Notes: generated by a model not told the origin, from the sequence alone. A stretch of DNA of 64,000 nucleotides from an uncultured Myxococcales bacterium (GCA_903895725.1 CAITUV010000043.1:11298-75297), one strand, 5' to 3'; positions 1 to 64,000 are shown, counted from the first letter of the stretch. Program-made: numbers and translations.

Positions 1-91
1 GGTCGCAGCGCTCCAGAAGCAGTAAATGTCGGCCCACCCTCGGTCGTCCGAAGGACCCCCGTTTCCAGGGGCAGGAAGAGGAGGCTACTCC

Positions 92-787
92 ATGCGTTTG
101 GCACTCATCCATGCATCCAGGCTCGTTGCCCTGACCGCGGTCTTCCAGGCCTTCCTGGCGTTTGCCCCCCCGCCCGCCCTGGCCGCCGACGACCCGCTCG
201 TTCTCGCGCGCGAGGTCGAAAAGTACTACGCCCAAGTGCAGGACTTCAGCGCCCGATTCGAGCAGGTCGTCACCCGGGCACACCTCCCCGACCGTCCCGC
301 CACCAAGACCGGCCGCGTCTACTTCAAGAAGCCCGGTATGATGCGCTGGGACTACCTCGAGCCCGACAAGGTCCACTACGTCAGCGACGGCAAGATCCTG
401 TGGAACTACATCCCCGACAGCAAGCTGGCCTACCGCCTCGACGTTCGCGACAGCGAGCTCTTCTACGCCCTCAAGTTCCTCTTCGGCGAGGGGAGCCTGG
501 AGAAGGATTTCGCCGTCTCGGCGGGTGAGCCGGATGCCGAAGGCTACCGGGTCCTGGTCGTGAAGCCTCGTACCTCCGAACAGAACTTCCAGGAGCTCAG
601 GCTTCTCGTCGAGAAGGACTCGGCACGGATTGCCGGAACGGTCATCGTCGACCCGGCCGGAAACGTCAGTCGGCTCAAGTTCCTCAAGGTGAGCACCCAG
701 AAGCTCCCGGAGGACGGATTCCGATTCACCCCTCCGGCCGATGTCCAGGTGGAGGATCTCTCGGCCCCCGCCCCCCAGAACCCCTGA
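92..787 (+). CDS. lolA: outer-membrane lipoprotein carrier protein, LolA family
   Basis: ORF 26..787; start placed at ATG 92, preceded by GGAAGAGGAGG RBS; signal peptide MRLALIHASRLVALTAVFQAFLAFA; LolA-like core (VYFKKPGMMRWDY, KILWNYIPDSK). Confidence 0.75.
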   Translation: MRLALIHASRLVALTAVFQAFLAFAPPPALAADDPLVLAREVEKYYAQVQDFSARFEQVVTRAHLPDRPATKTGRVYFKKPGMMRWDYLEPDKVHYVSDGKILWNYIPDSKLAYRLDVRDSELFYALKFLFGEGSLEKDFAVSAGEPDAEGYRVLVVKPRTSEQNFQELRLLVEKDSARIAGTVIVDPAGNVSRLKFLKVSTQKLPEDGFRFTPPADVQVEDLSAPAPQNP

Positions 788-791
788 GCTC

Positions 792-2111
792 ATGAAGACC
801 TTCTTCTTCCTGTCACTGGGATGCCCCAAGAACCGCGTCGACACCGAGGTCGCTGTGGCCGCGCTCATGGCACAGGGCTACCGTGCCGTCGATTCCCCAC
901 AAGAAGCCGACCTGCTCGTGGTCAACACCTGCTCGTTCGTACTCGATGCCCGGACCGAATCGATCCAGGCTCTCGTGGAGCTGGCCGAAGTCAAGCGGAG
1001 CCGCCCCGGTACCCGCCTCGTCGCCATGGGGTGTATGGGGCAGCAGTCGGGCGACGACCTGGCCGCCGAGCTTCCCGAGCTCGACCTCGTTCTCGGTACC
1101 GGGGATCCGGCCTCCCTGCCGGAGCTCCTGAAAGGACCGGAGCGCGTGCACCGGACGGCCGCCACCTACCTGCCCGACACGGCCGTGCCCCGCGTCCTCA
1201 CGCAAAGCCCGGCATTCGCCTATCTCAAGGTGGCCGACGGCTGCTCCAGGCGATGCGCCTTCTGTACGATCCCCTCCATCAAGGGCCCGTTCGAGTCCCG
1301 GCCGATTCCCGCCCTGGTCGAGGAGGCCCGCATGCTGGCCGACCAGGGGGTGCGGGAGCTCGTTCTCGTCGCTCAGGACCTCACGCAGTTCGGGCTGCCC
1401 GGACGACGTAGCCTGCTCCGACTGCTCGACGCGCTCGAGAACGTGGACGGGATCGCATGGATCCGGCTGATGTACCTGTACCCGGAGGGGATTCCCGAGG
1501 CGTTGATTGACCGGATTGCCGCCGGTGGAAAGGTCGTTCCGTACCTGGACATGCCGTTGCAGCACGTGGACGACCGAGTCCTGCGGAAGATGCGCCGGGG
1601 CACGTCGGAGAGCAGCATCCGGCGGATCATCGACCGGATTCGGCGGGCCTCCCGCCCCATCGCACTGCGGACGACCCTGATTACGGGCCACCCGGGTGAG
1701 GACGAGGCCGCGTTTGCCAACCTCGAGCGCTTTGTGCGGGAGGCTCGCTTCGAGCACCTGGGCGTCTTTGCCTGGTCCCCCGAAGACGGTACTCCGTCCG
1801 CCGCCATGTCCGGCCGCCTCCCCGCCGCCGAGCGCAGGCGCCGCCGAGCCACCCTCATGAAGCTCCAGAAGCGGATTTCCCGGGAGATCAACCGGTCGCT
1901 CGTGGGCTCGCTCCAGGATGTCCTGGTGGAGGGCCCTTCGGCCGACCATCCCTGGGTCCTTCAGGGGCGGACTCAGCGCCAGGCCCCGGAGGTCGATGGC
2001 ATCGTCCTGCTCGACGGCTTCGAAGGTCAGCCCGGAGACCTCGTTCGAGCCCGCATCCGGCGTGCTTCCGCCTACGATCTCGTCGCGGTCCCGGCAACCG
2101 ATGGGGAGTGA
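792..2111 (+). CDS. rimO: ribosomal protein S12 methylthiotransferase RimO (radical SAM MiaB/RimO family)
   Basis: ORF 741..2111; ATG at 792, 4 nt after the lolA stop; N-terminal MTTase motif FFLSLGCPKNRVDTE; radical-SAM Cys triad CSRRCAFC; C-terminal TRAM-like domain. Confidence 0.9.
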   Translation: MKTFFFLSLGCPKNRVDTEVAVAALMAQGYRAVDSPQEADLLVVNTCSFVLDARTESIQALVELAEVKRSRPGTRLVAMGCMGQQSGDDLAAELPELDLVLGTGDPASLPELLKGPERVHRTAATYLPDTAVPRVLTQSPAFAYLKVADGCSRRCAFCTIPSIKGPFESRPIPALVEEARMLADQGVRELVLVAQDLTQFGLPGRRSLLRLLDALENVDGIAWIRLMYLYPEGIPEALIDRIAAGGKVVPYLDMPLQHVDDRVLRKMRRGTSESSIRRIIDRIRRASRPIALRTTLITGHPGEDEAAFANLERFVREARFEHLGVFAWSPEDGTPSAAMSGRLPAAERRRRRATLMKLQKRISREINRSLVGSLQDVLVEGPSADHPWVLQGRTQRQAPEVDGIVLLDGFEGQPGDLVRARIRRASAYDLVAVPATDGE

Positions 2112-2175
2112 CCCCCCGTCTCGTTCCCCTCCCCGAACACCCAACCCCGAACCCCCAACCCCGTTCTTCTCGAAT

Positions 2176-2206
2176 TTGTGTCCCGCCCACCATTTGTAGT
2201 TATACT
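2176..2206 (+). promoter_or_regulatory. possible sigma70-type promoter (TTGTGT-N19-TATACT) in an AT-rich patch
   Basis: Local AT-rich island tttgtagttatact in a GC-rich background, downstream of the rimO stop and upstream of the FGE-domain gene; the spacer is long, so the call is weak. Confidence 0.25.
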
Positions 2207-2239
2207 ACCCGGCAGGACCTCAGGGCTCGAGGTGTACCC

Positions 2240-3478
2240 GTGGCTGTGTCCTGGTCGATCCTCTGGTTCCTCGCCATCTCCTCCCCGGCTGCCGGAGCAC
2301 CGGCATCTCCTGCGGTCGAGAGCTGGTGTGCCCAGCGCTGCACCTCCCTCTACGAGGAGGAGTTGCCCGAGCCCGACTGCTCCATGGAGGTGTTCGAGCA
2401 CGAGGTTCGAGAGGGGAAGGTCGTCCTCATCCCCCGGCCCGACGTCGAGTGCCAGGTCCGGTACAACGCATGGGAGCTGCTCAAGCGCCGTGTTGCCAAC
2501 GTTCGCAGGGCGCTGCGGGCCATGCCCGAATGCCTCGCCTGGTGCCGACGAGTTGCCGCGCTGCGAGCCGATGAGCCCTTTGCTCTGGACGCCAGTCAGC
2601 ACGTGTGGCAGGTCCTCTCCGGGGTCGATACCTGCAAGGTCGGGGATGAAGACGTGATGGACCTCAGCCTCTTCCCGATGGACGTCGAGTGCACGGGCAT
2701 GAGGTTCGTGCCCGAAGGCGAGTTCATGATGGGGTGTAACGACGGCGCAGCCGACTGCCAGGACGACCAGAAGCCCCTCCACGTCATCTACCTGTCTGCG
2801 TACTTCATCGACCGGCACGAGGTGACCGTGTCCGCCTATCGCCGATGCGTGGAGCAGGGCGGCTGTCAGCCACCCCTCAGCAACGAGGTGCTCAAGTACT
2901 ACAACTGGGGGGCCGACGGTCGCGAGGGCCACCCGGTCAACGGGGTCACGTGGAATCAGGCCGATGCCTTCTGCCGCTGGGACGGAAAGCAGCTCTGCAC
3001 CGAGGCTCAGTGGGAAAAGGGGGCCCGAGGCACCGACGGACGGAACTACCCGTGGGGCAATCTTCCCCCGAACCCGCAATACGCCGTGATGGACGACGGC
3101 CTGGACGATGCGGAAGAGGGGAGGAAGCGCCCCTGGCCGGTCCTGTCCACCACGTCGACCGTCTGCTCCCGGGAAGCCGGGGACAGCCCGTACGGCCTGT
3201 GCGACATGGCCGGCAACGTCTGGGAGTGGGTGTCGGACTGGTACTCCCCTTCGTTCTACGAGAAGAGCCCCCGGTCCGACCCCCACGGTCCCTCCGAGGG
3301 AGACCTCAAGGTCATTCGCGGGGGACGCTTCTCCCGCGTCGGGTTCTCACTCACCAGCTTCCATCGAGGGCGCTTCCTGCCCTCCGACCAGTTCGCATAT
3401 CTAGGCTTCCGCTGCTGCCGGCCCATCGGCGGCCAGGGTGCCCTTTCCCATGGAGGAAGGACGAATGACGGCTTCTAG
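2240..3478 (+). CDS. formylglycine-generating enzyme (SUMF1/FGE-sulfatase) domain protein
   Basis: ORF open from GTG 2108 (overlaps the rimO stop as GTGA); FGE motifs HPVNGVTWNQADAFCRW, YGLCDMAGNVWEWVSDWY, KVIRGGRF; hydrophobic N-terminal segment VAVSWSILWFLAISSPAAGAPA; start uncertain (GTG 2240/2246 versus 2108). Confidence 0.7.
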   Translation: MAVSWSILWFLAISSPAAGAPASPAVESWCAQRCTSLYEEELPEPDCSMEVFEHEVREGKVVLIPRPDVECQVRYNAWELLKRRVANVRRALRAMPECLAWCRRVAALRADEPFALDASQHVWQVLSGVDTCKVGDEDVMDLSLFPMDVECTGMRFVPEGEFMMGCNDGAADCQDDQKPLHVIYLSAYFIDRHEVTVSAYRRCVEQGGCQPPLSNEVLKYYNWGADGREGHPVNGVTWNQADAFCRWDGKQLCTEAQWEKGARGTDGRNYPWGNLPPNPQYAVMDDGLDDAEEGRKRPWPVLSTTSTVCSREAGDSPYGLCDMAGNVWEWVSDWYSPSFYEKSPRSDPHGPSEGDLKVIRGGRFSRVGFSLTSFHRGRFLPSDQFAYLGFRCCRPIGGQGALSHGGRTNDGF

Positions 3479-4133
3479 GAACGGCCAGACGATTCGGGCA
3501 GCTGCCTGTGTGCTGCTGCTTTCCGCTGCATGGACCGGGTGCTCCGGGAGCGGGCTCACCCTCGGGCCGCCTCAGCCCGGGGAGCAGCTCGACTACGACG
3601 ACTCGCTCGACCGCTGGACCCGGAGCCAGCGGCTCTACCAGAGCTTCGAGACCGTGGCCGTCGTCGAGGCCACGTTCTTTTCCCCGGAATTCCTCGCCGC
3701 CTACCTGGAGGAGTACCGCCGGGTCTTCAACCCGCTGCCTGCGGAGCTGGAAGCCCTGACGACCCGACTGCAGGCCAGACAGCAGCGCAAGGAGTGCTTC
3801 TTCGTCAGCGTGTTCACCGGCGAACGCGACTGGAACGACCTGGCTCTCGCCAACAGCACCTGGAAGGTCTACCTGGAGAACGACCGCGGCGGTCGCGCTC
3901 GCTCCACGCAGATCAGCCAGGTGGACAAGTCGGATCCGCTCTATCGGCATTTCTTCCCTCATTTCCGGGACTTCTTCGAGGGCTACCAGGTCTGTTTCGA
4001 CCGAGTCCTTCCGCAGGAACCCGGCTCGGCCGGGCTTCCCGGAGAGCTCCTGGACTCCGCCGTGCGCACGTTCCATCTGGACCTGCGGTCCACGGTCGGA
4101 GCCATCAGACTTACCTGGGAGCTGGGGGACTGA
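3465..4133 (+). CDS. hypothetical lipoprotein
   Basis: ORF 3438..4133; ATG 3465 after GGAGGAAGG RBS; lipoprotein signal with lipobox (AACVLLLSAAWTGC); no recognised catalytic motif. Confidence 0.6.
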   Translation: MTASRNGQTIRAAACVLLLSAAWTGCSGSGLTLGPPQPGEQLDYDDSLDRWTRSQRLYQSFETVAVVEATFFSPEFLAAYLEEYRRVFNPLPAELEALTTRLQARQQRKECFFVSVFTGERDWNDLALANSTWKVYLENDRGGRARSTQISQVDKSDPLYRHFFPHFRDFFEGYQVCFDRVLPQEPGSAGLPGELLDSAVRTFHLDLRSTVGAIRLTWELGD

Positions 4134-4181
4134 GACGGAGATTGAAGGCCCCGCAGCATCGGGGGGCAATGGCCGGGAGTG

Positions 4182-4580
4182 CTAGAATCCTTCCTCGAAC
4201 AGGTGCACGTCCTTGTCGCGGATGTAGCGGTTGATCGCAGCCACGATGCTCTCCGGAAGGTCGACGAACTGGACTCCAACGCCCGCGGGCTGATCACCGC
4301 CGGTGTAATCATCCCGGATCCACTGGACCCGCACGAGAGCTTCCACGGGCTCCTTGAGCGTCGGGAACGTGAAGCGGATCTGAAGCTCGTCGCCCACCCG
4401 ATGCCGGGCATTGGTCGTGACGAAAAGACCGCCACTGCTGATGTCCTTGATCAGCCCCGTGTACGGCACGTGCTCGCCCTGAACATCGACCTCCAGATCA
4501 TAGTCGAGCTTGAGTCGTGGAGCTCTCCTCCGCCCTTCCGCAGGCCCCGTCTCCCCGCCCTTCTCAATCGAATCATTCAT
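4182..4580 (-). CDS. PilZ-domain c-di-GMP binding protein
   Basis: C-terminal 132 codons of minus ORF 4182..5090, starting at ATG (plus-strand cat 4578..4580); PilZ signature RRRAPR ... DISSGG; the upstream part of the ORF overlaps the GH31 gene and is rejected. Confidence 0.8.
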   Translation of the reverse strand: MNDSIEKGGETGPAEGRRRAPRLKLDYDLEVDVQGEHVPYTGLIKDISSGGLFVTTNARHRVGDELQIRFTFPTLKEPVEALVRVQWIRDDYTGGDQPAGVGVQFVDLPESIVAAINRYIRDKDVHLFEEGF

Positions 4581-4624
4581 CGCAGACCCTCCGCCACGGC
4601 GGCGTTGCCGCCCGATCACCGGGG

Positions 4625-4653
4625 TATAATAAGCGTTCCTTCTTCGAGGTACA
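4625..4653 (-). promoter_or_regulatory. candidate promoter for the PilZ gene (minus strand TTGTAC-N17-TATTAT)
   Basis: On the minus strand, TTGTAC (plus 4648..4653), a 17-nt spacer and TATTAT (plus 4625..4630); about 45 nt upstream of the PilZ ATG; an unusually AT-rich hexamer for this background. Confidence 0.35.
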
Positions 4654-4743
4654 AGGTCGATTTCCAGGCGCCGGCCTGGCGCCCCGAAATCCGTTGTCAA
4701 CCCGGCCGGTGCGCATGTAGTCTCCGGGAGAGGAGGTGAGGCG

Positions 4744-7377
4744 ATGCGCTGGCCAATTGCACTTGCAGTTCTCTCATCGGCAGCGGCCGTGGCCGCATGC
4801 TCGGGCAGCGGGGGAGGGCGGTCCGACGCCATTTCCGAAGCCCGAAACCAGGACTTTGTTGGAGACGGCCCGGGGCAGGACGACCTCACAACGGACCTGG
4901 TGTCGGCCCCGGATGCGGCGGACGTCGGGCCGGACACCTCCATCGTCGTTCCCCCCAAGGTAGTGCTGGACGATGGCAAGGGAAACCGTGTCGAGGTGGT
5001 GCCTGAACCACTGGCAATCACCGGCTTCGTGGGGGACAAACCGGTCTGGCTCGGTATCGATACCCCGGTCCTGCTCGGCTGCGTGGACAAACCGTCCTTG
5101 TCCGCACGCTACGACCCGGAGCTGCTGCCGGAAGACCTCCGCTGGGTCCCCCTCGGTGGTCCGGTAAGCTTCTCGCCAGGGCAGGATGGAACTGAGGCCC
5201 ATATCCTCTATGAACCGGAGCCCGGCATGGCCGTGCAGCTCGACGTGGCCATCACGGGGACGGGCATCTTCACCTTCGACATAGCTCCGGTGGAGCCCAG
5301 CAACGTCGTCCTCATCCAGCTCGCCCAGGTCTCCAAGGACGCTGGCGAGAACTTCTACGGCCTGGGAGAGAGCTTCGACCACGTCGCCCGCCGAGGCACC
5401 ATCCGACACATGCACATCACCCTCGACCTGACCCAGGAATCCGGCTACAACGAGGCACACTTCCCCATCCCCCTCCTTGTCTCGACCCTCGGTTCCGGAA
5501 CCTTTGTCGAAGACCGCCACCCCGGCCTGTTCGACGTCTGCAAGACCGACCCGGAACGGATCGCCATCCGATTCTCTGCCCGCACCCTGCGATTCCACGT
5601 CCTGCTGGCCCAAACCCCTCTGGACGTCGTGGGGCGGTACTCGGACATCACCGGCCGGCCCGCACTCCCACCCCAGTGGGCCTTCGGCGTCGTGCAGTGG
5701 CGCAACGAGGTCTCCGGACAGGCCATGGTCATGGAGGACGCCCAAGCCATGCGGGACAGAGACCTCCCCTGCTCCGGAATCTGGGTCGACCGCCCCTTTG
5801 CCACTGCCCACGAATCGTTCATCTTCGATCCGAAGAAATACCCCGATTCCAAGCAGATGGTTCAGGACCTCAATGCTCTGGGGTACCGCGTCTCCATCTG
5901 GTCGGCCCCCTATCTCAGCAAGGACCTGGCCGCTGAATATGCCGAGGCGGAGGCCAACGGATACTTCGTCGAAAGCCCCGACATCAACTTCGACAAGTTC
6001 GGGACACTCGTGGACTTCACCGACCCGGGCCTCGTCAAGCTCTGGCAGAAGCTGCTCAAGAACGCCACCGACATCGGGATCGAAGGGTTCAAGCTCGACT
6101 ATGGCGAGGACGTGATCTCCGGATACATGTCCGTCAAGACGGACTTCACCTTCTTCAACGGAGAGGGGTCCGACACCATGCACCACTGGTACCACTACTT
6201 CTACCACAAGACCTACCGCGACATGATCCAGGGCGATGCCTTCCTCATCAACCGCGCCGGCTGCTACGGAGACCAGACCGTCACCTCCGTCTGCTGGCCC
6301 GGCGACCTCGACGTGGGGTTCCAGTTCCATGGCGAGGACGGACACGTCGGCGGGCTCCCCGCTGCAATCATCGGCAACCAGACCCTGTCTGCCAGCGGCT
6401 ACCCGTTCTTCGGGTCCGACACGGGAGGCTACCGCCATCTCCGTCCTACCAAGGAGCTCCTGCTGCGATGGGTGGCGCACACCGCCCTGTCTCCCGTTCT
6501 CCAGTTCGGCGGCGCCAGCGTCAACTGCAACCCGTGGGATTTCACCGCGTACCCCGGCGACGACGAGGGCCCTGAAGGGTATGTCTCCCAGTTCGATGAG
6601 GAAACCGTGGACATCTGGCGCAAGCTCGCCAGGCTCCATATCCGGCTCTTCCCCTATGTCTACACCTACGCCGTTGCAGCCAGCCTCACCGGAATCCCCC
6701 TCACGCGGCCGTTCGGAATGGTCCATCCCGAGCTCGGACACCACCCGGACTTCCAGTACTTCTACGGCGATGCCTTCACCGTCGCTCCGGTCTATCGACA
6801 GGAATCGGAAATCTCAGTGTTCGTACCGCCGGGCAAATGGATCGACTGGTTCACCGGAGAGCGGTTCGAAGGGCCCAAGGAAGAAACCTTCACCGTCCCA
6901 CTGGACCGTCTCGTCCTCCTGGTCCGACAGGGTTCCATCATCCCCATGCTCAGGGAGAGCGTCGATACCCTCGCCCCCGCCACCGAGGTCGGCGTGGATT
7001 CCTTCCACGAGGATGCCGGGACCCTGGTCGTGCGGGCCTTCCCGGACGAGGGACAGAGCGAGTTCTCAACCGTGCTCGGCCCCTCGCTCGAAACGTCCTT
7101 CGTTCCCGACGACGGCTCGCTCCACTTCCGCTTCGATTCCCTGGAGCCCTTCACGGGTATCCGCTTCGAAATCGATACCGAACATCTGCCGGGCGGTGCT
7201 GCCGGCTCGGTCGTGGTCAAGGGGGAGGACGGAACCGAGTACCAGGGAGTCCAGGATGTCGAACCCCTGCGGACAGCGAAGTGCGCAGCGTGCTACTTCT
7301 TCGACAAGGAGAACGGCTGGTTGCACGTGGCTCCTGCGCCAACGGACAAGGAGTTCACCCTCCTCCCTTCCAACTGA
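4744..7377 (+). CDS. glycoside hydrolase family 31 lipoprotein (alpha-glucosidase/alpha-xylosidase-like)
   Basis: ATG 4744 after AGGAGGTGAG RBS; lipoprotein signal LAVLSSAAAVAAC; GH31 signatures WPGDLDVGF and GSDTGGY...LLLRWVAHTALSPVLQFGG, with a GIEGFKLDYGED nucleophile-region analogue. Confidence 0.85.
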   Translation: MRWPIALAVLSSAAAVAACSGSGGGRSDAISEARNQDFVGDGPGQDDLTTDLVSAPDAADVGPDTSIVVPPKVVLDDGKGNRVEVVPEPLAITGFVGDKPVWLGIDTPVLLGCVDKPSLSARYDPELLPEDLRWVPLGGPVSFSPGQDGTEAHILYEPEPGMAVQLDVAITGTGIFTFDIAPVEPSNVVLIQLAQVSKDAGENFYGLGESFDHVARRGTIRHMHITLDLTQESGYNEAHFPIPLLVSTLGSGTFVEDRHPGLFDVCKTDPERIAIRFSARTLRFHVLLAQTPLDVVGRYSDITGRPALPPQWAFGVVQWRNEVSGQAMVMEDAQAMRDRDLPCSGIWVDRPFATAHESFIFDPKKYPDSKQMVQDLNALGYRVSIWSAPYLSKDLAAEYAEAEANGYFVESPDINFDKFGTLVDFTDPGLVKLWQKLLKNATDIGIEGFKLDYGEDVISGYMSVKTDFTFFNGEGSDTMHHWYHYFYHKTYRDMIQGDAFLINRAGCYGDQTVTSVCWPGDLDVGFQFHGEDGHVGGLPAAIIGNQTLSASGYPFFGSDTGGYRHLRPTKELLLRWVAHTALSPVLQFGGASVNCNPWDFTAYPGDDEGPEGYVSQFDEETVDIWRKLARLHIRLFPYVYTYAVAASLTGIPLTRPFGMVHPELGHHPDFQYFYGDAFTVAPVYRQESEISVFVPPGKWIDWFTGERFEGPKEETFTVPLDRLVLLVRQGSIIPMLRESVDTLAPATEVGVDSFHEDAGTLVVRAFPDEGQSEFSTVLGPSLETSFVPDDGSLHFRFDSLEPFTGIRFEIDTEHLPGGAAGSVVVKGEDGTEYQGVQDVEPLRTAKCAACYFFDKENGWLHVAPAPTDKEFTLLPSN

Positions 7378-7465
7378 GCAGCGACCGCGACCAGGCTTTT
7401 CGCCTCCCGGCACCTCCTCTCTGAATGTTTGAAATGTGACCTTTTCCCAGGTGACACAATCTTCC

Positions 7466-7494
7466 TTGACAGGCAGGGGTTCCACGCCTACAGT
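7466..7494 (+). promoter_or_regulatory. candidate sigma70-type promoter TTGACA-N17-TACAGT
   Basis: TTGACA at 7466..7471, 17-nt spacer, TACAGT at 7489..7494, about 115 nt upstream of the HTH-REC gene start; preceded by a direct repeat of GTGAC (7435..7457). Confidence 0.4.
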
Positions 7495-7608
7495 GGCCGC
7501 AGTGACGGGTTTGGTAGGAAGTCAGGATATTCGGGGTGGGATGGCGATTCAATAGATTGCCTCTCCGGCAAGAGGCACCTGCAGTTGCCGGAATGGGGGA
7601 GGTGGCAG

Positions 7609-8181
7609 ATGGCAGAGAGGAAGAAGGCGGTCAAGCTCAAGGAGGTCTTCACGACCTATGACGCCGCAAGGATTTGCAACGCCAACATCGCTTCGATCAA
7701 GAACTGGATCCAGAAGGGGCTCCTCCGAGCCTTCCGAACTCCCGGCGGTCACTACCGGATCAAGCGGCGGGATCTGGAGCTGTTCCTCAAGAAGTACAAC
7801 ATGCCTTACCCGTTCCAGGACAAGGCGGAGAAGCAGATCTACGTGCTGACTCGGGACGACGCGTTCTACTCCGAAGTCGAGAAGGGACTCGCCGGTCACT
7901 CGGTCCGATGCTTTGGTGACGTGCTCGAGTCTGCACTCAACATCGGCCTCGAACGCCCCGACATTCTCGTGCTCGACCTCTCTTCCGTCGGGGAGGGGCT
8001 GGGGCTGCTCGAGCTGGTGAGCGGCTGCCCCGACACCCGGAACATCCAGTTCGTGCTGGTGGTGGCCGGTAAGAGCACCCCCGCTTCGGTGGAGCTGAGG
8101 AAGAAGTGGAACCTCGAGGATCTCATCGACAGGACCCTCGGCTCCGCCGCAGTCCTCAAGTCGCTTCAGCGCCTTCTCTAG
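7609..8181 (+). CDS. HTH (excisionase/MerR-like) DNA-binding domain fused to a C-terminal receiver-like domain
   Basis: ORF 7429..8181; ATG 7609 after GGGGGAGGTGG RBS; N-terminal HTH (TTYDAARICNANIASIKNWIQKGLLRAFRTPGGHYRIKRRDLELFL); C-terminal REC-like acidic pocket (LTRDD, ILVLDLSS, VVAGK). Confidence 0.7.
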   Translation: MAERKKAVKLKEVFTTYDAARICNANIASIKNWIQKGLLRAFRTPGGHYRIKRRDLELFLKKYNMPYPFQDKAEKQIYVLTRDDAFYSEVEKGLAGHSVRCFGDVLESALNIGLERPDILVLDLSSVGEGLGLLELVSGCPDTRNIQFVLVVAGKSTPASVELRKKWNLEDLIDRTLGSAAVLKSLQRLL

Positions 8182-8270
8182 CACGCCAGCAAGGCGTCAC
8201 CGCTGTGTCGTCCTCTTGTTCTTGCTCCCCCTCTGTTGCTATCATCCCCTCGCGTCGTACGGAGGAACGC

Positions 8271-11200
8271 TTGGTTCAGAGCGCCCCGCACCGGTTTCTT
8301 GGCGGAATCGTCTTCCTGGCGGTTCTGCCCTGTGCTGCCCTGGTCCTCTCTGCCTGCGGCGGAGGTCGGCGGGCCAGCGACGCTTCCGCCGGGGACATGG
8401 CGGCCGAGCAACAGGTCCGGACCGACGATTCCGCCCCCGCCGACGCTCCCTTCGTGCCGGACGGCGTCACACCCGATGACTCCCCACCGCCCGACCTCCA
8501 ATCTCATGACCGGGTGGAGCCCCCAGATGCTCCGGAGCCGCTCGAGCTCTCACCGCCCTCTGACCTGGCCGACGTTCCGCTGCCGCCTGACGTCGAGGAC
8601 GTTCCCCCGACCCCCGACACCTCGGATCTTGACCTGTCCCCTGACCTCGGGGATGCTCCGCTGATGCCAGAAATTTCGGATCTTCCCCCGACCCCCGACA
8701 CCTCGGATCTTGACCTGTCCCCTGACCTCGGGGATGCTCCGCTGACGCCGGAAATTTCGGATGTTCCCCCGCCCCCGGACAGCTCGGATGCTTCCGAGTC
8801 CTCTGACCTCGGGGACGTTCCAACGGACTCTGACTCTTTGCCCCCGAACCCGGCTTTCAAGTGCAAGGTGTCGGCCGACTGCCTCAAGCACGACGACGAT
8901 GACCTCTGCAACGGAGTGCCGAAGTGCGTCGACGGGGCCTGCTTCCCGGACCCGAAGTCCGCCGTCGTCTGCCCTCCGGCCGAGAGTGACTGCAACATCA
9001 ATCTCTGTCAGCCCGACACGGGGGAATGCGGGACGATGGCCGCTCCGGACGGGAAGGGCTGTGACGATGGCAACCCCCTTACGCTGCTGGACCTCTGCGC
9101 GGACGGGAAATGCCTCGGGACCGGAGCGGCCTCCTGCTCGTTCGATGCCGACTGCGACGACCTCTACCCCTGCACGGTGGACAAGTGCGTCGCCGGCAAG
9201 TGCCAGCGTAATCCGATCACGTGCGCCGAGAGCAAGCCCCAGGACTGCAAGATGGCGGTCTGCAACGCCGCCGGCCAGTGCATCGAGAAGCCGTATGACC
9301 AGGAGGATGCCGTGGTTTACCACGAGGATTTCCTGGACCACCTGGCTCAGGGGTGGACCTACCCGACCCCGGCAGCGCTGGCCAAGGTGGAGGCCTCGAT
9401 GTCGGGGAAGCAGGGCCTGGCGCTGACACTGGTCCCGGGTGGGAGCGTCGTCGTGGCCCCCCCGCTCCTCCAGGCTCCCCCCATGTCGCTGGTCGTGTCG
9501 ATCGCCATCGAGAGCTGGAATCCCGCTGCCTGTGCAGAACAGCGGTTCACGCTCAAGGCCAATGGGAAGGTTGTGACCGACCAGTCCCTGTGCCCCTTTG
9601 GCGAGCAGGAAGGCGGTCTCCTCGCGTTCGGGTTGCCCAAGGGGGTGCAGGGGGTGCTCACGTTGAGCCTCGGGTTCCAGAACCTGGGCCCGAACACCGT
9701 GAAGATCGTGATCGGCTCCCTCCAGATGGAAGGGCAGGGGGGCTCGGCCTGCTGCCAGGATTTCGATCAGGACAAGCTGTGGGCCTGCATCGACAACTGC
9801 CCTGACTGGCACAACCCCGACCAGTCGGACTGCGACTTCGATGGCGTCGGCGATCTGTGCGATCAGGATTCCGACAACGACGGAGTGGACAACAAGTTCG
9901 ATGCCTACCCCTGCAATCCGGCAGCCCAGCTCGACGTCCGCATCGTCGCCACCCGGACGCTGGCACCGCTCGAGCCGGTGGCAGCAGCCTGTAGCCCGGC
10001 GCATCAGGTCTGCTACTTCCTCGAGCTGTCGGGAGACCACGTGCTGGCGGACCTGAGGGGAATCCCGAGCGCCCTGGTATCGCTCCCCGAAATCCAGCTC
10101 GCCCGAAGCGCCACGTTCTGCTCCGACCTGCTCTGGGTCCTTGATTCGGGAACGATCGTGTGGGCGTATGACATTTCCAACCCGAACCGACCCCGCCTGG
10201 TGCAGCAGTATCCGCTCCCGACCGGGCTCGTGAGCCTGGAGCAGACCCTGGCGTGCCACGAGGGCGACCTGATCCTCTCGTCCGGTCACTGGTTCTACGA
10301 GCTTGAGGCCGGCGGCACCTACTCGGAGTTCTTCGACGTCCTCGAGGAGATCTGGGCCGCAGCGATGACCCCGTCGGTGTACCTGGCCGTGACTCGCTCG
10401 CCGCAACCGCCATTCCTCTTCTTCCTTCGGGTGCTCCCGGTGGGCGGAAAACAGTCCATCATCCCGCTCAAAGCCACCCCCGAAGAGCCCTCGCCCGCGT
10501 GCCAGTTTGAGGAGATGACCCTTTCGGGGTGGGGCTCGGCCCATCCGGCCGGAGCGCTCTGGACCGTCGTTCGCGGCTGCCTGCACCCCTCTCTCCAGCT
10601 ACGAGACCCCTGGGCCGCCTGGCTCCCGAGCTCGGACCTCGATGGCGATGGCCTTGCCGACCTGTCCGACCCGGATGACGACGGCGACAGCGTTCCCGAT
10701 CCTGTTGACTTTGCACCGCTCGACAGCTTCACCGCCTCCGACCTGGACGGAGACGGGAAGGGGAACCTCGAGGATCCCGACGACGACGGCGACGGCATGT
10801 CCGACAACTATGCCGGATTGCCCGGGGCTGTCATCACCGAGGAGTGCTTCTTCCCGGGCCTTGCCCTCTCCGGGATCGAGACGGTCGAGCAGGGGTATCG
10901 CCTGGCGGGAGCCGGGGGCACACTGCTCGATGCCGACTTCGCCTGCAACGGCGGGGTTCCGGCAAATCCCCAGTTTGCCGGACTTGATTCCATGGCCTGC
11001 GGGGACGGGGGAGAGTGTGTGTTCCACTCATCCGCCAACAAGGCCCTCTACCGGCTTGTCGGCGACTCGCCCGAGTCCTCGTTCGACTCTCCGGAGCTTC
11101 CTTCCGGAGCAACCCCCCTGAACACCGACCTCGCCTGGTCCGACGACCAGCTCTACCTGGGGAACGATGCCTCCAACCGCATCTTCGCGCTCGACTTCTC

Positions 11201-11897
11201 CGGCAATGTGCGGTCCGAGATTCGCCTGCCGGCGCAATTCGCAGGGATTGCCCGCACCTCCGACGACCGGCTGGTGGTTCTCCTCGCACTCAGCCAGGAT
11301 TCCTCGGCCATCCTGAGAGTGGACCCGGCAGGAAATCTGCTCGGGTTCCTGCCGATCCCCGCGGGCGGCCTGCGGAGCCTTGCCCGGCTCGATGACGACA
11401 CGTTCCTCACTCTGTCGGCGGGAGCCGAAGGGACCTCGATCGTCCGGATCGAGCTGCCGATGGGCCTCCAGGCGTTCGAACCGACCCCCCAGACGTGGGC
11501 GGAAGCGAAGCTCAATCCGCAAGTCATCGTAGCTCCTGACGTGCCCGAATCGACTTCGAACGGCAGCGTCCTGGTGACCTGGCCCCTGCAGCCGATTCCG
11601 GACCTGGCCGGCCTCCAGCTTTGCTGGATCTGCGGCACCGTGGCCGGCTATATCCCGCCCCAGAACTGCAAGGCGGCGTTCCTGACGGCCGGGCAGGGGG
11701 AAGTGACCGGGCTGCCCGCTCAGAAGTGTGCGTTCGAGCTGCGGGCCACCACGCTGTCGGCAGGGGTGGTCTCTTCCCGACGCGTGTCGATTCTCGTCGA
11801 CCAGCCGGGGACCGGCTCCATCGTCTGGAGCAAGACCGGAACCCAAAGCTCCCTGGCATGGACGCTGGTTGCGGTTCCCCGGCTGCTTTCGTTGTAG
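8271..11897 (+). CDS. large secreted lipoprotein with Pro/Asp-rich tandem repeats, a Cys-rich module and thrombospondin-type-3-like Ca-binding Asp repeats
   Basis: ORF 8106..11897; start placed at in-frame TTG 8271 after GGAGGAA, giving signal/lipobox VQSAPHRFLGGIVFLAVLPCAALVLSAC; DxDxDG-type repeats (DSDNDGVDNKFD, DLDGDGLADLSDPDDDGDSVPD, DLDGDGKGNLEDPDDDGDGMSDN); start uncertain. Confidence 0.7.
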   Translation: MVQSAPHRFLGGIVFLAVLPCAALVLSACGGGRRASDASAGDMAAEQQVRTDDSAPADAPFVPDGVTPDDSPPPDLQSHDRVEPPDAPEPLELSPPSDLADVPLPPDVEDVPPTPDTSDLDLSPDLGDAPLMPEISDLPPTPDTSDLDLSPDLGDAPLTPEISDVPPPPDSSDASESSDLGDVPTDSDSLPPNPAFKCKVSADCLKHDDDDLCNGVPKCVDGACFPDPKSAVVCPPAESDCNINLCQPDTGECGTMAAPDGKGCDDGNPLTLLDLCADGKCLGTGAASCSFDADCDDLYPCTVDKCVAGKCQRNPITCAESKPQDCKMAVCNAAGQCIEKPYDQEDAVVYHEDFLDHLAQGWTYPTPAALAKVEASMSGKQGLALTLVPGGSVVVAPPLLQAPPMSLVVSIAIESWNPAACAEQRFTLKANGKVVTDQSLCPFGEQEGGLLAFGLPKGVQGVLTLSLGFQNLGPNTVKIVIGSLQMEGQGGSACCQDFDQDKLWACIDNCPDWHNPDQSDCDFDGVGDLCDQDSDNDGVDNKFDAYPCNPAAQLDVRIVATRTLAPLEPVAAACSPAHQVCYFLELSGDHVLADLRGIPSALVSLPEIQLARSATFCSDLLWVLDSGTIVWAYDISNPNRPRLVQQYPLPTGLVSLEQTLACHEGDLILSSGHWFYELEAGGTYSEFFDVLEEIWAAAMTPSVYLAVTRSPQPPFLFFLRVLPVGGKQSIIPLKATPEEPSPACQFEEMTLSGWGSAHPAGALWTVVRGCLHPSLQLRDPWAAWLPSSDLDGDGLADLSDPDDDGDSVPDPVDFAPLDSFTASDLDGDGKGNLEDPDDDGDGMSDNYAGLPGAVITEECFFPGLALSGIETVEQGYRLAGAGGTLLDADFACNGGVPANPQFAGLDSMACGDGGECVFHSSANKALYRLVGDSPESSFDSPELPSGATPLNTDLAWSDDQLYLGNDASNRIFALDFSGNVRSEIRLPAQFAGIARTSDDRLVVLLALSQDSSAILRVDPAGNLLGFLPIPAGGLRSLARLDDDTFLTLSAGAEGTSIVRIELPMGLQAFEPTPQTWAEAKLNPQVIVAPDVPESTSNGSVLVTWPLQPIPDLAGLQLCWICGTVAGYIPPQNCKAAFLTAGQGEVTGLPAQKCAFELRATTLSAGVVSSRRVSILVDQPGTGSIVWSKTGTQSSLAWTLVAVPRLLSL
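8602..8763. repeat. 81-bp tandem direct repeat x2 (coding, in frame)
   Basis: Copies 8602..8682 and 8683..8763 differ at about 2 positions; encode PPTPDTSDLDLSPDLGDAPL(M/T)PEISD(L/V). Confidence 0.8.
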
Positions 11898-11951
11898 GCC
11901 TCCACGAGATCTGGCCGCTGGTGGTTCGGGAAACCTGGCGAGCCGAGACGG

Positions 11952-13304
11952 TCAGTCCTGCGGGGGAGTCGGAGGGGCCTGAGGAGTCGCATCGCCCCCG
12001 TCCGGGGGAGCGGCGGGACACTGCTCCAGAGGTGCACCCGGCCCCTCTGCAGGCGGCTCGCCCGGCCCCTCATCGGGTGGAGCGAATCCGTCCGGTGGAG
12101 CCCCCTGGCCATTGCCGTCCTGCTCCTCCTGCATCCGCTCGAGCTCCTGGAGCTGGCGCAACAGCTCCTCCTCCGCCGACTGCTCCTGGGCCGTGTTCAG
12201 GTACCAGAGGGTCGCTCCGGCAACCGACAGGACCAGCAGCAGGGCGGGAACGTCTCCCTTGGCGGACAGCGTGGACGTCATCTTCTTCGGGTCGGTCTTC
12301 ACGGTCGTGCTGAACTTCGTCGCCTTGTAGACCCAGTCCACCAGCGCCGCAAACTCCTTGCGGTCTGCCATCAGGTGGAGCAGGTCCGGAGGAAGGTTCT
12401 CCTCGAGCAGTCCCGCATTGGCCAGCAGCGCCAACCCCGTGCCCCGAATCAGCAACGGAAACGCCGCGAGGTAGTCGGCAGCGGCCGTCAGAGTGTCCCG
12501 AGCCCACTCGGCAGCCACCGCGTCCGTCGATACTACGTTCAGCGCCATTCCCTTGGGCTCGAGCCAGAGCGAAACCGATTCCAGCCCCAGCATCATATCG
12601 AGCACGGGGCGGCCGACCTCGGCCTCGACGCCGCTGCGGAGCATCTGGACCCCGAGCAGCCCCGTCATGTCGGCAACTGTCCCGATCAGGGTGCTCGCCG
12701 GCATGGCACCGAGCCGAGCAGATATCGGGGACTTGCCGAACGCCTTCTTGTCGATGAAATCGCGAACGTGCTGTGCGTTCCCGAGCACGAGGAACTGCTT
12801 GTCCGCATAGACCATTCCCCCTCCGACGAGCTGGGAGTCGGGGAGCCTGGCCACCTTGCGCCCTTTGTACTCCTCCTGCACCCCGGAGAGGAGCGACTCG
12901 ACCCCACCTCCGGCCGAGAAGTCTCCGCGCACGACCAGGAAAGCGGACATCATGCCGGCGTTGTCCATGGAGAAGCTCATCATCGCCAGCGTCACTTTGT
13001 TCCGAAAGTCCACTCCGCTCGACCGCACGGCCGCATCGAGCTCCGACTGGAGGTTCGCACGAAGCGCCTCCACCTCGCCCTGCACCTCCGGAATCGTGCG
13101 CAACACCGGGAGCTCGAGGGCCAGCTTGAACACCTCGTCGATCATCTTGAGGGATGAGGACACGTCCGCATACACGACGAGCTGAGCGTTCGGGATGACC
13201 CACGCAGCGGCCTTGGCCGGCGGGACCCTGGGAACCTGGGCCCGCACCTGGATGCTCACCAGGACGATGGCCGCACACATCAGCAATCTGGACAATCTGC
13301 ACAT
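11952..13304 (-). CDS. hypothetical exported/membrane protein with an acidic Pro/Gly-rich C-terminal tail
   Basis: C-terminal 451 codons of ORF 11952..13652; ATG (plus cat 13302..13304) preceded by GAGGAGG; signal peptide MCRLSRLLMCAAIVLVSIQVRAQ; C-terminal hydrophobic helix VPALLLVLSVAGATLWYL followed by an E/P/G-rich tail. Confidence 0.6.
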   Translation of the reverse strand: MCRLSRLLMCAAIVLVSIQVRAQVPRVPPAKAAAWVIPNAQLVVYADVSSSLKMIDEVFKLALELPVLRTIPEVQGEVEALRANLQSELDAAVRSSGVDFRNKVTLAMMSFSMDNAGMMSAFLVVRGDFSAGGGVESLLSGVQEEYKGRKVARLPDSQLVGGGMVYADKQFLVLGNAQHVRDFIDKKAFGKSPISARLGAMPASTLIGTVADMTGLLGVQMLRSGVEAEVGRPVLDMMLGLESVSLWLEPKGMALNVVSTDAVAAEWARDTLTAAADYLAAFPLLIRGTGLALLANAGLLEENLPPDLLHLMADRKEFAALVDWVYKATKFSTTVKTDPKKMTSTLSAKGDVPALLLVLSVAGATLWYLNTAQEQSAEEELLRQLQELERMQEEQDGNGQGAPPDGFAPPDEGPGEPPAEGPGAPLEQCPAAPPDGGDATPQAPPTPPQD

Positions 13305-13543
13305 GCTCGCCTCCTCAGATTCGCCTGCCGAGACTAGCAGGAGCCGCCGACGGCAAGCAAGAAGGATCTTCGGCACGCCCCGCCGGGAGCCAGGCCACGG
13401 TTCAACCGTTTCCTCCGGACGGGAGACGCACCGCCTGCCAACGCTCGAAGCACGGGGGGGCCCATCGCACACACGTTGTCCGCGGTGTCGAAGACCTGCC
13501 GCACGGCGACCTCGTACACCGACCGGTCCGCTTTGAATTTCGC

Positions 13544-13572
13544 TTGCGCTGCGGGCGGGCGGACGGTATAGT
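13544..13572 (+). promoter_or_regulatory. candidate promoter TTGCGC-N17-TATAGT
   Basis: TTGCGC at 13544..13549 and TATAGT at 13567..13572 in an AT-richer patch, about 30 nt upstream of the small secreted-protein start. Confidence 0.35.
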
Positions 13573-13600
13573 TCAAACCGGCAAGAGTGGAGGGAGGAAG

Positions 13601-13852
13601 ATGAGACGGTTCCTGTTTCTCGTGGTTGCTGCCGGCCTGGCCCTGTCCGCAAGCGGCCTCGCCCGAGCGGAGGACAAGGTGAAGTCCAAGTTCTACGACT
13701 TCTCCGAAATGCTCATCGACGGCGAAATCAAGAAGCCTACCGCACTGTACACCGATGCCCGTTCGAAGGTGCAGTTCGACCGCCTGCTCAAGCTGAAGAA
13801 GAGCTTCCTCGAGGCGCTCAAGAGCACCGGCCGGGAAGAGGTCTTCAAGTAG
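13601..13852 (+). CDS. small secreted hypothetical protein (83 aa)
   Basis: ATG 13601 after GGAGGGAGG RBS; signal peptide MRRFLFLVVAAGLALSASGLARA; Lys-rich mature part. Confidence 0.55.
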   Translation: MRRFLFLVVAAGLALSASGLARAEDKVKSKFYDFSEMLIDGEIKKPTALYTDARSKVQFDRLLKLKKSFLEALKSTGREEVFK

Positions 13853-13865
13853 GCTACGGTCCCGC

Positions 13866-15890
13866 GTGCTCGAATTCATCGATGTCTCCAAGTCCTATGG
13901 CTCTCATGCCATCCTGAAGCGTGCCTCGTTCCGAATCGGTGATGGGGAGCGTATCGGTCTGGTCGGTGCCAACGGGTCCGGGAAGACCACCCTGTTCCGG
14001 CTCATAGCGGGTGAGGAATCGCCCGACGAGGGGGCGATCCAGGCCAAGAAGGGCTTGACCCTCGGCTTCCTTCCGCAGGAGATCAACGTCCGTCACGACG
14101 GCCGAGTCCTGGACGAGGTGCTGGCCGCCCTGCCCGAGTACCACCAGGTGGACCGGGAGATTGCCCACATCGACCTGACGCTTCGCCTGGGGGAGGGGCA
14201 TGCCGAGGAGCTGCTCCGACAGAAGGCGCTGCTGGGAATCCGCCTGGAGGAGCTGGGGGGGGAGGGGGTGCGGGCCCGAGCCGCCGCGATCCTGGCCGGG
14301 CTGGGATTCTCCGAATCCGACTTCGAGCGCCCTCTGGCGACGCTCTCGGGCGGCTGGCACATGCGGGTCAACCTCGCCCGCATCCTCATGGCAAGACCGC
14401 AGCTGCTGCTCCTCGACGAGCCGACCAACCACCTCGACCTCCCCTCGATCATCTGGTTCGAGAACTACCTCAAGTCCTTTGAAGGGGCCTACGTCATCGT
14501 CGCCCACGACCGCGAGTTCCTCAACCGCACCGTGGACCGGGTCGTCGAGGTCGACCGGGGGACGCTCTTCCAGTACTCGGGCAACTACGACCTCTACAGG
14601 CGCCGCAAGGCCGAGGCGGAGGAGCACCTCCTCAAGGCGTGGAGGACCCAGCAGGTACGCCTGCGCGAGATCGACGACTTCATCGCACGCAACCGGGCCC
14701 GCAAGGACCGGGCCAGCCAGGTCCAGAGCCGCCTCAAAATGCTCGAGAAGATGGAGCGGGTCGAGGCACCGCGGGGCTCGAATCGGGGTCTCGACTTCCA
14801 GTTCGCGCAGCCCGAGCGCTCCGGAAGCTCGGTCCTGCAACTCCTTGGAATTCACAAGAGCTACGGCGAGAAGCGGGTGTTCTCCGGTGTCGACTTCTCC
14901 CTCAGCCGCACCGAGAAGGTGGGGCTCATCGGCATCAACGGGATGGGCAAGTCGACCCTGCTGAAAATCGCTGCCGGCCACCTGCCGTTCGATACCGGTG
15001 AGCGCAACCTCGGCCACAACGTGACCATCGGCTATTTCGCACAGCACCAGCTCGAGGCGCTCTCCCCGCTTCGTACCGTGCTCGAGGAAATCTACACGGT
15101 GGTTCGGGACGAGAGCCTCTCCACCGTGCGCTCCCTCCTCGGCGCGTTCCTGTTCTCGGGCGACGACGTGGAGAAGAAGGTCTCCGTCCTGTCCGGCGGC
15201 GAGAAGAGCCGGCTGGCCCTGGCCAAGCTGATGCTGCGCCCCGCCAATTTCCTGATCATGGACGAGCCGACCAACCACCTCGACATCGATTCCCGCGAGG
15301 TGCTCGAGTCGGCCCTGCGCCAGTACTCCGGGACCCTCCTCTTCTCCTCCCACGATCGGCGCTTCATCGATGCCATCGCGACCGGGGTCGTGGAGGTCGA
15401 ACGGGGGCTCTTGACGCCGTACGCGGGCAACTACAGTTACTACGAGTTCAAGAAGCGGGAGGAAGCCCAGGCCCGCTCCGCACAGGCAGCGTCGATGCCG
15501 GCTCGCGACCTGGCGGCCGGGAATGGAATCGGCTCGGCTGCCGACCGCACGGCACGGGACGACCGCAAGGAGCGCAAGCGACGCGAGGCCGAGCTGCGCA
15601 GCGAGCTGTACCGACGCGTCCGGCCGCTGCGCGATCGGGTGGAATCGCTCGAGGGGGAGATCTCGTCGCTCGAGCAGGCCATCCGGGATCTCGAGAACGA
15701 CCTGGCGGACCCGTCCCTTTACTCCTCGGCCCCGGAGCGCGTACGCGACAAGGGCGTGGCCCTGGCCCGCAATCGGCGGGAGCTCAACGAGAAGATGGAC
15801 CTCTGGGAGCTGGCGGTCCTCGAAGCCGAAAATGCGGAGCAGGAAGTGCGCACCGAATTCGATGGCGCGGACGGTGCAGAAAATGCTTGA
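13866..15890 (+). CDS. ABC-F family ATPase (tandem ABC domains, no transmembrane domain; Uup/EttA-like)
   Basis: GTG start 13866; two Walker A motifs (GANGSGKTT, GINGMGKST); two ABC signatures (LSGGWHMR, LSGGEKSR); C-terminal coiled-coil/basic tail. Confidence 0.9.
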   Translation: MLEFIDVSKSYGSHAILKRASFRIGDGERIGLVGANGSGKTTLFRLIAGEESPDEGAIQAKKGLTLGFLPQEINVRHDGRVLDEVLAALPEYHQVDREIAHIDLTLRLGEGHAEELLRQKALLGIRLEELGGEGVRARAAAILAGLGFSESDFERPLATLSGGWHMRVNLARILMARPQLLLLDEPTNHLDLPSIIWFENYLKSFEGAYVIVAHDREFLNRTVDRVVEVDRGTLFQYSGNYDLYRRRKAEAEEHLLKAWRTQQVRLREIDDFIARNRARKDRASQVQSRLKMLEKMERVEAPRGSNRGLDFQFAQPERSGSSVLQLLGIHKSYGEKRVFSGVDFSLSRTEKVGLIGINGMGKSTLLKIAAGHLPFDTGERNLGHNVTIGYFAQHQLEALSPLRTVLEEIYTVVRDESLSTVRSLLGAFLFSGDDVEKKVSVLSGGEKSRLALAKLMLRPANFLIMDEPTNHLDIDSREVLESALRQYSGTLLFSSHDRRFIDAIATGVVEVERGLLTPYAGNYSYYEFKKREEAQARSAQAASMPARDLAAGNGIGSAADRTARDDRKERKRREAELRSELYRRVRPLRDRVESLEGEISSLEQAIRDLENDLADPSLYSSAPERVRDKGVALARNRRELNEKMDLWELAVLEAENAEQEVRTEFDGADGAENA

Positions 15891-15916
15891 CACGGTGCCC
15901 CGCCTTCCACTATAAA
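15887..15916 (+). promoter_or_regulatory. candidate promoter for the tRNA array (TTGACA-N18-TATAAA)
   Basis: TTGACA at 15887..15892 (overlapping the ABC-F stop) and TATAAA at 15911..15916; first tRNA begins at 15953. Confidence 0.4.
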
Positions 15917-15952
15917 GCCCCCTGTCCAATTGGGGCGCTTGACTAGCGGCTT

Positions 15953-16026
15953 ACGCCTGTAGCTCAGTTGGATAGAGCAGCGGACTTCTAATCCGCAGGT
16001 CAGAGGTTCGAATCCTCTCAGGCGTG
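15953..16026 (+). tRNA. tRNA-Arg (anticodon TCT)
   Basis: Manual cloverleaf: acceptor ACGCCTG/CAGGCGT, D-arm GCTC-AGTTGGATA-GAGC, anticodon loop CTTCTAA, T-arm AGAGG-TTCGAAT-CCTCT; no encoded CCA. Confidence 0.85.
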
Positions 16027-16060
16027 CGGATTGGGCGACACGAGCCGGTTGATTGTTCGT

Positions 16061-16134
16061 GGTGAGTGTAGCTCAGTTGGCAGAGCGCGGGATTGTGGTT
16101 CCCGTGGTCGGGGGTTCAAATCCCCTCACTCACC
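16061..16134 (+). tRNA. tRNA-His (anticodon GTG, with extra 5' G-1)
   Basis: Acceptor GTGAGTG/CACTCAC preceded by G-1 opposite discriminator C; anticodon stem CGGGA/TCCCG; loop TTGTGGT; T-loop TTCAAAT. Confidence 0.85.
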
Positions 16135-16185
16135 CTGCGGTGACGGGGGGAGGGGTTCCCCGGATTGAAAAGTTGATTCTCCCGG

Positions 16186-16259
16186 ACGCCCGTAGCTCAG
16201 TTGGATAGAGCGTCGGACTTCGAATCCGCAGGCCGCAGGTTCGAATCCTGCCGGGCGTG
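16186..16259 (+). tRNA. tRNA-Arg (anticodon TCG)
   Basis: Near-paralogue of the first tRNA-Arg; anticodon loop CTTCGAA; one 27-43 mismatch in the anticodon stem; T-loop TTCGAAT. Confidence 0.7.
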
Positions 16260-16288
16260 CCGGTAGTTTGTTTGGTTTGACAATTTGT

Positions 16289-16365
16289 GGCCCAGTAGCT
16301 CAACTAGGCAGAGCAGCGGACTCTTAATCCGGAGGTTGAAGGTTCGATTCCTTCCTGGGTCACCA
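16289..16365 (+). tRNA. tRNA-Lys (anticodon CTT), CCA encoded
   Basis: Acceptor GGCCCAG/CTGGGTC; anticodon loop CTCTTAA; T-arm GAAGG-TTCGATT-CCTTC; discriminator A followed by genomic CCA. Confidence 0.75.
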
Positions 16366-16377
16366 CCGTCTTCCCCA

Positions 16378-16459
16378 GCGAGGGTGGCGGAACTGGAAGA
16401 CGCACTGGATTTAGGTTCCAGCGGGTAATCCCGTGGGGGTTCAAGTCCCCCCCCTCGCA
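16378..16459 (+). tRNA. tRNA-Leu (anticodon TAG), class II with long variable arm
   Basis: Acceptor GCGAGGG/CCCTCGC; anticodon stem CTGGA/TCCAG; loop TTTAGGT; variable arm CGGG-TAAT-CCCG; T-arm GGGGG-TTCAAGT-CCCCC. Confidence 0.8.
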
Positions 16460-16519
16460 CCCGATTCCGGATTATCCCTCGGCACCATCCAGGTTCCCCC
16501 CCAACAGCGGAGGTTCTCC

Positions 16520-17926
16520 ATGCAGGTCACGGTCGTTTCCGGCGTCCGTCTCGAGCACAAGATCCAGGTTTCTATCGATGCCCAGCAGGTCGGCAAGCAG
16601 CTCGACGAGGTCGCCAACGACATCGCGCGTCGCGTCCAGATCCCGGGCGGTTACCGCAAGTTCCAGCTCAAGGTCGCCCGCGTCCGGCAGCTCTATCGCA
16701 AGGACATCGCAGCCCAGGTGGCCTCGGACCTCGTCCACGACACGGTGTTCGAGGCCGTCAAGCAGGTCGGCATCCGCACCATCGGGACCCCGGAGATCGT
16801 GTCCATGGACACCCCCTGGTACGGAGCTGGCTTCTCCTATGCCGTGGCCGTCGAGGAGCGCCCTCGACTGGATGACGTGGACTACAAGGGCCTCATGCTC
16901 CCCGTGGCGAGCACCGAAGTCACCACCGAGATGGTCGATGAGGAGCTCGAGCGCGTCCGCAAGCAGCACATCGAGCGGGTTCCATTCACCGGACAGACCC
17001 TCGAGCAGGGCCTCGAAGTCCGCCTGGCGGCCGAGCCGCTCGTCGACGATGCCGAGCTCAAGGAGAAGCTCACCCGGGACATCACCGTCCTCATCGGGCC
17101 CGACGGCATCAAGCCGTTCCTCCTTGAGAAGCTGGTCGGTGCGCCGGTCGGAACCGACTTCGAGGTCGAAGCCGTGGCCTCCGACATCCCGGGCTGGACC
17201 GAGCCGTCCCGGCGCTCCGTCCAGGCCCGCTGGAAGATCTCCGTCAGCGACCCCAAGACCCTCGTGACTCCGCCCGCGGACGACGAGCTGGCCAAGAAGG
17301 CCGGCAACAACAGCCTCCTGGCGCTTCGAGGCGCACTTCGGGAGGAGCTCGAGAAGAAGCTCAAGGACGAGCAGGAGCGTGCCCAGTCCGAGGCTATCGC
17401 GGACCAGCTCATCGGCCGCAACCGTCTCCGACTGCCCGAGCGGGCCGTCTCCCAGGTTTACCAGGAGCGGATGAAGAACCGGGCCGAGGAAATGCGCCGC
17501 ATGTACCCGAACATCCCCGAGGAAACCGTCTCCCAGCTCCTCCAGTACAGCGCCAATGAGGAGCTCTACCGCACCATCCTCGGAACCCGCCTCGAATTCG
17601 TGCTCGAGGAAGTCGCCGAACGCGAGGGGATCGTGGTCTCCGACGAGGAGGTCGAGGCCCGTATCCGTGAGCTGGTTGGCGAGGCCGATGTGACCGAAGA
17701 GTTCCTCCGCTCCCGCATCGGCGATGAGGAGCGGGAATCCCTGCGCCTTTCCATCCGCCGCCAGCGGGCACGCGATGTCGTCATCCGCCTGGGCGTCCGT
17801 CTCCCGGCAGACGAATATGCCCAGCAGATGCGGCGTATCCGGGCTGCACGCAACCTCCCCAAGAAGACCCGCAGGAGCTCGCTCCTCAAGAGGACCCGCT
17901 CCCGGCGGACGAAGTCCAACGCCTGA
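16520..17926 (+). CDS. tig: trigger factor (ribosome-associated chaperone, PPIase)
   Basis: ORF 16433..17926; ATG 16520 after GCGGAGG; typical trigger-factor N-terminus (MQVTVVSGVRLEHKIQVSIDAQQV) and domain order; basic C-terminal tail; immediately upstream of clpP-clpX-lon. Confidence 0.9.
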   Translation: MQVTVVSGVRLEHKIQVSIDAQQVGKQLDEVANDIARRVQIPGGYRKFQLKVARVRQLYRKDIAAQVASDLVHDTVFEAVKQVGIRTIGTPEIVSMDTPWYGAGFSYAVAVEERPRLDDVDYKGLMLPVASTEVTTEMVDEELERVRKQHIERVPFTGQTLEQGLEVRLAAEPLVDDAELKEKLTRDITVLIGPDGIKPFLLEKLVGAPVGTDFEVEAVASDIPGWTEPSRRSVQARWKISVSDPKTLVTPPADDELAKKAGNNSLLALRGALREELEKKLKDEQERAQSEAIADQLIGRNRLRLPERAVSQVYQERMKNRAEEMRRMYPNIPEETVSQLLQYSANEELYRTILGTRLEFVLEEVAEREGIVVSDEEVEARIRELVGEADVTEEFLRSRIGDEERESLRLSIRRQRARDVVIRLGVRLPADEYAQQMRRIRAARNLPKKTRRSSLLKRTRSRRTKSNA

Positions 17927-17944
17927 TACCTGAAGGAGGGTGAC

Positions 17945-18574
17945 GTGGCACCGACTCCCAGCTCCAAGGACCCGAAGGCCAGCTTCTTCGTCCCGACCGT
18001 AATCGAGCAGACCCCCCGCGGCGAGCGGGAGTGGAGCATCTTCTCCCGTCTGCTCAAGGACCGGATCATCTTCATCGGCTCCGGCATCGACGATCTCGTG
18101 GCCAACGTGGTCATCGCCCAACTCCTGTTCCTCGAGTCCGAGGATCCGGAGAAGGACGTCTCCATGTACATCAACTCGCCCGGCGGCTCGGTCATGGCTG
18201 GCCTTGCCATCTATGACACCATGCAGTACGTCCGCTGCCCCATCACCACGCTGTGCGTGGGGCAGGCGTTCAGCATGGCGGCCATCCTGCTGGCGGCCGG
18301 AACCAAGGGCAAGCGCTTCGCCCTCCCGCATGCACGCATGCTCCTGCATCAGCCTCTCGGAGGGTTCTCCGGCCAGGCGGTCGACGTGGACATCCAGGCC
18401 CGGGAGATTTCCCAGGTCAAGGACCAGCTCAACCGAATCATCGGTCGTCACACCGGCAAGGAGCTGGAACAGGTCCGCCAGGATACCGACCGCGACTTTT
18501 ACCTGGGCCCCCAGGAGGCCCGGGATTACGGCATTATCGACCACGTCATCGAGCCGCGAAAGCCGGTCGCCTGA
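17945..18574 (+). CDS. clpP: ATP-dependent Clp protease proteolytic subunit
   Basis: GTG 17945 after GAAGGAGGG RBS; ClpP motifs ([19 protein letters not shown], active-site region [18 protein letters not shown]). Confidence 0.95.
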
Positions 18575-18603
18575 GAGGGCCTGAAGGGCTGCTCGGTGCC
18601 CTT

Positions 18604-18633
18604 TTGCTTGAATCTCCCAGCGGCTTCTATATA
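18604..18633 (+). promoter_or_regulatory. candidate internal promoter upstream of clpX (TTGCTT-N18-TATATA)
   Basis: AT-rich patch cttttgcttgaatctcccagcggcttctatatattaac in the clpP-clpX intergenic region. Confidence 0.35.
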
Positions 18634-18668
18634 TTAACTCTTGGCTTTGGAAGGGGAGAGGTGGGCCT

Positions 18669-19937
18669 TTGGAAAGGAATCGTGACGGTTATCTTCGGTG
18701 CTCCTTCTGCGGCAAGACCCAGAAGGAGGTGCGTAAGCTCATCGCCGGCCCCGGGGTCTACATCTGCGACGAGTGTGTCACCCTCTGTGGCGAGATCATC
18801 GCAGATGAAATCGAGAAGGATGAGAAGCTCCCCGACGGGAGGCAGCTTCCCCGCCCGTGGGAGATCAAGAAGCAGCTCGACGAGCACGTCATCGGCCAGG
18901 AGCTTGCCAAGAAGGTGCTGGCCGTTGCGGTCTACAACCATTACAAGCGGATCGGCCAGCCCAAGAAGGCCCGTTCGCCCAGGACCGTAGAGCTCCAGAA
19001 GAGCAACATCCTTCTTATCGGCCCGACCGGTACCGGCAAGACGCTGCTCGCACAGACTCTGGCCAAGCTGCTCAACGTGCCGTTCTCCATGGCCGATGCC
19101 ACCTCGCTGACCGAGGCCGGATACGTCGGCGAGGACGTGGAGAACGTCGTGCTCGGGCTTCTCCAGGCCTCTGAGTTCGACGTGGAGACCGCGTCCCGGG
19201 GCATCGTCTACATCGATGAGGTGGACAAGCTCGCCCGCAAGGCCGGCGGCCCGTCCGTGACCCGGGATGTCGGCGGCGAGGGCGTCCAGCAGGCCCTCCT
19301 CAAGATTCTCGAGGGGACCGTGGCCAACATTCCCCCCAAGGGAGGACGCAAGCACCCCCAGCAGGAGTTCATCCCGATCGACACGACCAACATTCTGTTC
19401 ATCCTCGGGGGCAGCTTCGAAGGGCTCGATACCATCATCGAGCAGCGCATCGGCCGCAAGACCCTCGGTTTCGGAGCGGATGTCAAGGCCGTCGGCAAGA
19501 AGGCCATCGGCAAGATCCTCGAGCGGGTCGAGCCCGAGGATCTGCAGAAGTTCGGCATGATCCCCGAGTTCGTCGGCCGCATCCCCGTGGTGGCTTCTCT
19601 GCACGAGCTCAACGAGGAGGCCCTGGTCGACATCCTGACCAAGCCCAAGCACGCGCTCACCCGCCAGTTCAGCTACCTGCTCGAGATGGACGGCTGCGGT
19701 CTCACGTTCACGGAAGAAGCACTCAAGGCCGTGGCGGTCCGGGCCCTCGAGCGCAAGTCCGGTGCCCGAGGTCTTCGAGCCATCCTCGAAACGCTGCTGC
19801 TGGACGTGATGTTCGAGGTCCCCTCCCTGGGGAACGTGAAGGAAGTCATCATCGACGAGAACGTGGTCGGCGGCAAGCGCAAGCCCATCTACGTCTTCAA
19901 GAACGACAGCGAGGTGGTGCGGAGCGAACGGGCATAG
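18669..19937 (+). CDS. clpX: ATP-dependent Clp protease ATP-binding subunit ClpX
   Basis: TTG 18669 after AAGGGGAGAGG RBS (first start codon after the in-frame stop); zinc-binding CSFCGK...CDEC; Walker A GPTGTGKT. Confidence 0.95.
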
Positions 19938-19974
19938 CCGCCCCTTCCCGGACCGTCTCTCGAGGGGTCAAGTC

Positions 19975-22404
19975 ATGAACGACATCAAAGTCCTCCCCCT
20001 CCTGCCCCTGCGGGACATCGTGGTCTTCCCGTACATGGTCGTCCCCCTGTTCGTCGGCAGGGACAAGTCGATTGCCGCACTCGACAAGGCCATGGCCGGC
20101 GACCGCCTCCTCGTGCTCTCGGCCCAGAAGCAGGCCAAGACCAACAACCCCGAGGCTGAGGACCTGTTCACCATCGGCACGCTCGGGGCCGTGATCCAGC
20201 TCCTCCGACTGCCGGACGGCACGATCAAGATGCTGGTCGAAGGCAAGGGACGCACCCGCATCCGCCGCTTCGTCCAGGAATCCCCGTTCTTCATGGTTGA
20301 AGCCGAGACCCTCGACGAGAAGTGGGAGCGCACCACCGAAGGGGAGGCCCTCATGAGGGCCGTCCACCAGGCCTTCGAAAACTATGTCAAGCTGAGCAAG
20401 AAGGTCCCCCCGGAAGTGCTCATGTCCGTGGCATCCATCGACGACCCCGCTCGCCTCGCAGACTCTCTGGTCGCCCATCTCTCCCTGAAGCTCGTGGACA
20501 AGCAGCTCCTGCTCGAAACGGCCGACCCGGTCCAGCGCCTGGAGAAGCTGCTCGAGCTCATCCAGTCCGAGATGGACATCCTCATCGTCGAGCGCAAGAT
20601 CAAGAGCCGCGTCCGCAAGCAGATGGAGAAGAGCCAGCGCGATTACTACCTCAACGAGCAAATGCAGGCCATCCAGAAGGAGCTCGGCGACAAGGACGAC
20701 TTCCGCAATGAGATGGCCGAGCTCGAGGAGGCCGCTGCCCGTAAGAAGCTGCCCAAGGAAGCCCGTGAGCGCCTCGACAAGGAGATCCGCAAGCTCAAGA
20801 TGATGGCCCCCATGTCCGCAGAGGCCACCGTCGTCCGCAACTACGTCGACTGGATCATCTCTCTGCCGTGGGGCGAATACAGTCAGGACCGCCTCGACAT
20901 CGCCGAGGCCGAGAAGATCCTCGATGAGGACCACTACGGGCTCGAGCGCGCCAAGGAGCGCATCCTCGAGTACCTCGCAGTCCAGGCCCTCGCCAGCTCG
21001 ATCAAGGGACCGATCCTCTGTCTCGTGGGTCCCCCCGGTGTCGGCAAGACGTCACTGGCCCGCTCCATCGCCCGCTCCACCGGCCGGGAGTATGTCCGCA
21101 TCTCCCTGGGCGGAGTCCGCGACGAGGCCGAGATCCGCGGTCACCGCCGCACTTACATCGGTGCGCTGCCCGGCAAGATCATCCAGAGCCTTCGCAAGGT
21201 CAAGACCAGCAACCCGGTCTTCCTCCTCGACGAGGTCGACAAGATGACCGCCGATTTCCGCGGGGACCCGTCGTCCGCCCTGCTGGAAGTCCTCGACCCC
21301 GAGCAGAATCACACCTTCATGGACCACTACCTCGACCTGGACTATGACCTCTCCAGGATCATGTTCATCACGACGGCCAACTACCGGGACGGCATTCCGG
21401 TCCCCCTGCAGGACCGAATGGAGATCATCGAGCTGTCCGGCTACACTGAGTTCGACAAGCTCCAGATCGCCCAGAACTTCCTCGTCCGCAAGGAGAAGAA
21501 GGCCAACGGCCTCGAGGACGTGGACGTCGCCTTCTCCGAGGACGCCGTCACCACGCTCATCCGGCACTACACCCGGGAAGCCGGCGTGCGCAGCCTCGAG
21601 CGCGAGGTCGCCTCGATCTTCCGCAAGATCGCCAAGGAGTACATCCGCAAGGGCAAGCCCGCCGACGCCTCGTTCCGGGTCAGCGCCCAGCGGGTCGTGA
21701 AGTACCTCGGCCCTCACCGCTTCACCTATGGCAAGATCGAGCGCAAGGACACCATCGGAGCGGTCAACGGGCTGTCCGTGACCACCGTGGGCGGCGACCT
21801 CCTCACGGTCGAAGCCTCCTCCGTCCCATCCGCCGACCAGAACGCCGGCAAGCTCATCATCACCGGCCTCGTGAAGAAGGTCATGGAGGAATCGGGCCAC
21901 GCGGCTCTGACCTACGTGCGCTCCCGTGCCTCGGCCCTGGGCATCCCCAACGAGGTCTTTGCCCATGTCGACGTGCACGTCCACATCCCCGAGGGAGCCA
22001 TCCCCAAGGACGGCCCGTCGGCCGGGATCACCATGGCCACGGCCATCACCTCCGCACTGACCCGGATTCCGGTCTGGGGCGATGTCGCCATGACGGGCGA
22101 GATCACCCTTCGCGGCCGCGTCCTTCCCATCGGCGGAGTCAAGGAGAAGCTCATCGCCGCACATCGAGGCGGTATCCGCAAAGTGCTGCTTCCCAAGGAG
22201 AACGAGAAGGACCTCAACGACGTCCCCGCCGCGGTGCGCAAGGGGCTCGAGCTCGTGCTGGTCGAGCACATGGACGAAGTCCTCTCCCACGCCTTGAAGG
22301 TGGAGAAGGGGGATCTCTTCAGGCCCGAGACGACCCCGCCCCCGCCCGCCAAGAGCCGAGGTCGGGGCGATTCGGCAGGAGTTCGCACCAGGAACGCCAA
22401 TTGA
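19975..22404 (+). CDS. lon: ATP-dependent protease Lon
   Basis: N-terminal Lon substrate-binding domain ([27 protein letters not shown]); AAA+ Walker [11 protein letters not shown]-terminal protease domain with catalytic Ser in [12 protein letters not shown]. Confidence 0.95.
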
Positions 22405-22467
22405 AACCACCCGGGCCGATGGGACATCGTTTCCCCCCGGCCCGCTCCACTAGAAGAGGAAACGCTC

Positions 22468-22977
22468 ATGAACTTCAAGTTCACGCATGATTTCGACGCA
22501 CCCGTGGAAGAGCTCGAGCGGGTCATGTTCCACGACGGGCTCATCCCCCTCCTGGAAAAACGGATGCCCAACATCATCAAGATGGAGCCGCTCGAGATCC
22601 GCCGGGACGGAGCCAGGCTTACCCGCCGGGTCCGCTACCTCCCGGTCCCCATGATCAGCAGCATCGGAGTCAAGAAGGTCGAGCCGGAGTGGATGGAGTT
22701 TTTCGAGGAATCCAGCTACGACTTCAAGTCCCATTCCGGCACGTTCCGCAATGTCCCCGCCCGAAGGAAGATTGCGGCCCTGCTCTCCAACTCCGGGACC
22801 CTGCGTCTGGAGTCGAACGGCCGGGGAGGCTCCCGCCAGACGATCGAAGGGGAGCTCTGCGTGTCGGTCTTCATGGTCGGCAAGATTGCTGAGCGCATCA
22901 TCCACTCCAACGCGATCAAGCTGCTCGAGGAGCAGGCCGCCGTAGTTGCCGGAGTGCTGAAGAGCCGGGAGCTCTGA
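22468..22977 (+). CDS. hypothetical cytoplasmic protein (SRPBCC/DUF2505-like by motif impression only)
   Basis: ATG 22468; 169 aa; no signal peptide; family assignment is a guess. Confidence 0.55.
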   Translation: MNFKFTHDFDAPVEELERVMFHDGLIPLLEKRMPNIIKMEPLEIRRDGARLTRRVRYLPVPMISSIGVKKVEPEWMEFFEESSYDFKSHSGTFRNVPARRKIAALLSNSGTLRLESNGRGGSRQTIEGELCVSVFMVGKIAERIIHSNAIKLLEEQAAVVAGVLKSREL

Positions 22978-23083
22978 GAAGGAGCCGCTCAGGCCTTCCA
23001 ACCATCCGCCCTTGCCTCGCCATTGAGCGGCCGTCGACCACCGCCTGCTTCGACCGGAGTCGAGGGGACCCGAGAATCTTGTC

Positions 23084-23758
23084 TCAGTCGTCTTTCAGGA
23101 GCGTGTTCCAGTCAACTTCGGACATCGGGGGGAGCTTGACTTCGTGGCGTTCCTCGATTTCCTTGCGGCAGAGGTCGCACAGCAGACCGGTCTCGTTGTC
23201 CACCGTCGAGATCTTCCCTTCGGCATCGTTCATCATGCACTTGGGGGTAGGACAGTGGAGAAGCCCGAGCACGTGGCCAAGCTCGTGATTCACCACCTTG
23301 ATGGTGCGGATCGTCACCTTCCGCTTATCCGAGGTGTTGCGCCCCAGTCGGTAAGTTGAAACCACGCACGACTTGCCTCCCACCTGTCCGAGACCAAAGA
23401 TGCCCCAGTCCTTGCTTTTTCCCTTGGTCGTCGAGATGTCCACCGACGTGAAGCCGATCATCGCGGTGCAGTCCGCCGGGGCCTCCTCGTCCAGGAACGC
23501 CAGGAGCTTCTCGGCCCGGTAGCGTCCCCGGGGCGCATACCAGGCCGACTTGGGGAGCGACTGCTTCTCCAGCACCCGGACCGGGAGGGAGTACACGGCC
23601 TTTACCCCCCGCACGGCCGGCAGAAGCAGGGAACGATCATACTTGCCCAGCGGGAGAATGCAGACGGAGGGGGGCGAGGCCGAATCAGGTGATGCTTCAG
23701 GCAGCGGCCCGACGGGCATCAAGGCCGCAAGGACGAGACCGGCAACCAGCAGGTTCAT
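23084..23758 (-). CDS. secreted archaemetzincin-type zinc metallopeptidase (M54-like)
   Basis: Exact archaemetzincin signature HEXXHXXGX3CX4CXMX17CXXC (HELGHVLGLLHCPTPKCMMN-17aa-CDLC); N-terminal signal peptide MNLLVAGLVLAALMPVG; start ATG overlaps the GH84 stop (ATGA). Confidence 0.8.
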   Translation of the reverse strand: MNLLVAGLVLAALMPVGPLPEASPDSASPPSVCILPLGKYDRSLLLPAVRGVKAVYSLPVRVLEKQSLPKSAWYAPRGRYRAEKLLAFLDEEAPADCTAMIGFTSVDISTTKGKSKDWGIFGLGQVGGKSCVVSTYRLGRNTSDKRKVTIRTIKVVNHELGHVLGLLHCPTPKCMMNDAEGKISTVDNETGLLCDLCRKEIEERHEVKLPPMSEVDWNTLLKDD

Positions 23759-26220
23759 CGAAGACCTCCAACAAGCGGAGCGGCCTTGCCCCCCTCCAAC
23801 TCGTGCTCGCCTTCCCGTACGAACAGCTCGAAGCCGGTTGCGGCAACCACCGGGCCGTCGCTCGCCACGACCACCACCCGGAGGAACCCGGGGCGCTCGG
23901 CCACGAGCCTTTCGTCATCCGTCGGGCGGATGCCGTCGCCAAGAAGCCGACACGAGGCCGGGCGCTGTACGCAGGGATTCGGGAACGGTTCTGAAGCGAC
24001 CACCTCGGTCGGAAACAGAGGGGGGGGGGCAAGAGCAGAGGCAGAGTTGCGGACAGGCTCGAGATTCCGCAGGCATCTGTTCCGGGCGCGCTCGAGCAGG
24101 GGCTGGACAGCCTCCTCCAGACCGAACCACCTCCAACTCAACGGGGAGCGAGGTGAGTCGGCCAGCAGGGCAGCGAGTCGCCCGGGTCCCCACGGATGAG
24201 CCTCCTCCGAGGCCAGCAGCGACACTGCCTCCATTGCGGCCTCGAGCTGCAGCCGGCGCTTGATCAGGGGGGCGGCAAAATCATTGGCCAGGGGGGGCCG
24301 ACAGGCCTCCTGCCACAGCATCGAGTCGGAAAGATAGCGCTGAGCGAGGGCCTGGAGCAGGTCGTCGGCCGGCTGTAGGACGGCATCGTGCCGGCCTCCG
24401 TCCAGGGCAGCGAGGAAGCGCTGGACGAGAGCGGACAGCTCGGGCAGCGCGAGTCGATCAGGAAGCATCTTGGGGCTCCCCTCGTGGTCCTGTGCGAACT
24501 CCGTGAGCAGGGCCCCGGAGCCGGCAGGCAGACCGAACGCGGTGGCCAGGTCATCCGCAGAAGGGCGGGGCGGGCGGCCGGCCACCAGCTCACCGTAGGA
24601 GACGAGCGAGAAGATGCTGGCCGTGGCATGCGTCATCGGGTTTGAGAGCAGTCCGGAAATGGACGGGAACAGGTCGCTCGCGCGGCCAGTGACAGGCCCG
24701 AGGAACAGCCGCTGACTGCGGGCGGCGAAGTCGTTGACCGGGAAGTTGTCCCACACCAGCGGCTTGCGGCCGAGGAGCCGGGCGATTCCGTCTGCGTGGT
24801 GCGGATCCATCCGGGCGTCGAAGACTCCGTCCCCGGTCCACATGACCGGGACTTCGGGGGGGATGTGCCCGAGTGCCGTCAGGTAGCCCCGATGCTCGTC
24901 CTCCAGGGAGTCGGCCGTCCCCGCATAGACCGTGCCGACGAACTGGAGAGAGACTCCCCGGGCCACGAGGTGCTCATGGAGACGCTCGGTCAGCCTCGCG
25001 TGGGCCGCACCCACCTGCGGGGTCTTGGCCGACTTGCTGATGTCGTCCATCAGCAGGGTGACCGAGGGGAAGCCCACGTCCAGCAGGGGATCCAGCTTCG
25101 ACAGGAGCGCTGCGAAATCCTCTTCCGACCCCGGGGCCATGGACAGTCCCGGGGAGATGCCGAGCGAGACCTGCATGGACAGGGCGGAGGCCTCGGCCAG
25201 CAGTGCGGAGAATCGGAGAAGCTCCTCGGCAGGGTAGGGGGTTCGCCAGTCGTCCCGGTGCAGCGGATCGTCTTTGGGCGCGTAGACGAGCTGGTTCATT
25301 CCAATGGCGGCGGCCAGCCGGAGCAGCTCCGTCCGCTCCGCCCAGGTCCACGGGCGACCGTAGAACCCTTCGACCACACCGAACACGGGCAGGGAGGGGG
25401 CAACCGGGGGCACGAACTCCAGGCGGGCAGGCTCCGACCACGAGCTCGCAGCGCCTCCGAAGCCGATGGCGCGGACCGCATACTCCACCGGGCCGGCCGG
25501 CGGGCGATCCAGAGCGGACACGGACCCCGATGCCGTGCGGAACACATGAACGGGCCGGCCTGCAATCCGGCGCTCCACATCGAATGCCAGGGCCCCGGGC
25601 ACGGGGGCCACCCGGACAACGACCCCGTGCTTCCAAGCCCGAACCTCAGGGCGAGGCGGCGACACGGGGATCGTGGGCTCGGCGTAGAGCTCCAGCGCCG
25701 ACACCTCCAGGTCTCCAATCGGTGCCGAGCTGCCGATGCGGTCGGGCCGATCCGGGCGGCCGTTGTCAACCTCCTGTGCGGGCAATCGGACCCGAAGCCA
25801 TCTTCCTGGGCGGCGGGGAGGCCGGCAGACGACCGAGCTGCCTTCCACGACGCACGAGGAATGCGGCAGAACAACGCCGGCCCACTCGACCCGCTCGGGA
25901 AGGACCGCCGGCGAGGCGTACCGCAGCACGATGCGGGTCAGCGTGACGGCATCTCCTGCCGCTCCCTGGACGCGGGCAACGATCTCCGAGGGGTCTCCAG
26001 GCTCCGGTCTCCAGGCTGTCGCCGGATCCAGATCCTGCAATGCCAGCGGCCCCTCATGTCGATCATCCACGTCGCAGCGCTCGCTCCGGAGCGAGCTGAC
26101 TCGGAGCAGGGCCGACGGGGCCAGATCCAGCCCGGCGTCAGTCGGGCCCGGGACGAGGCAAAGGAATGGGAGACAGACTGCAGTGGACAGCAGGAGGAGC
26201 TGCAGGGCCGTTGCGATCAT
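23755..26220 (-). CDS. secreted glycoside hydrolase family 84 protein (O-GlcNAcase / beta-N-acetylglucosaminidase-like)
   Basis: C-terminal 822 codons of ORF 23755..26706 from ATG (plus cat 26218..26220); signal peptide MIATALQLLLLSTAVCLPFLCLV; GH84 block VVEGFYGRPWTWAERTELL...LVYAPKDDPLHRDDWRTPYP; catalytic Asp pair LLMDDIS. Confidence 0.8.
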   Translation of the reverse strand: MIATALQLLLLSTAVCLPFLCLVPGPTDAGLDLAPSALLRVSSLRSERCDVDDRHEGPLALQDLDPATAWRPEPGDPSEIVARVQGAAGDAVTLTRIVLRYASPAVLPERVEWAGVVLPHSSCVVEGSSVVCRPPRRPGRWLRVRLPAQEVDNGRPDRPDRIGSSAPIGDLEVSALELYAEPTIPVSPPRPEVRAWKHGVVVRVAPVPGALAFDVERRIAGRPVHVFRTASGSVSALDRPPAGPVEYAVRAIGFGGAASSWSEPARLEFVPPVAPSLPVFGVVEGFYGRPWTWAERTELLRLAAAIGMNQLVYAPKDDPLHRDDWRTPYPAEELLRFSALLAEASALSMQVSLGISPGLSMAPGSEEDFAALLSKLDPLLDVGFPSVTLLMDDISKSAKTPQVGAAHARLTERLHEHLVARGVSLQFVGTVYAGTADSLEDEHRGYLTALGHIPPEVPVMWTGDGVFDARMDPHHADGIARLLGRKPLVWDNFPVNDFAARSQRLFLGPVTGRASDLFPSISGLLSNPMTHATASIFSLVSYGELVAGRPPRPSADDLATAFGLPAGSGALLTEFAQDHEGSPKMLPDRLALPELSALVQRFLAALDGGRHDAVLQPADDLLQALAQRYLSDSMLWQEACRPPLANDFAAPLIKRRLQLEAAMEAVSLLASEEAHPWGPGRLAALLADSPRSPLSWRWFGLEEAVQPLLERARNRCLRNLEPVRNSASALAPPPLFPTEVVASEPFPNPCVQRPASCRLLGDGIRPTDDERLVAERPGFLRVVVVASDGPVVAATGFELFVREGEHELEGGKAAPLVGGLR

Positions 26221-26645
26221 GGTTCCGGTGCCTCGACGGTCAGCGACTTGAGCGACAGCTCGAAGAACGGAGTCCCGTTGGCGCACCAGCGGACCGAGGA
26301 CGAGCGCAGCTCCACCGACCAGTTGTGTAGCTCGGGCGGGAGCGCACTTGCGGCTTCCTTGCGGCAGAAGCCGGTGACGGCGTCCGGAGGCAGCTCGGGC
26401 ACGGAGCTGTCGGTGACATCGACGCGGATCCAACGGTCCGCCACCCGCATTTCGAGCGGGGGACAGCTGCATTCCACCGGGTTGCAGCGGATCACGGCGC
26501 TTCCCTGCCGCAACTCCTCCCTGGCCATGCCCAGCAACGTAGCGGCCCGATTCTCCATCCGGGATCCGGAAGAGCAGCCGACGGCCATCAGCAATGCCAA
26601 CGGAGCTGCGGCCAGAGGCAGCCCGGCAACCCACCAGGTTCTCAT
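26217..26645 (-). CDS. small hypothetical lipoprotein (142 aa, Cys-containing)
   Basis: Start ATG (plus cat 26643..26645) after GGAGGTGG RBS; lipoprotein signal MRTWWVAGLPLAAAPLALLMAVGC; ATGA overlaps with the UbiA-family gene upstream and the GH84 gene downstream. Confidence 0.6.
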   Translation of the reverse strand: MRTWWVAGLPLAAAPLALLMAVGCSSGSRMENRAATLLGMAREELRQGSAVIRCNPVECSCPPLEMRVADRWIRVDVTDSSVPELPPDAVTGFCRKEAASALPPELHNWSVELRSSSVRWCANGTPFFELSLKSLTVEAPEP

Positions 26646-27526
26646 GATGGTCCACCTCCGAAGTACAGGATGACCACGGCAGCAGCCCCCCAGGCAAAGG
26701 CGGCACAGAGGATCCACGGGTCTGACATGAGGGTATCGGTCGGCGGGGCCGTCCGGCGGGTATCGTGTGCGAGCCGGTAGAACCGTCCCAGGCCGAACAC
26801 TACCAGCGGCACGGTCAGCACCAGCGCCCGCGTGCCGAAATTGGCCAGTGCCCTGTCCGACAGGGTGTAGGCGAGGAAGGTCCCGCAGGCCGCAAGCCCG
26901 GTGAGTCCGAATGCCCAGCGCGTGGGAACCGGGCCGTACAGTCTCAGCACGCTGCGGGTCCGCCGGCCCTCCTCCCCCATCAGCATCAGCTCGTGTACCC
27001 GCTTTCCAAGCGCCAGGTAGGCGGCCAGCAGGAATGTGCACGACAGAATCCAGAACGACACCGGCACCGGTATGGCCACTCCGCCGCCGACCACCCGCAG
27101 GACGAATCCCAGCGCAATGCAGCTCACATCCGCAATGGGAATCTGCTTCCCCTTGAACGAGTAGAATAGATTGAGCAGCAGGTAGCCCAGCAGGGTCAGG
27201 GCAAGCTGTGGGGACAATATCAGGCCGGCGGCCAGAGTGAGCACAGCCAGCCCGACGGCACTGGCACCGGCTACCCGGACCGGAAGCGCTCCCGACGCGA
27301 TGGGACGAAGCTTCTTGCGCGGGTGATGCACGTCCACCTTTCGGTCTGCAATGTCGTTGGCCAGATAGACCACTCCGGACGTGATGGAAAACAGCAGGAA
27401 GGCCGTAAGAGCCCGGAGCTCGGCACCGACCTCGCCGGCCTTGAGCGCAAACAGCAGCGGGGTGAGAACGAACACGTTCTTGGCCCACTGCCGGGGCCGC
27501 ATCCCCTTGAGAACCAGCAGCACCAT
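26642..27526 (-). CDS. UbiA-family prenyltransferase (decaprenyl-phosphate phosphoribosyltransferase-like)
   Basis: ORF 26642..27625; start placed at ATG (plus cat 27524..27526); polytopic membrane protein; motifs MRPRQWAKNVFVLTPLLFA and YLANDIADRKVDVHHPRKKLRPIASG (NDxxDxxxD ... RPIASG). Confidence 0.75.
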   Translation of the reverse strand: MVLLVLKGMRPRQWAKNVFVLTPLLFALKAGEVGAELRALTAFLLFSITSGVVYLANDIADRKVDVHHPRKKLRPIASGALPVRVAGASAVGLAVLTLAAGLILSPQLALTLLGYLLLNLFYSFKGKQIPIADVSCIALGFVLRVVGGGVAIPVPVSFWILSCTFLLAAYLALGKRVHELMLMGEEGRRTRSVLRLYGPVPTRWAFGLTGLAACGTFLAYTLSDRALANFGTRALVLTVPLVVFGLGRFYRLAHDTRRTAPPTDTLMSDPWILCAAFAWGAAAVVILYFGGGPS

Positions 27527-27679
27527 TCGCAACGAAACGCCTCCGCAATCGACGAACGCTCTCCGGGCACGACGCTGTCCCGGGCCATGTGATGCCCGAG
27601 TATAGCAGCGGACGCGCTTTGACAAAAGCTCCCAATCTGTCGTAACCTGCCCGGGCCGTAGAACCGGCTGGAGGTCTGG

Positions 27680-28987
27680 ATGAAGCTTGCGATTGTGGGG
27701 ACGGGCTATGTGGGCCTTGTGGCAGGCGTCGGATTCGCCGAGAGCGGGAACGACGTCATCTGTGTGGACAAGCTGCCCGAGAAGGTGCGCTCACTCTCGG
27801 AAGGGCGGGTGACCATCCACGAGCCGGGGGTCGAGGCATTGCTCCAGCGGAACCTCGCGGAGGGGCGTCTCTCTTTCACCACGGACCTCGAGCATGCCGT
27901 TCGGAATTCTTACGTGATCTTTATCGCGGTGGGAACTCCTCCCGGTGAGGACGGCTCTGCTGACCTCAGCCACGTGCTCGACGTTGCCGAGGGGATCGGC
28001 CGCTACATGGACGGCTACCGGGTCGTCGTGTCCAAGAGCACGGTCCCGGTCGGGACTTCCGAGAAGATCCGGGCGAAGATTGAGAGTTTGACCTCTCACC
28101 CGTTCGATGTGGTCTCCAACCCGGAGTTCCTCAAGGAAGGGGCCGCGCTGGGCGATTTCATGAAGCCGGACCGGATCGTCGTCGGCACCCGGTCGGAGAG
28201 AGCCCGGGAAGTGCTCAAGGAGCTTTACTCGCCGTTCCTGCGCACCATGAACCCCCTCCTCTTCATGGACGAGCGCAGCGCAGAAATGACGAAGTACGCG
28301 TGCAACGCCATGCTTGCTGCCCGTATCTCGTTCGTCAACGAGATCGCCAATCTGTGCGACCTGGTTGGAGCGGACGTGCACATGGTGCGCATGGGCATGG
28401 GCACCGATCCCCGCATTGGCAACAAGTTCCTGTTCCCCGGCATCGGTTACGGCGGTTCCTGCTTCCCCAAGGACGTGGCCGCGCTCATGAAGACCGGGCA
28501 GGAGCACGGCTATCCCCTGCGCGTGCTCGAGGCGGTCCACTCGGTCAACGATTCGCAGCGCAAGCTCATGGCCCGCAAGTGTATCCTCCATTTCGGGGGC
28601 CGGCTGCATGGGATCACCATCGCCGTGTGGGGGCTGGCGTTCAAGGCCAACACCGATGACATGCGGGAGGCCCCGGCCGCCGTCATCATCCGGGAGTTGC
28701 TCGACCACGGTGCCCGAGTCGTGGCGTTCGACCCGGCTGCCATGAGCTCGGCCCGGGAGATCTTCGGCGATACCATCGGCTACGCCCAGACCGCGTACCA
28801 GGCGGTCGAGGGGGCGGACGGCCTCATTGTCGCCACCGAGTGGAACGAGTTCCGGACCCCCGACTTCCCCAGGATGCGGCGTCTCATGGCCGGCAACGTC
28901 CTGTTCGACGGACGCAACCTCTACAGCCCGGAGCGCATGAAGGAGTACGGTTTCCGATACTACTCCATCGGGAGAGGGGTGAGCTGA
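27680..28987 (+). CDS. ugd: UDP-glucose 6-dehydrogenase
   Basis: N-terminal Rossmann MKLAIVGTGYVGLVAG; catalytic Cys motif GIGYGGSCFPKDV; C-terminal UDP-binding domain. Confidence 0.9.
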   Translation: MKLAIVGTGYVGLVAGVGFAESGNDVICVDKLPEKVRSLSEGRVTIHEPGVEALLQRNLAEGRLSFTTDLEHAVRNSYVIFIAVGTPPGEDGSADLSHVLDVAEGIGRYMDGYRVVVSKSTVPVGTSEKIRAKIESLTSHPFDVVSNPEFLKEGAALGDFMKPDRIVVGTRSERAREVLKELYSPFLRTMNPLLFMDERSAEMTKYACNAMLAARISFVNEIANLCDLVGADVHMVRMGMGTDPRIGNKFLFPGIGYGGSCFPKDVAALMKTGQEHGYPLRVLEAVHSVNDSQRKLMARKCILHFGGRLHGITIAVWGLAFKANTDDMREAPAAVIIRELLDHGARVVAFDPAAMSSAREIFGDTIGYAQTAYQAVEGADGLIVATEWNEFRTPDFPRMRRLMAGNVLFDGRNLYSPERMKEYGFRYYSIGRGVS

Positions 28988-28990
28988 GTC

Positions 28991-29674
28991 ATGTCGTCGC
29001 GCCTCTTCCGGCCATCTGTTGCACCGCATGCCGTTTCGCTGATCGGCGATCGGCCGCGGTTGCCCCTCCCGCGTGGTCGGGGCTGTGTGCCGCCAGCATG
29101 GAAGACCGCTGATGATTGCCGCTTCACGAGGTTTCGGTTGGTGGCGGCAGTCGCCTGCCTGGCCGTCGCTTCCTGCTCCCCGCCTCCGGTGTACCGGATG
29201 GTCCTGCCCCAGGTGTCGGCCTCCAACTACTTCGTCGGCCCTGACCTCGAGGTCGTGTTCGAATTCGGTGAAAGGCACATCGAGGTTACCCTCAACAATA
29301 CCGGGGAGGGGGATGTCCTCATCGACTGGGCTCAGACCAGCCTGGTGCGCCCCGATGGCGTGGCAACGGCCCTGCTGCCGGCAACGGTCTCGTCGGTCCA
29401 GACGTTGCCGTCGGGGAGTCGCAGCACCATGCGCCTGAAGCCGGCCGACTGGCTGCTGCCTCCGCCGACTCTCTGGCACCGCCGGGCCAATCTGAGATAC
29501 CGGCTCGTTCCGGATCCTGTTTTCCAGCAGTGCGTGCCGATGGTTCGGGTCGCGGTACCGGTCAAGCGATTCCTGGGAGAGCGGGTGCTCAGCGAAGTGC
29601 TCCAGTTCTCGTTCCAGGTATCCCAGGGCGGCGACGTCCAGCCGGAGGGGGGTGAGAATGATCTCCCCTTCTAG
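28991..29674 (+). CDS. hypothetical protein (possible lipoprotein; N-terminus uncertain)
   Basis: ORF 28991..29674; ATG 28991 after GGAGAGGGG; hydrophobic/lipobox-like segment FRLVAAVACLAVASC about 45 codons in; a repeat element (29071..29130) lies inside the annotated 5' end, so the true start may be TTG/GTG near 29138..29141. Confidence 0.45.
   Translation: MSSRLFRPSVAPHAVSLIGDRPRLPLPRGRGCVPPAWKTADDCRFTRFRLVAAVACLAVASCSPPPVYRMVLPQVSASNYFVGPDLEVVFEFGERHIEVTLNNTGEGDVLIDWAQTSLVRPDGVATALLPATVSSVQTLPSGSRSTMRLKPADWLLPPPTLWHRRANLRYRLVPDPVFQQCVPMVRVAVPVKRFLGERVLSEVLQFSFQVSQGGDVQPEGGENDLPF
29071..29130. repeat. about 60-bp interspersed repeat element, copy A
   Basis: gcgtggtcggggctgtgtgccgccagcatggaagaccgctgatgattgccgcttcacgagg closely matches 57445..57503. 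Confidence 0.6.
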
Positions 29675-30320
29675 GAACCCGGTTTCGATGGTGGTCCTTC
29701 TGCCCGTGCTGGCCGTGGCGCTCTGGTCGTCTCCTGCGCTGGGCCAGGGGGATTGCCGCATCCCGGGAACCGGCGAAGACTCGGTCTGGGTCTCGGTGGC
29801 CCCTCTGGCCGGCGTGTCGATTACCATTCCGACCGCGGATCCGATGAGCGTCCGAAGGACGGCCCTTGCATTCGGCGGGGAGGTCACGCTCAATCTCCCG
29901 AAGCGCTTTGCGGTCGGTGCGCAGGTCAGCTACGCCCACTTCGACGGGCAGATGTCGCTGGTGCAGTGGGTGAGCCACATGGACATGCTGGCCGTCGGTC
30001 ACATCCCGCTCATCGTCACGGAGCGGTTTGACTGGATCCTTCTGGCCGCGGCGGGCACGAGCCTCGTGCGCAAGCAGTTCCTGCACAACCCGAAGCCGCA
30101 CGTCTCCGACTCGGGAGAGGTCACGTACTCCGGGGAGGTGCGTCGGGGCAACATCTGGACCCTCACGGGGGGTCTGGGGACCCGGCTGGTCGTCTACCCC
30201 GCGGACCCGGTCGGAATCTTTGCGCAGGCGCTGGTGACCTATGCGTACTTCAAGGCGCTCGAGCGGAGCGAAGGGCCCTGTACGGCCCAGATCACGGGCG
30301 GCGTCGAAGTCCACTTCTGA
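29658..30320 (+). CDS. probable small outer-membrane beta-barrel protein
   Basis: ORF 29652..30320; ATG 29658; signal peptide MISPSRNPVSMVVLLPVLAVALWSSPALGQG; alternating hydrophobic pattern; C-terminal aromatic residue (GGVEVHF) typical of OMP barrels. Confidence 0.5.
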   Translation: MISPSRNPVSMVVLLPVLAVALWSSPALGQGDCRIPGTGEDSVWVSVAPLAGVSITIPTADPMSVRRTALAFGGEVTLNLPKRFAVGAQVSYAHFDGQMSLVQWVSHMDMLAVGHIPLIVTERFDWILLAAAGTSLVRKQFLHNPKPHVSDSGEVTYSGEVRRGNIWTLTGGLGTRLVVYPADPVGIFAQALVTYAYFKALERSEGPCTAQITGGVEVHF

Positions 30321-30365
30321 ATTGATTGCCGACGAGCAGGTTGTTTCGGAGCAGGCCTTGGGCCC

Positions 30366-31379
30366 CTACTGGGCATCCAGGAGGACTCGATTCTTCCCTT
30401 CCCGCTTGGCCTGGTAGAGGACGCGGTCGGCCCTCTCGAGCATCTCTTTGGAGCCGGAATCCTCGGCGACGAACTGGGCGATTCCGCCGGAAATGGTCAT
30501 GCGCAGTGGCGTTCCGTCGGGCTTCACGATGCAGTCGAGGCCCTCGATGCGTGACCGGATGCGTTCCCCCATGGTCACGGCGGACTTCGCGGGCGTGTTG
30601 GGCAGAATCACGATGAATTCCTCACCCCCGATGCGGCCGACCACGTCGACCTGCCGCACGTCCTTGCGAAGGCTCTGGGCGATTGCGACGAGCACCTCGT
30701 CCCCGGTCTGATGGCCCAGGGTATCGTTGACCATCTTGAAGTTGTCCAGGTCGAGAAGAACGACCGAGAGCGGGGGGCCGTAACGACGGGCCCGGGCGGT
30801 CTCCTCTTCGAGCTTCTCTTCGATGTAGCGCCGGTTGTACAGGCCGGTCAGCGGGTCGCGCGTCGCCAACCGCTCGAGCTGTCGGTTCTGGTCCTCGAGT
30901 TGTCGGGTCCGCTCCGATACCAGGGCCTCGAGGGTCCGATTCTGGAGCTCGAGCTGCGTGAGAGCCTGGTCCCGCTGCCGGATGAGCGTACAGAGCTGGG
31001 AGAACTGCGAGATATGGGCCATGAGCCGTCCCGGCGAGATCGGCTTCTCGAGGAACCCGTTGACCTGACCCTCGTTGATTGCCTTGACCAGCCGTTCGTT
31101 GTCGACCCAGGCACTCATGAGCAGCCGGACGGTCCCGGGAGCCGACTGGCGGATGGTTGCCAGGAGCTCAACGCCCCCCGGCTCCGGCAACCGATCGTCC
31201 ACCAGCGCGATGTCGAATCGCACACTCTCGATCAGTCTCCTGGCCTCTGCAAAGGAGCCGGCAATACGGACGTCGAAGTACGGAGCCAGCAATTGGGAGA
31301 ACGAGAAGCGGACCGCCGGCTCGTCGTCCACCACCAGCAGGGTCAGGCGTTCCTTGGTTGCGTTCAGTTCTTCAGACAC
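30366..31379 (-). CDS. response regulator receiver domain fused to GGDEF diguanylate cyclase (PleD-like)
   Basis: ORF 30366..31613; start placed at GTG (plus 31377..31379) after AGGGGGG, alternative ATG 31412; REC motifs (LLVVDDEP, IALVDDRLP); GGDEF active site RIGGEEF. Confidence 0.8.
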   Translation of the reverse strand: MSEELNATKERLTLLVVDDEPAVRFSFSQLLAPYFDVRIAGSFAEARRLIESVRFDIALVDDRLPEPGGVELLATIRQSAPGTVRLLMSAWVDNERLVKAINEGQVNGFLEKPISPGRLMAHISQFSQLCTLIRQRDQALTQLELQNRTLEALVSERTRQLEDQNRQLERLATRDPLTGLYNRRYIEEKLEEETARARRYGPPLSVVLLDLDNFKMVNDTLGHQTGDEVLVAIAQSLRKDVRQVDVVGRIGGEEFIVILPNTPAKSAVTMGERIRSRIEGLDCIVKPDGTPLRMTISGGIAQFVAEDSGSKEMLERADRVLYQAKREGKNRVLLDAQ

Positions 31380-33577
31380 CAGTAGTACCCCCCTTCGGCA
31401 TACCAGCCGCATTGCCAGGTCGGTCCCAGGTTGGCGCACGGGAACTCCTGGAGCACTCCGTTCTGGCACCACTTCACCACGTTGCCATCGCACTTCCCGA
31501 TGTAGTCGATGTCGCCGCAGTAGCCCTGGCCGTAGACGCACTGGTTCTTGTCGTTGCACATCATCGTCGACGGGCAGTAGCCGCACACGTAGCCGCAGCC
31601 GTCGTCTCCACATTCCTTCTCATCGCAGTTCGGCACGCACGGAGTTTCGTAGCAGCCGTATACGAACAGGTTGGGCACCCAGCCGCACTGCCAGTACTGG
31701 CCGAGCCCCTTGCAGTCCTGGAAGTAAACCTTTCCTGCCTCGCACCAGACGACGGTGTCGCCCTGGCAGGCCGGCTTCTCGCTGTAACCACCGCACCCGC
31801 CCTGGGTTCCCTGGCAGACGTTGTCCTTGCATTCGGTCCCGGCCGGGCACTGGCCGCATGTGCCTCCGCAGCCGTCATCCCCGCACTGCTTCCCGCTGCA
31901 GCTCGGGACGCACGGGCCTTCGCAGTAGTAGGGGAACTCATCGGGGCCCTTGGTCTCCTCCGCCACGCAGTCGTAGAACTTGAACTCCGGGTTCCAGCCG
32001 CACTTCTGCTTTGCGGGGTCCACCAGCGTTGAACAGTCCATGTACCAGAGCACCCCGTTGTCGCACCACAGCACCGAGCTGCCGGAGCAGCACCCATGGT
32101 AGGTGACGTCGCCGCAAGGTCCCTGGCCGATGCAGAGACCATTCGGGTCGCACGTCTGCCCGGGCTGGCACTTGCCGCAGCTCCCGCCGCAGCCGTCGTC
32201 GCCGCACACTTTGTTTGCACAATCCGGCACGCACTCGCCGTGGGGGTTGCAACCGTAGGCCTTGGTCGCCTCCAGCCATTCACATACCACGTTCTTCCCC
32301 ATGGACTTGCAGTTGGTCACCTGCAGCTTACCGGCATTGCAGGTGAGCAGGTTGTTCCCGTCGCACCAGCCGGCCGGACCGATTCCCATGCAGTCGCCAC
32401 CGGCCGTCGCACAGCTCCCTGCGTCGACGCAGTACTTCCCGCTCGGGCATGTTCCGCATGACCCCCCGCAGCCGTCCGAGCCGCACTCCTTCCCCTCGCA
32501 GTCCGGTGCCACGCAGTCAGACACGCACAGGCCCTGTGCCGAGCACCAGCCCCAAGGAGGACACTTGCCGCAGCTCCCGCCGCAGCCATCCGGACCGCAC
32601 TCCTTGCCCAGGCAGGACGGCTCGCACACGATCTTGCACTGCCCTTCGGTGCACTTCTCGCCCGGAAGGCAGGTGCCGCAGCTCCCGCCGCAGCCATCAT
32701 CGCCGCACTTCTTCCCCGCACAGCTCGGGTTGCACGGCTCCGAGCACTTGAAATCCTTGCACTGGTAGCCGAACTTGCACGCACCGCAGCTCCCGCCGCA
32801 GCCGTTGTCACCGCATTCCTTGTTCTCGCACACCGGAACGCACAGGGTGCACTTCCCCTCGGGGCCGCACCCCTTGCCCTGAGGGCAGTCGCCGCAGCTC
32901 CCGCCGCAGCCGTCCGGGCCGCACTCCAGACCTTCGCAGTCCGGAGAGCAGACCGGCACGCACTGGTTGTACTTGCCGCACTCGTGCCCCTCGGGACAGG
33001 TTCCGCACTCGCCCCCGCAGCCGTCATCGCCGCACAGCTTCCCCTTGCACTCCGGCATGCAGCACTCGCCGGTTCCCTCGATGCACACGAAGTCCTTGGG
33101 GCATTCGCCGCACGTGCCGCCGCAGCCGTCCGGGCCGCAGTTCTTGCCGTTGCAGTCGGGAATGCAGATGTCCAGGAATCCTTCCGGTCCCACACCGTCC
33201 GGCCCGCCCCCATCGGGCGAGACGTCGTCGGCTCCGCCATCCCCCGGGGAGTCGACGTCCGGGGACTCGATCTCCGCCACGTCACCGTCCTGTGTGAGGC
33301 ACTTCCCATCCTTGCAGCCGAACGCACACTCCAGGCTGACCTTCCACCAGAGCTTGCCCTGGCCGTCCAGCGAGCAGCGCAGCACGACCCACCGATCTCC
33401 TTCACCCGGGGCGCATTCCTGCTTGCCGAGTTCAGCACAGGCCGTGTCGGCCACCGGGTAGGTCGTCACCTGGGAAGGATCCTTGCTGCCACACGCTGCG
33501 ACGAGCATTCCGGCCGTCGCCAGGAGCAGGCTCATCCCGAAAGGAACCACATTCCTCAGAACGCGGTCGATCGCCAT
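31364..33577 (-). CDS. cysteine-rich tandem-repeat lipoprotein (about ten CxPxCxGKxCGxDGCGGxCGxC modules)
   Basis: C-terminal 737 codons of ORF 31364..34525 from ATG (plus cat 33575..33577) after GGAGGTG RBS; lipoprotein signal MAIDRVLRNVVPFGMSLLLATAGMLVAAC; about ten repeats such as CIPDCNGKNCGPDGCGGTCGECP, CMPECKGKLCGDDGCGGECGTCP. Confidence 0.75.
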   Translation of the reverse strand: MAIDRVLRNVVPFGMSLLLATAGMLVAACGSKDPSQVTTYPVADTACAELGKQECAPGEGDRWVVLRCSLDGQGKLWWKVSLECAFGCKDGKCLTQDGDVAEIESPDVDSPGDGGADDVSPDGGGPDGVGPEGFLDICIPDCNGKNCGPDGCGGTCGECPKDFVCIEGTGECCMPECKGKLCGDDGCGGECGTCPEGHECGKYNQCVPVCSPDCEGLECGPDGCGGSCGDCPQGKGCGPEGKCTLCVPVCENKECGDNGCGGSCGACKFGYQCKDFKCSEPCNPSCAGKKCGDDGCGGSCGTCLPGEKCTEGQCKIVCEPSCLGKECGPDGCGGSCGKCPPWGWCSAQGLCVSDCVAPDCEGKECGSDGCGGSCGTCPSGKYCVDAGSCATAGGDCMGIGPAGWCDGNNLLTCNAGKLQVTNCKSMGKNVVCEWLEATKAYGCNPHGECVPDCANKVCGDDGCGGSCGKCQPGQTCDPNGLCIGQGPCGDVTYHGCCSGSSVLWCDNGVLWYMDCSTLVDPAKQKCGWNPEFKFYDCVAEETKGPDEFPYYCEGPCVPSCSGKQCGDDGCGGTCGQCPAGTECKDNVCQGTQGGCGGYSEKPACQGDTVVWCEAGKVYFQDCKGLGQYWQCGWVPNLFVYGCYETPCVPNCDEKECGDDGCGYVCGYCPSTMMCNDKNQCVYGQGYCGDIDYIGKCDGNVVKWCQNGVLQEFPCANLGPTWQCGWYAEGGYYWCLKN

Positions 33578-33615
33578 GCTGCACCTCCGGACACAACTCT
33601 GACATTGTACCTTGC

Positions 33616-33629
33616 GCCCGTGCACGGGC
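33616..33629. promoter_or_regulatory. perfect 14-bp palindrome GCCCGTGCACGGGC in a divergent intergenic region (candidate operator)
   Basis: Self-complementary 14-mer centred between the divergently transcribed Cys-rich lipoprotein gene (start 33577) and the plus-strand gene starting at 33716. Confidence 0.35.
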
Positions 33630-33715
33630 AAGACATTTGATGCCGCTCCGGCCCTCGGCGTTTCTTGCCCGCCGCCGGAAGCGGTGTTACACAGGGAGAA
33701 AGGGGGGAAGTGGCC

Positions 33716-35044
33716 ATGAGGTTCCAACAACGAGTCGCAGCGGTTGCAGCCGTTTCCGGTCTGCTTTGCACCTTCCTGCCGACCTTTGCAGCGAATGCCG
33801 CCATCTGGACCGCATCGGCAGCGGTGAAGGGGAGCTCGGTGGAGGTGGCCGTCACCGTCCGCCTCTCGGGCTGCGCCGGCGTCGGGCGGGTCGAAAGGCA
33901 GGTCGACGGGGAGGAGCCGTTCGTCGTGTGGCTGGGCGACGATGCGCATGCGGTCGACACGGCGGAACCCTTTGATTCCTGCAAGTGCGAGCCTCTCGGT
34001 ACGGCCTGGGGTACCGGCATGAAGAGCTGCCCCGAGGAGCAGTGCGGCAAGGACGACCAGTGCGTGTGCACTGAGCTGTGCGTTCCAGTCGTGGACTCGT
34101 GCCCCCCTCCGGGCATGCTGGAGTACAAGGTGTTCGACCGGGAAGGTGCGGAAGCAGTTTCGACCCAGTTGTTCGTGCCCGACCTTTTGCCGGGGTGCAA
34201 GGCCCCGGAGAACCCCGGTCCCGTCGTTGCCGAGCCCGCTCCCGGAGATGGGGGCGGGTGCCAGACGGCCTCCAGGCCCTCGTCCCCGCTGACGGTGGTG
34301 CTCGGGGCGCTGCTTCTGGGGGTGCTGCGGTGGGGGCGGCGGCGGGGAAGAAGGGGAATAGGACGAATAGGACGCATAGGACGCATAGGACGCATAGGAC
34401 GCATAGGACGCATAGGACGCATAGGACGCATAGGGGGCATAGGACGCCGCCGCCCCGGAGTGCGTGACGACGCTTGCGAGCCGGGGCTGCCGGTGCGGGC
34501 GAGCCTGGGTGGGCCCACGGCTCACGGCTCACTGCCCACGGCTCACGGCTCACTGCCCACGGCTCACGGCTCACTGCCCACGGCTCACGGCTCACTGCCC
34601 ACGGCTCACTGCTCACTGCCCGGGGCCCTTCTCGCATCCCTTCTCCTGGCTGCGGGGTGTGCGCGGGGCAAGAAGGACGAGAAGGTCGTTGCCGCGCCTC
34701 AGCCCCCTCAGCCGGTTGAATCGAGCGTCGAAGGGACTCCGTTCGAGGTGGTCGTCACGACGCAGACCGAGCTGCTCGACCTGTTCGAGACCGGAACGTC
34801 GGCCGAATCCGTTCTCTGGCGGGGCGACCGCTTCCGCAAGAAGCGGGCGGACCAGTTCGCCAAGGACTGTCGCCTCGCCCTCGACTTCTACTCCGAGGAT
34901 GCCGCAAACCGCATGCTGATCCTGGCCAGTGCGGGCAGGGTATGGACCGTTGTCGAGCAGCGGGTCAAGGTGCTCTCGAAGGAGTGGAGCCCGGCGCAGC
35001 GCCGCCAGGCGGACGTCCTCCTCGACCAGTTCGCTTGCCGGTGA
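33716..35044 (+). CDS. hypothetical secreted protein: N-terminal domain ending in a MYXO-CTERM-like segment, joined in frame through two tandem-repeat arrays to a lipoprotein-like C-terminal domain
   Basis: ORF 33665..35044; ATG 33716 after GAGAAAGGGGGG; signal peptide MRFQQRVAAVAAVSGLLCTFLPTFAANA; GDGGGCQTASRPSSPLTVVLGALLLGVLRWGRRRGRRG resembles a MYXO-CTERM tail; then (IGR)n and (PTAHGSL)n repeats; then LLASLLLAAGC lipobox-like segment; may be two genes or a fusion. Confidence 0.45.
   Translation: MRFQQRVAAVAAVSGLLCTFLPTFAANAAIWTASAAVKGSSVEVAVTVRLSGCAGVGRVERQVDGEEPFVVWLGDDAHAVDTAEPFDSCKCEPLGTAWGTGMKSCPEEQCGKDDQCVCTELCVPVVDSCPPPGMLEYKVFDREGAEAVSTQLFVPDLLPGCKAPENPGPVVAEPAPGDGGGCQTASRPSSPLTVVLGALLLGVLRWGRRRGRRGIGRIGRIGRIGRIGRIGRIGRIGRIGGIGRRRPGVRDDACEPGLPVRASLGGPTAHGSLPTAHGSLPTAHGSLPTAHGSLPTAHCSLPGALLASLLLAAGCARGKKDEKVVAAPQPPQPVESSVEGTPFEVVVTTQTELLDLFETGTSAESVLWRGDRFRKKRADQFAKDCRLALDFYSEDAANRMLILASAGRVWTVVEQRVKVLSKEWSPAQRRQADVLLDQFACR
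34357..34446. repeat. 9-bp tandem repeat (CATAGGACG-like) x10
   Basis: Ten contiguous 9-nt units at 34357..34446; in the plus ORF frame they encode (R-I-G)n; the other two plus-strand frames carry TAG per unit or encode (RT)(HRT)n (acg-cat-agg, stop-free). Confidence 0.9.
34516..34620. repeat. 21-bp tandem repeat (CACGGCTCACGGCTCACTGCC) x5
   Basis: Five contiguous 21-nt units, the last a variant; encode (PTAHGSL)n in the plus ORF frame. Confidence 0.9.
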
Positions 35045-35161
35045 GTCTTTGAGCGGCTCCGACCTCAGGGCATGACGCTCGCAATTCGGCCTCAGCACAG
35101 GACTCTCAGTGCGTTGCGTTCGGCGCAGAGCTCTCAGGGAGCTGGTCTAAGGACAAGACGT

Positions 35162-46000: not shown

Positions 46001-49000
46001 TGCCAGCATATCAAGAGCGACTGCAACGATTCGAAGAAGTGCACCAACGACTACTGCGATCCGGTCGAGGGATGCCAGAACGTGGCGGTCCAATGCAATG
46101 ACGGCAACCCCTGCACCACCGACGGCTGCAACGAAGCCACCGGCGACTGCAACAACGTGCCGAAGAACTGCGACGACGGCAACCCCTGTACGGTCGACCT
46201 GTGCAACAAGTCGAACGGCAAGTGCTACAACCCGCCGGTCAACACCGACGACGCCAACCCCTGCACCGTGGATACCTGCGACCCGGATACGGGCGCCCAG
46301 GTCCACAACTACATCGACTGCGACGACGGGAGCCCCTGCACCATCGACGTCTGCAACATCGGCAACGGGCTTTGCGAGAACATCCCGAACTCGTGCAACG
46401 ACAACAACAACTGCACCAAGGATACCTGCGACGAAGTCGTCGGCTGCGTGAACAGCAACATCTGCGGCTGCTGCCCGGCCGGCACGAACCAGCTGGACGA
46501 TTCCCTGTGCAAGGATACCGTGCCTGGCACGGGGAGCCCCAACCTGTGCACGCTCGATGCCTGCTACCTGGACGGTGCGACCAACAAGTGCCTCTGCAAG
46601 AACAACCCGGTGTCGTGCACCGATGACGGCAACAAGTGCACGTTGGAGAAATGCGACCCGGTCACCGGCAAGTGCCTGCATGAGCCGGCCCCGTGCGACG
46701 ATTCGAACAAGTGCACCATCGACGAGTGCATTCCGGCCGACGGAAGCTGCACGCATCTGCCCAAGGTGTGCAACGACCAGAACCCGTGCACCGAGGACTC
46801 GTGTGCTCCGGCCACGGGCAACTGCGTGTACAAGCCCAAGGACTGCAGCGACGGCAACTTCTGCACCAGCGACGTGTGCGTGGAAGCGACCGGAGCGTGC
46901 AAGTACACGCCGGTCGACCCGGAGGACGGGGACCTGTGCACTCTCGATTGGTGCGACCCGGTCGTCGGCATCAAGCACCAGCTCATCAGCGTGGACGACG
47001 GCAACAAGTGCACCATCGACACCTGCGACAAGGCCACCGGTGCGCCGAAGAACACGCCGGTCGACTGCGGCGACAAGAACGTGTGCACCGTGGACTACTG
47101 CGTCCCGGCCACCGGCAAGTGCATGAACGACGCCATGCCGTGCAGCGACGGCAACGCCTGCACCAAGGATGCGTGCAACCCGGCCACCGGCCTTTGCGAG
47201 TACAAGTTCTCCTGCGACGACAAGAACCTGTGCACGGACGACTTCTGCAACACCATGACCGGCTGCAGCAACGTCAACGTCAATTGCGACGACGGCAATG
47301 CCTGCACTTCGGACGTGTGTGACCAGGCCACGGGCAAGTGTGTCCACGGCAAGCTGGACTGCGACGACAAGAATGCGTGCACCATCGACCTGTGCGACCC
47401 GGCCAGCGGCGGGTGCAAGCACACGAACAAGTGTGAGGACGGCAACCCGTGCACGCTCGACGTGTGCGACCCGACCACACTGAAGTGCTCGTACAAGCCG
47501 GCGTGCGACGACTCGAGCAAGTGCACCAAGGACGACTGCAACGTCAACACCGGTGAGTGCACCTACCTGCCCGTCGACTGCAAGGACGCGAACCTCTGCA
47601 CGACGGACGAGTGCAACCCGGCCACGGGCTGCGTCAACAAGGTGAAGTCGTGTGACGATGCGGACAAGTGCACGCTGGACGTTTGCGACGGCAAGACCGG
47701 GGGGTGTGTCAACACGCCGGCCATCTGCGACGACGGGGACCTGTGCACCATCGATTCGTGCAACCCGGCCACCGGGGCCTGCACATACGAGCTGCTGTGC
47801 GACGACGGCGACGGCTGCACCGTGGACAAGTGCGTGCTGGCCGGCGGTGAGGCCACCTGCTCCCACACGCCCAAGGTGTGCAACGACAAGCTGCTGTGCA
47901 CCAGCGACTCCTGCATCAAGGATACGGGGGCCTGTGTGTTCACTCCCAAGGATTGCGGGGATACGGACCTGTGCACCGTGGACACCTGCAACGCGCTCGA
48001 CGGCACCTGCAAGCATGTTGCCAAGAACTGCAACGACAACAACAAGTGCACTTCGGACGCCTGCGACGGCGTCACCGGCAAGTGCGTCAACACGATGATG
48101 GACTGTGCGGACACCAACCTCTGCACCACTGACTACTGCGACCCGAAGACCGGGGTGTGCAAGCACGACTACAACCTCTGCAACGACAGCAACAAGTGCA
48201 CCGTCGACCTGTGCATCCTCGAGACGGGCAAGTGCCAGAACACGCCGGTCAACTGCGACGACGGGGATGCCTGCACCGACGACTCGTGCGACGGCGCCAC
48301 GGGCAGCTGCACGCACAAGACAAAGAGCTGCAATGACTCCAACCTCTGCACCACCGACTGGTGCAGCAAGGCAGACGGCTGCCACAACGACGCGAAGCTG
48401 TGCGACGACGTGAACGCCTGCACGACCAACAACTGCAACCCGGCCACGGGCGGGTGCTACTACACGCCGCTGGACTGTGACGACAAGGACCTCTGCACCA
48501 CCGATACCTGCGACAAGGCCAAGGGGTGCCAGGTTGCCAAGAAGTGCAACGACGGCTATGTGTGCACCAACGACCTCTGCAACCCGAACACCGGGGCCTG
48601 CACTTACAAGAATGCCTGCGACGACGGCGATGCCTGCACCAACGACATCCCGACGCCCAACGGCGACAAGTGCGACTGCAAGCTGGAAGCCGTGGCCTGC
48701 GACGACAAGGTGCCGTGCACGGACGATTCGTGCGACCCGGCCAAGGGATGCGTCAACGTGGCCAAGACGTGCGACGACGGCAACAAGTGCACCGTCGACA
48801 TGTGCGAGAAGGCGACGGGGATCTGCAAGAACACTCCGATCACCTGCAACGACAACGACGACTGCACGAAGGATTCCTGCGCGGCGGAGACCGGGAGCTG
48901 TGACTACACTCCGGCCTGCGACGACGGGATCAAGTGCACCGTGGACAACTGCAGCCCGGGGGCCGGAGTGCCGGATGGCAAGTTCACCTGCGACATCAAG

Positions 49001-52000
49001 CCCAAGGCCTGCGACGACAGCAACAAGTGCACCGTGGATTCCTGCGACGAGGAGACGGGCAACTGCGTGTACCAGGAGCTCGACAAGGACGACGGCAACG
49101 CGTGCACCGTGGACATCTGCAACCCCATCACGGCGGAGGTCTACCACGTAGCGCTCGACTGCAACGACTTCAACGCCTGCACCATGGACTCGTGCAACCC
49201 GGATACCGGCTGCGTGAACACGGCCATGGACTGCGACGACAAGGACCTGTGCACCTTCGACTACTGCGACCCGTCCCTGGGCGTCTGCAAGCACGACCCC
49301 AAGCAGTGCGAGGATGCCAACGCCTGCACGACGGACTACTGCGACCTGGCCACGGGCAAGTGCGTGAATCAGCCCAAAAAGTGCGACGATGGCAATGCCT
49401 GCACCGAGGATGTCTGCCAGGCAGCGACCGGTCAGTGCAAGTACCTCGTCAAGAACTGCGATGACGGCAATGCCTGCACGGCGGACACCTGCGACGCCCA
49501 GAGCGGATGCTCCAACGTGGCCAAGGTGTGCAAGGACAACAGCGCCTGCACGGTGGACGGATGCAACGCTCAGACGGGGCTGTGCGAATACAAGCCGGTG
49601 GACTGCAACGACTTCAGCATGTGCACCGACGATGCCTGCGACCCGGACCCGGCCGTGGGCTGCTACCACATCTCCATCTGCAACGACACGAACCCTTGCA
49701 CGACAGACCTGTGCGATGAGAAGACCGGCAAGTGCACCTACACGCCGGCCTGCGACGACGGCAATGCCTGTACGTTCGACGATTGCAAGATTGATTCGGG
49801 CGCATGCACGCACGAGGCGATCAACTGCAACGACAACAACCTCTGCACCGCGGACAGCTGCGACAAAGCCAAGGGGTGCGTGAACGCCTGGAATAACTGC
49901 GACGACGGCAACAAGTGCACGGTGGACACGTGCGACCCGGCCAACGGCAAGTGCCTGAACGACCCGAAGGACTGCGGCGACGACGACATCTGCAGCGACG
50001 ACCTTTGCGACACCAAGACCGGCGAGTGCAAGCACACGCTCCACTGCGACGACAAGAACCTCTGCACCACCGACTTCTGCAACACGGTGACCGGAGCCTG
50101 CACTTACGAGACCGTGGTGTGCAACGACGGTGACAAGTGCACGGTGGACACGTGCGACCCGCTGACGGGTGCCTGCAATTACTCCTCCACCGCGTGCGAC
50201 GACAAGGACGCCTGCACCAACGACTTCTGCAAGCCGGCCGACGGCACGTGCTCCTACGTGGCGGTGGGCTGCATCGACGCGGACCCGTGCACCGACGACT
50301 CATGTGACAAGGTGAAGGGCTGCCTCCACACGGCCAAGGTGTGCGACGACAAGGATCTGTGCACCAACGACTTCTGCAATCCGGCGAGCGGGGCCTGTAC
50401 CTACCAGAGCAAGAAGTGCAACGACGGTGACCCCAAGACCTGGGACTCCTGTGACGTGGCCACGGGCGAGTGCGTCTACAAGCCGTGCGCCTGCGACGAC
50501 GGGAACAAGTGCACCGACGACTCCTGCGACAACACCGGCAAGTGCGTCTACACGACGACCAACTGCGACGACAAGGATGCCTGCACCACGGACATCTGCA
50601 CTGCGGACAAGGGTTGCCAGTACCAGAACAAAGACTGTTCCGACGGCAACGCGTGCACCGACGACGTCTGCAACAAGGACACGGGCATCTGCTCGAACCT
50701 GGCCAAGTCGTGCGACGACAAGAACATCTGCACGAAGGATTCCTGCGACCCGAAGCTGGGGTGCCAGAACCTGGCGGCCTGCGATGACGGATATGCCTGC
50801 ACGACCGACGTGTGCAACCCGGCCGACGGCAAGTGCACCTACAAGCCCAAGTGCGAGGATTCCAACGCGTGCACGAAGGACACGTGCGACGTGGCCACGG
50901 GCAACTGCACGAACGTGGCCATCTCGTGCGACGACAAGAACCCGTGCACCGACGACGCGTGCAACCCGGCCGTGGGATGCGTGAGCACTCCCAAGGTCTG
51001 CTCCGACTCGAACCTGTGCACGACCGATTCGTGCAAGGCCGACACGGGCGATTGCGTGTTCACTCCCAAGAGCTGTGACGACGTGAACCCGTGCACCCTG
51101 GACAGCTGCGATGCGGCCACGGGCAAGTGCAGCTACAAGCCCAAGTGCGACGATTTCAAGAACTGCACCACGGACACTTGCAATGCGGCGACGGGGGCCT
51201 GCGCCAACACGCCGGTGGTCTGCAACGACAACGCTCCGTGCACCACCGACACCTGCGACGAGGCCACGGGCAAGTGCACCTACAAAATGAAGGACTGCGA
51301 CGACAAGAACGCGTGCACCGACGACCTGTGCGACCCGCTCACCACCAACTGCGTCAACGTGGTCAAGAGCTGCAACGACAACAACAACTGCACCGACGAC
51401 TCCTGCGACCCGGCGACGGGCTGCAAGAACGTGGCCAAGACCTGTGACGACGGCAACAAGTGCACGTCGGACACCTGCAACCCGAGCAACGGGCAGTGCG
51501 ACAACATCCTCAAGACCTGTGCGGACAACAACAAGTGCACGGTGGATTACTGCGACCAGAATACCGGCAGCTGCGTCTACCAACCCCAGGTCTGCGACGA
51601 CAAGAACAACTGCACCGACGACTCGTGCGACACGCTGACCGGCGAGTGCAAGTACACCACGAAGAATTGCGACGACAAGAGCAAGTGCACCACCGACTTC
51701 TGCGATGCGCAGCTCGGCTGCGTCAACCAGATGAAGGATTGCAGCGACGGCAACGCCTGCACCGAGGACTCGTGCGACGCGGTTACCGGCCTGTGCAAGA
51801 ACACCACCATGGATTGCAAGGACGGCAACCCGTGCACGCTGGACAAGTGCGAGCCGGACAAGGGGTGCGTCTGGACCTCCAAGTGTGAGGACGGGCTCAA
51901 GTGCACCACTGACCTGTGCAATCCGCTGGACGGCGCCTGCACTTACAAGCAGAAGTGCGACGACTCGAACTTCTGCACGACCGACGTCTGCAAGGAGACC

Positions 52001-55000
52001 GACGGAAGCTGCTCGACGACTCCCGTCAACTGCGATGACAAGAACCTGTGCACGAACGATTCGTGCGACCCGACCAAGGGGTGCGTCAACACGCTGAAGT
52101 CGTGCGACGACAAGAACCCGTGCACGGACGACAAGTGCGATGCGTTGACGGGCAACTGCTCCAACACGGCCAAGGTCTGCGACGACAAGGACATCTGCAC
52201 GACGGACAGCTGCGACCCGGTCTCGGGCGTCTGCAAGTTCGCCAGCAAGTGCGAAGATGGGAACAAGTGCACGGTCGACTCGTGCGATCCGGCCCAGGGA
52301 GGCAAGTGCACGAGCGTACCGCTGGTCTGCGACGACAAGAGCAAGTGCACGGACGACAAGTGCGACCCGGCCAGCGGGAACTGCGTGTTCACCGCCAAGG
52401 CATGCGACGACGGCCTCAAGTGCACGGACAACAAGTGTGATCCGCTGACGGGCAACTGCTCGTTCCCGCCCAAGGAGTGCGACGACAAGAACATCTGCAC
52501 GACCGACTACTGTGATGCGGCAACGGGCAACTGCGTCAACGACCCCAAGAACTGCGGGGACAACAACCTCTGCACCACGGACTCGTGCGACATGGTCAAC
52601 GGCGGCTGCATCAACGCCCCGAAGGACTGCAACGACAACAACCCGTGCACCAACGACACCTGCAATGCGGCGGACGGCAAGTGCGCCAACACTCCGATTC
52701 CGTGCAACGACAGCAACGCCTGCACGGACGACAAGTGCGTCAACGGCCAGTGCCAGTACACGACCAAGGTCTGCAGCAAGCCGGACAAGTGCCTGGTCAC
52801 CGGCTGTGACCCGCAGACCGGTTGCTGGGAGAAGGCCAAGGACTGCAACGACGGCAACGCGTGCTTCGATGACCTGTGCGATCCGTCGTCGGGCAACTGC
52901 CTGCACCCGGCCGTGGACTGCAACGACAACAACCTCTGCACGGTGGATTCGTGCGACCCGGGTGCCACGGGCAAGGCCAACGGCTGCGAGAACAAGCTGA
53001 TGGTTTGTGACGACAAGAACCCGTGCACGACCGACACGTGCGATCCGGCGACGGGCAACTGCAAGAACGTCAACTACTGTGACGACGGCTTGAAGTGCAC
53101 CACGGAACAGTGCGACCCGGCCACCCTGCAGTGCACCTTCCTGCCGAAGAACTGCGACGATGGCGACAAGTGCACTTCGGATTCCTGTTCTGAGGTCAAG
53201 GGCGGCGCGTGCGTCAACCAGGTCAAGGACTGTGTGGACTACGTCGACCCGGCCAAGACCGTCCCTGACCTGTGCACTCTCGACAGTTGCGACAAGGGCA
53301 CCGGCGAATGCCTCCACGAGCAGAAGAACTGCAACGACAACAACATCTGCACTGCGGACTCCTGCAACAAGCTGACCGGCGAGTGCAAGTACGCTCCGTC
53401 CTGCTCGGACAACAATAAGTGCACGACCGACTTCTGCGATGCGCAGACGGGTGCCTGCTCGCACCAGAACGTGGTCTGCGACGACAAGAACCCGTGCACG
53501 ACCGATTCGTGCGACGTGCTGACGGGAAGCTGCAAGTACACGGCGATCAAGTGCTCGGACGGCGATGCCTGCACGCAGGATGTCTGCTCGCCCAACGGCC
53601 AGGGCGGATTCGTCTGCACCAACCCGCCGTGGGACTGCAACGACGCCAACCCGTGCACGGTCGATTCGTGCAACAAGACCGACCCGGATGGCAACGGCTG
53701 CATGAACCAGGCCAAGGTGTGCGACGACAAGAACCTGTGCACCGTCGATGCCTGCGATCCGAAGTCGGGTGACTGCACCTACAATGCCAAGAATTGCGGC
53801 GACGGCAACCCGTGCACGGTGGATCTCTGCGACAACGGCACCGGCAACTGCTCCAACTCGCCGCTCGTCTGCGACGATGCCAGCAAGTGCACCACGGACA
53901 AGTGCGACCCGGCCACCGGGAACTGCATCTACACGGCCATCTCGTGCGACGACGGCAAGAAGTGCACCAACGACACCTGCGACCCGTCGGTGGGCTGCAA
54001 GAACCACCCGAAGGAATGCATCCCGAACCCGGCCGACCCGTGCATGACCTACGGATGCACCGAGCTGACCGGCAACTGCTTCCAGGAGACGAAGAACTGC
54101 GACGACAAGGACCCGTGCACTACGGGGGACTACTGCGACCCGGATTCGGGCGGCTGCGTCAACGTGGCCATGGTCTGCAACGACGGCAACAAGTGCACCG
54201 ACGACAAGTGCGGGCCCGATCCGCTGGCCCCGACCAAGGGCAAGTGCTTCTTCACGACCGTGAGCTGCGACGACAACAACGCCTGTACCGACGACTCGTG
54301 CGATCCCGTCAAGGGGTGCCAGAACAAGGCCAAGGCGGGCGTGCAGTGCACGTCCGAGGCCCAGTGCGGCGACGGCAGCCTCTGCACCAACGACGTGTGC
54401 GACACGACCGTCACCTGCAAGTGCTCCAACCCGACCAAGAGCTGCAACGACAGCAACTGCTGCACGGTGGACTCGTGCGACCCGGCCAAGGGGTGCGTCA
54501 ACGCCATCCAGTACGACGGGTGTGCGGTGTGCAAGCTCGACAAGGACTGCCTGGTCGAGTGTCCCAAGATCAACGGCGTCCCCATCTCGCCGGACGACCC
54601 GGTTACCGGCAAGTGCGACCCCGATACCAAGGTGGTCTACGATGCCAAGGGGGTGCCTCACATCCAGCGCACGGCCTGCACCACGTGGTACTGCGACCTG
54701 GCCGCTCAGGGCTGCGGTACCGGCTCGGGCAAGTGCTCCTACACGATCAAGGACTGCAGCGACAACAACGTCTGCACCCTCGACTTCTGTATTCCCGACG
54801 GAGCCAATGCCGGCGAGTGCCTGCACGAGGCCAACCCGCTGTGCTGCACGGCCAAGACCGATCCTCCGCTGATGGAGGAAGACCCGGCCTGGGACCCGGC
54901 CAAGTCACTCTGCTTCGACGACGACCCGTGCACGACGGACTTCTGCGACTACGACACGGGGAGCTGCTACTACGAGCCCGTCGTCTGCTTCGACGGCAAC

Positions 55001-57283
55001 GAGTGCACCATCGACGCGTGCGTCTCGGACAAGGGCGGCTGCGTCTACACGGGCATCGAGAACTGCCGGTACACCTGCTACAACGATTACGACTGCCGCT
55101 TCGACCACGGCAAGAACATCGGCGAGGTCTGTGACGATGGCAACACGGTATCGGGCGACGGCTGCCGGAAGGACTGCCGGAGCGCCGAGACGTGCGGCAA
55201 CGGCGCAGTCGACACGGCCAAGGCCGAGGAGTGCGACGATGGCAACACGGCGGCCGGCGACGGCTGCTCTGCCACCTGCAAGCTCGAGATTGCCGCCACC
55301 TGCGGCAACGGCAAGATTGATGCCGGCGAGGCCTGCGACGATGCCAACAAGGTCAGCAAGGACGGCTGCCGGAAGGACTGCAAGAGCAAGGAGACCTGCG
55401 GCAACGGCCTCGTCGACACGGAGAAGGGCGAGGAGTGCGACGACGGCAACAAGATTCCGGGCGACGGCTGCGGCAACACCTGCAAGCTCGTGCCCGACAT
55501 GGCCTGCGGCAACATGCTGGAGGACCCGGCCGACGTGGACTTCCTGTGCAGCACCGAGTACTGCACGTTCACGGCCGACCCGTTTGGAACCTGCATCTAC
55601 GAGACGCTCGAGTGCGACGACGGACACGCCTGTACGGACTTCGTCGAGTGCGCACCGGCTTCCGGCTGCCAGCACGTGCCGGTCGTGGGCTGCAATGATA
55701 CCTCGTGCGTCAAGCCTCAGGGCCAGGAAGCCCAGGCACCGGAGTGCTTCGACGACAACCTGTGCACGGGCGACACCTGCGGTGAGGATGGCAAGTGCAT
55801 CGTCCTACTGATCCCGTGCGACGACAACGACGGTTGCACCATGGACTGGTGCGATCCCAAGACCGGCTCGTGCATGCACAAGCAGGCGGCCAACTGCGTC
55901 TCCGACTGCACGCAGCTCGGGGGCAACTCGGCCTGCAACGACAACGACTTCTGCACGGTCGACGAGTGCGACGAGTTCAACGGCGTCTGCAAGTACAACC
56001 TGCTCGAGTGCGACGACCATGACGTCTGCACGACCGACACGTGCGATGCCGCAACCGGGTGCAAGTTCACCACCATCGCCAACTGCAAGGGCTGCTCAGT
56101 GGACAAGGATTGCGACGACGGCAACGTCTGCACCATGGACCGCTGCCGTGAGGCCAATCCGCTCAGCCTCGACGACGCCAACTACATCGGCGACGGGTTC
56201 CAGCACCCGGCCAAGTACTGCACCTACCGGTCGGTTTGCGCCAGCTGCACGACCGATGCGGACTGCACGGCCGCCATGGCCGACAACCTCTGCATCACCA
56301 GTGCCAAGTGCAACGTCGCCACCGGGTTCTGCGACCTCAAGATCACTCAGTGCGACGACAAGGACCCGTGCACCGAGGACGAGTGCAACATCTTCACCGG
56401 CGAGTGCGTCAACGCCCCGGTCGCCAACTGCTGCGACACCATCGAGGACTGCGTGGACACCAATCCCTGCACCGGGCGCTGGTGCGACACGACCGCCAAG
56501 GAGTGCAACTTCCCGTACTACCTGTGCGACGACTGGGATCCGTGCACGGCAGATTCCTGCGACTACTTCACGGGCAACTGCAAGCACGAAGACCTGGCCA
56601 ATTGCTTCGACGAGTGCGAGAAGGATCTGGACTGCCGCTACCACGCGGACCCGGTCAACTGGTGCTCGGTCCCGACCTGCGATCTGGATGCCAAGACCAT
56701 GAGCATGAAGTGCAACTACGCTGTGCTGGAGTGCTCGGACGCTTTGGCCTGCACGACGCAGGACTGCCTGTCCAACTTCGGATGCATCTTCTTCCCCGAC
56801 ACGCCGTGCGACGTGGTCTGCACCAAGGATTCCGACTGCAACGACGGCGACCTTTGCTCCACCGACACGTGTGACAAGGCCAAGGGCGAGTGCAAGTACG
56901 AGGCCGTGGTCTGCGACGACGGCAACGAGTGCACCTACAAGGAGTGCGACAACCGGACCGGCAAGTGCGTGTTCACCGAGTGCCCGGATTGCAAGTGCGA
57001 GAACTGCTCTCTGCACGAGCCCGGCTTCTGTGACGACGGCAACGTCTGCACGACGGATTCCTGCCCCGAGGGCGACTTCCCGACCTGCAAGCACCGTTGG
57101 TTGACCTGCAACGACGGCAACCCCTGCACGCAGGACGTCTGCGATCCGGTCAAGGGCTGCACGGCCGTGCCCATCGAGAAGTGCATCGGCTGTACCAGCG
57201 ATTCCGCCTGCGACGATGGAAACGACTGCACCATCGACATGTGCACCGACAACTCCTGCGAGCACGTATACATCTGCGGCTAA
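43079..57283 (+). CDS. giant (about 4,734 aa) cysteine-rich repeat lipoprotein: Dictyostelium-type CTDC repeats plus Myxococcus cysteine-rich repeats
   Basis: ORF 42884..57283; ATG 43079 after GAGGAGGGTG; lipoprotein signal [28 protein letters not shown]; more than 100 degenerate units of C-x-D-x-N-x-C-T-x-D-x-C-(D/N)-P-x-T-G-x-C; near aa 4080-4200 about four units of CGNGxxDxxEECDDGNxxxGDGC; uninterrupted frame across 14.2 kb. Confidence 0.85.
43830..55100 (+). repeat. coding tandem array of degenerate CTDC-type repeats (about 75-90 nt period) inside the giant gene
   Basis: Recurrent tgcgacgac...aac..tgcac...gac..tgcgacccg..accggc..tgc motif throughout; units diverge at synonymous and non-synonymous sites; boundaries approximate. 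Confidence 0.6.
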
Positions 57284-57300
57284 CGCTCCGCCGGCATCTC

Positions 57301-57334
57301 CGCTCAGCCTGTCGAACTTTCGGCGGGCTGAGCG
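57301..57334 (+). terminator. GC-rich hairpin downstream of the giant gene (possible intrinsic terminator, no U-tract)
   Basis: Inverted repeat CGCTCAGCC (57301..57309) / GGCTGAGCG (57326..57334) with a 16-nt loop, 18 nt after the stop codon. Confidence 0.3.
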
Positions 57335-57354
57335 TGTAGCTGTCCCTCCCACTT

Positions 57355-57503
57355 AGTTGGGGCTGTGTGCCGCCAGTCTCCGCATAGTCGGGGCTGTATG
57401 CCGCGACCGTCAGCGTGGTGGGGGATATGTGCCACCAGTCTCCGCGTGGTGGGGGTTATGAGCCACCGGCATGGAATGCCGGTGATGATTGTCGCTCCAC
57501 AGG
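57355..57503. repeat. composite interspersed repeat element, copy B (three truncated units plus one full unit)
   Basis: GGGGCTGTGTGCCGCCAGTCTCCGC-like unit occurs three times, followed by a full unit gcgtggtgggggttatgagccaccggcatggaatgccggtgatgattgtcgctccacagg matching 29071..29130; contains palindrome CCGGCAT-gga-ATGCCGG. Confidence 0.6.
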
Positions 57504-57634
57504 ACCTTTCAGCTGCCGGGCCAGCCTCCTCGACTTCTCCACTTTCAGCTTCACCAGTCCTTGCAGCGGGGAGTGGTAGTCTTCGCAGAGCAGGCTCGGT
57601 CGTCGCAGTCGACGTCGGTCGATGCAGTCGCGGA

Positions 57635-58870
57635 TCAGTCTTCGCAGTCGGGGGTTTCGAGAAGCTGGCCGTCACGGATGACGCGGCAGGAGGCGAGGAA
57701 GGGGTCTGCAACGTCCTCGGGGGCCAGGGAGGGGTGGAGAACCCAGGAGCGAAGGAACGCTGCGACCGAGGGAGCCGGTCGGAGGCTTCGGGGGGATCCG
57801 TTGACGAGGATACTGACCGTGTCGTCCGGGTCGGAGAGCTGAGAGACGCGTACCCACACATCCAGATGGCGGACCCGGTCGACGTGGGACACCTCGACGG
57901 AGCAGCCCTGGTCGGAGCAGGCAGTGGACACGGTGTGGTTGTCGCCCTGGAGAGACACGAAGCCGAGGATCCGCCGTTCCGCGTCGAACGGTGCGGTCAC
58001 GCGGAGTTGGTCGTCGTCGGGGAGCGTGAGTGTCGAGAGGAAGTCCAGCACGTCCTGGTTGCTCTGGGGGTAGAAGTCGTGTTCCCCGGGGTACTCGACG
58101 TAGCGGTGATGCACATCGAGGCGCTTGAGGACATCCACGGCCAGGCGGGCCTGCTTGATGCCGCACTTGGAGTCCTCGACTGCGTGGATGACGTAGACGC
58201 CCCGGCCCCTGAGGTTGGCGAGTTCGGCATCGGTCACTCTCCGGATTCCGCAACGGACGACGATACCGGCGAAGATGTCCGGGTGGCGCGAGCCGATGTT
58301 CCAGGTCCCCGTGGCGCCGGCCGAATACCCGTTGAGATAGATCCGGCTTCGGTCGACGCGGAAACGGACCACGGCATCGCGGAATGCCTCGAAGAAGGCC
58401 TCCTCGCCGACTTCCCGGTGCCATCGTCCGCCGTCCAGGTTCGGTGAGATGAGGATGAAGCCGCGCCGAGAGGCTTCACCGCGCCAGTACTTGTAGTGCA
58501 CACGTTCGCAGTGCCTAGGCGGGTTGCCGTGGAGCGAGAAGATCGTCGGCCACTCCCGGTCAGTGCCGTAGCCTTCGGGCAGCTCGTACAGGTAGTAGCT
58601 TCCCGAGGGGAGGTCAACGCGACCCGAGAGCTCGGCCGGGACGTTCCGGTAGGGGGCCGCGACGGGAAGGAGGTGGAGAAGCTCGGCAACGTTCCATTGC
58701 CGAATCCTCTCGGCGACCTCTGCAGTCGGGCGGATGAGGAAGGCCGACAGCTCCTTGCCCCGGGGGTCCTTGGCAAGCAGGGCCGGTTGCCCGGCGATTC
58801 CAGCCAGTGAAACGAGAAGCAGCAGGTGGTTCAGTCCGTAGGCAATCATGACATGAATCGTACGCTGCAC
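57635..58870 (-). CDS. secreted alpha/beta-hydrolase fold esterase (PHB-depolymerase/LpqC-like)
   Basis: GTG start (plus cac 58868..58870), alternative ATG 58849; signal peptide MIAYGLNHLLLLVSLAGIAG; nucleophile elbow GYSAG in IYLNGYSAGATG. Confidence 0.7.
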   Translation of the reverse strand: MQRTIHVMIAYGLNHLLLLVSLAGIAGQPALLAKDPRGKELSAFLIRPTAEVAERIRQWNVAELLHLLPVAAPYRNVPAELSGRVDLPSGSYYLYELPEGYGTDREWPTIFSLHGNPPRHCERVHYKYWRGEASRRGFILISPNLDGGRWHREVGEEAFFEAFRDAVVRFRVDRSRIYLNGYSAGATGTWNIGSRHPDIFAGIVVRCGIRRVTDAELANLRGRGVYVIHAVEDSKCGIKQARLAVDVLKRLDVHHRYVEYPGEHDFYPQSNQDVLDFLSTLTLPDDDQLRVTAPFDAERRILGFVSLQGDNHTVSTACSDQGCSVEVSHVDRVRHLDVWVRVSQLSDPDDTVSILVNGSPRSLRPAPSVAAFLRSWVLHPSLAPEDVADPFLASCRVIRDGQLLETPDCED

Positions 58871-59001
58871 GCGACGCGTGTCAAAACTCCGTGCCTTACG
58901 GGGGCACGTCGCACAGCACCTATTCTTGACGACGGACCCAGGATGCAGTTAAATGCACGTTCGATTTGGTAGGTAGCAGCTGCCTGCGCCGGGGAGGCGG
59001 A

Positions 59002-59907
59002 ATGACAGATGTTCTGGGGATCGACAGCTGGGTGCTCGATCAGGCGCTCGAGTTCCTTCCGGACGCAGCGTTGAGCTGCAACGAAGGGGGGCGGATCCTC
59101 GGCACCAACCGGGAAGCCACGGTCCTCCTCCGGAGGGAGGCGCGGGACTTGCACGGGATGGGGCTGGGCGTGTTCCTGCCCGCAGTGGCCGAGTGGGTGG
59201 AGTCAGACACATTTCTGGACATGGTCCGTTCGGGGGGGCTCGACTCTGAGCAGGAGCTGGTGGATGCGTCGGGCCGGGAGCACCTGGTATGGCTGCGGTC
59301 CAGACTCCTCGCCCGGAATCGCGAGGGAAACCGGTTCGTCCTGTTGACGGTCCGGGACATCACCAACCGGGTGCACACGGAGCAGCGCCTGCGCGAGATG
59401 GCGCTCACCGACGAGCTGACCGGACTGCACAACCGGCGCTACCTCGATTCGATACTCGACTTCGAAGTGGAGCGTGCCCGGCGTTACGGGTACATGCTGT
59501 GCTGCCTGTTTGCCGATCTGGACCGGTTCAAGCAGATCAACGATGAGCACGGGCACCACGTCGGGGATCTGGCGCTGAGGTTCGTTGCCGATCGCCTGCG
59601 GGTGGCCTGCCGCAAGCTGGACACGTTGGTGCGGTGGGGCGGGGATGAGTTCGTCGTGATAGCGCTCACCAAGGATATGGATGGTGCCCGCCGTCTGGTT
59701 GAGCGTGTCAACGAGGCCGTGTCGGCCACACCGCTTGATTTCAATGAGGGGACCGTCTCGCTCGGCCTGAGCAGCGGGGCATCGGTAGGCAATGTCGGCG
59801 TCGGCGAGTCTCCGTCCGCCATGCTGGAGCACGCCGACATTCTGCTTCGACAAGCCAAGGCTTCCGGCCGGGGACGGTGGCGGGTGGAGCTGTTCCGCGC
59901 GACCTGA
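59002..59907 (+). CDS. PAS-like sensor domain fused to GGDEF diguanylate cyclase
   Basis: ORF 58966..59907; ATG 59002 after GGGAGGCGG; GGDEF domain with RYLD...RWGGDEF. Confidence 0.8.
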   Translation: MTDVLGIDSWVLDQALEFLPDAALSCNEGGRILGTNREATVLLRREARDLHGMGLGVFLPAVAEWVESDTFLDMVRSGGLDSEQELVDASGREHLVWLRSRLLARNREGNRFVLLTVRDITNRVHTEQRLREMALTDELTGLHNRRYLDSILDFEVERARRYGYMLCCLFADLDRFKQINDEHGHHVGDLALRFVADRLRVACRKLDTLVRWGGDEFVVIALTKDMDGARRLVERVNEAVSATPLDFNEGTVSLGLSSGASVGNVGVGESPSAMLEHADILLRQAKASGRGRWRVELFRAT

Positions 59908-59951
59908 GGGGTCGACTGTCATCTCCGACACCATGGAGCGGGGGAGCGTCG

Positions 59952-62873
59952 ATGAGGACGCGGTTGCGATTGATTGCCGCTCTCATCGTCCTTCTGGTGG
60001 GAGCTCTACCTCTGGCGGAACCGATGATCGCTCTGGCCGGTCCACGTTCAGCTCAGGCCGGGGGGAAGAGGCCCGTCGCCTACCTCGACATCGAGGACCC
60101 CTACACCACGAGAAAGCCGTTGGACGGCTGTTTGAAGCGACTGGGCGTGGCTGCCGAGAGGCTCAAGCCGACAGGGTCGTTCGTTTCCGGGGGGGCCCGA
60201 GTGTTGCTCATCGGTTCCTTCGCCACGGGCAATTCCAAAGGGCGGCGGTTCATCCGGGAGAACGCTCGCCGGATTCGGGATTTCATCCTGGCCGGGGGAG
60301 TGGTGATCGAATTCGGTCAAAGCAGTGCGGACGAGTCGAGCCCACCCTGGCTGCCCGATGGGCTGGTCGCGCAGCGGTGCGCCCGGGATTGTACGACATC
60401 GGTGGTGCTGGACGGGAAGCACCCGCTCATGGATGGAGAGAAGCGGGTCGACATGGCGGCCCTGATGGGTGGGGAGGTGTTCAGGGGAGCCCGATACTAT
60501 GCTCCCAGCATTCTGGGCGGCACTGACCTGTTCTACCGGGTCGAAGGGCTCAACGCTGTCGTGGCGGAGCGTCGAAGCGGTGAGTTTCCGCTCGTGCTTG
60601 CCGGCCCGGCGGGAAAGGGGGGGGTGATCCTGCTTGCGGCGAGCCCGGATCTCCTTTGCGACAGCGGTACCCCCGAAACGGCCCGTGCCGAGGCCGAGGA
60701 CATGATGCGCAACCTGCTTGCGGTCGCTCTGGAGAGCAGGTTCTCCGAGGGGGGAGTGCCGGCGAGGAGCATTGCGGTCGGCAGAGCTCGCTCCCGGGTG
60801 ACGGTGTACCATGATCGGGATGGCGATGGTCGGCGGGATCCGGGCGAGGAGGGGCTTCCCGACAGCGTGGTCACGTACGACTTCGAAGACCGACGAACGG
60901 ATGGCGACGGCCGTGCCGAGATTGAGGTGGACCCGCTCAATCCGGGGCTGGTCTTCGTCCGAATCCCCGACGGATGGGACGGCAAGCGGTGGTACGCGGA
61001 TGCGGCCGGTCCCGGGCCGTTCGAGTTCGGCCTTCAGCCACTGGCCTCCAAGGGGAGGCTCGGTGCCACCGTGCTGCAACTGACCGATACCCATCTGGGC
61101 CGGATCGACCTCGCCGAGGATGCCCGGATGCTCGAGCAATTCGTTGGGGAGTTGGGGCGGCGGGTCACGGGGGCTTCGACTCCGGAGACAGCCACTGGGG
61201 GCACGGGCGGAGCAAAGCTGTTCGCCTTCACCGGAGACCTGACGCACACCGGCAGCATGGCCGAGCTCAAGGCGTTTCGAGCAGCGCTCGTCGAGCTACA
61301 GGGGCCGGGGATGTACGTCATGGGGAACCATGACTGGGGGAGCGGCCCCGACAAGGGGCGGTTGTTCCGGCACGTCCTGGGACCATCGCACTTCACGCGG
61401 GAGTGGCAGGGGTATCTGCTGGTGTCGGTGCCACGCATCGAGACGCACCCGAGAGCACGCAGCTGGCTGGAGCAGACCGTAGCCAGCTCACGGCTTCCCG
61501 TGTTGTTCCTGGTCCACTACTTCCCGACTCGCCCGGGATTCGATTCCCTGCAGTCGGGACGGGTGACGGGCGTGCTGAGCGGTCACTGGCACGGCGACAT
61601 GGTTTCGGTGCGCAACGGGGTGGTGAACATCAACTCGCCGCCCTCCCTCATGGGAGGGTGGGATTTCTCTCCCGGGAGCGCCCGGGTGGTTCGACTTGAC
61701 GAGGGTGGGATTTCCAGGGCCGACCTGGTCCCGATGCGAAGAACGCTCGGGGCTGGAGGGAAGGCCGGGGAGAACGGGGCTGGAGGGAAGGCCGGGGAGA
61801 GGGCGAGCTGCCTGCCGACCTGGGCCTCCAGCGTTCCAGGCAGGGTACTGCTGGCGTCTCCACTTGTTGCGGGGGAACGGCTTCTTGTCCCCTTCCGATC
61901 TGCCGGGACGGTTGGAGGGGATGGGGGCATCTGCGCGTTCTCACGCGCATCGGGGAGCACGGAATGGTGCCTGTCCACGCCGACCGGGGTCGCAAACGAC
62001 CTGGCCGTTTCAGGCAAGACCGTTCTGGTTGCCGAGGTCGACGGCTCCCTGCAGGGGGTGGATGTCACCGACGGAAGCGTGCGTTGGCGGACTCGGCTGG
62101 ACGGTTCGGTGAAGGCCCGCTATGTGGAGCATTACGTTCATTCAGGAGCTGCGATGAAGAAGGGGGTGGCCTACTTCTGCTACCAGGGCGGCCCCTTCGG
62201 AGTGGACGCAGGCTCCGGGCGCATCGTGTGGACGGCGGAGGCCTATGGCGGTCTGGATGCCTTCGCCCACGCTCGGGGCGTGGTGATCGGTGACTACCTG
62301 TATTGTGGTGCATTCCTGGGAGGAGTCTACCGATTTCGTCTGGGAGGGGCCGGACCTGGGCGCCGGGAGCGGCTGATCGAAGGGAACGTGACCGCGGACC
62401 TGTCGACCCGCGGCGGGTTGTCCGTGCTGACGCGAGATGCCCTTCTCGAGTTGAATCCTCTGACCGGCAAGGTGGAGAGCAGCGCCCGCATCGACTACGC
62501 CATCCTTCCGGCCGGAATCGCATGGGGGGACTTCGGACCGTTCGTTCCGGATGGCAGCCGAGGTCTCCGTCGCCTGGGTGCGAGGAACGGCGGCAAGGCG
62601 TGGAAGGTAGCGCTGGGGCAGGGGGAACTCTCGTTTGCCCTGAACCTCAGGGATTCCTCAGGTCCGATTGGCTCTCCCGTAGCGCTGGGCAAGAAGCTGG
62701 TCGTTCCAGGTGCCGACGGTCTCCTGCGGATTCTGGCGGCCCGGACAGGGGAAGAATCCGTGCGGTTCGATGCCGGCGGCCCCCTGGTCTCCACTCCGGC
62801 GATCCATTCAGGCACGGCCTACGTGGCCACCTACTTCGGGAAGGTTCTTGCCGTTCCTCTCGCCAGTGACTGA
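59952..62873 (+). CDS. secreted multidomain protein: N-terminal domain of unknown family, calcineurin-like metallophosphoesterase, C-terminal PQQ/BamB-like beta-propeller
   Basis: ORF 59877..62873; ATG 59952; signal peptide MRTRLRLIAALIVLLVGALPLAEP; phosphoesterase motifs LQLTDTHLG, FTGDLTHTG, MGNHDWG, SGHWHGD; C-terminal repeated G-x-V-x-D-G-S / W blades. Confidence 0.75.
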   Translation: MRTRLRLIAALIVLLVGALPLAEPMIALAGPRSAQAGGKRPVAYLDIEDPYTTRKPLDGCLKRLGVAAERLKPTGSFVSGGARVLLIGSFATGNSKGRRFIRENARRIRDFILAGGVVIEFGQSSADESSPPWLPDGLVAQRCARDCTTSVVLDGKHPLMDGEKRVDMAALMGGEVFRGARYYAPSILGGTDLFYRVEGLNAVVAERRSGEFPLVLAGPAGKGGVILLAASPDLLCDSGTPETARAEAEDMMRNLLAVALESRFSEGGVPARSIAVGRARSRVTVYHDRDGDGRRDPGEEGLPDSVVTYDFEDRRTDGDGRAEIEVDPLNPGLVFVRIPDGWDGKRWYADAAGPGPFEFGLQPLASKGRLGATVLQLTDTHLGRIDLAEDARMLEQFVGELGRRVTGASTPETATGGTGGAKLFAFTGDLTHTGSMAELKAFRAALVELQGPGMYVMGNHDWGSGPDKGRLFRHVLGPSHFTREWQGYLLVSVPRIETHPRARSWLEQTVASSRLPVLFLVHYFPTRPGFDSLQSGRVTGVLSGHWHGDMVSVRNGVVNINSPPSLMGGWDFSPGSARVVRLDEGGISRADLVPMRRTLGAGGKAGENGAGGKAGERASCLPTWASSVPGRVLLASPLVAGERLLVPFRSAGTVGGDGGICAFSRASGSTEWCLSTPTGVANDLAVSGKTVLVAEVDGSLQGVDVTDGSVRWRTRLDGSVKARYVEHYVHSGAAMKKGVAYFCYQGGPFGVDAGSGRIVWTAEAYGGLDAFAHARGVVIGDYLYCGAFLGGVYRFRLGGAGPGRRERLIEGNVTADLSTRGGLSVLTRDALLELNPLTGKVESSARIDYAILPAGIAWGDFGPFVPDGSRGLRRLGARNGGKAWKVALGQGELSFALNLRDSSGPIGSPVALGKKLVVPGADGLLRILAARTGEESVRFDAGGPLVSTPAIHSGTAYVATYFGKVLAVPLASD
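61749..61802. repeat. 27-bp tandem duplication x2 (coding)
   Basis: ggggctggagggaaggccggggagaac / ...gag encoding GAGGKAGE(N/R) twice, in the linker between the phosphoesterase and propeller domains. Confidence 0.7.
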
Positions 62874-62980
62874 GCGCAAACGTCCAGCTTGGCGAACATC
62901 CCGGGCGACAGCGTCAGGCGTCGGAGGCCGGGCGCTCGCTCGCCGAGCCGACGGTGTCCGGCAAGACGGGGCCCCAGGGT

Positions 62981-64000
62981 CTACTGGTGGGCCCTGAGGG
63001 GGCGGCGACGTACGGCAACAAGCGCCAGGGCGAGGAAGAGCAGGAGTGCCGGCCCGGCCGAGGGAGTGGCGGAGGCGGAGCAACCGTCCCCCTTCTTCTT
63101 ACCGGGCTGAAGGGTGATGTCTCCATCTTCGGCATCATCGCTGATCTCGCCACCTGCCACCTCATCGCCGCCGAGGTCGGGAGTGACGGTGTCATGCTGC
63201 TGGACATCGGGTATCACGGTCGTCTCATTGGCGATTTCGTCGCCCGGTGTCCAGTCCTCGCCGGCTCCGTCGGGGGGCAGCACGACATCGGGCTGTGCGA
63301 CCTCCTCGCCGACGTCGACCGGGGAGACGATCTCCTCCGACTGCTCGACCACGTCGGGCTCCTCTTCCACCGGGATGTCGGTGCATTCACCGAGCACGCA
63401 CCAGGTTCCGGACGGGCACTTCTTGGGGGCGCCGGCGCAGCCGTTCTGGGAGCAGGAATCCTCGATGGTGCAGGGGTCGCCGTCATCGCACGGTCCCGTG
63501 GTCGGGACCGGCACGCACTCCCCTTCCTGGCACTCGCCGGTGATGCAGGTGCCGACGATGCCCGAGCAATCCTTGGGCTCGCCGCCAGCGCACAGGCCGT
63601 CCTGGCAGATTTCACCTTCCGTGCAGGGGTCACCGTCATCACAGGGGCCCAGAATCGGTTTTCCGTAGCAGACGCCCTGGATGCAGGCCGGCTTCACGCA
63701 GGGACCGGCGACAAACTCCGAGCAGTCCTTGGGGCTTCCCTGGCACTGGCCATCCACGCAGACGTCATTGTCGGTGCAGGGGTCACCGTCATTGCAGGGC
63801 CCCTCGACCGGGGCAGGCTGGCAGACGCCGTCCACGCAAACGCCAGCGAAGCAGCCGGCGTTGAGCTGGGAGCAGTCCATGGGAGTGCCCTGGCAGGAGC
63901 CGGCGACGCACTTGTCGTCGGTAGTGCAGGAATCGGAATCGTCGCAGACCGCCTCGATGGGGGCTGCCACGCACAGCCCTGCTTCGCACACGCCCACGAC
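62981..64000 (-). CDS. cysteine-rich repeat protein with MYXO-CTERM-like tail (5' end beyond the window)
   Basis: ORF 62981..63997 continues off the window; repeats GPCxDGDPCTxxDxCxxGxCxGxPKDCS; C-terminal GDGCSASATPSAGPALLLFLALALVAVRRRPLRAHQ. Confidence 0.7.
   Translation of the reverse strand, partial: VVGVCEAGLCVAAPIEAVCDDSDSCTTDDKCVAGSCQGTPMDCSQLNAGCFAGVCVDGVCQPAPVEGPCNDGDPCTDNDVCVDGQCQGSPKDCSEFVAGPCVKPACIQGVCYGKPILGPCDDGDPCTEGEICQDGLCAGGEPKDCSGIVGTCITGECQEGECVPVPTTGPCDDGDPCTIEDSCSQNGCAGAPKKCPSGTWCVLGECTDIPVEEEPDVVEQSEEIVSPVDVGEEVAQPDVVLPPDGAGEDWTPGDEIANETTVIPDVQQHDTVTPDLGGDEVAGGEISDDAEDGDITLQPGKKKGDGCSASATPSAGPALLLFLALALVAVRRRPLRAHQ

Follow-up and report, generated by a model that had tools for sequence, protein, structure and literature searches.

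A predicted exported M54 archaemetzincin from a Myxococcota-type bacterium belongs to a large bacterial subfamily

Introduction

The gene at positions 23084..23758 (minus strand) of the DNA analysed here, a 64,000-nucleotide stretch that we call the window, encodes a protein that is an M54 archaemetzincin by motif, profile, and fold, and that lies outside NCBI's curated named subfamily. We consider it probable (about 0.7) that the protein is a small single-domain zinc metallopeptidase with the M54 fold and an extracytoplasmic function. The gene is an ordinary member of a large, database-annotated, and uncharacterised exported subfamily.

To our knowledge, few metzincin families are as poorly understood as the archaemetzincins, and we know of no physiological substrate for any member. 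The exported bacterial branch provides a different experimental entry point, with three kinds of export signal, no pro-domain, and an extra cysteine pair. What is new here is this pair, C33/C97, together with a sister clade (Cys2 clade) that has lost two of the four cysteines of the hallmark Cys4 site; in addition, occasional glycosidase fusions in the branch hint at substrates. For the window gene itself, the result is mostly deflationary: the protein is typical of its branch, its link to a GH84 glycosidase is local, and what interest remains concerns the branch as a whole.

Archaemetzincins are stated to occur in 'archaea, bacteria, and eukarya' (PMC4681839). No description of the exported bacterial branch was found among the papers listed for archaemetzincin, M54, and PF07998.

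Gene and domain organization

The coding sequence comprises 224 codons plus stop, as given by the ORF listing and the match to Pfam PF07998, and NCBI/ENA contain an entry for an identical protein (P0001). The bacterial origin proposed in the sequence-only reading is correct, the source being an uncultured 'Deltaproteobacteria'/Myxococcota-type lineage. The ATG is the earliest start that the ORF allows. A Shine-Dalgarno sequence read from the DNA, GGAGG (23765..23769), is separated from the ATG by a 6-nt spacer and lies within the end of the upstream GH84 gene. This sequence and the protein features described next are on the minus strand.

The protein begins with a putative Sec-type leader (residues 1-22, MNLLVAGLVLAALMPVGPLPEA; 23693..23758), which would be either removed as a signal peptide or retained as a signal anchor. 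A Ser/Pro-rich linker, SPDSASPPS (residues 23-31; 23666..23692), joins the leader to the folded domain; it is modelled with low to intermediate pLDDT, and its length and sequence vary in the family alignment. The first strand begins at residue 32, at the start of the metzincin catalytic domain (residues 32-205; 23144..23665), which has the AmzA fold according to Foldseek and includes C33 and C97. The domain starts 9 residues past the leader, and a pro-domain is absent. The C-terminal tail (residues 206-224; 23087..23143) contains the near-invariant residues P210 and W217, and pLDDT is 94-95 over residues 200-220.

An exact match to the archaemetzincin signature HEXXHXXGX3CX4CXMX17CXXC had been claimed from the sequence alone. 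We confirm the match: six-frame translation of the 64-kb window gives exactly one, HELGHVLGLLHCPTPKCMMNDAEGKISTVDNETGLLCDLC, at 23168..23287 (minus strand; residues 158-197), and the number expected by chance from the window's own six-frame residue frequencies is 7e-9. In this extended motif, H158, H162, and H168 are assigned as the zinc ligands, E159 as the general base, M176 as the methionine of the Met-turn, and C169, C174, C194, and C197 as the Cys4 site. Residues H158, E159, H162, H168, C174, M176, and C194 are invariant in all 119 of the closest homologues.

Family assignment and fold

Pfam PF07998 (Peptidase_M54) matches residues 57-202 with 51.2 bits, above the gathering score of 24.4 (E = 2.1e-13). 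The significant sequence matches in the PDB are all archaeal AmzA, namely 2x7m (1e-11), 4axq and 3zvs (both ~4e-10), and 3lmc (6e-6); ADAM33 is marginal (E = 0.34). An AlphaFold2 model calculated from 40 homologues has a mean pLDDT of 90.9 and a pTM of 0.86, and only residues 1-30 are poorly defined (pLDDT 51-64 over the first 20). When this model is compared with the PDB by Foldseek, the top five matches are AmzA chains from four structures, with TMt values of 0.92 (4axq), 0.90 (3zvs), 0.86 (2x7m), and 0.76 (3lmc), rmsd of 2.0-2.9 Å, and identity of 22-27%. The next family is the MMPs (E ~1e-3), at least seven orders of magnitude weaker than AmzA. The M54 identity put forward in the sequence-only reading is thus borne out by motif, HMM (PF07998 above its gathering score), and fold.

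The NCBIfam model NF033823 ('archmetzin') gives 121.3 bits, under its curated cut-off of 145. Three further members of the exported clade also score under this cut-off (123.0, 96.3, and 116.7 bits). A search of 5.8 billion proteins yields 497 matches, and the best 120 of them are all 190-270 residues long. Many of these 120 carry the JGI label 'archaemetzincin', and the few names from NCBI read 'hypothetical protein' or 'matrixin family metalloprotease', with which the sub-cut-off scores fit. For annotation, the consequence is that members of the branch miss the threshold of NCBI's curated model and frequently go under the names 'hypothetical' or 'matrixin'.

The window protein shares with archaeal AmzA (Archaeoglobus fulgidus 4axq/3zvs, Methanopyrus kandleri 2x7m, and Methanocorpusculum labreanum 3lmc) the fold, the extended motif with its three His, Glu, Met-turn, and four Cys, the single-domain size, and the lack of a pro-domain. 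However, AmzA has no leader and begins at strand 1, whereas the window protein adds 31 residues of leader and linker. AmzA is also without the conserved C-terminal tail of ~20 residues, and the structures align only to residue ~201-205. The family signature is common to the window protein, human AMZ1 and AMZ2, and Thermococcus AMZ-tk. AMZ1 and AMZ2 were reportedly described by Diaz-Perales and co-workers in 2005 as aminopeptidase-like enzymes. AMZ-tk is a zinc-dependent protease whose activity depends on His and Glu residues (PMC4681839).

Catalysis by the window protein would follow the standard metzincin scheme, with zinc held by H158, H162, and H168, E159 acting as the general base, and M176 forming the Met-turn. 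An intact motif is no guarantee of measurable proteolysis, because archaeal AmzA is inactive in standard protease assays, its occluded active sites being the cause (PMC3427221). The invariance of E159 and the three histidines in 119 homologues points to selection for catalysis.

The protein could instead be a non-proteolytic binding or regulatory protein like CarG of Myxococcus xanthus, or a structural envelope protein without enzymatic activity, but we regard this as very unlikely. CarG is a precedent among the bacterial homologues, being a myxobacterial member of the superfamily with a Cys4 zinc site (PMC3427221), and the host lineage is Myxococcota-like. The inactivity of AmzA in vitro is in line with such a role, as is a weak match of the window protein to the CarG-type model NF033824 (Myxo_non_zincin). 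However, that match, 43.8 bits, is far under the cut-off of 250. CarG has HQXXH, with Gln in place of the catalytic Glu, whereas the motif here, HELGH, keeps the Glu that is invariant, along with the three His, in the 119 homologues. Furthermore, CarG is a cytoplasmic transcriptional co-factor that partners a transcription factor, whereas the window protein belongs to an exported family and is itself predicted to be exported.

Export signals

The N-terminus of the window protein, MNLLVAGLVLAALMPVG, contains a hydrophobic stretch of 15 residues with a maximum Kyte-Doolittle 10-mer of 2.86. The start MNLLVAG is common to the protein and its two closest homologues. The n-region is without Lys or Arg, and there is no canonical AXA site: every candidate breaks the -3/-1/+1 rule, with Pro at -3 in the best one, PEA/S, Asp at -3 in DSA/S, and Pro at +1 in several. 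Owing to these two features cleavage is uncertain, and the leader could stay in place as a signal anchor instead of being cut off as a signal peptide. Behind the leader, E21 and D25, read from the sequence, make an acidic flank that fits an N-in, C-out orientation.

Among the relatives with N-terminal coverage (n = 244), 228 have a hydrophobic leader ahead of the domain, scored as a Kyte-Doolittle 10-mer of at least 2.0 upstream of it. Many relatives without such a leader, and many more distant members, have lipoboxes (e.g. LLLSAC, FLGSC, LITGC) or classic Tat motifs (SRRSFLK, SRRHFLQ, KRRTFLS). That one domain carries three types of export signal argues strongly for a function beyond the cytoplasm, and the predicted export of the window protein is well supported. 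Of the secretion signal that had been singled out from the sequence alone, the export-type N-terminus stands, but its special status does not: judged from these N-termini, export is a trait of the whole bacterial clade and no peculiarity of the window gene.

We give very little credence to the alternative that the hydrophobic N-terminus is no export signal and that the protein is cytoplasmic like the archaeal and human enzymes. The n-region without basic residues and the missing AXA site would suit a cytoplasmic protein. However, members from different phyla have the leader at the same position although its sequence varies; other members have lipoboxes or Tat motifs instead, and in a fusion protein (see below) a leader-bearing GH123 domain takes the leader's place; the archaeal structures lack any such extension and begin directly at the first strand; and a conserved, clade-specific cysteine pair fits an oxidising compartment.

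We retain the exported reading, in which the leader (residues 1 to ~22) would carry the protein over the inner membrane by the Sec route and, after the short Ser/Pro linker, the catalytic domain (residues 32-205) would fold in the periplasm or beyond. An export signal is undescribed in the characterised enzymes AMZ1, AMZ2, and AMZ-tk, and PMC4681839 is without mention of a signal peptide, secretion, or the periplasm.

C33 was also considered as a lipoprotein cysteine. We reject this candidate: 'PSVC' is no lipobox, and the residue is 15 residues past the hydrophobic stretch, in strand 1, with a pLDDT of 98.

Cysteine pair and Cys4 site

All of the 120 closest homologues (the best 120 of the 497 matches) have both C33 and C97. 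Members from Verrucomicrobiota, Spirochaetota, and other groups have Ala at position 33 and usually Tyr, Phe, or His at position 97. The pair is absent from the archaeal enzymes, and M. kandleri AmzA has Tyr at the C97 position. On a neighbour-joining tree of 197 sequences, with the archaeal enzymes as root, the pair switches state ~5 times and is gained or lost jointly; only four sequences (L025, L030, L050, and L039) have C97 but no Cys at position 33.

The AlphaFold2 model places C33 and C97 where two adjacent strands, E32-37 and E99-104, begin. In the metzincin sheet, the strands bearing the two residues are neighbouring parallel strands. C33-C97 is probably a clade-specific extra disulfide, which would tie strand 1 to strand 3 and which fits an oxidising compartment.

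The Cys4 site takes two forms in the branch. In the closest homologues, C169 and C197 are both present in 40 of 119 and both absent in the other 79, and neither is ever found singly. On the neighbour-joining tree, their loss is a single event, leading to a clade of ~100 sequences from Myxococcota and Bradymonadales only. The replacements in this Cys2 clade are H, Y, G, V, D, or L at position 169 and S, T, or E at position 197. With one event on the tree, recurrent independent co-loss of C169 and C197 is weakened as proof of a C169-C197 disulfide. The retention of the other two cysteines across the clade and the diverse replacements at 169 and 197 point to a C174-C194 disulfide in place of the Cys4 zinc site.

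The window protein keeps all four cysteines of the site. Its domain would be stabilised by C169, C174, C194, and C197 either as a structural zinc site or as disulfides, both of which are possible on the sequence. Members with textbook Tat signals also mostly keep all four (one exception, P0213, has CCCT), which fits cytoplasmic zinc loading ahead of export.

Two groups of known metzincins fit with the zinc-to-disulfide reading of the Cys2 clade. M64 igalysins and CLCA1 are secreted metzincins that retain a second structural zinc site in the same position, and the ligands of this zinc are a residue past the third zinc ligand, a Cys two before the Met of the Met-turn, a Cys before helix C, and a Cys in the first turn of that helix (bioRxiv 10.1101/2025.10.18.683246). 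A Cys-rich zinc site is therefore compatible with an extracellular location. M64 and CLCA1 differ from the window protein in their motif, HEXXHXXXGXXDEY, with Glu and not Cys as the first ligand, and in their much larger, multi-domain architecture; neither the PDB sequence search nor Foldseek gives a significant match between them and the window protein. In the second group, the adamalysin/reprolysin-type metzincins (e.g. ADAM33, BaP1), two disulfides occupy the position of the archaemetzincin Cys4 site (Graef et al., PMC3427221), suggesting the same zinc-to-disulfide solution as in the Cys2 sister group, which keeps two of the four cysteines. Adamalysins differ from the window protein in having another domain organisation and pro-domains.

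Operon and GH84 neighbour

The peptidase is the last gene of a four-gene operon on the minus strand, in the order UbiA, lipoprotein, GH84, and peptidase, and all three junctions are ATGA overlaps. The first gene (26642..27526) encodes a UbiA-family prenyltransferase of 294 residues (Pfam UbiA) that resembles decaprenyl-phosphate phosphoribosyltransferase, with 219.6 bits to NCBIfam NF008977 against a cut-off of 234. The second (26217..26645), which overlaps both neighbours, encodes a Cys-rich lipoprotein of 142 residues with a leader ending in LLMAVG/C. This lipoprotein has no family match in Pfam or NCBIfam, and in 6 loci homologues of it separate UbiA from the peptidase. The third (23755..26220) encodes a GH84 beta-N-acetylglucosaminidase of 821 residues with its own hydrophobic leader. 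Pfam PF07555 (NAGidase) matches its residues 281-544 with 233 bits, and the MDD catalytic pair is present in 'LLMDDIS'; the NCBIfam equivalog score, 165.8, is under the cut-off of 1000.

A UDP-glucose 6-dehydrogenase (UGDH) gene is divergent upstream of the operon, and the genes for DUF2505, Lon, ClpX, ClpP, and trigger factor are convergent downstream. A scan for an operon promoter and terminator gives nothing over shuffled expectation. As the last cistron of a translationally coupled operon, the peptidase would be co-expressed with envelope and glycan-related exported proteins.

The GH84 stop, TGA, overlaps the peptidase ATG by 4 bp (ATGA), so the coupling to GH84 noted in the sequence-only reading is present at this locus, but it is local to one lineage. 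At 88% peptidase identity, three loci (L081, L082, and L086) have the arrangement of the window, including GH84 and the 4-bp overlap, and at 82% identity GH84 is directly upstream of the peptidase (L001). Four loci at 49-58% identity (L003, L004, L006, and L013) have UbiA, a small ORF, and the peptidase, followed by DUF2505 and Lon, and have no GH84; in two of them (L004 and L006) UGDH is beside UbiA. In a relative of 61% identity (P0004), the peptidase adjoins DUF2505, has opposite-strand genes on both sides, and appears to stand alone.

We therefore reject GH84 as a conserved partner: it is found only in relatives of 82-88% identity and is absent from the distant syntenic genomes. This distribution indicates a recent, lineage-specific arrangement and no conserved functional pair. 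On these comparisons, GH84 was inserted into, or kept only in, one narrow lineage.

Glycosidases at other loci

No conserved partner emerges from all-against-all clustering of the ORFs within 6 kb of the peptidase in 80 genome loci and the window: no neighbour family occurs in more than 6 loci, and the larger clusters of flanking ORFs are antisense shadows of the peptidase ORF. A Pfam census of two independent locus sets (~150 loci) finds the immediately adjacent ORFs to be heterogeneous. The neighbours are unrelated in more than 95% of the loci. This lack of a conserved gene neighbourhood leaves no basis for naming a substrate.

Glycosidases that cleave N-acetylhexosamines (HexNAc-ases) are nevertheless found with the peptidase in a few cases. 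A GH123-M54 fusion, consisting of a leader, GH123, and M54, is present on three contigs from different samples that form two 85%-identical clusters. The peptidase's own leader is missing from the fusion, in which the GH123 domain is the leader-bearing one. GH123 is a beta-N-acetylgalactosaminidase family. In an Akkermansiaceae MAG (L050), a GH20 gene is upstream of the peptidase on the same strand, and in a deltaproteobacterial MAG (L077), a GH18 gene is 70 nt downstream. With one crude detector, 3 of the 154 ORFs adjacent to the peptidase score as HexNAc-ases, compared with none of the 789 non-adjacent ORFs of the same loci. The probability that all three flagged ORFs are adjacent at random is (154/943)^3, or ~0.004, for a category, 'HexNAc-ase', that was defined after seeing the data. 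A second sample of 67 non-redundant metagenome loci, with ~100 adjacent ORFs, gives no new case, and no peptidase neighbour is found for stand-alone GH123 relatives of the fusion. The cases are suggestive of sporadic, independent ties to HexNAc-cleaving glycosidases, unreplicated in the second sample.

These ties bear on the possibility, implicit in the sequence-only reading, that the peptidase and GH84 are a functional pair and that exported archaemetzincins generally partner HexNAc-cleaving glycosidases. The glycosidase would strip beta-linked GlcNAc or GalNAc from a glycopeptide, a glycoprotein, or a peptidoglycan-derived substrate, and the peptidase would cut the peptide part. The ATGA overlap, together with a Shine-Dalgarno sequence that lies in GH84 coding DNA, makes co-expression obligatory, and both proteins have export leaders. 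The fusion and the GH20 and GH18 neighbours are independent associations from other lineages, and the adjacency count also speaks for a pairing. However, GH84 is limited to relatives with at least 82% peptidase identity, the UbiA-lipoprotein-peptidase and DUF2505-Lon synteny exists without it, and the 61%-identical orthologue seems to be alone. The post hoc category, the empty second sample, the unrelated neighbours in most loci, and the lone GH123 relatives also count against a general partnership, and we judge it unlikely.

A broader reading takes the exported archaemetzincins as dedicated 'glyco-peptidases' and couples this to the zinc-finger-to-disulfide transition of the clade; this combination we hold to be quite unlikely. 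The enzymes may then act jointly with exo- or endo-beta-N-acetylhexosaminidases on HexNAc-bearing peptides, and the substrates may be O-GlcNAc/GalNAc glycoproteins or else pieces of peptidoglycan, either from prey or from the envelope of the producing cell itself. If this were true, the GH84 coupling, the GH123 fusion, and the GH20 and GH18 adjacencies would be independent traces of a glycosidase partnership, and the transition would link archaemetzincins to the disulfide-stabilised secreted metzincins. We prefer the reading of an exported M54 zinc peptidase.

Distribution of the exported branch

In a library clustered at 50% identity, the branch is represented by 198 clusters at E <=1e-30 and by 1058 at E <=1e-10. 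A scan of one genome per species confirms 219 loci. These come from Myxococcota (Polyangia, Kofleriaceae), Bradymonadales, and Verrucomicrobiota (Luteolibacter, Haloferula, Akkermansiaceae, and Chthoniobacter), with further loci in Spirochaetota (Leptospirales), Elusimicrobia, WOR-3, Fibrobacteria, Armatimonadota, and others. An orthologue is present in a sequenced, named strain, Haloferula sp. BvORR071.

Genes flanking the peptidase in the window

The gene adjoining the peptidase gene in its operon (23755-26220, minus strand) encodes a GH84 protein of 821 aa, in which Pfam leaves about 280 residues at the N-terminus and about 275 at the C-terminus unmatched. The protein's leader, MIATALQLLLLSTAVCLPFLCLVPG, has no basic n-region, and the same is true of the peptidase's leader; the organism may habitually use leaders of this kind.

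The next gene (26217-26645, minus strand) encodes a Cys-rich predicted lipoprotein of 142 aa, with the leader ...LLMAVG followed by CSSGS. It overlaps the UbiA gene on one side and the GH84 gene on the other, each time by ATGA. The lipoprotein has zero matches in Pfam and NCBIfam; homologues are encoded in about six related loci, between UbiA and the peptidase. In Tannerella, genes for small inhibitors (potempins) are co-transcribed with metzincin proteases. By analogy, the lipoprotein gene could encode a candidate partner or inhibitor of the peptidase.

The UbiA-family gene (26642-27526, minus strand) is closest to decaprenyl-phosphate phosphoribosyltransferase, with a score of 219.6 bits against a cut-off of 234. 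Divergent from it lies a TuaD/AglM-like UDP-glucose 6-dehydrogenase gene (27680-28987, plus strand). This divergent pair suggests that the operon is set in a context of envelope-glycan biosynthesis.

On the other side of the peptidase gene, a cluster of ClpP, ClpX, and Lon genes (17945-22404, plus strand) is followed by a DUF2505 gene (22468-22977, plus strand), which is convergent on the peptidase gene. Throughout the order-level clade, DUF2505-Lon is the only neighbourhood that accompanies the peptidase (loci L003, L004, L006, L013, L014, and L083).

Glycosidase neighbours and fusions in other loci

Glycosidase genes also lie beside homologues of the peptidase gene elsewhere. In an Akkermansiaceae MAG (locus L050), the peptidase gene (9914-10552) is preceded on its own strand, at a distance of about 450 nt, by the gene for an exported GH20 hexosaminidase (7459-9462). 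Locus L077, from a deltaproteobacterial MAG, has a gene for a Tat/lipobox-type peptidase (9704-10573) and, 70 nt downstream of it, a gene for an exported GH18 chitinase-like protein (10643-11944).

On three contigs, each from a different metagenome, GH123 and M54 are joined in a single gene (L085, 2063-4126; L168, 5001-7127; L169, 1924-4050). The products are true fusions of 687-708 aa, in which a signal peptide is followed by the GH123 N-terminal and catalytic domains and then by an M54 domain without a leader of its own. No peptidase gene lies next to the stand-alone GH123 relatives (79% and 61% identity).

An open frame of 1228 aa in locus L058 (6929-10615) also ends in an M54 domain, the only Pfam match in the frame. 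A real fusion is disfavoured here; upstream of M54, the frame is probably open only spuriously, owing to the high GC content of the DNA.

Separately, the low-GC homologue P0234 (319 aa) consists of a signal peptide, ankyrin repeats, and an M54 domain, and is an unusual exported ankyrin-peptidase fusion.

Variation among the homologues

About 100 sequences from Kofleriaceae, Bradymonadales, Polyangia, and others form a clade in which a single event removed cysteines one and four of the Cys4 zinc site, whereas cysteines two and three are invariant. The clade, which includes homologues P0034-P0120 and loci L007-L010, L015, L016, L034, L038, and others, therefore does not match the textbook archaemetzincin signature.

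Locus L037 of Haloferula sp. BvORR071 (NZ_BATP01000001, 10022-10648) is nearly alone in coming from a named strain and not from a MAG. Its longest ORF has a TTG start and a Pro/Ala-rich N-terminus and lacks a hydrophobic leader, so this locus differs either in its start or in the route of export. If available in culture, the strain could serve as an experimental handle.
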